Assembly: GCA_016180645.1 (NCBI GenBank)
Contig: JACPAV010000031.1
Coordinates: 1 to 37,435 of the forward strand
Direction: 5' to 3'
DNA length: 37,435 nt
DNA from: Nitrospirota bacterium
Lineage (GTDB): Bacteria > JACPQY01
In this document: one piece after another, positions 1 through 37,435 of the stretch
Position numbering within the stretch: the first letter of the stretch is position 1
Layout of the letters: every line of letters begins with the position of its first letter
The notes under the pieces: model-generated
What the model saw: only the letters and a program-made list of their open reading frames with translations
What the model was told of the DNA's origin: nothing
Database searches by the model: none
Program-made: the position numbers and the translations under genes

Positions 1-69
1 GGCAGCCGCCTCCATCGGTGCAGGAGGCGAAGAGGGTGAGTAGTAAGAGGCAAGTGGTGAGTGAGCGGA

Positions 70-93
70 CGCGGGCGTAAAGCCCGCGCCTAC
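70..93 (-). repeat. GTAG-type REP palindrome
   Basis: Reverse complement reads GTAGGCGCGGGCTTTACGCCCGCG: a GTAG tag plus GC-rich hairpin. Confidence 0.8.
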
Positions 94-120
94 CAAGATT
101 TATCGGCGAGGGAGGATCAG

Positions 121-207
121 TTCTCCGGGGTTCTCCGGGGTTCTCCGGGGTTCTCCGGGGTTCTCCGGGGTTCTCCGGGGTTCTCCGGGGTTCTCCGGGG
201 TTCTCCG
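121..207 (+). repeat. 10-bp tandem repeat (TTCTCCGGGG)x8.7
   Basis: Eight exact copies at 121-200 plus partial TTCTCCG. Confidence 0.97.
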
Positions 208-357
208 ATGCTCCCCATGCCGTACCCTCCAAGCATCATTCCACACGAGATGACGCATGAAGCCACTGTTACCCCACGCTCCTCAGGCTGTCAAGAACAA
301 ACGACACGAAAAATTCAGGCCCGTGACAGGGTGTTAGTTATCTATCGGCAATTGTGG

Positions 358-460
358 CGGCCCTTTCCGCCTATCGTGGACATCCTGTCCACCCAAAAGG
401 TCGAAAGGACCGTTCCCATCACGGTCACGGCCCTTTCCGCACATTGTGGACATCCTGTCC
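358..460. repeat. 33-bp direct repeat pair, each with a GGACATCCTGTCC hairpin
   Basis: 358-390 vs 428-460 match at 30/33 positions, period 70 bp. Confidence 0.85.
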
Positions 461-515
461 TCCACAAGGGTCGCCCCCTCCGCCACGCACCGGGGGCGGC
501 AAGATGTACAGGTAT

Positions 516-1271
516 TCAGATGGTAGCACCGCCGTCGAGGACGAGGGTGTGGCCCGTGATGTAGGCGGATTCTGATGAAAGCAAATAGCATGCGGCGGCA
601 GCTACTTCCTCCGGGTCGCCCATCCGATCCAGAGGGGTGTGTTTCATGACTTCGCTGTAGATCGCCTCGTTCTCCCAGAGAGCCGAGGAGAGTTTCGTCT
701 TGATGAGTCCCGGCGCGATCGCGTTCACGCGGATTTTCCGGGAGGCCAATTCGAAGGCCATCGTCTTGGTCAAGTGGATGACGGCCGCCTTGCTGACCGA
801 GTACACGCCAAGTCCCGGCATGGGACGGAGGCCGGCGGTGGACGAGACGTTGACGATGGCGCCCCCTTCGGTCATGTGGGCCACGGCAAACTTCGACATG
901 AGAAAGTAGCCGCGCACGTTCAGTCCGAAAATCTTGTCCCACACTTCCACGCTCGTATCGAGCAGCATGGACATGGTGGGGTTCGTTCCCGCGTTGTTCA
1001 CGAGACAATCGATGCGGCCGAAGGTCGAATGGGCGGTCTCCACAAGTCGCTGGATCTCTTCCTCACGCCCGACATGCGCCGGATGGACAAGGATCTCGGC
1101 TCCATCGCGCTTGATTTCGTCCGCTGCCGCGCGAAGCTCCGGTTCCTTTCGGCTCGTCAGGACGAGTTTCGCGCCTCCCGCCGCCAATCCCGCGGCAATG
1201 GCCTTCCCGATGCCCCGCGAGGCCCCCGTCACGATCGCGACTTTGTTCTTGAAATCATAGATCTTGCTCAT
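516..1271 (-). CDS. Short-chain dehydrogenase/reductase (classical SDR, DHRS4/FabG-like)
   Basis: TGASRGIG, NNAG, YSVSK (YxxxK), IRVNAIAPG, ITG..L.LDGG. Confidence 0.95.
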   Translation of the reverse strand: MSKIYDFKNKVAIVTGASRGIGKAIAAGLAAGGAKLVLTSRKEPELRAAADEIKRDGAEILVHPAHVGREEEIQRLVETAHSTFGRIDCLVNNAGTNPTMSMLLDTSVEVWDKIFGLNVRGYFLMSKFAVAHMTEGGAIVNVSSTAGLRPMPGLGVYSVSKAAVIHLTKTMAFELASRKIRVNAIAPGLIKTKLSSALWENEAIYSEVMKHTPLDRMGDPEEVAAAACYLLSSESAYITGHTLVLDGGATI

Positions 1272-1312
1272 GTGTATTCCTTTCGAAGTTATCAGCGGTC
1301 AGGCCGACAAGA

Positions 1313-1336
1313 GGGCGGGGTGAACCCCGCCCCTAC
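1313..1336 (-). repeat. GTAG-type REP palindrome
   Basis: Reverse complement GTAGGGGCGGGGTTCACCCCGCCC. Confidence 0.8.
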
Positions 1337-1378
1337 GAAACGCCTCCCTACACGCAAAAACTTTTGCCGGGCGGCTTA

Positions 1379-1525
1379 GAGTGCGTCCGGACATGTCCAG
1401 AAATGCCAAATGAGCCGGTTCGTTGCCTGGGAGCAAGCAGCGTGTAGGGGAGCAGCTTTAGCTGCTCCCAAGCAGGGAGGACCTGAATGTCCTCCCCTAC
1501 GGCAGGTGAGTTTCCGGACGCACTC
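1379..1525. mobile_element. 147-bp MITE with 13-bp TIRs and TTA target duplication, containing a REP doublet
   Basis: GAGTGCGTCCGGA (1379-1391) / TCCGGACGCACTC (1513-1525); TTA at 1376-1378 and 1526-1528; internal GTAG...CTAC doublet at 1444-1500. Confidence 0.85.
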
Positions 1526-2108
1526 TTAGTGGACCCGCCGCCAGCTTTCACGAGGCACACGGCGTTTCAGTTCCGGATGAAGTATCCGTGCCAATATCTC
1601 GACGCCGTCCACGATGCCGGGACCCGGACAGGCGAAATACCGCTCATCCAACACGAAGACGGGTTTCCCCGAACGGTAGGGCAAGCGGCCGGCCCGCCAC
1701 CACCTTTCGCTCCGTAACTTTCCCGACGAGATTGATGTCAAACAGCACATCGGCAAGGTTTTTCGGGGACAGGGAGAGCACCTTGGGCCTTACGGGAAGC
1801 CGGTGCAATTCGCGATTCAGCTCCGGGGTTGTCAAAGAACACACGTGGCAAAGGTCCTGAGTGATGATCACGTCGGGGCCGGCCTTGGCGAGAAACTCCC
1901 AGTCCAGATCGTAGAGCGGCTGATGATTATTCATCATCTCCCGGACCTCCGCATCGATCTGCGCGCCGTTGCCGTTCCCCACCCGCGCGCGCAGGACCAC
2001 GCGCTTGCCCTTCACGTAGCACTTGTCCGTCACACCGATGAGGGATTTCTCCAGGCCAAGCTTCCGCAGAATTTCCGTCGCGGACGGGAGGAGCGAGACG
2101 ATTTTCAT
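1526..2108 (-). pseudogene. BtuF/cobalamin-type ABC substrate-binding protein, frameshifted and apparently internally deleted
   Basis: N-part MKIVSLLPSATEIL...PDVIITQDLCHVC in one frame; C-part YFACPGPGIVDGVEILARILHP in another; break near 1660-1705; total length is short for the family. Confidence 0.75.
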
Positions 2109-2117
2109 GCGAACGCG

Positions 2118-3431
2118 CTACTTCTTCAAATCGGAGGGGGCTTGGCTCAGGGTAGTGAGATTGGTCTCCGGGACGAGGTAGACAAGCGGTGAGCCTCCAA
2201 GAGTGACGTGTATCTTCCCATCCTTGGCCTTGCTGCCCCAGAGGAATTCTTTTCTTGATCCGTCCTTGAGGACGAACGTCGACTTGAGCCGCCGGTCCTT
2301 GAATCCGTAGCCTTTCTTGGCTTCATCGTAGATCGCTTGATCCGCTTTGAGGTTCGCAATGGTGGAGCACACTTCCTGCGCGACTTCCTTCTTGGCGTCC
2401 GCTTTTTCAGGAGCGACCAACTCCCAGTCCCCGTTGTCTTTCTTCTTCGCGGTCAGCGTCTGTTTATGCTCCAATGTGAATTCCGTGATGTCATCCGGCG
2501 AATTCCGGAGTAGCCGTTTCTCGTAGAGCTCGTCGATCGGCTTGCGCAGGCCGAGCACGACCCCCTCGGAAATCTTGAATACGTTCGCTCCGTCGTCCAC
2601 CTGGCCGCGGTAGTGGCTCTGATCTTTCTCGCGCGAGAAAATCGCTTTTCGCTTTCGGCCGTCCTTCAGGGTGATTTCCACCATTCCCACCGGCGCGGTG
2701 AGAGTCGTTCCTTCCGGCTCGAAGTCCGTGAAGCTGAAATTGACCAGGTTGGAGGCGATACCATTGAGAACATCCGCATCCGCCGGCGCCTTGTGCGGCT
2801 CCAGGATTTGCCAATGGGAGTCATCCATTCGCTGGAGCGCGGTAGCTTTTCCTTCCCAAGACAACGACAACCGGTCGATCTCGTTCTGCGTGAATGAGAA
2901 AAGTTTCTTATCGAGCCAGTCGGAAGGCGCCGACCGGAGAGTGCTGCGAATGGGGGCGGAAACGCGATACACTTCATCCTTTCCCGACACCCGGAGAAAC
3001 GTCCGGCCACCCGGATCCGTCTTGCCGATGATGATGTCCAGCGCCCCTTCCCCCTTGGGGCCTCCGCCTTTGATCTCAGTTCCCTTCACCTCGCTCACCT
3101 CGAACACGTCGTGCTTGCTCTTGTTGCGCGACGCCACCTCGCCTTCCTTGAGTTGACCGAGCTGATCGAGAAGGTTTTTCACAGCGGTCTCTTCCGCCTT
3201 GTAGTTCCGTACGGTTTTGACCTTCCACCCTTCCGCTTCACGAACCAGTTCCGTAGTGCCCGAAGGCGACTTGATTTGGAGTGACGACCACAGCTTCGTA
3301 TCGACCGACTTGAGGATCTCGACACGGCCCGATGTCTCTTTTTCGAACAGGCCCATCGGGTCCTGCACAAAAAACGCGGTGGCGCCGAGGATGACGATGG
3401 CTCCCGCCAGGAGGAGGTAGATCTTCTTCAT
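2118..3431 (-). CDS. DUF4340-type membrane-anchored periplasmic protein (about three repeats)
   Basis: N-terminal TM; repeated W.i..P...A motifs; typical position after GldG-like genes. Confidence 0.8.
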   Translation of the reverse strand: MKKIYLLLAGAIVILGATAFFVQDPMGLFEKETSGRVEILKSVDTKLWSSLQIKSPSGTTELVREAEGWKVKTVRNYKAEETAVKNLLDQLGQLKEGEVASRNKSKHDVFEVSEVKGTEIKGGGPKGEGALDIIIGKTDPGGRTFLRVSGKDEVYRVSAPIRSTLRSAPSDWLDKKLFSFTQNEIDRLSLSWEGKATALQRMDDSHWQILEPHKAPADADVLNGIASNLVNFSFTDFEPEGTTLTAPVGMVEITLKDGRKRKAIFSREKDQSHYRGQVDDGANVFKISEGVVLGLRKPIDELYEKRLLRNSPDDITEFTLEHKQTLTAKKKDNGDWELVAPEKADAKKEVAQEVCSTIANLKADQAIYDEAKKGYGFKDRRLKSTFVLKDGSRKEFLWGSKAKDGKIHVTLGGSPLVYLVPETNLTTLSQAPSDLKK

Positions 3432-5053
3432 CAGGAGGCGGCGGAGGCCTGTTCGCGGAGCTGGGCGTATATTTTTTGCTCGCGCTTGCGCAGATAGTAG
3501 CGAAGGAGGCCGTAGGCAATCAGGAGGAAGGGCACCAAGACCGTGACCAGTATCTTGATCGTCATCCGTTCGTTCTCGGTGGTTTCCCGGAGAGGGCGGT
3601 CCACGCCCACCTTCGAGCGGATGCCGATCAGATCCTCCCCCAGGGTAACCCAGTCAACCAGGTTCATCATGAACTGGACATTCCCTCCCGTGCTCCGATC
3701 ACGAAGGGCTTGATTGGCCAGGAATTCCGAATCGCCGATGACGACGACTTTGCCGCTGGACGTTTCTTCCAAGACCGACCGGCTTTCCTGAACCGACTTC
3801 CCGGGGATCGGGGGCGGGGTCTTCCCTGCGTAGAAACTCTTGAACTTTCCCGTCAGCGCGGCGGCGATCACGAACGATTTGCGATCTCCGGTCGGCGACT
3901 GCTGGGGGCCCACGTTGAACCACCCGCCCTGCTGGGACCAGGCTTTGTCCGTGGTGGAGAGGAGCTCCTCCACTTTCAGGCCTTCCTCCGTCTTCTTGAG
4001 GAGGTCGAGTGAGCTGGCCCAATACAGGAGGATCGACTCCACGCCTTTCACCGCCGGATTCTCTTTCGACATTCCGGTGGGAAGCACCTTGATGAAGAAC
4101 GGATAGGGCACGGTGAAGTTGTAGTAGCCCTGCGAGAATGAGGCCATGCCGGCGCTCACATCCTCCACCAGGTTTGTGTTCACGCGCACACCGTAGTGTT
4201 CCAGGAGGTCGCCCAAATTGTGCGGCTTGGGGTTGGCCATGAACGTTTTCTTGTCCAAATCGACCGGATCGAGCAGGAAGACCACGGATTTTCCCTGCAT
4301 GAGGAACTGGTCGATTTCGAACTTGTCCTGGTCCTTCAGATCCTTCGGGGAGGCCACGATCAAGGTGTCCGTTGTGGCCGGGAGGGGAACGCCGCTGCTG
4401 GTGTCGTGGGTGTCCACGCGGTAGGACTGATCGAGGACCATTTTGAAATGCTGATAGTCGTCTTGGAGGTCTTTCTCACCGTGTCCCGTCAGGAAGGTTA
4501 GGCCGTGGTCCTTCTCCGACATGACGCGAAGGATGGCCGACATCAAATCGTATTCCATGTTGGTAATGTCTTTGACGAACGGAATCGCCTGGGACTTATC
4601 CAGGTAGAAGACGCCCATGCCGATGTACGCCTTGAGGGCTTCCAACTTGTCTTTGGTACGGACCGTGAGGGAGAGCGGTTGGATCCCGAGTTGATTCACA
4701 TCGGTCCGGGCCTCGTCGCTGTTGTCCGGGTCCAAGAATCGGTATTGGAGCTTGCCGCGGGAGTGGGCGCGGAATTCGCCAAGGATGTCCCGGGTGCTGC
4801 GTTCCAGACCGGCGAGTTCGGGTGGGAGCTTCTTGGAGTAGTAGACCTTGATCGTGACGACGTCATCGAGCGAGCGGAGTTTCTTCTTGGTCGAATCGGA
4901 CAGGGTGTACATGTTCTTGTCCGTCAGGTCCGCCCGGAAGAACAACCGCAGAGAGACCAAGTTCGCGAGGAAAAGAACGGCGGCGGCCAGAAACGTCAGG
5001 AGCGAGTATTGCCCTATGGTCTTGTATTTCCGACGCGCCTTTACCCCGCCCAT
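3431..5053 (-). CDS. GldG-like ABC auxiliary component
   Basis: DLTDKNMYTLSDST, FLTGHGEK, IDQFLMQG, VVIGDSEF, N- and C-terminal TMs; start chosen at ATG 5053 (MGGVKARRKY). Confidence 0.9.
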   Translation of the reverse strand: MGGVKARRKYKTIGQYSLLTFLAAAVLFLANLVSLRLFFRADLTDKNMYTLSDSTKKKLRSLDDVVTIKVYYSKKLPPELAGLERSTRDILGEFRAHSRGKLQYRFLDPDNSDEARTDVNQLGIQPLSLTVRTKDKLEALKAYIGMGVFYLDKSQAIPFVKDITNMEYDLMSAILRVMSEKDHGLTFLTGHGEKDLQDDYQHFKMVLDQSYRVDTHDTSSGVPLPATTDTLIVASPKDLKDQDKFEIDQFLMQGKSVVFLLDPVDLDKKTFMANPKPHNLGDLLEHYGVRVNTNLVEDVSAGMASFSQGYYNFTVPYPFFIKVLPTGMSKENPAVKGVESILLYWASSLDLLKKTEEGLKVEELLSTTDKAWSQQGGWFNVGPQQSPTGDRKSFVIAAALTGKFKSFYAGKTPPPIPGKSVQESRSVLEETSSGKVVVIGDSEFLANQALRDRSTGGNVQFMMNLVDWVTLGEDLIGIRSKVGVDRPLRETTENERMTIKILVTVLVPFLLIAYGLLRYYLRKREQKIYAQLREQASAAS

Positions 5054-5340
5054 GCCGTCAACGTACCTTTCAATCTTGATTTCAATCGGGCCATAGTGCT
5101 CCCAAAATATTTCAGGTGCTTCTCCCGCCGCCACGCGTCGTCCGCCGACCGGAACCCTTCAAAGTAAATTAGCTCAAGGGGTCGCATTCGCTTGGTCGTC
5201 ACACTTTTCCCCCTGGAATGTTCTTCCAGCCGTCTTCTCAAATTGTTCGTGCACCCAATGTAGAATTTGTCGGTCGCCCTGCTGCGAAGCAGGTATACAT
5301 AGTGCCACCTCGATTCGGCATGGGCGGGGATCACCGCCAT
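5041..5340 (-). CDS. Stand-alone GIY-YIG nuclease (UPF0213-like, 99 aa)
   Basis: HYVYLL...FYIGCTNNLRRRLEEH...AWRREKHLK: both Tyr motifs plus conserved Arg, His and Glu. Confidence 0.92.
   Translation of the reverse strand: MAVIPAHAESRWHYVYLLRSRATDKFYIGCTNNLRRRLEEHSRGKSVTTKRMRPLELIYFEGFRSADDAWRREKHLKYFGSTMARLKSRLKGTLTAWAG
5044..5329. mobile_element. 286-bp GIY-YIG element bounded by perfect 14-bp inverted repeats
   Basis: CCCCGCCCATGCCG at 5044-5057 and CGGCATGGGCGGGG at 5316-5329; interrupts the permease-GldG junction. Confidence 0.75.
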
Positions 5341-6047
5341 CGCCGCACCTCGATCGCGTATGTATTGAGGAGCAAGCCCAGGATCATGATCGAAAGGAAA
5401 TAGAGCACATCCCTTGAATCCAACAGGCCGCGCGCCACGTTTTCGTAGTGGCTCGACACACCCAGGAAGGAGGCGGCCGACACGAGGAAGCCCGGCAGCG
5501 CGGACAGGATGATGTCGTCGCTCAAGACATAGAGGAAGAACAGCGAGAGCGCGGTGAGAATGAACGCGATGATCTGGTTCTCGGTGATCGAGGAGAGGAA
5601 GCAGCCGACGGCGATGTAGGCGGACGCCATGAGCAACGCCCCCGCATAGCCGCCGAGGATCGGTCCCCAATCCGGGTCGCCGAGATACGCGACGGCCGCC
5701 GGGAGGGGGAACGACAGGGCCAGCGCGATCAGCACGAAGGCCACGCCGGCGACGAACTTTCCGAGCACGGACTGCACGGTGGTCACCGGAAAGCTCATGA
5801 GAAGCTCGAACGTGCCCATCTTCCGTTCCTCCGCCCAGAGGCGCATGGTCACGGCGGGGATGAACACCAGGAAGGTCCATGGGAGAAGGACGAAGAATGA
5901 CCGCATCTCGGCCTGGCCGAAGAGAAAGAAAGAACGGAAGAACAGCCAGGTGGAAAAAGCCAGAAACACGGTGATAAAAACGTAGGCGATCGGCGAGTTG
6001 AAATAGGTGAGGAACTCTCTTCGCGCGATGGCCCAGGTGGTCTTCAT
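5331..6047 (-). CDS. GldF-like ABC-2 permease
   Basis: IARREFLTYFNSPIAY, PAVTMRLWAEERKMGTFELL, SSITENQIIA; about six TMs. Confidence 0.92.
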   Translation of the reverse strand: MKTTWAIARREFLTYFNSPIAYVFITVFLAFSTWLFFRSFFLFGQAEMRSFFVLLPWTFLVFIPAVTMRLWAEERKMGTFELLMSFPVTTVQSVLGKFVAGVAFVLIALALSFPLPAAVAYLGDPDWGPILGGYAGALLMASAYIAVGCFLSSITENQIIAFILTALSLFFLYVLSDDIILSALPGFLVSAASFLGVSSHYENVARGLLDSRDVLYFLSIMILGLLLNTYAIEVRRWR

Positions 6048-6053
6048 TTCGCC

Positions 6054-7001
6054 CTATTCCTTCGTCGTCAGTTTAAGGAAGATGTCTTCCAGGCTCGCCT
6101 GCTCGGCGTGGAGCTCTCGCAACGCCCATCCATTCTGCGAGGCGGCCTTGAAAATCAGCTCGGCGGTCTCCTCCGGTTCCGAGCAGCGAATTTCGTACCG
6201 TCCGATGCCATCCACCTTGATCCCCATCGAATCGGCGGCCGGCCGAACGTCGCTCACGCCCGAGATGGATCGAAGGTGCTGGAGCACCTGGGCTTCCTGC
6301 CCCCGGATTCTCGCGATGACCGTCCCTTTCGAGCCGACCCGATTCTGGAGCTCTCCCGTGTTGCCGATGGCCACGATGGAGCCCTCGTTGACAATGACCA
6401 CGCGTTCGCAGGTGGCGTGGACTTCAGGGAGGATGTGGGTCGAGAGAACGACGGTCTTTTCCTTGCCGAGCGACTTGATCAGCTCGCGGATCTCGATGAT
6501 CTGCTTGGGATCGAGCCCCGAGGTCGGTTCGTCGAGGATGAGAAGTTCGGGATCGTGGATCAGGGCCTGGGCCAGCCCCACGCGCTGACGGAAGCCCTTG
6601 GACAGTTCTCCAATCGACTTCTTGAGGACATTCTCCAGACCGCACTTCTTGATCATGATTTTCATGCGTTCGGCGCGCCGGCTCTTGGACAGTTTGCGGA
6701 CGTCACCGATGAAATCGAGGTAATCGGACACGACCATATCCTGGTACAGCGGATTCGTTTCCGGGAGGTATCCGATTTTCTTCTGGACCTCGATGGGATG
6801 TTCGAGAACGTCCACCCCTGCCACGGTGGCCTGACCGGCGGTGGGCTTGAGATAGCCCGTGAGAATGCGCATGGCCGTGGTTTTTCCCGCGCCGTTCGGC
6901 CCGAGAAATCCCACGATCTCGCCGCGGGAGATCTGAAACGAGATTCCCTTCAGCGCTGGGAACTCGCCGTAGTATTTCGAGAGTCCTTTCGCTTCGATCA
7001 T
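6054..7001 (-). CDS. GldA-like ABC ATP-binding protein
   Basis: GPNGAGKTT, LSKGFRQR, LILDEPT, STH; start at MIEAKGL. Confidence 0.95.
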   Translation of the reverse strand: MIEAKGLSKYYGEFPALKGISFQISRGEIVGFLGPNGAGKTTAMRILTGYLKPTAGQATVAGVDVLEHPIEVQKKIGYLPETNPLYQDMVVSDYLDFIGDVRKLSKSRRAERMKIMIKKCGLENVLKKSIGELSKGFRQRVGLAQALIHDPELLILDEPTSGLDPKQIIEIRELIKSLGKEKTVVLSTHILPEVHATCERVVIVNEGSIVAIGNTGELQNRVGSKGTVIARIRGQEAQVLQHLRSISGVSDVRPAADSMGIKVDGIGRYEIRCSEPEETAELIFKAASQNGWALRELHAEQASLEDIFLKLTTKE

Positions 7002-7024
7002 GATTTCAGTACTTCGGATGAGGG

Positions 7025-7052
7025 ATTTTATGAATTTGTCACCCCTTGTCAA
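7025..7052 (-). promoter_or_regulatory. sigma70-type promoter of the ABC operon
   Basis: TTGACA-N16-TAAAAT on the minus strand. Confidence 0.65.
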
Positions 7053-7081
7053 ATGGCCGCGCGCCATCGGGGGGGAAGGGA

Positions 7082-8614
7082 TCAGCGAACGAAGAAGTCC
7101 TCGGGGCGGAAAGGGGAAACGCGGATGAGGCCGGCCAGGGCCGGATGGACCTCCTTGAAAGCGGTGTGTATTTGACGGGCGATGTCGCGATAGGAAAAGT
7201 GGCCGCTGGGCTTGCTCCGGAGTTCCACCAGGTACTGGAGCTGTTTGAACGTCATCTTGAACAGGGCGCGGCGACGGAAGGAGAGCGGCAGGACGTATTC
7301 GACGGCGGCCGGGACGTCCGCGTGGAGGCGTTGGGCGAACTGGATCACATCCTGGTGAATTCGATGATATCGTTCGTGCAGGCCGGCTTCGTGGACCTCT
7401 TCCGGCGTATCGTATCCCAGTCGATGGTCGAAGGGCTTGAGAATCTGAACCATGTTCCGGTGCCGGTGGAGGTCGCGGAAGGAGCCATTGTCCATGCAGA
7501 TGTCGAACACGAGCTCAAACCCTGCCGCGGTCTCCCGGGGTGGATCGTCCTTCGGATCCCGATCTTCGAAGGCCAGGGCGACCAGTTCGTCGCGGAGTTT
7601 GGGTTTGCTCCTGAGAAAGCCCGCGATCTGCCCGAAGGAGTGAGGCAACTCCGAATAGAGGAGCCCGGCGGCCATCTCGGCCTCGATCGAATCCGGATGG
7701 CACAGGGCCACGCCGCGTCCGCCTTCCGGCCCCGGCAGGTCCCGCAGTTTCCTCCCGATCCACTCCCGCATGCGCCCCCGCATTCGGCTCGCATAGGGCC
7801 GGGCCTCAGCGTATTTCACCAGCGTGGGCAGCGGGACGCAGTCTTTGTAGGTATGGAAGTCGATCTCTTTCCGGAGATCGCCCGTGCTCCAATCCGCCGC
7901 CCCGGCCTTGGCCAGAGTTTCCCCAACCCGGAGATGCACCGGATTGAGCGCGGCACGAGCGGTGAGCGCCGATTTCATTTCGCCGCCAATTTCCCGCATC
8001 TCGGCGAGTTCGTTGCTAAGCAGACGGGCGATGTGACGCTCCAGCGTTCGACCGCTGGCCACGATTCCAACGCCCGTCAGAGTGGACGAAGGCAGGAGAT
8101 ACCGAGCCAGATCGAAGGCCTTGGCCTTCACCGTTTCCTGGAAGGCCTTGTCGTCCATCCGCGGAGAGCGGGTTGGACCGAACTTGGCGGCCAGGAAGGA
8201 CACGAAGGAGTCGTGGAAAGAGCGGTACTCTTCGAAGAGCTGGGCACCAAGCGATTCGTAGGTCTGCTGGTGTGGGGTGCCTGCGATCTCCCGGGGGGTG
8301 TGGAACGAGGCGTGGGTAAAATCCATGTAGCGGGTTGACCTTTCCTGCGCATCCAGCAGGGGTTCGTCCAGGAGCGTGATTGCGGCCACGATCGAAACAT
8401 GTTCGACCGCAAGGCCCACGTGCGCCAGGTCGGCAATCGAGGCATGGCCGTACTTGTGATAGAACTGTTCATAGAAGGTTTCCGCTCGTTCCTGGCTCAA
8501 GGTGAGGATCCAATCCGCGAAAGAAGTCTCGGGTTTGGAGCGGGAAAAACGCGCGAGGGCAAAGCCCTGCACCTCGGGAAGCGCGCCGATGACGACCGTG
8601 ACCTTGCGTTCCAT
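7082..8614 (-). CDS. thyX: FAD-dependent thymidylate synthase, long form with two Thy1 domains
   Basis: YGHASIADLA, QERSTRY, DLARYLLP in the N-half; FRDLHRHR, YVLP, ELRS...GHFSYR in the C-half. Confidence 0.8.
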   Translation of the reverse strand: MERKVTVVIGALPEVQGFALARFSRSKPETSFADWILTLSQERAETFYEQFYHKYGHASIADLAHVGLAVEHVSIVAAITLLDEPLLDAQERSTRYMDFTHASFHTPREIAGTPHQQTYESLGAQLFEEYRSFHDSFVSFLAAKFGPTRSPRMDDKAFQETVKAKAFDLARYLLPSSTLTGVGIVASGRTLERHIARLLSNELAEMREIGGEMKSALTARAALNPVHLRVGETLAKAGAADWSTGDLRKEIDFHTYKDCVPLPTLVKYAEARPYASRMRGRMREWIGRKLRDLPGPEGGRGVALCHPDSIEAEMAAGLLYSELPHSFGQIAGFLRSKPKLRDELVALAFEDRDPKDDPPRETAAGFELVFDICMDNGSFRDLHRHRNMVQILKPFDHRLGYDTPEEVHEAGLHERYHRIHQDVIQFAQRLHADVPAAVEYVLPLSFRRRALFKMTFKQLQYLVELRSKPSGHFSYRDIARQIHTAFKEVHPALAGLIRVSPFRPEDFFVR

Positions 8615-8778
8615 CGTCCCCTCCGCTCAGCTCCGGGGGCGACGAAAGGAAGAACCATAGGGTTTCAGCATCGGGAAGATTTATGACGGAATCACCGTGG
8701 GGCGTCAACTTCCCGGAACCGCGAGGCCCCATTCTCCACTTGAGTTTTGCCCCCCCCCATAGATAATGAAGCCACACC

Positions 8779-9750
8779 ATGCAGGATCCTGGAAAAAGAC
8801 TCCTTCTCGTGGAGGAAGATCCGGTCTATGGAAAAGACCTCGTCGAGGTCCTCGAACACGACGGCTGGCGCGTGGATTGGGCGAAGAGCGCGAAGGAGGG
8901 CATCTCCGCGTCGTTGGACGGCCTCGCGCTGGTCATCGTCGATGCCAGCACGGAGGACTTCTTCACGCTGGAGCTCGTTCACACCCTCTCACAGCAGCGG
9001 CACGTCCCGCTCGTCACCATCTGTTCACGGTCGGATATGGAGTTCACCGACCGGTTCCTCCAGGACGGCGCGGTGGACGTCATCATCCGTGAAGACGTGC
9101 CGGTGACTGCCTTCCCACTCATGCTCATTCGGAGCCTGTTTCTTCACACACAGGACGACGAACAGAAACGGCTGACGGACCGCCTCCAGGGTCGCTACTG
9201 GCTTAAGGACGAAGGTGAGGCGCGCGACGCCTCCTCCGAGCTGTATACCCAGGCCTACATGGTCGAGCTGCTGCAATTGGAAATCGCCCACGCCCGGGCG
9301 GATCGCATTCCCGTGGCCGTCCTCCTGCTCTCGGTGGACCAACTGGCCCATCTTCCGGCGGGGGACTCCGGCCCAAAGAACACGGAGCTGTATCGCCAGG
9401 TCGGCCGGTTTCTACGAACCCAACTTCGCACGATGGATCTCCTGGGACGGTACGGGGCGGAGGAGTTTCTGGCGATCCTGCCGGGAGCCGATGTGGAGGG
9501 CGCGGAAGGGGCGGCCCATCGGCTGGTGGAAAAGTGCGGCAAGGAAACGATCGCCGACGATCAGCCTCAGGCCGTCACCCTGAGTTGCGGCGTAGCCGTT
9601 TACGACCCCCACACGGCCCCCACCGGAGAAGGGGGGAAGACGGACTGGTCCACGCTTATCGAGAGGGCGGAGAAAAGTCTGCACTCTGCGAAGAAGTCGG
9701 GGGGCAGCCAGGCGGGTACAGCGGCGGCTATCGAGGCCGAACCTCGATAG
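8779..9750 (+). CDS. Response regulator with REC and degenerate GGDEF domains
   Basis: LLLVEED/LVIVD receiver; RTMD I-site followed by RYGAEEF; VTLSCGVA, LIERAEKSLHSAK. Confidence 0.88.
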   Translation: MQDPGKRLLLVEEDPVYGKDLVEVLEHDGWRVDWAKSAKEGISASLDGLALVIVDASTEDFFTLELVHTLSQQRHVPLVTICSRSDMEFTDRFLQDGAVDVIIREDVPVTAFPLMLIRSLFLHTQDDEQKRLTDRLQGRYWLKDEGEARDASSELYTQAYMVELLQLEIAHARADRIPVAVLLLSVDQLAHLPAGDSGPKNTELYRQVGRFLRTQLRTMDLLGRYGAEEFLAILPGADVEGAEGAAHRLVEKCGKETIADDQPQAVTLSCGVAVYDPHTAPTGEGGKTDWSTLIERAEKSLHSAKKSGGSQAGTAAAIEAEPR

Positions 9751-9755
9751 CCGCC
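9723..9755. terminator. Perfect 14-bp hairpin at the convergent gene ends
   Basis: GGCGGCTATCGAGG-ccgaa-CCTCGATAGCCGCC; no U-tract, so terminator function is uncertain. Confidence 0.45.
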
Positions 9756-10678
9756 ATGTGCCGGAGTTCCGGCGGAAGGGCAAACTCGATGCTCTCTTCG
9801 GCGGTCCGGATCTCGCGGATGGAGATTGCCCCCAGCTCTTTCAGGCGCTCGATGACTTTTCGCACGAGATCCTCAGGCGCAGACGCCCCGGCTGTTACGC
9901 CTACGCACTCGGCGCCCGCCAACCACTCGCCTCGTATATCGTCCGCATTCTGAATCAGGTGCGCGCGGGCTCCCCTCGCCACCGCCACCTCCACCAGCCG
10001 GTTGGAGTTGGAGCTCTCCGGGGAGCCGACCACGAGAACGACCCGGGCTTCTTCGCACAGCTCTTTCACGGCGTTCTGCCGGTTTTGTGTCGCGTAGCAG
10101 ATGTCGTCCTTTTTCGGCTCCCGCAGGCCCGGAAACCGCCGGCGAAGCACCTCCACGATCTCTTTCGTATCGTCCACGCTGAGCGTGGTCTGAGTTACGC
10201 AGGCCACGCGGTCGGGATCGGGGACGCGCACCTCCTGCGCCTCCCTCACGGTTCCGATGACCTCGATGGCATCCGGCGCCTCGCCCAGTGTTCCCTCCAC
10301 CTCCACATGAGTGCGATGGCCGATGAGCAGCACCCGGTAGCCCGAGCGCGCCAGACGAACGGCCTCGATGTGAACTTTCGTGACGAGCGGGCATGTGGCA
10401 TCGATGGTCCGGAGATTCCGCCTGCGGGCCTCGTCCCGCACTGCGGGCGAGACACCGTGGGCGCTGAAGATCAGGATCGAGCGTTCGGGAACCTGGGCCA
10501 GGTCATCCACAAACCGGGCGCCCATTTCCCGCAGGCGGTTGACGACATGATTGTTGTGCACGATTTCATGGCGCACGTAGACCGGCGGTCCGAACGCATC
10601 CAAGGCCAGTTCCACGATCTCGATGGCACGGTCCACTCCCGCGCAGAAACCGCGAGGTTGAGCGAGGAAGACATCCAC
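9728..10678 (-). CDS. ispH: 4-hydroxy-3-methylbut-2-enyl diphosphate reductase
   Basis: PRGFCAGVDRAI, HEIVHN, SAHG, DATCPLV, ICYATQNRQ, SSNS, TAGASAP. Confidence 0.98.
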   Translation of the reverse strand: MDVFLAQPRGFCAGVDRAIEIVELALDAFGPPVYVRHEIVHNNHVVNRLREMGARFVDDLAQVPERSILIFSAHGVSPAVRDEARRRNLRTIDATCPLVTKVHIEAVRLARSGYRVLLIGHRTHVEVEGTLGEAPDAIEVIGTVREAQEVRVPDPDRVACVTQTTLSVDDTKEIVEVLRRRFPGLREPKKDDICYATQNRQNAVKELCEEARVVLVVGSPESSNSNRLVEVAVARGARAHLIQNADDIRGEWLAGAECVGVTAGASAPEDLVRKVIERLKELGAISIREIRTAEESIEFALPPELRHMAAIEVRPR

Positions 10679-10730
10679 GTCCGTACTCTATCAAAGGCGG
10701 GAAAATGCGGCTACGGCGGTCAGCCGAGCG

Positions 10731-12314
10731 CTATTTCTTGAGCCACTGGCGGAGGATCTCCGCGGCCATGCGGGGATCCTTGCGGGCGAATTCGAGGGCG
10801 CGCTTCAGATAGGCCCCGGCCTCAAGCCGGATCTCCGGCGGGCCGATCGGCTTCTCCTCAAGCTCTTCTTCACCCAACGCCGCCAGCTCGGCCTCGCGTT
10901 TCGCCTCCAACCAGCGGTTGAGATACCTCATGCCGAGGAGGAAGAGCACCGCGAAGGCCACGATGCTGAGTCCGATCAGGCTGTACCGAATCAACATTTC
11001 TTCACGCTCCCGCTGGCGCAGCAGGCGCATTTCGTCTTCCATGGAGCTTACCGCCGCCAGAGGGAAACTCGCAACTTTGACCTCATCCCCCCGCTCCGCC
11101 CGATAGCCCACCGAATTGCGCACGAGCGCTTCATAGGTCAGGAGTTCCTCACCGGTCCGCGCGACGAATTTGCGGACGTCCCGGCCTCCCTCCTTGACCA
11201 TCTGGTACTTGCCATCGACGAGTACGGCCACAGTCAGCCGCGCCACGTCCCCGGTGGGAAGTTGACTCATGGTCACGGTCTTGGTGACCTCGTAGTTCGT
11301 GGCGATCTGTTCCTTGGTGTACTTCTGTTCCGAGGGTTGGACGCCGGGCGGGATCAGATCCGGCGGGATGTTGCTCCGCACGCCGGGGATGCCGACCGGA
11401 ACCTGGGCGCCGCCCTGGAACTTCTCCGTGACCGATTGCTCGCTCCGGGTGGCGATTCGGTTGGGATCCCAGTCCTCCTTCTTCTGCTCCGTTCGCGTCC
11501 AATCCAGTTCGGCGGTGACTTTGGCCACCACGCGCTGGGGGCCGACGACCGGCTCGAGTATGCTGACGATCTTCTTCTCGTACTCTTTTTCCAGCCACTG
11601 CTGCCGCTCGATCTGTGTGGAGGTGATGCCGCCGTCGCTTCCCTCGTCGAGCCCTTCGGTGAGAATCCGGCCGTGGTTGTCCACGATCGTCACGTCTTTG
11701 TTTTGCAGCCCTTCGATGCTGGAGGAAACGAGGTGGACGATGCCTTTGACCTGGTGTCTTTTCAGTTCCATGCCGGGCTTGAGAAGGAGCATCACGCTCG
11801 CGCTGGTCTTTTTCTCCTCCCCGATGAAGAGAGATTTTTCCGGCATGCTGAGGTGGACGCGGGCACGCTGGATCTCGCCCATTTTGGAGATCGTCCGTTC
11901 AAGCTCGCCCTGGAGGGCGCGGAGGAGGTTGATGCGCTGCTGGAATTCCGTGAGACCGAAGGCTTTCTGATCGAAAATCTCGTACCCGATCCCGGCCGTG
12001 GGCATGCCTTTGAGGGAGAACGACAGCCGGAGGTCCATCGCCTTGCCCTTGGGAACGGAGATCGCCGTTTCATCGGCGCTGATTTTGTAGGGGATCAATT
12101 GTTCGTCGAGATCCGCCTTGATCTTGGCGAGTTCTTCCTGCTGGAGGTTGCCGTAGAGGAGCTGGTAATCGACCACCGGTTTTCGGGCGGAAAGGACGGT
12201 GATGGTTAGGAGCAAGACCGCCGCGCCGGCGCCGACCAGAATCTGGTACGGGCGGGGCAGCTTGATGAACCGCTCGAAAAGCTGCTTGCCTAGCTGCTGA
12301 AGTCGCTCAAACAC
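10731..12314 (-). CDS. fliF: Flagellar MS-ring protein
   Basis: GYEIFDQKAFGLTEFQQRINLLRALQGELERTI, ARVHL, SASVML, GIPGVRSN, NYEV, RLTVAVLVDG; two TMs. Confidence 0.96.
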   Translation of the reverse strand: MFERLQQLGKQLFERFIKLPRPYQILVGAGAAVLLLTITVLSARKPVVDYQLLYGNLQQEELAKIKADLDEQLIPYKISADETAISVPKGKAMDLRLSFSLKGMPTAGIGYEIFDQKAFGLTEFQQRINLLRALQGELERTISKMGEIQRARVHLSMPEKSLFIGEEKKTSASVMLLLKPGMELKRHQVKGIVHLVSSSIEGLQNKDVTIVDNHGRILTEGLDEGSDGGITSTQIERQQWLEKEYEKKIVSILEPVVGPQRVVAKVTAELDWTRTEQKKEDWDPNRIATRSEQSVTEKFQGGAQVPVGIPGVRSNIPPDLIPPGVQPSEQKYTKEQIATNYEVTKTVTMSQLPTGDVARLTVAVLVDGKYQMVKEGGRDVRKFVARTGEELLTYEALVRNSVGYRAERGDEVKVASFPLAAVSSMEDEMRLLRQREREEMLIRYSLIGLSIVAFAVLFLLGMRYLNRWLEAKREAELAALGEEELEEKPIGPPEIRLEAGAYLKRALEFARKDPRMAAEILRQWLKK

Positions 12315-12329
12315 GAGAGCTCATCACTG

Positions 12330-12452
12330 CGTTCGACGCCACCCATCGTCGGGTCGCGCTCCTTCGCAGGTCCAGGAGGTCCTGGTCCATGAGCCCTCAT
12401 CTTCTCTGCGTGACATCCGTGTCACCTTTCCCCCTGGTTTAATCGCCCCTAC
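12330..12452. repeat. Nested small palindromic elements between fliE and fliF
   Basis: GTGACATCCGTGTCAC hairpin at 12410-12425, CGACG..CGTCG hairpin, CCCCTAC REP remnant. Confidence 0.55.
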
Positions 12453-12458
12453 TGTGGA

Positions 12459-12764
12459 TTAGGCCTGCATGCGGCTGATTTCACGATAGGCTTCAAGGAG
12501 GCGGTTCCGGATCTGCATCATGAGCTTGAAGGAAATGTCCGCCTTCTGAAGCGCGATCATCGTCTCATGCAGGTTTTTGTTCTCCCCCGTCATGAGTTCC
12601 TGGACGGACTTCTGTGCGTCCTGTTGGACCTCGTTGACGGAGGCGACGGCGTCCTTCAGCACTTCGCCGAAAGACTTCGTCGCTTCCCCCGACTTCTTCT
12701 CCGGCTCTTTGAGCGGAGAGGTCAGCGGCTCGAGAATGCTTCGAAGTTTGATTTCGTCAATCAC
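12459..12764 (-). CDS. fliE: Flagellar hook-basal body protein
   Basis: SFGEVLKDAV, LHETMIALQKADISFKLMMQIRNRLLEAYREISRMQ. Confidence 0.97.
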   Translation of the reverse strand: MIDEIKLRSILEPLTSPLKEPEKKSGEATKSFGEVLKDAVASVNEVQQDAQKSVQELMTGENKNLHETMIALQKADISFKLMMQIRNRLLEAYREISRMQA

Positions 12765-12773
12765 GGTGGGTCA

Positions 12774-13256
12774 CTACTGCCCGAGCGCGAGCGTGCGCTG
12801 GGCCATGGTTTTGGCGGCGTTGATCGCCGTCACGTTCGCTTCGTAATTGCGGGTGGCCGCCATGAGGTTGACCATTTCTTCGATGGTGTTGATGTTGGGC
12901 ATCATCACGTAGCCGTCCCGATTGGCATCCGGATGGGAGGGATCGTACACGAGCTTAGGATCTCGCGGATCTTCCACGATGTCAACCACTTCCACTTTCC
13001 GGACCTCATTCCCCCCCAGCGCCGTTCGGAGAGCCTCCTTGAAGGCCTCCGGAGCGGGGATATACGGAAAAACCGGATTGCGCGCGTTCTGGTGAAGCCC
13101 CCCCGAAGCGAACACGACGTCCCGCCGACGGTACGGTCCGCCCTCCACCGTGCGGGTGGTCTGGGCGTTCGCCAGGTTCATCGAGATGACGTTCATCCGC
13201 ACCCTCTGGGCATAGAGCCCCGAGGAGCTGACTTCCATCGCGCTGAATAGATCCAT
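12774..13256 (-). CDS. flgC: Flagellar basal-body rod protein
   Basis: SSGLYAQRVRMNVISMNLANA, GPYRRR, YDPSHPDA, PNIN..EEMVNL...R.YEAN; true start is MDLFSAM. Confidence 0.97.
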   Translation of the reverse strand: MDLFSAMEVSSSGLYAQRVRMNVISMNLANAQTTRTVEGGPYRRRDVVFASGGLHQNARNPVFPYIPAPEAFKEALRTALGGNEVRKVEVVDIVEDPRDPKLVYDPSHPDANRDGYVMMPNINTIEEMVNLMAATRNYEANVTAINAAKTMAQRTLALGQ

Positions 13257-13259
13257 GAT

Positions 13260-13352
13260 CGTTAGGAGTGATGGGTGAGGAGTGATGCGATGGGGAATTC
13301 GCAGAGTCTCATGATTCCGCCCGCATCCCTCATCACGCTTCACCCTTCACGC
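13260..13352. repeat. Inverted heptamer-repeat element between flgB and flgC
   Basis: Minus strand: CGTGAAG GGTGAAG CGTGATG AGGGATG ... TCACTCC TCACCCA TCACTCC. Confidence 0.7.
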
Positions 13353-13355
13353 CTG

Positions 13356-13781
13356 TTATCGTCCGCTTTCCATGATGACGGTGCGAATCGTATTGATGCG
13401 TCCGCGCAGAATTTCGGCTGCCGTTTGGTACATCATCTGGTTCTCGGCCATCCGCGTCATTTCGCGTTCGGCATCCACGCTGTTGTAGTCGTTTCCGGAG
13501 GTCGGCGGCGCTTCCACCAGGTGCTGCGGTTGAACCCCGGCCAGATCGGATTGAAAACCTGAGAAGTGCTTTTGATCCGTCATCTTCATGCGGAGGGTGC
13601 CTTCCTTGCGCATCGCCTCGCGGAGGAGGCCCTCGAAATCGACATGGACCGCCTTGTAATTCGGTGTCTCTGCATTCGCGAGATTGGCGCTGATGAGGTT
13701 GTGCTGGAGCGTGCGGAAGTCCATGACCTTCTGCAAAAGCAGACCGGTCTCTCCCATCAAAGCATCAGCTATACCTGGCAT
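13356..13781 (-). CDS. flgB: Flagellar basal-body rod protein
   Basis: LISANLANAETPNYKAVHVDF, D.NSVDAEREM..MAENQMMY; start at MPGIAD after AAGG. Confidence 0.96.
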   Translation of the reverse strand: MPGIADALMGETGLLLQKVMDFRTLQHNLISANLANAETPNYKAVHVDFEGLLREAMRKEGTLRMKMTDQKHFSGFQSDLAGVQPQHLVEAPPTSGNDYNSVDAEREMTRMAENQMMYQTAAEILRGRINTIRTVIMESGR

Positions 13782-13803
13782 CCTTGGCTCCGTAGGTTTG
13801 ATT

Positions 13804-13819
13804 CGCAATGCACATGCCA
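13804..13819 (-). promoter_or_regulatory. sigma54 -24/-12 promoter of flgB
   Basis: TGGCATGTGCATTGCG matches TGGCAC-N5-TTGC. Confidence 0.85.
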
Positions 13820-13889
13820 GAAGGCCGGTCCGCAAGCATCTGAAAATTCGTCGTTTCCTTGGGCATCCCCTTGCCCGTGGTGTTGGCTG

Positions 13890-13924
13890 GGAAAAAGCTG
13901 CCGGGCATCCGGAAAGTTCTGCCG
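13890..13924 (-). promoter_or_regulatory. Candidate upstream activator sites
   Basis: CGGCAGAACTTTCC and CGGCAGCTTTTTCC, 21 bp apart, 70-105 bp upstream of the sigma54 box. Confidence 0.55.
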
Positions 13925-13937
13925 ATCTTCGAGCAAT

Positions 13938-15302
13938 TTATGAGAGTTCTTCGGGCGCTTCAATTCGATACTCATGCAGCTTGTTTCTTAATGTTCGGAC
14001 GCTGATGCCCAGAATGTTAGCCGCCTTCGTGCGATTGCCCTGGACGGACTGGAGCGTACGAAGGATCAGGTTGCGTTCCACTTGATCGAGCGATTGGCCG
14101 ACGGCCGGCCCCTGTCCTCTGGCTTCCGGAAGCGTGAGGGTTTGGAGTTCATCTTTCAGGTGGTGGAACGTGATCGTCCGATCGTTGCAAAAGAGGACGG
14201 CGCGTTCGATGAGATTTTCCAGTTCGCGCACGTTCCCCCGCCATCGAGCCGAGCGGAACGCTTCCAGAACCGCGGGATCCAGCCCTTCCACCCGACGCCG
14301 GTACTTCTGGTTAAAATGCTTGATGAAATGTTCGCTGAGGATGGGCAGATCGTCCAGGCGATCGCGGAGCGGAGGAAGCGTGAGGGGAATCACGTGAAGG
14401 CGGTAAAAAAGATCTTCCCGGAAGCGACCGGCATGGATTTCTTCTTTCAGGTCCCGGTTGGTCGTGGCGACGACGCGGATGTCCACGGAGAGAGGCGCGC
14501 GCGAGCCCAACCGATCGATCGCCCGTTCCTGGAGCACTCGGAGAAGTTTGGCCTGGAGATGAAGCGGCACCTCGCCGATTTCGTCCAGGAGAAGGGTCCC
14601 CTTGTGGGCCAGTTCGAACTTGCCCTTGCGATCGCGGATGGCGCCGGTGAACGCCCCCTTTTCGTAGCCGAAGAGCTCGCTCTCAAGGAGACCCTCCGGA
14701 AGGGCGGCACAGTTGATGGCCACGAACGGATTCTTTCGGCGGGGGCTGCTCTCGTGGATCGTCCGCGCGAGAAGCTCCTTGCCCGTGCCGCTTTCCCCGA
14801 GGATCAGCACGGTCGCATCACTCTCGCCGGCTTCACGCGCACGGTCGAGAAGGGCCCGCATTCTCGAATTCCGAGTCACGATCTCCGTCGATCGCCGGCC
14901 GTTGGAGGCTTCCCGCGGCTCGGGGCCTCGAGCGGAATCGGTGGGGCCGGTCAGGACCCGGTCCACGACCTTTTCGAGGACGTCGATCGAGAAGGGCTTC
15001 ATGAGGTAGTCGGAGGCGCCGGCCTTCATGGCATCCACGGCGTCCTGCACCGTCGCGTAGGCCGTAAGGAGGACGATCGAGATGTCTTCCCGGCGGCGCC
15101 GCGCTTCGCGGAGGAGGTCCATTCCGGTGATGCCGGGCATTTTCACGTCACTCAAGACGAGGTCGAAGGAATCTTCATCCAGCACTTGCAGCGCCTCGTT
15201 CGCCCCGGAGACGGCCTGAACTTCATGGCCGAGCCGCGAGAGACTCGTCCGTAAGGCCACCAGCATGCCTTCATCGTCGTCCACAACCAGTATTCGAGCC
15301 AT
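13938..15302 (-). CDS. sigma54-dependent response regulator (FlrC/FleR/FlgR-like)
   Basis: [34 protein letters not shown], Fis HTH ending [10 protein letters not shown]. Confidence 0.95.
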
Positions 15303-15304
15303 GG

Positions 15305-16138
15305 TCAGTCCCTCGGCAACACGACGCTGAACGTCGAACCTTGTTCCGGCAGGGACTGGACGTCCACCCGGCCGCGATGGGCTTCCACGATCTCCCGCAC
15401 GATGGCGAGGCCGAGACCCATTCCGCCCTCCTTCGTGGTGAAGAAGGGATCGAAAATTCGCGCCACGGTTTCGGGGGCCATTCCTGCGCCCGTATCCGAG
15501 ATCCGCACCTCCAAATCCTTTCCTGCACCCCCGTTCTTTCCCGGATGGAAGCCCAGCGTCAGCGCCCCCCCCCCCGGCATGGCGTCCAAGGCATTCGTAA
15601 TCAGGTTCATGAAGACCTGACGCAGAAGATCGGGATCGCCCTGGAGGAGCGTCCGATCCGTGGCCTGCTCACGGACCACGTTCACGCCTGTGCGCCGGCT
15701 GAGGATGAGCGAGAAGTCGAGCGCCTCATCCACGATGTCTTTCACATCGCAGGGTCTCACCTTCGGCATGTTGAACCGCGTGTAGAGGAGAAGATTGCTC
15801 ACGATCCGGTTAAGGCTTCTCACCCCGAGGAGAATATGTTCCGCGTTGTTGAGTTTCTCGGGATCCCCTTCGAGGTCTTGTTTCAGCATGGAAGCGAACA
15901 GTTCGATGCTCCCGAGCGGGTTGCGGAGTTCGTGGGCGATGCGCGCCGCCATTTCGCCCATCGAGGCCAGTTTGGTCTTGAGCGCGAGTTCTTCATTCTT
16001 CAGGGCCAGTTCGGCGCGGAGGCTCGCCACCTGCCCCGTCAGATCGTGGTAGGCCCTTTCCAGCCCCTGGCTGGCCTCGCTCCAGGCGCGGAAGAACTCG
16101 CCGAACTGTTCCTGCGTCTTGGGATCCAATTCGGTCAC
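15305..16138 (-). CDS. Cytoplasmic histidine kinase (FlrB/FleS/FlgS-like) with no sensor domain
   Basis: Coiled coil, AHELRNPLGSIELFASML, NLITNA, DTGAG, FFTTK, GMGLGL; GTG start. Confidence 0.92.
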   Translation of the reverse strand: MTELDPKTQEQFGEFFRAWSEASQGLERAYHDLTGQVASLRAELALKNEELALKTKLASMGEMAARIAHELRNPLGSIELFASMLKQDLEGDPEKLNNAEHILLGVRSLNRIVSNLLLYTRFNMPKVRPCDVKDIVDEALDFSLILSRRTGVNVVREQATDRTLLQGDPDLLRQVFMNLITNALDAMPGGGALTLGFHPGKNGGAGKDLEVRISDTGAGMAPETVARIFDPFFTTKEGGMGLGLAIVREIVEAHRGRVDVQSLPEQGSTFSVVLPRD

Positions 16139-16150
16139 CCCGCACCCCCC

Positions 16151-16197
16151 GGAAGAGATCTCAAATTTGAAATTTGAGATTTCAAATCTCCTCTTCC
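16151..16197. repeat. AT-rich heptamer palindrome
   Basis: GGAAGAG-atc-TCAAATT TGAAATT TGAGATT TCAAATC-tc-CTCTTCC; contains the PilZ stop codon. Confidence 0.75.
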
Positions 16198-16808
16198 CCC
16201 ATCCGGCGCCTGCGGAGGGCGTCGCGCTGCCGTTGGAAAACATATCGGACGAGCAGGTCGCGGTCCTCCTCGATGATGAATGCAAAACGAACGCCGGCGG
16301 CCACCATCGGCGGCTGTTCCGCCGCGAGGTTCACCACGCTGCGCACGTCGCCGAGCGCCGGAATCTCGATGCCGTGCGCGAGCGGAATATCAAGAACGAG
16401 TTTCACTTTGTCCCCCGCCTTGAGTCGGTGCACCGTGTTCAGTTGCACGCCCCCCGCGCTGACGTCGATCGTCCGGGCGGGGATGAAGGCCGGCGCGCCC
16501 TGGGCCTGCCGTTCCAGGATCTGGAGCACGCGGTTCATGCGGCCCTGGAGATCGAACATGAGGTGGACGAGGCGCGTGCCGGTGTCGTCCTTCTCTTTTG
16601 ATCCCGCCATGGGCTGCTGCTGCGTGAGCCAGCGATAGTAGGTGTTGAAACTCGACGCGCGGCTCTCGAGCAGTTCCTTCTCGCTTTCGAATTCGCGGGA
16701 CGTCAGCACGTTCATCCGGACGTTCATCACCGCCCGGACCCGCACGTCCCTTCGTTGCCGGATCAGCTCTTCTTCATCCTGACGGATGGCTGCTGATTCC
16801 CCCATCAT
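16182..16808 (-). CDS. PilZ-domain c-di-GMP receptor
   Basis: QRRDVR (RxxxR), DVSAGG (DxSxxG), GVRF, LVRYVFQRQR. Confidence 0.88.
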   Translation of the reverse strand: MMGESAAIRQDEEELIRQRRDVRVRAVMNVRMNVLTSREFESEKELLESRASSFNTYYRWLTQQQPMAGSKEKDDTGTRLVHLMFDLQGRMNRVLQILERQAQGAPAFIPARTIDVSAGGVQLNTVHRLKAGDKVKLVLDIPLAHGIEIPALGDVRSVVNLAAEQPPMVAAGVRFAFIIEEDRDLLVRYVFQRQRDALRRRRMGEEEI

Positions 16809-16836
16809 GTTTCACCTCCGGGCCTCCTGCCCTTTG

Positions 16837-19434
16837 CTATTCCGGGGCTTTGAAATACCCCCGGTAGACCTCTCGGGCGCGGGCGAAATCTCTCAGACCC
16901 GAACTGATCGTCTGCCACATCGGGTCGGGCGACGACGCCAGCGCCTCGTATCCCTTCAATGCCTCCTTGGGGCTCTTGAGGAGTTCTTTGATGTAACTCA
17001 TGCGATACTGGGCCCATTCGCCTTTCTCCCCCTTCGAAGAGAGACGGTAGGCCTCTTCGTACGCCTTGAGCGCCGGCCCATACAGGCCGGCCATGTAGAA
17101 GCTGTCCGCAAGCTGGAAATGGGACTCCAGCACGGCGGGCGGCACTTCCCTGGATTTCTGTTTGGAGGCCAGCGCGAGCACGCTCACATAGGCCTCGGAA
17201 GCTTCCAGATATTTTTTCAGCGTGAAGAGCGAGTTCCCGATAAAGTAGAAGGCGGCGACGGCCCGGGGCGATTCGGGCTGGGCGACCAGGAACTGCCCCA
17301 GCGCGGCGATGGCCTCCGGGAATTTCCCTTGGTTGTACGTCGCTTCCCCAAGGGCGTAGAGCATCTCATTCCGGTATTTCCCGCTCGGAAAGAAATCAAG
17401 ATGCTTCTTGAGAATTTCCTCAGCGCGCGCAAAATCCCCTTCGCGCAGATAGGTGACTCCGATGAGATATCCACAATGCTCGTCCACTTCCTTGGTCGGC
17501 CATTTCTGGATCACGCGGTACAGGAACTCCCTCGCCTTGGCATACAGGCCCATTTCGTAGAAACTCTTGCCGAGCACGTACAGCACGTCCAAGTCGAACG
17601 CCCCTCGCAGGAAAGGCGATTCGATGTAGGAATCGTGCAGCTTGAGGACGGTCATGTAGTCGCCCGCCTCGTAGTAGTACCCGATGCCGTCTTTGAAGAT
17701 GTGGTACAGATCGCCCCTCGCCCCTTTCGCGAACCGGCCGTAGGGGAAGGTCTTCATCATTCTCTCCAACGCGCGGAGGGATTCGTCGTACCTGCGCTGC
17801 GTGAACATCAGGAGCGACAGTTTGTACAGCGCCGCTTCAGCCTGGGGCTGGAGAGGATGATGGCGGGCCACGCCGCGATAGATCGCTTCGGGGTTGACTT
17901 CATCGGTCGCCCACCACCCGCCGCGGAGCTTTGTGCGCACGGGCCGCTGGAGCGCGATGTCCGCGAGGCCAAGAAGCGCATAGCCGACGCTTTCGGACCC
18001 CTTGTACTGGCCTACCACTTTGGCATAAGCGTTCGCGGCGTTCGAGTAGTCCTTCTTCAGCGCGAGGACGTTGGCGATGCGGAGCTGCACCTCGTCCGCA
18101 AATTCGCGCCGGCCGTATTGCCCTTGGAGGTAAAAGAGGAGGGACAGCGCTTCATCGAAGAATTGCGTTTTCTCGAAGGCGAGAGCGAGCTTCAGCATCG
18201 CTTCGGGATGGAGCCGGATGAACCGCGGCCATCGCTTGTTCCCTTCGTTGTAAACGGTGAGGCTGTCTTCGTAGCGGCCGAGGATGACATCGAGGTCCGC
18301 CAGGCTGAAAATCGCCTCCGTCACTTGTTCGGCGTCGGGATGATCGTACACCACGCCCAAAAGGGTTTTCCGGCTGGAGTCGAACTCCCGAAGGTTGGCC
18401 TGCGACTTGGCCACCATGAGATCGACGCGGGGCCGGTAATCGCTGTCCGGATACTGTTCGCGGAAGAAGGCGCCCATGCCGAGGACGTAGGTGTTGAACC
18501 CGAGATACTGCGCCATTTCGATGATGCGGTAGTACCCGTGAGCCGCCAGGGGGGACGAGGGGAACCGAAGGGTCGCGTCGCGAAATGCGTTGTCCGCCAA
18601 CCGGTAGTAGAGTTTGTATCGGCGCGGCCGGCCTGAATTCTGATCCGCCCGTCCGATGCGGAAGAGGCACTCGCCCATGATGTAGAGTGCGGGTCCCGCC
18701 GTGGAGCTGTTGGGATACTTCTGAAGGAGAAACGCGAGCGTCTCCGTGGCCGGACCGCAGGAACCGCGGCGGAAGGCGGAGTAGCCGCGCTGGAAGACGG
18801 CGGCGTCGGCAAATCCCGGCGTGGGGCCGGTTGACGCTTTCTCGCCGCCGGGAATGGGCGGCGGCATGCCCGGCGCCTGGGCGACCCCGGCGTCCGGCTC
18901 CGCTTCCGGTTCGACGGAAGGCTTCCCGGCCAGACCCGCGACGATCGAGTAGACTTTTCGGAGCGGCCCCGTGATCGCGTCCAGGACTTTCGCCATAAAG
19001 CCCTTGTGGATTTCCTCCTTGGACGGCTCGGCGACCTTGACTTCCCGTCCGGGCTCCTTCTTCTTCGGCTCCTCCTTGGCCTTCGCGTCCTTCGTCTCGG
19101 CGGCCGCCTTTTCCTTGCCGGCCTTTTTCTCCTTGCCCTCGTCTTTCTTCTTGGCGGTCTTCTTGCCTTTCTTCTCCTCCTTCTTGCCCGCCTTCTTGGG
19201 TTCGCTTTCTCCGGACTCCGATTTCCCGAATAGCCGCGTGATGCTCCGCCGGATGACTTTGAAGATCCCGCCCTCTTCCTTGTGTTTGAAGTCGACGTCC
19301 TCCTCGGGAAGGATGACTTCGACGGGCGGAACGGCTTTGTGATGGTTGTTCTTCGGCTCGGCGGCGTGGAGAGCCTCGACGCGCGCGGCGAGGATGAGCG
19401 CCAAAATCAGTGCGAAGCGGGCCGGACGCAGCAT
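16837..19434 (-). CDS. Exported tetratricopeptide-repeat protein with a Lys/Glu-rich N-terminal linker
   Basis: Signal MLRPARFALILALILAARVEA; many TPR/YbgF-like repeats (YP.S...A.Y..G). Confidence 0.88.
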   Translation of the reverse strand: MLRPARFALILALILAARVEALHAAEPKNNHHKAVPPVEVILPEEDVDFKHKEEGGIFKVIRRSITRLFGKSESGESEPKKAGKKEEKKGKKTAKKKDEGKEKKAGKEKAAAETKDAKAKEEPKKKEPGREVKVAEPSKEEIHKGFMAKVLDAITGPLRKVYSIVAGLAGKPSVEPEAEPDAGVAQAPGMPPPIPGGEKASTGPTPGFADAAVFQRGYSAFRRGSCGPATETLAFLLQKYPNSSTAGPALYIMGECLFRIGRADQNSGRPRRYKLYYRLADNAFRDATLRFPSSPLAAHGYYRIIEMAQYLGFNTYVLGMGAFFREQYPDSDYRPRVDLMVAKSQANLREFDSSRKTLLGVVYDHPDAEQVTEAIFSLADLDVILGRYEDSLTVYNEGNKRWPRFIRLHPEAMLKLALAFEKTQFFDEALSLLFYLQGQYGRREFADEVQLRIANVLALKKDYSNAANAYAKVVGQYKGSESVGYALLGLADIALQRPVRTKLRGGWWATDEVNPEAIYRGVARHHPLQPQAEAALYKLSLLMFTQRRYDESLRALERMMKTFPYGRFAKGARGDLYHIFKDGIGYYYEAGDYMTVLKLHDSYIESPFLRGAFDLDVLYVLGKSFYEMGLYAKAREFLYRVIQKWPTKEVDEHCGYLIGVTYLREGDFARAEEILKKHLDFFPSGKYRNEMLYALGEATYNQGKFPEAIAALGQFLVAQPESPRAVAAFYFIGNSLFTLKKYLEASEAYVSVLALASKQKSREVPPAVLESHFQLADSFYMAGLYGPALKAYEEAYRLSSKGEKGEWAQYRMSYIKELLKSPKEALKGYEALASSPDPMWQTISSGLRDFARAREVYRGYFKAPE

Positions 19435-19438
19435 CGGA

Positions 19439-19882
19439 TCAGGACGCCCGATCCAGGTAGACTCCGCGGCGGGCCGGAATCCCGTAGGCCCCTTGAGCCT
19501 TGTTCCGGCGAGATCGGACTCGGGCGAGGTCCTCATGCACGGAAGTTTTCTTTGTTTTCATCCGCTTTTCAACCTCTTTGTCCAGGTGGAGCTGTTCCGC
19601 AAGCATGAGGGAAAGCATCTCACGATGCTCCTTCAGGGGTGAGACGGAAGCCTCTCGCAATGATTCGGGGTATGCATCGCCCAGGATTCCGGCGATGCGG
19701 GACTCCACGCGCTGGATTTTCTTGATCACACGACCCCGCCGGCGCACGCCGAAAAGGAGACGGAGGTCATCGTCCGCAGCCATCGATTCCAGCATGGTTT
19801 TCGTCGCATTGAGCAGCGCACGGTAGTAGAGAATCTCCAGCCGGAGATTTCTCTTGAGCAATGGCGGTTCCCCTTGTGGCAT
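19439..19882 (-). CDS. FliT/FlgN-like flagellar chaperone
   Basis: Helical 147-aa protein ending AY...GVYLDRAS; heads the flagellar block. Confidence 0.55.
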   Translation of the reverse strand: MPQGEPPLLKRNLRLEILYYRALLNATKTMLESMAADDDLRLLFGVRRRGRVIKKIQRVESRIAGILGDAYPESLREASVSPLKEHREMLSLMLAEQLHLDKEVEKRMKTKKTSVHEDLARVRSRRNKAQGAYGIPARRGVYLDRAS

Positions 19883-19892
19883 TCAATCCTCT

Positions 19893-19956
19893 ATTCTATC
19901 CATCGGTAGGTTTCACGTCAAGCAGAATCAAAAGAAATCAAAATAATTCAAAATAC
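19893..19956 (-). promoter_or_regulatory. sigma70 promoter with upstream phased A/T tracts
   Basis: TTGACG-N17-TAGAAT at 19921-19893; three (A/T)TCAAAA tracts about 10-11 bp apart further upstream. Confidence 0.75.
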
Positions 19957-20028
19957 TACATTTACACACAGACCTTCACCTCTTTCTGAAGATGATCGGC
20001 GATTTTGAGAAAAGACTTGAAATTCGGA

Positions 20029-20182
20029 CGCAGGCTGAAGCCTGCGGCTACCAGGAGCTACCGAGAGCTGCCAAGAGCGCAGGTCCATGGTAGGCGCAGG
20101 CCATGGTCCATGCCGTGCCATCCGTGGCACGGCGACATATCATGGCCCCATTCCCTCCGTGGCATGGGGCTTTACGCCTGCG
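20029..20182. repeat. GTAG REPs, one with nested CATCCGTG-loop hairpins
   Basis: CGCAGGCTGAAGCCTGCGGCTAC at 20029-20051; GTAGGCGCAGG...[GCCGTGCCATCCGTGGCACGGC]...TTTACGCCTGCG at 20090-20182. Confidence 0.75.
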
Positions 20183-20243
20183 GGGCCGCGCCAGGGCTCC
20201 AATTCCGCTTTACTCGAAACGGATGATTTGCTACGTTCGCCGA

Positions 20244-20807
20244 ATGACACCCAAAGAATTTTTCGAGAACACTTTGCCCTCTCTATTCAAGGGCGTGGCG
20301 GGCGGACAGCCTGAGCTTCAGCAGATCACCGGCGAGATGGAGATCGTGCTGCCGGAAGGCGGCACGTGGACGCTCGCGCTGGACAAAGGAAATCTGATCA
20401 CGAAGGAAGCCGCCGCGACCAATCCGATCGTTTCATTCACGCTATCCAGGCGGGATTGGGACCGCCTGATGCAAGGCGGAAGTTTCATGCCGATCGGTGC
20501 CGCGCCCGGTGGTGGAGCCAATCCCTTCAAGATGTCCCCCGCCCGTTTTGAAAAAGTGAAAATGCTCAAGGGCGAGCTGGTTTTTCATATCACCGAGCCA
20601 GGCGGCGAGGCACAAGACACGGTAATCCGGTTCAATCCGAAACAGGGAACCGGACCCCGCACGGAACTCGAGATGAATTCCGGCGACCTCAAGGATCTCT
20701 CAGAGGGAAAGGCCAATCCCCAACAGCTTTTCATGCAGGGAAAAATGCGCATCAAGGGCGACATGGCCTTCGCGATGCAGATCGGCTCCCTGGCCATGAT
20801 GGCCTGA
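20244..20807 (+). CDS. Tandem SCP2 sterol/lipid-binding domain protein
   Basis: GGTWTLALDKG; GKANPQQLFMQGKMRIKGDMAFAMQI. Confidence 0.85.
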   Translation: MTPKEFFENTLPSLFKGVAGGQPELQQITGEMEIVLPEGGTWTLALDKGNLITKEAAATNPIVSFTLSRRDWDRLMQGGSFMPIGAAPGGGANPFKMSPARFEKVKMLKGELVFHITEPGGEAQDTVIRFNPKQGTGPRTELEMNSGDLKDLSEGKANPQQLFMQGKMRIKGDMAFAMQIGSLAMMA

Positions 20808-20870
20808 GCTTCCTGGCCGACCACACTCGCACTCACCAGGCAAACCGGCAGCGACTCGACCCGCCCCTTT

Positions 20871-22553
20871 CTACGGGGTGACAGAACGCTCAATCGTGTT
20901 CGAATCGCGGCGGCCGGAGGCGTCGCGGGCGCGGACGACGAAGTAGGTGGTCGACCGGGGGTTGAATTTCATCAACGTGTAGCTTATTGCGCCTGGGACG
21001 GTTTCGTACGCCGCCCAGAAGTCGGCCGGGCAATAGCCGGATTTCGAAGATTGGCAGATTTCGTAGACGATCTGGTCGACCGGCGTGGCATCGTCCGACG
21101 CCGTTGCCCACTCCAGGACGACGTCTCCGTTCCCGGAGAGCCTGGCGCTTTGCAGGCCGCCGAACTGAGGAGCTTGGGGATCGGATTCGACAGCCGGTGA
21201 GTTCGGTTGGGAGGATGGAGCGATCGGCTCCGATGCCGTTGGAGTCGCGGTTTCGCTGGAAGGTGGGGGATCAACGGAGGTGGGTGGCGGCGGCTCGGTA
21301 GGAGTCGGCGTCGGTGGAGATCCGGGCATCGTCACCGTCATCTCCTTCACGTTCGCATCCCGATTTCCCGCTTCGTCCGTGGCGCGGACGACGAAGAAGT
21401 ATTTCGCTCCCGGCGTCAGGTCTTTGGCCGTGATCGTCTTTGCATACGTCGAGCCGGCCGGCTTGAAGTCCTTAACGCACTCTCCTTCGGTGGTCGAAAC
21501 GCAGTACGCGTACCAGATCGATCCGGCAGCAGACAGATCGTCCGTCGCCCCCTCCCAGGAGAGGACCACTTCCGTCGTGGAGTTGGAATTCGCTTCCTTG
21601 ATTCCACCGAAGGTCGGCGGGGTTGTATCCGCGCGCAACTTGCCGGCGGGAGATCGGATCCGGATCGACTTTTCGATCGCGTTCGACTCGATATTGCCCG
21701 ATTCGTCGCGCGCGCGGACAACGAAGAAATATTCTCCGGGGTTGTCCGGCTTGACTCTGTAGATCTGCTCGCCGGGCCGCGTTTTGTAGGCGGAGACAAA
21801 ATTGGACCCGCAGGCGCCTTTCTCCAGCGATTGGCAGATTTCATAGGCCATCCCGATGCTCGGGCTGACCTCGTCCGACGCCGGTTTCCACGTCAGAACG
21901 ATTTCGGCGCCGACGAATACTTCTTCGTACGGAGGGCATTCCGGCGGAGATTGGATCGTATCCAATCCCTCGAAATGGGCCGGAACGGTGTCCCCCGCAC
22001 CGAGCGCCCTCGGGAATTGCGTCAATTCGGAAAGCCGAAACGCCTCGTCGAAGATCTTCAATTGATGCGCCGTGGCTTCCGGCTGACCGTTGATCGGGCT
22101 CGGCGTGGTCATCGCCACCCGCGCGCCGTATTCGACCTTCAGGCGAATAATCGTTACGTTCATCGAATCCCGCCAGACCCGCTTCATGCTTTGGCCGATG
22201 ACAAACGGTTCGGCGAGGACATTGGGCGATTCGCGATAGTTCGCCGATGGGTGAATCCGGAGCTCATCGAGCGCGAACTGACTTTCATTGCTGAGAATCA
22301 TTTCCGGGGGCGGAGGCGGCGGCTCGATCAGCTTGCACACGGGCTTGGGGGGTGGGCCGACTGCCTCCTCTCCTGATGGAGCGTACGATCCCTCATACTT
22401 GTCCGAGCACGCGGCAAAGAGGAGGGAGAGGGCCAAACCCGATACCGCAACCTGGGTAGCGACCGCCCGGTAGCCGCACCCTTTACGGGTGCGTCCTCCA
22501 CGCAGGCTGAAGCCTGCGGCTACCAGACCATCCATCCGGTCGTCAAAACACAT
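20871..22553 (-). CDS. Lipoprotein with shared N-terminal domain and three Cys-containing fibronectin-III repeats
   Basis: Lipobox FAA-C; repeats P.FGG...L.W..A.DD...YEIC...YFFVVRARD.SGN; Pro/Thr linker. Confidence 0.85.
   Translation of the reverse strand: MCFDDRMDGLVAAGFSLRGGRTRKGCGYRAVATQVAVSGLALSLLFAACSDKYEGSYAPSGEEAVGPPPKPVCKLIEPPPPPPEMILSNESQFALDELRIHPSANYRESPNVLAEPFVIGQSMKRVWRDSMNVTIIRLKVEYGARVAMTTPSPINGQPEATAHQLKIFDEAFRLSELTQFPRALGAGDTVPAHFEGLDTIQSPPECPPYEEVFVGAEIVLTWKPASDEVSPSIGMAYEICQSLEKGACGSNFVSAYKTRPGEQIYRVKPDNPGEYFFVVRARDESGNIESNAIEKSIRIRSPAGKLRADTTPPTFGGIKEANSNSTTEVVLSWEGATDDLSAAGSIWYAYCVSTTEGECVKDFKPAGSTYAKTITAKDLTPGAKYFFVVRATDEAGNRDANVKEMTVTMPGSPPTPTPTEPPPPTSVDPPPSSETATPTASEPIAPSSQPNSPAVESDPQAPQFGGLQSARLSGNGDVVLEWATASDDATPVDQIVYEICQSSKSGYCPADFWAAYETVPGAISYTLMKFNPRSTTYFVVRARDASGRRDSNTIERSVTP
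22470..22523. repeat. 54-bp inverted REP doublet inside the 5' end of the lipoprotein ORF
   Basis: GTAGCCGCACCCTTTACGGGTGCG-tcctcca-CGCAGGCTGAAGCCTGCGGCTAC; right unit identical to 20029-20051. Confidence 0.88.
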
Positions 22554-24084
22554 ACGACACGGAGAGCGTGAAATCGGTCGTGTCGAGCGAGGCGGCGCCG
22601 ACGAACGAGCGCGGGCGCTCGAAAATGTCTTTCGCGGGGTTGTATTTCACGGGCGCGCGGAACTCGATGGGGTTCGGGTAGTCGAACTTCGGGTAGTAGC
22701 GCCATTCGGCAGTCCCGCTCACGGAGAGATGAATTTTCGGCACGCCGAACCCAAGCCGCCCCGCCACCGCGCCCGAACCGAGCCAGATCCATTGCGAGCC
22801 GATTTCCCGATGCTGCGCCAGTCGCACATCCGCCCACCGACGTTCAAGGACATTGGCGCCGCCCTCCGCCGTCAGGAACGAACGGACCGGGCCGAGCCGT
22901 AGGACCAGATCGAAACCGGCCCGCTGCCCCACGGCGGTGGACCGCAGATTGAGCCGGTAAGTGTTCGGCTCGGTGATGTCGATTTCCACTCCGGAATCGG
23001 GATCGGAAAAAAGGCCCTGCATGTCGGTCGTGTCCGGACGCTGCACCACCGGCACCCGCTCTCGGAAATCCGCGATGTCGATCGTCTGGTCCATGAAATC
23101 GACCGTTGGATAGATGAAAAGCCCCGTCTTCTTCGGGGTAGAATAGAGCGAGATTCGATAGCCGCTCGACCGCGCGTTCCCGCTCGCAACCACGCGGGAG
23201 CCGCTGCCGTCCTCGTCGCGAATCGAGGACGACACGCCGGCCAGCCCCTTGAAGGTGGTCAGCCGCACGCCGCCGAGCGCGCCGACGTAATTCCTCCACG
23301 CCGCTCTCCTGGGATCATCCTTCTCCTCCTTCTGGATGAGGTAGACCGTTCCATCCTGTTCCAAACTGATCCGGCGTTCCTCGGGCGCCGCCATCCCGGT
23401 CGCCTTCACAATACCGTAGATCTGACGCCATCCCGTCCCGGCGGCCACCGGTTCGGCGTAAGGCGCCTTCAGCGCCTCGAGAAATTCGCCGTGTTTGGCC
23501 GCGAGCGCCCTCGCCTGGGCACGGAACGTTTCGTGGTAGGCCCGGCGAAACGCATCCTCGATGTTCCGCCGGAGGAACCACGACCAGAACAGGATGTCAT
23601 AGGGCGCCTCGACCTCGGTGAAACTCGAATAAATTTCACGCCCGATGGGGTCAATGGCCCCCACTTTCATTCGCACAGTCACACTCCCCCACTCCGGTGT
23701 GAACGGCTGGTAGACGATCAAGCCGGGGAATACCGCGAGGGCATCCAGGAGCCACGTGCGCCGTGATTTGATTTTCGTTTCTATCCGCGCGTTCAACCAC
23801 AAGCCGTTCCCGGGAGGTCCTCCTTTCGCGCCCTTGAATCCGCAATGGGCCGTCACGTAGGTGAGGAACATATCCGACAGCATGCCGACCCTGTAGATGT
23901 CCCACTCCTTCAGACTCGCCACCTCGAAATCGCCAATGGCCACGGGGATGGCTTCGCAGTTTTCCTCAAGGACCATGTCTTCCGAGGAGGGATAACGCGG
24001 GATCATGACCCGGTGTGCGAATTGACAGGCGGGGAGCAGGAGACCGATCAGGCCCACAATCGCGAAGGAGCGGCTACACGCCAT
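22543..24084 (-). CDS. Lipoprotein with an N-terminal domain fused to a putative outer-membrane beta-barrel (paralog B)
   Basis: MACSRSFAIVGLIGLLLPA-C lipobox; C-terminal ~260 aa align with 26463-27401; ends FTLSVSYVF. Confidence 0.75.
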   Translation of the reverse strand: MACSRSFAIVGLIGLLLPACQFAHRVMIPRYPSSEDMVLEENCEAIPVAIGDFEVASLKEWDIYRVGMLSDMFLTYVTAHCGFKGAKGGPPGNGLWLNARIETKIKSRRTWLLDALAVFPGLIVYQPFTPEWGSVTVRMKVGAIDPIGREIYSSFTEVEAPYDILFWSWFLRRNIEDAFRRAYHETFRAQARALAAKHGEFLEALKAPYAEPVAAGTGWRQIYGIVKATGMAAPEERRISLEQDGTVYLIQKEEKDDPRRAAWRNYVGALGGVRLTTFKGLAGVSSSIRDEDGSGSRVVASGNARSSGYRISLYSTPKKTGLFIYPTVDFMDQTIDIADFRERVPVVQRPDTTDMQGLFSDPDSGVEIDITEPNTYRLNLRSTAVGQRAGFDLVLRLGPVRSFLTAEGGANVLERRWADVRLAQHREIGSQWIWLGSGAVAGRLGFGVPKIHLSVSGTAEWRYYPKFDYPNPIEFRAPVKYNPAKDIFERPRSFVGAASLDTTDFTLSVSYVF

Positions 24085-24095
24085 GCGATCTCCGA

Positions 24096-24111
24096 TGCAA
24101 GCGGCGTGCCA
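24096..24111 (-). promoter_or_regulatory. sigma54 -24/-12 promoter
   Basis: TGGCACGCCGCTTGCA, exact consensus, 11 nt before ATG 24084. Confidence 0.8.
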
Positions 24112-24122
24112 CCGGAAATGGG

Positions 24123-24980
24123 CTACACGACCTGAAAACCTTTTTCCGTAATGTCGAATTCCAGCTCTTCGGCTCGATGGTTGCTCCCCCGATGTTTCAG
24201 AATGCGCAGCGAGCGACACCGCGTTTCGTGCTCCTCTCTCCACCCCATGAGGATCAATGTGGAGGCGTTGTATTCGGGCCCGTCGAGCGGAATGGGTGCG
24301 CGAATGAGATCTTCCAGCATGATCTCCCGCGCCGTGACGAGCAGAACGGTCGTCACCGCTTTCTCGTCGTAGCGATGCGCGTCCACAAAAGATTTCTTGA
24401 ATCTGAAATTCTCCCGCAGGGCCTCCCGGGCCAGCCACTCCGGTTCCAGCCGGATGTACTGCTCGAATACGGTCTCGATGAACTCCGCCTGCGAGGAGGG
24501 CCGTTCCCCCAGCGGCTCGATGCCATCCACGATCACCCGCTTCCGCCCCTGGGCGAAACCCTGGTAGAGAAAGGCCGCGGTGAGCTGGAGCCGGGTTTGG
24601 AGCTGAAGGGCCCATCTCTCCGGGTCCTTGGTGACACCCAGTCCCAGTCCCGCGAAGGGGCGATACAAGTCGAACGAAGCCGGCCGCGATCGAAGGTTGC
24701 GCGCTCCGGGCAAGCCGTCTTTCTCCGTGATCGACCAGCGATGGAGCCTCCGGGCGATCGCCTTCTCGCCTTGATCGTCGCCTCGGGAAGCCAGATCCAG
24801 GATCAATCCCGGATGCCGCTCCTGATTCCGCCCGGCGTTCGCGATGCTCATGCCGAGATGCGATTTCCCGATCCCCGTGGCGCCCACGATGACCGCCAGC
24901 GTGCCCGGCACCAGCCCGCCGCCAAGAGCCTCATCCAGGGCCGCCACTCCCGTGCGGTACCTCGTGGAGCGGCTCCCCAT
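24123..24980 (-). CDS. Single-domain KaiC/RAD55-like RecA-superfamily ATPase
   Basis: TGVAALDEALGGGL, GATGIGKS, RVIVDG, RSLRILKHRGS; TAATG overlap with the upstream gene. Confidence 0.88.
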   Translation of the reverse strand: MGSRSTRYRTGVAALDEALGGGLVPGTLAVIVGATGIGKSHLGMSIANAGRNQERHPGLILDLASRGDDQGEKAIARRLHRWSITEKDGLPGARNLRSRPASFDLYRPFAGLGLGVTKDPERWALQLQTRLQLTAAFLYQGFAQGRKRVIVDGIEPLGERPSSQAEFIETVFEQYIRLEPEWLAREALRENFRFKKSFVDAHRYDEKAVTTVLLVTAREIMLEDLIRAPIPLDGPEYNASTLILMGWREEHETRCRSLRILKHRGSNHRAEELEFDITEKGFQVV

Positions 24981-26473
24981 TACGGAATCCCCGGGATGGC
25001 CATCGGAGTCGGGCGGCAGTCGTCCACGCCGCACCGATGTTGAACGAACTCGGCGAGTTGTCCGAGGGTATTGAGACCCCAACAGTACACCATCGCGTTT
25101 TCAAGACGGGCACAGGTATGCGCGACGCCCGTGGATACCGCGATCACACCCCCGAGCCCCGACACGGTCACAACGCCCTCCCTCTCGGCCCTGGCGCCGT
25201 TTCCCAGTTGTCCGAACCCGTTCCAACCCCAGCAGGCGACCGTTCCATCCGAGAGCAGCGCACAGGTGTAGTCGCTGCCTGAAGACAGCGATCGCACTCC
25301 GGCCAGCCCTGTGACGTCGACCGGGGATCTCCCGCAGGTGTCCGCTCCCCGGCATTCCGCAGGCGTGCCCCTGCCGTTCCCCAATTGCCCGTAGGAGGAG
25401 TCTCCCCAGCATCTTACGTTTCCCTCGGAGACGACGGCGCAGGTGTGGGCCGCTCCAGCCGCAACGGAGACCGCATCCGTAAGTTCGGATACTTCGGTCG
25501 GGATCGATCGAGCTTCGGTTGTCCCGTCCCCCAGTTGACCTGTAGCGTTGAATCCCCAGCAGGAGACCCGCCCTCCGCGCCGCAGGGCGCAGGAGTGATA
25601 GGCCCCGGCGGAGATGGCCTCAGCATCCGACAGCCCCGTCACGGCAACGGGCAGGTATTGATCCTCCGTCGTACCATCGCCGAGTTGACCGGCGAAATTC
25701 GATCCCCAGCAACGCACGGTTCCCTCCGTCTTGATGGCGCACACGTGCTTTTCTCCGGCGGCGAGCGCGATGACGTCGCCGATATCGACAGGGATGGCCG
25801 TCATCTCGGAGGGGATTCGCGTGCCGCTGCCGAGTCCCTCGATCGTGGTCCCCCAGCAACGCACATTCCGATCCGCCGTGAGGGCACAGGTAAACCCATC
25901 GCCCGCCGCGAGGGCGGTGAGCGTCGAAACCCCGTCGATCTTCCTAGGACTGAAGGGATCTTTCGGCCGGTCCGGTCTCGGTTTCCAGGAGTAGTCGGCG
26001 CCCCAGCACTTGACGAATCCATCCATGTCCGCGGCGCAGGCATGGTAGGCGCCGGCGGCGAGCGCCGTCGGGATCGCCGGAGGGATGTAGACGCTGGCGA
26101 GCCGGAACGATTCGTCAAAGACGGCCAGCTCCGAAAGGTACCCCGGTTTGAGCGCGCCCACCGGGGTGGCGGTCGTGAACGCGAGCACTTTGCCGTTCCG
26201 CACTTTCTCCCTCATGACCGTAACGTACCGCGTTTTGTCCCAGTTCAGCGTCAACTGGTCGTCCACCCCCATGTCGCCGTTCAGGACATTCCGGCTTTTC
26301 CGGTAATCAAGGTCCGGGTGGAGCCGGAGTTCCCGCAAAGGAAACTGGCTCGAATTGCGGATGATGAGCTTCGGCGGTTCGAGGGGTCGGCCTTTCTCCT
26401 CGGGCTCAAATTCGACGCACGAAACGATCACGAGCGCCACAATCGCGAGAGGCAAGCACGATCTAGAAAACAT
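24980..26473 (-). CDS. Lipoprotein with shared N-terminal domain and RCC1/BLIP-II beta-propeller
   Basis: Lipobox IVS-C; about seven repeats AG..HtCA...G.V.CWG.N..GQLG. Confidence 0.9.
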   Translation of the reverse strand: MFSRSCLPLAIVALVIVSCVEFEPEEKGRPLEPPKLIIRNSSQFPLRELRLHPDLDYRKSRNVLNGDMGVDDQLTLNWDKTRYVTVMREKVRNGKVLAFTTATPVGALKPGYLSELAVFDESFRLASVYIPPAIPTALAAGAYHACAADMDGFVKCWGADYSWKPRPDRPKDPFSPRKIDGVSTLTALAAGDGFTCALTADRNVRCWGTTIEGLGSGTRIPSEMTAIPVDIGDVIALAAGEKHVCAIKTEGTVRCWGSNFAGQLGDGTTEDQYLPVAVTGLSDAEAISAGAYHSCALRRGGRVSCWGFNATGQLGDGTTEARSIPTEVSELTDAVSVAAGAAHTCAVVSEGNVRCWGDSSYGQLGNGRGTPAECRGADTCGRSPVDVTGLAGVRSLSSGSDYTCALLSDGTVACWGWNGFGQLGNGARAEREGVVTVSGLGGVIAVSTGVAHTCARLENAMVYCWGLNTLGQLAEFVQHRCGVDDCRPTPMAIPGIP

Positions 26474-27401
26474 ACGAGACGGAGACCGTGACTTCCGCCG
26501 TGTCGAGCGCGGCCCCGCGCACAAATTCCCGCGGACGCTCGTTGATTTCCTTTTGGGGGTCGTAGGCAATCGCGCCCCGAAACTCGACCGGGTTGGGATA
26601 GTCGAACTGGGGATAGGTCTTCAACTCCCCCGTGGCGCTCAGTGCGAAATGCGCCTTGGGGAAAGTGAACCCCACGCGGCCGGCGCCGACGAACGAACCC
26701 AACGCCTTCAGCCCCGCACCGCGCTCCACGCGATCGCCGAGCCTCACGATGGCGTGTCGCGCCTCGACGAGATTCGCGCCGGCTTCCACCGTCGCATACA
26801 TCTCGATCCAACTGCTCCCGGCCACGAAATCGAACCCCGCCCTCTGGCCGATGCCGAGCGACCGGAGGTAGAGGCGGTAAGTATTGGGGTCCGTGATGTC
26901 GACGGTTTCACCCGTCTCCGGATCGGTCACAATCGCCGGGATCTCCTCCGCACTGGGCAGATCGATGGGAGGCACGGCTTCGCGGAAATCCGCGATCTCG
27001 ATCGTCTGGGCCAGAAAATCCGCCGTGGGGTAGATGAAAAATCCGCTGGAGCGCGGCGCGGAGAACAGCGACACCCGATATCCATCCGTTCGGGCATCGC
27101 CGCTGGCCACGTCTCGGGTACCGCCCTCCTCCGATCGAACCGACGAGGAGACCTGCGCCCAGCCCTGGAACACCGTGACTTTCAGTCCTCCCAGCGCGCC
27201 GAGGTATTTTCCCCACAGCGAACGCGGCGCGGTCTCCTTCCGGGGAGTCCAGAGGACTTGGAAGCCTTGCCCTGTCGGCGTGATGTCTGGTTTGGCTTCC
27301 GTTTCGGCCTCGGCTCGCTCCGCGGGGGTGGCATCCGAAAGGTCTGAGAAAGCCAGGAAGCAGACGAGAAAGAAGGCGAACAGGCGAAATAAACCCCGCA
27401 T
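26463..27401 (-). CDS. Exported putative outer-membrane beta-barrel protein (paralog A)
   Basis: Signal MRGLFRLFAFFLVCFLAFSDLSDA; amphipathic strands; ends VTVSVSYVF. Confidence 0.7.
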   Translation of the reverse strand: MRGLFRLFAFFLVCFLAFSDLSDATPAERAEAETEAKPDITPTGQGFQVLWTPRKETAPRSLWGKYLGALGGLKVTVFQGWAQVSSSVRSEEGGTRDVASGDARTDGYRVSLFSAPRSSGFFIYPTADFLAQTIEIADFREAVPPIDLPSAEEIPAIVTDPETGETVDITDPNTYRLYLRSLGIGQRAGFDFVAGSSWIEMYATVEAGANLVEARHAIVRLGDRVERGAGLKALGSFVGAGRVGFTFPKAHFALSATGELKTYPQFDYPNPVEFRGAIAYDPQKEINERPREFVRGAALDTAEVTVSVSYVF

Positions 27402-27475
27402 CCGTGGAAGATTATCGCATCGCGCATCAAGGGGCAACAGACCCGATGCGGAACCAGAGATTCCCCAACTTCCTT

Positions 27476-27539
27476 GAGATGCTGAAACAAGTCCAGCATG
27501 ACATCCCGTTTTGTCACCCTGAACTTGGTTCAGGGTCTC
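27476..27539. repeat. Inverted doublet of GTCA-type palindromic repeat
   Basis: GAGATGCTGAAACAAGTCCAGCATGACA ... TGTCACCCTGAACTTGGTTCAGGGTCTC. Confidence 0.8.
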
Positions 27540-27644
27540 AAAATGCCTTGCGTCCGTGTTCAGGTACTAGGATAGGCTCTTATTCACCGTACACCTCTCA
27601 CCACCTTATCGGAGCATCGGGACCCATGAACTCGGTTCCCAAGG

Positions 27645-28178
27645 TTACTCCGTATAGAACACCACTACCTTGCAGGGCTTGTTCGCGGCGTTCGCACCCA
27701 TCATGTCGATAAAAATAGCGGATTCATCGACCTTTCCCACAACCGTCATTTGCCGACCAGAGCTTATGTCAAGGTACGAAATAAAGTCGAATAGAATTTT
27801 CTGGTAGTCCAAACCGTGTGTCACCCTGAGATTACCGCTGCCATCGACGGTGCCCGACAGTAATTTCCACCTGATACCGCCATTTTGCGTCGAGATGGCG
27901 CCCCCAACATCCATAGCCGCCGACGGACTGGACGTTCCTATCCCCACGTTGCCATCGGTGTAGACGGCATTCGCGCCGCTCTTGGTCCAATTCGGGAGGC
28001 CCTCGATGGCCTTCTTGAGATTTCCGATTGATGTATTCAGGTCGTCCGCGACAAGGGCTTCGCCGGTCGTCCAAGTCTTGACCGTTCCGACCGTCACGGC
28101 CAGGGCAACGGTTCCGATCACGCCCACCGCGATCCCCGCGCCGAGCAGCAGACCTTTCACGAACACTTGAATTCTCAT
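27645..28178 (-). CDS. Exported fibre/adhesin-like protein
   Basis: AGGAGGT RBS; hydrophobic N-terminus; WTTGEALVADDLN helix; GNVGIGTSSP fibre repeat. Confidence 0.7.
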   Translation of the reverse strand: MRIQVFVKGLLLGAGIAVGVIGTVALAVTVGTVKTWTTGEALVADDLNTSIGNLKKAIEGLPNWTKSGANAVYTDGNVGIGTSSPSAAMDVGGAISTQNGGIRWKLLSGTVDGSGNLRVTHGLDYQKILFDFISYLDISSGRQMTVVGKVDESAIFIDMMGANAANKPCKVVVFYTE

Positions 28179-28198
28179 CGGACACCTCCTCGATTTCC

Positions 28199-29040
28199 TC
28201 ATCCCAGAATGCACGAGCCAATCTTCGACGACCCCACAATGCACGTGGATTTTGCGTCCGGTTCGGACGGATGCGCGGGGACATCCGGCGCGGAAGGGTT
28301 GTCTGATAATTCCGCCATCGGAGTCGCCGACACCTCGCCCGACTTGTCGCTCTCGCTCCGGGAATTGAGAGCTGAAACCGCAAAGAAGTACACCTGACCG
28401 TTGCTGAGTCCGGTCAGCGTCGCGTTCAACGAACCCGCTATGCTCACCGGTGAGGCGCCCTCCTTTGCTCCCTTGCCAATGTAGGGTCCTCCCGTTTTCG
28501 CGCCATAGTAGACTCGGTATTCAGCCGCACCCGCCGACGCCTCCCATGATAGAGCCACGGAGGCGTTTCCCGTTCGCGCCTGAAGGTTCTTGGGCGGCTC
28601 AGGCGCCGCCGTGATCGCCTCAAGCGCAACGCTGATTTCCGGAGAGGCCGGCCCTTCCCCATCGGGCGCGGTCGCCGAAACCTCGAAAAAGTACGTGAGG
28701 TTCGGTTCCAAGCCTTCGATCAGAATCTCGACACGTTTCCAACGTCGGCCGGTGAATTTCCGATCGAAAGCCCCTTGCCCCTTCGCGCGGCGCTTTTCAT
28801 GTCGTAGTAGAACATGTACCCGCGCGCCCCCGCTACAAGGTCCCACGAAAGCGTCACGTTGTTCTCGCCGATGACGGATTGGATGTTCTGCGGCGCGGGC
28901 AACCCCTCGACAAGCCTTTTCTCGGCTTCCGCGGAGCAAGCGGCGAATGTCAGCGCGAATAGGAGGAGGAGGAATCTAGGGTATGACTGTGAGTGAGTGA
29001 GTGAGTGCAAGAAGCGAACCACCAGACTATTGGTGCGCAC
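28199..29040 (-). pseudogene. Lipoprotein with two FN3 domains and a 1-bp frameshift
   Basis: Lipobox FAA-C and FN3 start in ORF 28720-29040; continues LIEGLEPNLTYFFEVSA in ORF 28199-28939; one extra base at TTC-TGA (~28722) restores the frame. Confidence 0.8.
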
Positions 29041-29248
29041 GGGAGTCCCGTTTGTGATCTTTCAACTCCTGATCCATATCGGCAATGAACTCGATGACGT
29101 CCTTGACTTTTTCCTTGAGTCCGCGGATATCCCGGCCAAAAGTCTTCTTCATCTCCAAGAGCTGCCGACAGAAATTCCGCTCCATCAGGTCAAACCTGTC
29201 CAACATTTCCGCCCGGAGTTTCCGCAAGGTGGGTTTCCCGTTCCTCAT
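29027..29248 (-). CDS. Small coiled-coil hypothetical protein
   Basis: 73-aa heptad-rich ORF with extended -10 six nt upstream. Confidence 0.6.
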   Translation of the reverse strand: MRNGKPTLRKLRAEMLDRFDLMERNFCRQLLEMKKTFGRDIRGLKEKVKDVIEFIADMDQELKDHKRDSRAHQ

Positions 29249-29430
29249 GCGAGGAAGCTACCACCTCAGTATGGGGCGGTCAAACATCCGGACGACTCTC
29301 TCGGTTGACCTCCCCGGCGCAATGGATTACGGTTCCGCCGTGTCGCGTGGTCAAATCCCGAAAGGTCTCATCGGCTGGTCCGTATGGAGGGCAGGAGCCC
29401 GACATCATTGGGATTGCACGGAGCGTCAGG

Positions 29431-31227
29431 ATGATGATCGTGAAATCGAACGTTGTAGGATATGCAAGTGAACTTTTCCGCATGCTGGCTGTCATGAGCG
29501 CGCTTCTGGCGAATCGTCCCGTCGCCGCTTCCGCCGAGGAGGAGATCCACCGCGATCCCGTCCTCCGCGCGATGCAGGCCGAACTCAAGAGGTCCATGAA
29601 AGGCCTCGGCGGCGGCAAAGGGCGGCCGAAGCCCTACTTCCTCAGCATTTGGATCCAGCAGGCCGAGGAGCGCTACGTCGAAACGGTCAGCGGCGCGGTG
29701 GTGCAGGAACATCCCGAAGACCACCCACGCCGATACGCCTCGGTGGAAGTCCGGCTCGGCTCGTATGATCTCGACAGCTCCAATCTCATCTGGGACAAGG
29801 AAGAGCACGAGAGCCTGGAGGACGACTTCGGGCCGGACGGATGGAAAGTGACCCGCGTTCCGGTGGAGGACGATCCCAAGTCGATCCGCGGCGCCCTCTG
29901 GCTGCTCGCCGACATTTCGTACAAGCGGGCGCTCAGGGATTATCAGCGCAAGACGGCGGAAGACGCCACGCTCGTCCGCGAGGCGGACCTGAAGGATTTT
30001 ACGAGGGAACAGCCCGTGGTGGCGGTCCAGCCCATCAAGCCGCTTCAGATCGATCTCGATGCCTGGCGGGATCTCGGCCGCAAAGCGACGTCCATGCTGG
30101 CGAAAGAACCGCTCCTCTACTCACCCACCTGCTGGGTACAGGGCAACCGCGTGATCGACTACTTCGTCAATTCGGAGGGAACCATCATCCGGACGTCCTC
30201 CGTCACCTACACCCTCTCCCTCACCGCCTACGCGCGAGCAGAAGATGGGGAAGCGCTGGACAGTTTCCGCTTCTACTACACGGCCAACGCCCAGGAGCTT
30301 CCGCGCGAGGCGGATTTCCTACGCGAGGCCAAGAACCTCGCCAAGGAGTTGCTCGCCCTGCGAAAGGCCGCGAAGCTCCCCCCGTTCACCGGTCCGGCCA
30401 TCCTCGCGCCCGACGTGGCCGGCGTGCTGTTCCACGAAGCGCTAGGCCACCGGCTCGAGGGCGAGCGCCAGCGCGATCCCCGCTCGGGCCAAACCTTCAA
30501 AGGCAAAGTCGGGCAGAAGATCCTCCCGGACTGGTTGAGCGTGGCCGATGATCCCTCGCTCTCCGAAGCCGGCGGCCACTCTCTTGTGGGTCATTTCGAT
30601 TTTGATAATCAAGGCGTGCCCGGCCGCCGGACGGTTCTTGTGGACCGGGGCGTGCTCAAGAACTATCTCCTCTCCCGCACTCCGTTGCCCGGCTCTCAGC
30701 TCTCGAACGGCCACGGTCGCGCGGAAAGCCCGTACCAAATCTCCATGTACGTCCCCTCCGGACCCCGGGCGCGCATGGCCGTGCTCCAGGTGACGTCGAA
30801 CAAATCGTTGACGGCGGAGGAAATGAAGCAAACCCTCATCCAGGAGGCCAAACGCCAGAAGAAACCCTTCGGCTTGATTCTCAAGAAAGCGCAGGGTGGC
30901 GATACGGACACTTATGGCGGCAATTACCAGGCGTTCCGCACGTCACCGGGCTTGGTTTACAAAATCGACGTGGACTCGGGGAAAGAGACTCTCGTGCGCG
31001 GCGTGGAAATCGTTGGGACGCCGCTGGTCACGCTGGAGAGAATCCTCGCCGTCGGCGACGAACCGGAGTCGGAGCGGGTGTGGAACGCATCCTGCGGCGC
31101 CGAAACCGGCTGGGTGCCTGTTTCCACAATCTCTCCGTCGATCCTGACCGGCCTTGTGGAGCTCCAGCGCATCACCTTGAAACCTGAACGGCCACCGCAT
31201 CTGCCGTCACCCTTCTCGGAAGAGTAG
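29431..31227 (+). CDS. TldD/PmbA-family metalloprotease with predicted signal peptide
   Basis: GVLFHEALGHRLE, DDP, FDNQGV, SNGHGR, CGAETGWVPVS; start could also be 29482. Confidence 0.9.
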   Translation: MMIVKSNVVGYASELFRMLAVMSALLANRPVAASAEEEIHRDPVLRAMQAELKRSMKGLGGGKGRPKPYFLSIWIQQAEERYVETVSGAVVQEHPEDHPRRYASVEVRLGSYDLDSSNLIWDKEEHESLEDDFGPDGWKVTRVPVEDDPKSIRGALWLLADISYKRALRDYQRKTAEDATLVREADLKDFTREQPVVAVQPIKPLQIDLDAWRDLGRKATSMLAKEPLLYSPTCWVQGNRVIDYFVNSEGTIIRTSSVTYTLSLTAYARAEDGEALDSFRFYYTANAQELPREADFLREAKNLAKELLALRKAAKLPPFTGPAILAPDVAGVLFHEALGHRLEGERQRDPRSGQTFKGKVGQKILPDWLSVADDPSLSEAGGHSLVGHFDFDNQGVPGRRTVLVDRGVLKNYLLSRTPLPGSQLSNGHGRAESPYQISMYVPSGPRARMAVLQVTSNKSLTAEEMKQTLIQEAKRQKKPFGLILKKAQGGDTDTYGGNYQAFRTSPGLVYKIDVDSGKETLVRGVEIVGTPLVTLERILAVGDEPESERVWNASCGAETGWVPVSTISPSILTGLVELQRITLKPERPPHLPSPFSEE

Positions 31228-31279
31228 CCCGTCCAGGCCTTCCCCTCCAGGAAAGACCTACCCTTTTCCCAGCCGATCG

Positions 31280-32581
31280 CTACGCCGCCGTCGGGAGCGC
31301 CCGTCCCTCGTTGCTGCGCTGCGCCCTCCACCAATGGGTATAGTTCATGCCGAGGTAGTACAGCGGGTGGGCTCGATTGGCCCAGAAACGTTTGAAGATG
31401 GAGGCCCACGAGTAGAACCGTTTCCGGAATCGGATGTAATTCTCTTCCATCTCTTCCTTGGACATGCGAGGATGCCGCCACACCAGCCTCGCCCCGCTGT
31501 AGTTCCTCCAGTTGTGATCGAATACGGTCGCCTCTCTTTTCGTCTTCTCGTAGACCTCCGTTCCCGGAAACGGCGTCAGGATCCCGGTGTTCACCATCGC
31601 CAGCTTGTTCCGCATGGCGAAATCGAGGACGTCATCGAAGGTCGAAGGCGTATCCCGTTCAAACCCGAAAATGAAAGCGCCGATCACGGTGATCCCGGCC
31701 CGGTGCATCTTGCGGATGTTCTCCTCGTAGTTCTTCACTTTGTTGAAGGCCTTGTGGGACGAGTTCAGCGTTTCCTGATCGATGGACTCGATGCCGACGA
31801 AGAGGCCGATGCACCCGGATTTCGCCGCGAGGTGAAGGAGCTTCTCGTCCCGGCAGATCAGTTCGAGCGAACCCTGGCTCCCCCACTTGATGCCGAGCGG
31901 AATCAGGGCCTCGCAAAGTTCGTAGGCGTATTTCTTCGAGAAGAAGATGTTGTCGTCCACGAAAAAGAAATTCCGCGCGGGAAACCGGCGGATCTCCTCC
32001 ACCACATGCTCCACCGGCCGGGTTCGAAACGTCTTGCCGTACATGAGCGTCACCGTGCAGAAATTGCATCCGAGCGGACAGCCCCGGCCCGCCTGAAGCA
32101 CCTGCGCGCCAAAGGTGGTCTTGGCGTCGTAGAAGAGATCTTTCCGCGGCATCGGAAGATCTTTGAGGTCGATGAGCTGCTCGGTCTGGTACACGGGCTT
32201 GAGTTTGTCCGCCTTCAAATCTTCCATGATCTCGGACCAGATCATCTCCACTTCGTTGACCACCACGGAATCGAAATGCCGTCCGCATTCCTCGGTCATG
32301 AACGAGGCGTGGCTGCCCCCGCAGATGGTGCGGACCCCCTTCCGCCGGTAGTGATCCGCCAGCCAGTAGCCGCGCGGCGCCTGGCACGACATCATGGTGA
32401 TACCGACAAAATCGGCTTTCTCTTCGAGATCGAGCGCTTCAAACTCCTCTTCGATGATCCGGATGTCGTCGAAATACGGCGTGGCAAGGGCGGCGATCAC
32501 CGCAAGATTGAGGTGATGAACGTGTTTGCCTTTGACGCCCTGGACTTCCAATCCGGCGGGCGCGATGAGGAGAAGCTTCAT
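31280..32581 (-). CDS. B12-binding domain radical SAM protein
   Basis: ICGGSHAS, GRGCPLGCNFC, FFVDDN, VGIES, TPFPGT. Confidence 0.95.
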   Translation of the reverse strand: MKLLLIAPAGLEVQGVKGKHVHHLNLAVIAALATPYFDDIRIIEEEFEALDLEEKADFVGITMMSCQAPRGYWLADHYRRKGVRTICGGSHASFMTEECGRHFDSVVVNEVEMIWSEIMEDLKADKLKPVYQTEQLIDLKDLPMPRKDLFYDAKTTFGAQVLQAGRGCPLGCNFCTVTLMYGKTFRTRPVEHVVEEIRRFPARNFFFVDDNIFFSKKYAYELCEALIPLGIKWGSQGSLELICRDEKLLHLAAKSGCIGLFVGIESIDQETLNSSHKAFNKVKNYEENIRKMHRAGITVIGAFIFGFERDTPSTFDDVLDFAMRNKLAMVNTGILTPFPGTEVYEKTKREATVFDHNWRNYSGARLVWRHPRMSKEEMEENYIRFRKRFYSWASIFKRFWANRAHPLYYLGMNYTHWWRAQRSNEGRALPTAA

Positions 32582-32620
32582 CCGGGAGACACTCTACACG
32601 ACGGAGGACAATGCGCAATC

Positions 32621-32704
32621 GAGATTGCTTCGCTACGCTCGCAATGACGCAGGGTGGGTGTCATTGCGAAGGACGGGCATCGGTGCCCGGACTGAAGCCA
32701 TCTC
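32621..32704. repeat. Inverted doublet of GTCATTGCGA-type palindromic repeat with a nested mini-hairpin
   Basis: GAGATTGCTTCGCTACGCTCGCAATGAC ... GTCATTGCGAAGGAC[GGGCATCGGTGCCC]GGACTGAAGCCATCTC. Confidence 0.8.
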
Positions 32705-32724
32705 AACCAGGATTCCAGCCGCGC

Positions 32725-34158
32725 CTACAAATTGAAGACGACCATCTTGAGGGTCGTCATCTCTTCGACGGCGAAGCGCGGTCCCTCGCGACCGAGCCCG
32801 CTCTCCTTGACGCCACCGTAGGGTTGGTGGTCCACGCGGACCGTCGGAATATCGTTGATGATCACGCCGCCGACGTCGAGTTCCTGGACCGCCCGCATGG
32901 CCTTCCCGAGATCGCGCGTGAACACCCCTGCCTGCAGTCCGTAAATCGAGTCGTTGACCATTCTCAGAGCCTCGTCGAAGGTATCGAAGGGGGCCATCGC
33001 CACCACCGGCGCGAAAATCTCCGAGGCCATCACTTTCATTTCATTCCGCGCGTCCGCCAGCACCGTGGGCGTCAGCATTGCCCCTTCGCACCGCCCGCCC
33101 GTGAGAACCCGCGCGCCCTTCGCCACGGCTTCTTCGATCCATCCGTGCGCCCGCTTCGCCTCGCTCTCGCTGATCATCGGCCCCACGTCCGTGTTCGCAT
33201 CGAGTGGATTGCCCATCCGCAAAGTTTCAACGGATCGCGTCATGACGTCCTGGACTCCCTGATACAGCTTCCGATGGACGAAAATCCGCTGTACCGAAAT
33301 GCACGATTGGCCCGCCTGCGCGAATCCGCCTAGCACGCAGCGGGGGAGCGCCTTTTCGACATCGGCGTCCTCATCGATCACGACCGCGCTGTTCGACCCC
33401 AGTTCCATCGTCACTTTCTTCAGTCCCGCGCGGGCGACGATGTGCCTCCCCACCGCTGGACTTCCGGTGAACGAGATCTTCGCGATCTTGGGATGCGACA
33501 CAATCCAGTCCCCAACCGTCGCCCCCCCCCCGAAGACGATGTTCAACGCGCCGGGCGGGAGCCCGGCTTCAAGAAAGATCTCACCCAATTTGACCGACGT
33601 GATGGGCGTCTGCGACGCCGGCTTGAGCACCACGCTGCACCCCGCCGCAATGGCCGGCGCAATCTTGTGGGCCACAAGATTCAGAGGGAAATTAAACGGG
33701 GTGATCGCCCCCACGATTCCGACGGGAACACGGAGCCAGAACCCGAACCGTCCCTCGCCCGCCTTGTGCGCGTCCATCGGGAGCGTTTCCCCATGGATTC
33801 GAAGCGCCTCCTGCGCCGAAAACCTGAAGGTCTGCACGGCGCGGCCGACTTCCCCCCGCGCATCCTTGACGGGCTTCCCGGACTCCAGAGTGATCGTCCG
33901 CGCGAGGTCGTCGGCGCGCTCTTCAATCAGCCCTGACGCCTTCTCCAGAATTTCCGAGCGGCGATGCGCAGGCATCCGCGAGAGGATGCGAAAACCCGCC
34001 TCCGCCGCGCGAACGGCCTCTTCCACCTCGTCCTGACCCGCCTCGGGAACCGAGCCCACCACGCTCCCGTCGAACGGATTGCGAACCTGAATACGACGCC
34101 CCCCTCGCGAATCCTCTCGCCATTTCCCTCCAATGAGCATCCCGTGATTTTCCGCCAT
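32725..34158 (-). CDS. NAD(P)-dependent aldehyde dehydrogenase
   Basis: ITPFNFP, FTGS, MELGSN, GQSCIS, EIFAP, PYGGVKESGLGREG. Confidence 0.96.
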   Translation of the reverse strand: MAENHGMLIGGKWREDSRGGRRIQVRNPFDGSVVGSVPEAGQDEVEEAVRAAEAGFRILSRMPAHRRSEILEKASGLIEERADDLARTITLESGKPVKDARGEVGRAVQTFRFSAQEALRIHGETLPMDAHKAGEGRFGFWLRVPVGIVGAITPFNFPLNLVAHKIAPAIAAGCSVVLKPASQTPITSVKLGEIFLEAGLPPGALNIVFGGGATVGDWIVSHPKIAKISFTGSPAVGRHIVARAGLKKVTMELGSNSAVVIDEDADVEKALPRCVLGGFAQAGQSCISVQRIFVHRKLYQGVQDVMTRSVETLRMGNPLDANTDVGPMISESEAKRAHGWIEEAVAKGARVLTGGRCEGAMLTPTVLADARNEMKVMASEIFAPVVAMAPFDTFDEALRMVNDSIYGLQAGVFTRDLGKAMRAVQELDVGGVIINDIPTVRVDHQPYGGVKESGLGREGPRFAVEEMTTLKMVVFNL

Positions 34159-34299
34159 GAATCCCCCGCCATTACCACACGAAGCCTTCCGGGGACAATG
34201 GCCTTGACAATCCGGCGATGTTGGCGGAAATTCAGCCTTACGGTAGGACGCAAAAAGGATACGGGATACCAAGGGTTGGGCCCTTGATGGATTGTCGGC

Positions 34300-34890
34300 T
34301 TGGTCGTCACTTTACAGTGTCTGAAGGGCCAAGCTGGAGCGCAAGAGGCACGGGTCCAGGAGGCGACTCAACCCCCGAAAACTTCAGACCCTTCATCGCC
34401 CGCATCCGTGGCAGATATTCTTAGAGCGTCTAACAGAATGCGTAGGGGAGGGCCTTCAGGCCCTCCCGACAAGAGGGAGCATCTGAAGATGCTCCCCTAC
34501 TTCATCGCCCGCATCCGTCGCGGATATTCTCAAAGCCCTGAGCGATCCCACGCTCAAGGATCTCTCCAAGGATATCTCGGCAAAGGGACCGCTCAGCGAC
34601 GACGTCAATGCGCTGTTGCAGGGTCTTCCGGGCGATCTTGGGGTGCAATATCTGCATGGGATCTCCCAGAGGGACCCCGCCCCCGCGGCCGCCATTGCCA
34701 ACCGCGCCCTCATGACCCAGCTCCAGACCATCATGCGCTGGACGCAGATCCAGATGCTCTCCTCGTTCGCGCAGAACATGCAGCCGGCTCCCTGTAGCAG
34801 CGTTCCTGCGCAACCGCCGCCGCCACCCCCTCCTCCTCCGACCCTGGACGTCAAGGCGACCCTTGCAAACAACTTGGACTGCCCCGTGGT
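34300..34890 (+). pseudogene. Disrupted exported/proline-rich hypothetical gene
   Basis: Frame reads ...SSPASVADIL, is interrupted at 34422-34499, then resumes in another frame SSPASVADILKALSDP...PPPPPPPPTLDVKATL. Confidence 0.55.
34442..34500. repeat. GTAG REP doublet
   Basis: GTAGGGGAGGGCCTTCAGGCCCTCCC...GGGAGCATCTGAAGATGCTCCCCTAC; same subfamily as 1444-1500. Confidence 0.88.
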
Positions 34891-34897
34891 ATCCCCC

Positions 34898-35066
34898 GTA
34901 GCGTCCGGGTTCACCCGGACGATCTTCGCCCGCCTAAAGGCCGGCGCTACGGCCGTAACGTCCCCCGTACCATCCCCTGTAGCGTCCGGCTTCAGCCGGA
35001 CGCCTTTCGCCCGGCGAGGCCGAGTAGATCGATTCAGTCCTTGCGGCCTCGAACCGGGCGCTACAG
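34898..35066. repeat. Two GTAGCGTCCGG-type REP doublets
   Basis: 34898-34950 and 34979-35064, each GTAGCGTCCGG...CGCTAC. Confidence 0.88.
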
Positions 35067-35234
35067 AGGGGTCGGGAGGCGACTTGGCTTACGGCTCACG
35101 GCCGGCTCGCCGCTTCCGGCCTTCGCAGCCGACGGGGAGCAAGAAGCCGTGGGGACCGCGGAGCTCCCCCCCCGGAGAACCTTGGCGATTCCCGATGGAG
35201 GAGTGAGCGAATGCAAGGCGTGACGGAAGAGAGA

Positions 35235-35612
35235 CTACAGCAGCCGCAGCTTCGTGACGCGCGGATCGATGATCACGTCATCGTTCTCGAAGTCCAGCTT
35301 CATGCGCCACTTCTGGAGCGTGGCCGCTCCGATAATGACCTGCTCGGAGAGATCAGGCACAAGTATGAACTCATCGGAGAACCGGTAGCCTTGGTAGTAG
35401 AAGTCCAGTCGAACGACCTCGGTGGCCGTCAGGGTGTCGCCATTACGGGCGGTGCCGAAGACGAGAGGCTTGCGCAAGGTTGTGACCTGTTCGAGGACGC
35501 GGGCGATCTCCGGCGAAATGCACGAGTACGTTGCCCCCGAATCGAAGAGGGCCGTGGCTTCATGGCTGGCCTTGAACCCTTCAAGGGTAACGGTCTTTTG
35601 GATGACGCTCAT
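35235..35612 (-). CDS. Retropepsin-like aspartic protease
   Basis: ALFDSGATYSCI, IIGAATLQKW; start at MSVIQKT. Confidence 0.88.
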   Translation of the reverse strand: MSVIQKTVTLEGFKASHEATALFDSGATYSCISPEIARVLEQVTTLRKPLVFGTARNGDTLTATEVVRLDFYYQGYRFSDEFILVPDLSEQVIIGAATLQKWRMKLDFENDDVIIDPRVTKLRLL

Positions 35613-35689
35613 GAAGGAATGATACCACGCGTGGCCGAAGATACCACCGATCCCAACCGGCAACTGTTTTTCCCCCGACACCCTCCATG

Positions 35690-35811
35690 GTCAGCCCCGC
35701 GAGGGCGCGGGTGAGGATCGGATGAACAACCTCGTCCACCTGGTGACCCAGCCCCCGAAGGAAGGCTGCTGTCTGGATGCGGAGGTTCTGGTCGCAAAGG
35801 AGGCGCAGCAT
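35690..35811 (-). pseudogene. Truncated DUF5615/Mut7-like PIN-domain toxin
   Basis: MLRLLCDQNL...AAFLRGLGHQV matches the family N-terminus; the central acidic motifs are missing. Confidence 0.65.
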
Positions 35812-35817
35812 CCAAGG

Positions 35818-36048
35818 CTACGCGGCCGGTGCTATGAAGCGGATCTCCTCATCCTGGACGACCGAGGCGGCATAGGCGACCGCCGCGCGGATGTCCTCGT
35901 CCGACAGCTCCGGGTACCCCTGAATGATCTTCGCAACATCATAACCGCCGGCCAGAAGACTCAGGATGTTGGCAACCATGATGCGGGTTCCCCGAACGAC
36001 CGGCTTGCCGTGGCACACATTCGGGTTGATTTCGATTCGTTCTTCCGC
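35818..36048 (-). CDS. DUF433 antitoxin (start codon apparently mutated)
   Basis: ERIEINPNVCHGKPVVRGTRI...YPELSDEDIRAAVAYAA. Confidence 0.9.
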   Translation of the reverse strand, partial: AEERIEINPNVCHGKPVVRGTRIMVANILSLLAGGYDVAKIIQGYPELSDEDIRAAVAYAASVVQDEEIRFIAPAA

Positions 36049-36092
36049 TTCGCTGAAAATAGCACCACGCCCCCGGGCGGCGTGGCAAACAC

Positions 36093-36163
36093 CCGGACGC
36101 TTTTCGCCCGGCGAGGCCGAGAAGATCGACTCAGTCCTTGCGGCCTCGAACCGGGCGCTACAG
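36093..36163. repeat. 71-bp direct repeat of 34996-35066 (REP-derived)
   Basis: 68/71 identical. Confidence 0.92.
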
Positions 36164-36194
36164 CGGAAAAACAGTGATGCAACGAGGAACGGCC

Positions 36195-36617
36195 TCAGAC
36201 GATTCTGCGCCCGGAAACCGTTTCAATGATCCGCCTGGCCGTCTCCATCGCGGCCTTCACGGTGTAGGTCGTCACCAAGTCGCCCCCATGGTATCCGGAA
36301 ATGTGAATCTCGTGATACGCCGAATCCAGGGCCTGCATGAGCTTCCCGTTTCGGAAGGCCAAGTGCTTCTGAACCGCCTGCGCATAGGAATCGAACGACT
36401 TGGGCAGTTTCTTGGGGAGAACGCCTCGTTGAACGAGGGCACCCCTCAGAGCTTTGAGGATGGCGAGCCAGGCCGTTCCGAACGCTTCCTGCACGAGTTT
36501 GATCTTCTGATACCGGTCATTTTCCACCGGACAAGAGCGGAGGAATTCCCGGCTGTTCAGATAATACTCCACCGCTTCCTCGAAATACCGTTCGGCAAGA
36601 GCTTTCCCGTTCCTCAC
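36195..36617 (-). CDS. HEPN-like / DUF5618-like helical protein
   Basis: EAVEYYLNSREFL, VQEAFGTAWLAILKAL, AYHEIHISGYHGG, ARRII. Confidence 0.7.
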   Translation of the reverse strand: MRNGKALAERYFEEAVEYYLNSREFLRSCPVENDRYQKIKLVQEAFGTAWLAILKALRGALVQRGVLPKKLPKSFDSYAQAVQKHLAFRNGKLMQALDSAYHEIHISGYHGGDLVTTYTVKAAMETARRIIETVSGRRIV

Positions 36618-36756
36618 ACTCTCATCCTAACCTTCGCCCGCGGCTCCGTCCATTCACCCATTGCCGGCCAGGGACGGTGCGGTACTTGCCGAAACGAGGC
36701 AGACACAAAGTCTGCCCTTTCAACGGCGAGCGCCAGCCAGGGACGGTGCGTCCCCC

Positions 36757-36813
36757 GTAGCGTCCGGGTTTACCCGGACGTTGGGAGATCGCCCGCCTAA
36801 AGGCGGGCGCTAC
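36757..36813. repeat. GTAGCGTCCGG-type REP doublet
   Basis: GTAGCGTCCGGGTTTACCCGGACG...CGCCCGCCTAAAGGCGGGCGCTAC. Confidence 0.88.
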
Positions 36814-36830
36814 AGGGAGCACTACTCAAA

Positions 36831-37216
36831 ATGTCAGCCCTGACGCTCGAACAGGCCGCCTCGTACCAGCAAATCCTCCGGATGCAGGCGGACAATCTCG
36901 GTTACTTCAAGCCCGGTTCGGCCTACGCCCTCCTGGCCTACGCCATCGTATCGGTTGCATTCGGTTGGATCGCCTGGAAAGTCGCAACCAAGAACGAGTG
37001 GACCCGCCTCGGCTGGCTCATCTGGATTGCCGTCGAATGGGGCCTGTTCATCCCGGCTTCATACTCAACGCAGCAACAGATTCGACGTTCTTTCAGACCC
37101 TGGACAATGACCTCTGGATGGACACGATCGGCGCGGCGCTGTGCCTCGGAGTACTGGCCGCCGTGCTGTTGCGGCTCGTTCTCAAGGCCATCCTGCCCGT
37201 CTTCCGCCGAGTCTGA
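36831..37216 (+). pseudogene. Small multi-TM membrane protein with a 1-bp frameshift
   Basis: AGGGAG RBS; MSALTLEQ...WLIWIAVEWGLFI, then the other frame PGFILNAA...LAAVLLRLVLKAILPVFRRV*; shift near 37052. Confidence 0.65.
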
Positions 37217-37379
37217 CACGTCTTCGAGCGCGGCCGCGGCTCCGAACCCGTTCGGAGCCGGGCGGCAACGAGGCCGCAACCAGTCTCCTTTTCCGAGGTG
37301 GGCGCTTCGGCCTCCGAGCGCATTTCGGGGTTGTCAAATCATTAGGGTTACATCTGCCGCGGGCCGGATCCTTTTCTTC

Positions 37380-37435
37380 GTAGCGTCCGGTTTCATACCG
37401 GACGACCTCTCGCCCGATGTAAAATCGGGCGCTAC
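37380..37435. repeat. GTAGCGTCCGG-type REP doublet
   Basis: GTAGCGTCCGGTTTCATACCGGACG...CGCCCGATGTAAAATCGGGCGCTAC. Confidence 0.85.

Follow-up and report, generated by a model that had tools for sequence, protein, structure and literature searches.

Paired eight-stranded outer-membrane barrels and lipoproteins in a groundwater bacterium: candidate dedicated complexes, probably surface-exposed

The window, a stretch of 37,435 nucleotides from a Nitrospirota bacterium, carries two paralogous gene pairs, B1-L1 and B2-L2, in each of which the gene of a putative outer-membrane beta-barrel protein is followed by that of a lipoprotein. Our best explanation, to which we give about an even chance of being right, is that each pair makes a dedicated 1:1 barrel-lipoprotein complex of the outer membrane that is probably exposed on the cell surface. 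It is directly supported by the paralogy of the pairs, the fold class of the barrel, strict gene linkage and an in-silico interface that was predicted alongside controls. The pairing is rare and so far without a name, and it may reveal a new way in which bacteria hold proteins on their surface.

The features of the region are collected in Table 1. Both barrel-lipoprotein junctions read ...TCGTATGT..., and the ATG of the lipoprotein lies within the Tyr-Val codons of the barrel gene (TATGT), so that the genes overlap by 11 nt. The L1 start sits in the TAT-GTT codons of B1 and the L2 start in the TAT-GTG codons of B2, exactly as an earlier reading of the letters alone (hereafter the sequence-only reading) had described. 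Beyond that reading, we noted a lipoprotein N-domain in B2, a KaiC-like gene between the pairs, a REP-like palindrome and matching Logan contigs. The ATG of the KaiC-like ATPase gene overlaps the L1 stop (TAATG); its product scored below the cut-off of the KaiC-type NCBIfam models, and tblastn returned no match to it in seven other loci at E<=1. The Logan contigs come from four groundwater runs of one study and are identical to the window over 22469-29004 and 20125-22497; three of these runs are possibly the source of this DNA.

Table 1 Features of the two barrel-lipoprotein pairs. Positions are those of the window. All five genes are on the minus strand.
Feature	Position	Strand	Description
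B1	26463..27401	-	312 aa from MRGLF; signal peptide and predicted 8-stranded outer-membrane barrel domain, residues ~60-312; ends SVSYVF
L1	24980..26473	-	497 aa; lipobox VIVSC, Cys19; L domain ~26042-26419, then RCC1 beta-propeller to the C-terminus
KaiC/RadA-like single-domain ATPase	24123..24980	-	Walker A GATGIGKS; no signal peptide; PF06745 9.8e-14
B2	22543..24084	-	513 aa from MACSRSF; lipobox LLPAC; N-domain ~23323-24084, predicted barrel domain 22543-23322; ends SVSYVF
L2	20871..22553	-	560 aa; lipobox FAAC, Cys49 from ATG 22553; L domain ~21984-22412, then FN3-like modules and Pro/Thr-rich linker
REP-like palindrome	22500..22526		27 nt, exact direct repeat; second copy 20028-20054

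The C-terminal domains of B1 and B2 share 137 of 259 residues (53%, E 3e-94), and a barrel-domain profile matched B2 at 1e-93. Every motif that the sequence-only reading had quoted as common to the two proteins is found in this 259-residue alignment, including the identical C-terminal ending. The shared domain models as an 8-stranded OmpA/NspA-like membrane beta-barrel. With eight long antiparallel strands, a hydrophobic belt and a C-terminal aromatic residue, the AF2 model of B1 has the features of the 8-stranded outer-membrane fold class, at moderate confidence (pLDDT 61.6). Foldseek placed it with OmpT, OpcA, Pla, Ail, OmpA and OmpX at probability 1.0, and all 25 matches at E<=0.001 were outer-membrane proteins; EspP and NalP ranked only at E 3e-3 to 5e-3. 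VIA-align gave Z 14.4 for 6x9z, 14.2 for the OprF N-barrel, 14.0 for PagL and 14.0 for NspA (155 residues aligned, rmsd 2.8), compared to Z <=10.8 for soluble 8-stranded barrels. Alternating hydrophobicity was strongest close to the termini and short turns, in the adjoining 10 residues of each strand, where mean KD was 1.85 versus 0.68 in the distal halves (7 of 8 strands). The last residue is F, Y or W in 120 of the 126 relatives in which the domain extends to the C-terminus. The barrel assignment of the sequence-only reading is supported, in that the shared domain models as a membrane beta-barrel with a terminal aromatic across the family. Six Omp85/BamA matches were found in the genome, the best at 3.1e-59.

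The domain resembles OmpA(N), OprF(N), NspA, OmpX, Ail and PagL in fold class (Z 13.2-14.2), in strands that extend beyond the membrane and in the terminal aromatic, but it does not belong to these families by sequence: neither OmpA_membrane nor any OMP_b-brl family of Pfam was found in B1, in B2 or, at E<=0.5, among the 33 relatives scanned, and PDB sequences gave no match at E<=1. B1 as a whole, which is without the N-domain, matched nothing in Pfam or NCBIfam. Two further differences concern architecture and conservation. In 8-stranded families such as OmpA and OmpX the loops are usually the most variable part, whereas here they are the most conserved part. Moreover, a lipoprotein partner is dedicated to the barrel here, and within its family many proteins are themselves lipoproteins with an N-domain. 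In B2 this domain (~250 aa) is what the protein has in addition to B1; an N-domain profile matched residues 289-494 of the open frame at 2e-62, and the domain itself gave no match in Pfam, NCBIfam or PDB sequences. The N-domain plus barrel architecture occurs in 69 of the 151 relatives listed, and other barrel relatives carry HEAT or FGE-sulfatase domains as N-terminal extensions.

L1 and L2 share 40 of 107 residues directly after the lipobox (37%, E 1e-19; profile against L2, 2.3e-38). They then diverge, as the sequence-only reading had it, into an RCC1 propeller in L1 (PF25390 6.6e-65, PF13540 1.1e-60) and FN3 modules in L2 (fn3 1.3e-9, fn3_4 1.1e-9). The shared L domain models confidently as a 7-stranded beta-sandwich (pLDDT 85.7), for which no specific relative was found. 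As far as sequence comparison goes, the barrel and L domains are both uncharacterised, without a Pfam, NCBIfam or PDB sequence match, and so agree with the earlier statement that neither could be recognised.

Among eight partner genes that adjoin a barrel gene in other organisms, six encode complete stand-alone lipoproteins of about 150-215 aa without a passenger, the remaining two being L019 (a 5' fragment at a contig end) and L016 (unreadable flank). Three more L relatives found by sequence (127-165 aa) are also without one. Because complete partners elsewhere carry no passenger, RCC1 and FN3 look like additions to the partner subunit that are specific to this genome, and not like cargo defined by a targeting domain. 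The earlier idea that display of interchangeable adhesins is the purpose of the system did not hold.

These results also bear on a dedicated translocator, Slam/T11SS-like or TpsB-like, in which the barrel would recognise the shared N-terminal domain and export interchangeable adhesin passengers through itself. We regard this as hardly credible. The adjacent barrel and lipoprotein genes, as with Slam, and two different passengers behind one conserved domain in this genome would suit it, but a barrel of eight strands offers a polypeptide no lumen to pass through, most partners have no passenger, and the predicted contact described below is a static docking on loops. No DUF560, TPR, POTRA, ShlB, Omp85 or autotransporter family was found in B1 or B2 (Pfam, E<=0.01), and none of DUF560, TPR, POTRA, ShlB or the autotransporter families among the 33 relatives scanned at E<=0.5. 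In Slam cargo the shared domain is C-terminal, whereas the conserved domain here, a beta-sandwich, is N-terminal and in most partners stands alone. Passages of PMC5449769 describe Slam as a 14-stranded DUF560 barrel preceded by a TPR domain, its cargo as sharing an eight-stranded domain of their own, and 185 of 353 Slam homologues as adjoining a lipobox gene. The pairs here are like Slam/T11SS in having an outer-membrane barrel gene beside a lipoprotein gene, and the Slam lipoprotein is surface-located; B1 and B2 differ in their 8-stranded model, in place of the 14-stranded DUF560 (PF04575) barrel, and in having no N-terminal periplasmic TPR domain. Two-partner secretion (TpsB/TpsA) likewise does not fit, with neither a 16-stranded Omp85-type barrel nor POTRA/ShlB in the barrel proteins and no TPS/haemagglutination domain in L1 or L2 (Pfam). 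In autotransporters (type V) the passenger and a 12-stranded barrel are on one chain; RCC1 and FN3 are here on a separate lipoprotein.

The barrel and L domain co-occur strictly wherever this could be tested, the outcome that the sequence-only reading had called for. In all 8 loci whose flank can be read, drawn from six or more lineages that diverged deeply, the barrel gene has an L-domain lipoprotein gene as its neighbour; the sequence of a ninth locus, L016, stops 78 bp beyond the barrel, and that locus stands outside the count. In five genomes the L-domain matches fall at the barrel loci in 6 of 6 cases and both domains have equal copy numbers. Among 301 Myxococcota genomes the barrel occurs in 2 and the L domain in the same 2, with either alone in none. 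The family was present in 0 of 400 broadly sampled genomes, and the phyla in which it occurs include Myxococcota and a two-species groundwater phylum. Distances of the barrel and L domain are correlated (Mantel r 0.90, p 0.005), mostly driven by kinship and chiefly by the L007/L008 pair. In L007 and L008 the two genes are convergent, which means that co-translation of the pair is not universal.

Such a rare and patchy distribution would suit genes that merely sit side by side in a cassette, mobile or particular to a lineage, which was passed between lineages in one piece, with a complex prediction that is a false positive. This seems very improbable to us, since adjacency has been kept at barrel identities of 27-41% between lineages and in two gene orientations, the copy numbers are equal, and the complex prediction itself speaks against it. 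For B1 and L1, the pair to which the prediction applies, three runs gave ipSAE 0.67, 0.80 and 0.84 (median 0.80), with contact agreement of at least 79% and partner pLDDT of at least 74, while all three controls gave 0.00. Of 80 solved complexes, 58 attain this ipSAE mark, as do 2 of 110 mismatched pairs; these counts apply only roughly here because our own alignments were used.

In the model, contacts are made by loops 2, 3 and 4 of B1 only (residues 143-173, 221-224 and 273-293), far from both termini, and by residues 23-25, 37-40, 69-87 and 99-109 of L1. The latter take in the conserved motifs R.KV..G..IAF and FD..FRL. In both families the most conserved motifs lie in the predicted interface, and conservation is higher at interface positions than elsewhere, a modest enrichment (p 0.019 for the barrel, p 0.014 for L). 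The L domain is thus predicted to dock on long conserved loops of the barrel. The sequence-only reading had the domain either docking on its barrel or being translocated by it; the prediction favours docking, and the fold and family searches count against translocation.

The termini and short turns of outer-membrane barrels generally face the periplasm. As the contact loops are opposite the N- and C-termini, the L domain would most likely be on the cell-surface side. Similarly, the hydrophobic belt beside the termini and short turns corresponds to the periplasmic rim of known outer-membrane proteins, which would put the contact loops on the outer side, some 10 strand residues away from the membrane. 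The surface position of the interface is what we infer from this general topology rule alone. The opposite arrangement is a lipoprotein that is Lol-sorted to the inner leaflet of the outer membrane and binds the barrel from the periplasm, with RCC1 and FN3 periplasmic and the pair serving as an envelope scaffold. The inner leaflet is the default fate of outer-membrane lipoproteins. The tether from the lipidated Cys to the N-x-S/T-Q motif of the L domain is short (15-39 residues), so that the lipid and the L domain must share one side of the membrane, and with contact loops on the periplasmic side, gene linkage and complex score would be just as well explained. Likewise no known surface-export component was found in this genome, although the DUF560 search behind this carries no weight, its control being positive in 0 of 14 genomes. 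Against a periplasmic partner, the contacts all fall at the barrel end distant from both termini and the belt adjoins the termini, and we consider the periplasmic arrangement unlikely, though it deserves to be taken seriously. In favour of the surface complex there is also a hint from sorting: at positions +2 to +6 behind the lipidated Cys, L proteins are acidic, with on average 1.2 acidic and 0.1 basic residues (n=10), whereas the N-domain lipoproteins of the barrel family are basic, with 0.04 acidic and 1.2 basic (n=47).

Several known systems resemble a dedicated surface complex in part. According to passages of PMC4942254, bioRxiv 10.1101/823146 and PMC7553776, RcsF is held by an outer-membrane beta-barrel (OmpA being 8-stranded), is partly surface-exposed and is assembled by BAM. 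The pairs here are like RcsF-OmpA/OmpC/OmpF of Enterobacteria in that a lipoprotein is held by an outer-membrane barrel. However, the partners of RcsF are general porins and OmpA, whereas here a dedicated partner is encoded next door; its linker is reported to thread the lumen of the barrel while its folded domain lies in the periplasm, whereas the prediction here puts the folded domain of the lipoprotein on the outer loops; and RcsF has no sequence relation to these pairs (no Pfam match). In SusCD and BtuB-BtuG of Bacteroidota, a surface lipoprotein forms a stable cap over the outward-facing side of a barrel whose gene is its neighbour, and passages of bioRxiv 10.1101/2022.11.17.516869 place BtuG in stable complexes with BtuB. 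Those barrels are 22-stranded TonB-dependent ligand importers with a plug, whereas the barrel here is 8-stranded, and TonB_dep_Rec and Plug gave no match in B1 or B2. With eight strands and no channel, its role would be anchoring or coupling and not transport. LptE sits as a plug inside a very large barrel; eight strands leave no space for one, and in our prediction the contact is made by the loops. LptD-LptE is otherwise described, in passages of bioRxiv 10.1101/2025.04.10.648201, as a barrel whose cognate lipoprotein is needed as a structural partner.

For a dedicated surface complex we propose the following mechanism, in which we infer BAM-assisted co-assembly and passenger display. BAM would insert the OmpA/NspA-like barrel, with strands reaching well past the membrane, and the conserved loops would grip the beta-sandwich of the cognate lipoprotein through strand-to-strand pairing. 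The lipoprotein would be held on the cell-surface side and doubly anchored by its own lipid and the barrel, while the N-terminal extension of the barrel protein would remain periplasmic. Translational coupling through the ATG inside TATGT may give equal subunit amounts for co-assembly. In most organisms a docking domain and a short tail would make up the lipoprotein. Here, in a groundwater bacterium, the module would have been duplicated and the tails lengthened with an RCC1 propeller or FN3 repeats for surface presentation.

A bolder version, which we offer tentatively as a possibility on the doubtful side, is a previously unknown route of placing lipoproteins on the surface: the barrel, co-folded with the lipoprotein by BAM, would carry the beta-sandwich outward and clamp it in its loops, its N-terminus being joined to a periplasmic domain. 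If true, the pair would form a minimal link across the outer membrane, and its outer subunit could bear binding modules of any kind, in this genome RCC1 or FN3. We know of no route by which an 8-stranded barrel could deliver a lipoprotein to the outer leaflet, still less a folded RCC1 propeller, and to our knowledge no surface-lipoprotein route is known in Myxococcota or the groundwater phylum.

The REP-like palindrome falls inside the 5' end of the L2 frame, where the n-region of the signal peptide would be encoded, and the sole in-frame start 3' of it is a TTG nine codons ahead of the Cys. The L2 start is for this reason less certain than that of L1. The repeat has 46 copies in the genome at <=2 mismatches, compared to 0 for the reversed control, some of them with compensatory stem changes, and read depth at REP-like spots in the Logan contigs is 5-9 fold higher.

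The barrel-lipoprotein pair studied here is genuine and conserved, and forms an outer-membrane module of two genes that has no name as yet. Five closely packed genes, all on the minus strand, make up the locus: the paralogous barrel-domain proteins B1 and B2, their cognate lipoproteins L1 and L2, and a gene for a KaiC-like ATPase placed between the B1/L1 pair and the B2/L2 pair. The sequence-only reading had described duplicated pairs, and this observation is correct. The C-terminal 259 residues of B1 and B2 share 137 identities (53%, E 3e-94) and both proteins end in SVSYVF; L1 and L2 share 40 identities over 107 residues (E 1e-19) immediately past their lipoboxes, in what we call the L domain; and at both junctions the ATG of the lipoprotein lies inside the barrel's TAT-GTx codons. 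The stop of L1 and the start of the ATPase overlap as TAATG. Past the L domain, L1 continues into an RCC1 propeller (PF25390, 6.6e-65) and L2 into FN3 modules (1.3e-9 and 1.1e-9). The earlier gene inventory was right about the pairs but missed the ATPase, a REP-like palindrome in the L2 frame, and the fact that B2 is itself a lipoprotein with an additional N-terminal domain of about 250 aa (the N-domain).

Features of the locus, its neighbours and two related loci
Feature	Position	Strand	Remark
B1 barrel gene	26463-27401	minus
L1 lipoprotein gene	24980-26473	minus
KaiC-like ATPase gene	24123-24980	minus
B2 barrel gene with N-domain	22543-24084	minus
L2 lipoprotein gene	20871-22553	minus
REP-like palindrome	22500-22526 and 20028-20054		27 nt, hairpin GCAGGC...GCCTGC
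Upstream FN3 lipoprotein, split	28199-29040	minus	frames 28720-29040 and 28199-28939
199-aa protein	27645-28244	minus
899-aa protein	16837-19536	minus
Small upstream lipoprotein, locus L007	7747-8283	plus	Myxococcales MAG
Small upstream lipoprotein, locus L016	1629-2168	plus	metagenome contig

The REP-like repeat has 46 copies in the genome at up to 2 mismatches, where the reversed control has 0; compensatory stem changes occur in some of them. The copy within the 5' end of the L2 frame would encode a positively charged n-region of the signal peptide; downstream of it, the sole in-frame start is a TTG 9 codons before the Cys. Stretches 22469-29004 and 20125-22497 are without difference in Logan contigs from four groundwater metagenome runs of one study (three of them possibly the window's source), and no RNA dataset was among those listed as holding the locus. 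Apparent joints in the Logan contigs at 20052 and 22469 were rejected as deletions, as their sides are at most 29 letters long with foreign letters between; we read them as other copies of the repeat.

Neither B1 nor B2 has a Pfam or NCBIfam match, and profiles of the barrel family found no PDB sequence at E<=1. A word-index homologue search returned 5 proteins for B1, and the size of the family became apparent only from an exhaustive profile search of 1,835,955,588 representatives, which gave 239 matches at E<=0.001 and 116 at E<=1e-30. Cluster look-up of the relatives gave names no more informative than 'hypothetical protein', and the ESM Atlas offered for B2 only leads below 0.9, in clusters named outer-membrane beta-barrel or CsgG. 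The barrel domain is C-terminal in 138 of the 151 relatives listed and reaches the protein end in 126, with F, Y or W as the terminal residue in 120 of these. By architecture, the 151 divide into 69 with this domain and a B2-type N-domain, 69 with this domain and no N-domain, and 13 with the N-domain and another C-terminus; most family members start with a lipoprotein-type signal. Among 34 relatives scanned, HEAT repeats (2) or an FGE-sulfatase domain (2) precede the barrel domain, and the N-domain occurs without a barrel before CsgG/LpoB/TolB_N-like domains (4) or a caspase domain (1); the metagenomic relatives with these fusions are P0050, P0102, P0097, P0115, P0127, P0136, P0139, P0141 and P0140. 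The two halves thus act as modules that are independent of each other.

The B1 model from AF2 (pLDDT 61.6) contains eight strands, each 18-24 residues long. All 25 of its Foldseek matches at E<=0.001 are outer-membrane proteins, and VIA-align gives Z values of 14.4-14.0 to 8-stranded membrane barrels (a designed transmembrane barrel, OprF-N, PagL and NspA, the last with 155 residues aligned at an rmsd of 2.8), compared to at most 10.8 for soluble 8-stranded barrels. The modelled fold supports the proposal of a membrane barrel. Over 33 relatives, each strand has an alternating hydrophobic face in its 10 residues closest to the termini and short turns (mean KD 1.85), and the distal halves are less hydrophobic (KD 0.68) in 7 of 8 strands. 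The membrane belt thus lies at the terminus end, with the strands projecting past it. Genes for Omp85/BamA are present in the window's genome.

Nine barrel loci were available: the two in the window, two in related Myxococcales MAGs (L007 and L008), one each in the Myxococcota genomes G128 and G720 (L013 and L019), and three metagenome contigs (L016-L018). A related-locus search with narrow alignments had given 2 genome loci and 3 short metagenome contigs. The sequence-only reading had asked for strict co-occurrence of the two. An L-domain lipoprotein gene directly adjoins the barrel gene in all eight loci with a readable flank (L016, which ends 78 bp after the barrel, is outside this count), on the same strand just downstream in six and convergent in two, at barrel identities of 27-41% across lineages. 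Each of the 6 L-domain matches in five genomes is at a barrel locus, and copy numbers of barrel and L domain are equal (2, 1, 1, 1 and 1). The barrel and L profiles match the same two genomes, and no others, in one sample of 301 from Myxococcota, with only 8-12 first-look candidates scored per genome. Barrels of this family are rare: a broad sample of 400 genomes yielded none and a smaller one of 40 also none, and they were seen in 2 of 48 genomes in the order of G128 and in 2 of 3 in the order of genome G041. The window's GTDB phylum comprises only two species-level genomes, and the barrel was not found in the other one (84% complete).

The L domain, modelled from ten sequences (pLDDT 85.7), folds over about 95 residues into a beta-sandwich with seven strands. 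None of the 10 members scanned matches Pfam; PDB sequences gave no meaningful match, Foldseek gave none at E<=0.001, and the ESM Atlas gave nothing usable. The best VIA value (Z 8.1) is within the common range and points to no specific relative; generic fold matches are transthyretin-like proteins, the PepT extracellular domain, domain 4 of cholesterol-dependent cytolysins, TssJ and the AlgF C-domain. Word-index searches returned only the query for the L1 domain and 6 proteins for the L-domain profile. Diverse passengers, that is, varied modules C-terminal to the L domain, as the sequence-only reading would have it, were not seen among the partners recovered outside the window: six complete adjacent partners (about 150-215 aa; the L019 partner, a 5' fragment, is not counted) and three sequence relatives (127-165 aa) consist of the L domain and a short, often Pro-rich tail, with a passenger in none.

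We predicted the complex of B1 residues 60-312 with the L1 domain, as the sequence-only reading had proposed. The ipSAE values were 0.67, 0.80 and 0.84 (median 0.80), compared to 0.00 for the best of three controls, with at least 79% contact agreement among runs and a partner pLDDT of at least 74. In the calibration of this score, 58 of 80 solved complexes and 2 of 110 mismatched pairs attain the mark; these counts apply only roughly here, since our own alignments were used. In the barrel, the predicted contacts lie at residues 143-173, 221-224 and 273-293 (the loops that follow strands 3, 5 and 7), and in L at residues 23-25, 37-40, 69-87 and 99-109; the closest are strand-like, between barrel 154-160 and L 79-84 and 104-107. 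The contact stretches contain the signature motifs ...VP / DP.TG, FDYPNPVEF and ERPR of the barrel and N.SQ, R.KV..G..IAF and FD..FRL of the L domain, and interface positions are more conserved than others (p 0.019 for the barrel, 0.014 for L). A physical 1:1 complex of the two proteins is quite likely.

Known outer-membrane barrels have both termini and their short turns on the periplasmic side. In the model, the contact loops are at the end opposite the termini, about ten strand residues past the hydrophobic belt, which would place the L domain on the cell-surface side. The main alternative, in our estimate less likely, is that the complex is periplasmic; even then it would be a conserved module of the envelope and a new one, whose lipidated barrel protein is unusual. 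Surface placement also fits the short distance from the lipid Cys to the N-x-S/T-Q motif of the L domain (15-39 residues) and the residues after the Cys: at positions +2 to +6, 9 of 10 L proteins have acidic residues (mean 1.2 acidic, 0.1 basic) and the 47 N-domain lipoproteins of the barrel family have basic ones (0.04 acidic, 1.2 basic; typically CxAxR), which may reflect a sorting difference. Surface lipoproteins of Bacteroidota carry an acidic export signal that the L proteins recall. For the full reading, in which the lipoprotein is held on the surface and the RCC1 propeller or FN3 modules are displayed there, we put the chances at about even.

To our knowledge, delivery and retention of lipoproteins at the surface are understood for few lineages only, namely through Slam in Proteobacteria, RcsF-OMP complexes in Enterobacteria and the export signal of Bacteroidota. 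The analogies to Slam/T11SS and two-partner systems in the sequence-only reading did not hold: no family among DUF560, TPR, POTRA, ShlB and the autotransporters is matched, and the barrel is eight-stranded. In the accessible text of its description, Slam is a TPR domain with a 14-stranded DUF560 barrel (PMC5449769), whereas B1 and B2 match neither family and have eight strands. A DUF560 search of the window's genome found no match, but this carries no weight, since its control was positive in 0 of 14 genomes. The closest working parallels are complexes of a lipoprotein with a barrel: RcsF bound to OmpA and porins, which BAM assembles (PMC4942254, bioRxiv 10.1101/823146, PMC7553776), the TonB-dependent barrels of Bacteroidota capped by surface lipoproteins (bioRxiv 10.1101/2022.11.17.516869), and LptD-LptE (bioRxiv 10.1101/2025.04.10.648201). 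As described in these sources, none combines a dedicated 8-stranded barrel and a beta-sandwich partner whose gene is linked to it. The literature searched, whose coverage excludes most subscription journals, yielded no account of a pair like this one. The system is compact, a very small barrel and a lipoprotein domain of about 100 residues, strictly linked and with confident predicted binding at the outer loops. If true, it would define two new protein families and a new kind of barrel-lipoprotein complex amenable to co-expression in E. coli, and the docking domain would be a natural scaffold on which unrelated modules (propeller, FN3 repeats) can hang.

Several neighbouring genes were also noted. 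The KaiC/RadA-like protein is a single-domain cytoplasmic ATPase within an operon of envelope proteins; it lacks a signal peptide, its gene is coupled to L1 in translation and precedes B2 by 36 nt, and its only PADLOC match is a weak one to mad8 (8.9e-4). The 199-aa protein has an N-terminal membrane helix, ends 243 nt upstream of B1 and has no family match in Pfam, NCBIfam or PADLOC. Tblastn of seven other loci with these two proteins, the upstream FN3 protein and the B2 N-domain gave nothing at E<=1. In L007 and L016 a small lipoprotein gene (178-180 aa) overlaps the barrel gene start; the idea that this Myxococcales lipoprotein is a split-off B2 N-domain found no support (BLASTP E 0.11, N-domain profile E 9.6). 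The upstream FN3 lipoprotein is apparently split across two overlapping frames, the first with the lipobox and the beginning of an FN3 module and the second with the remainder of that module and a second FN3; a frameshift or else an assembly error accounts for this, and the Logan contigs show no difference there. The 899-aa protein, on the same strand as L2 and 1.3 kb downstream of it, has a Lys/Glu-rich region, many TPR repeats and a YfiO/BamD-type match (PF13525, 4.8e-18).
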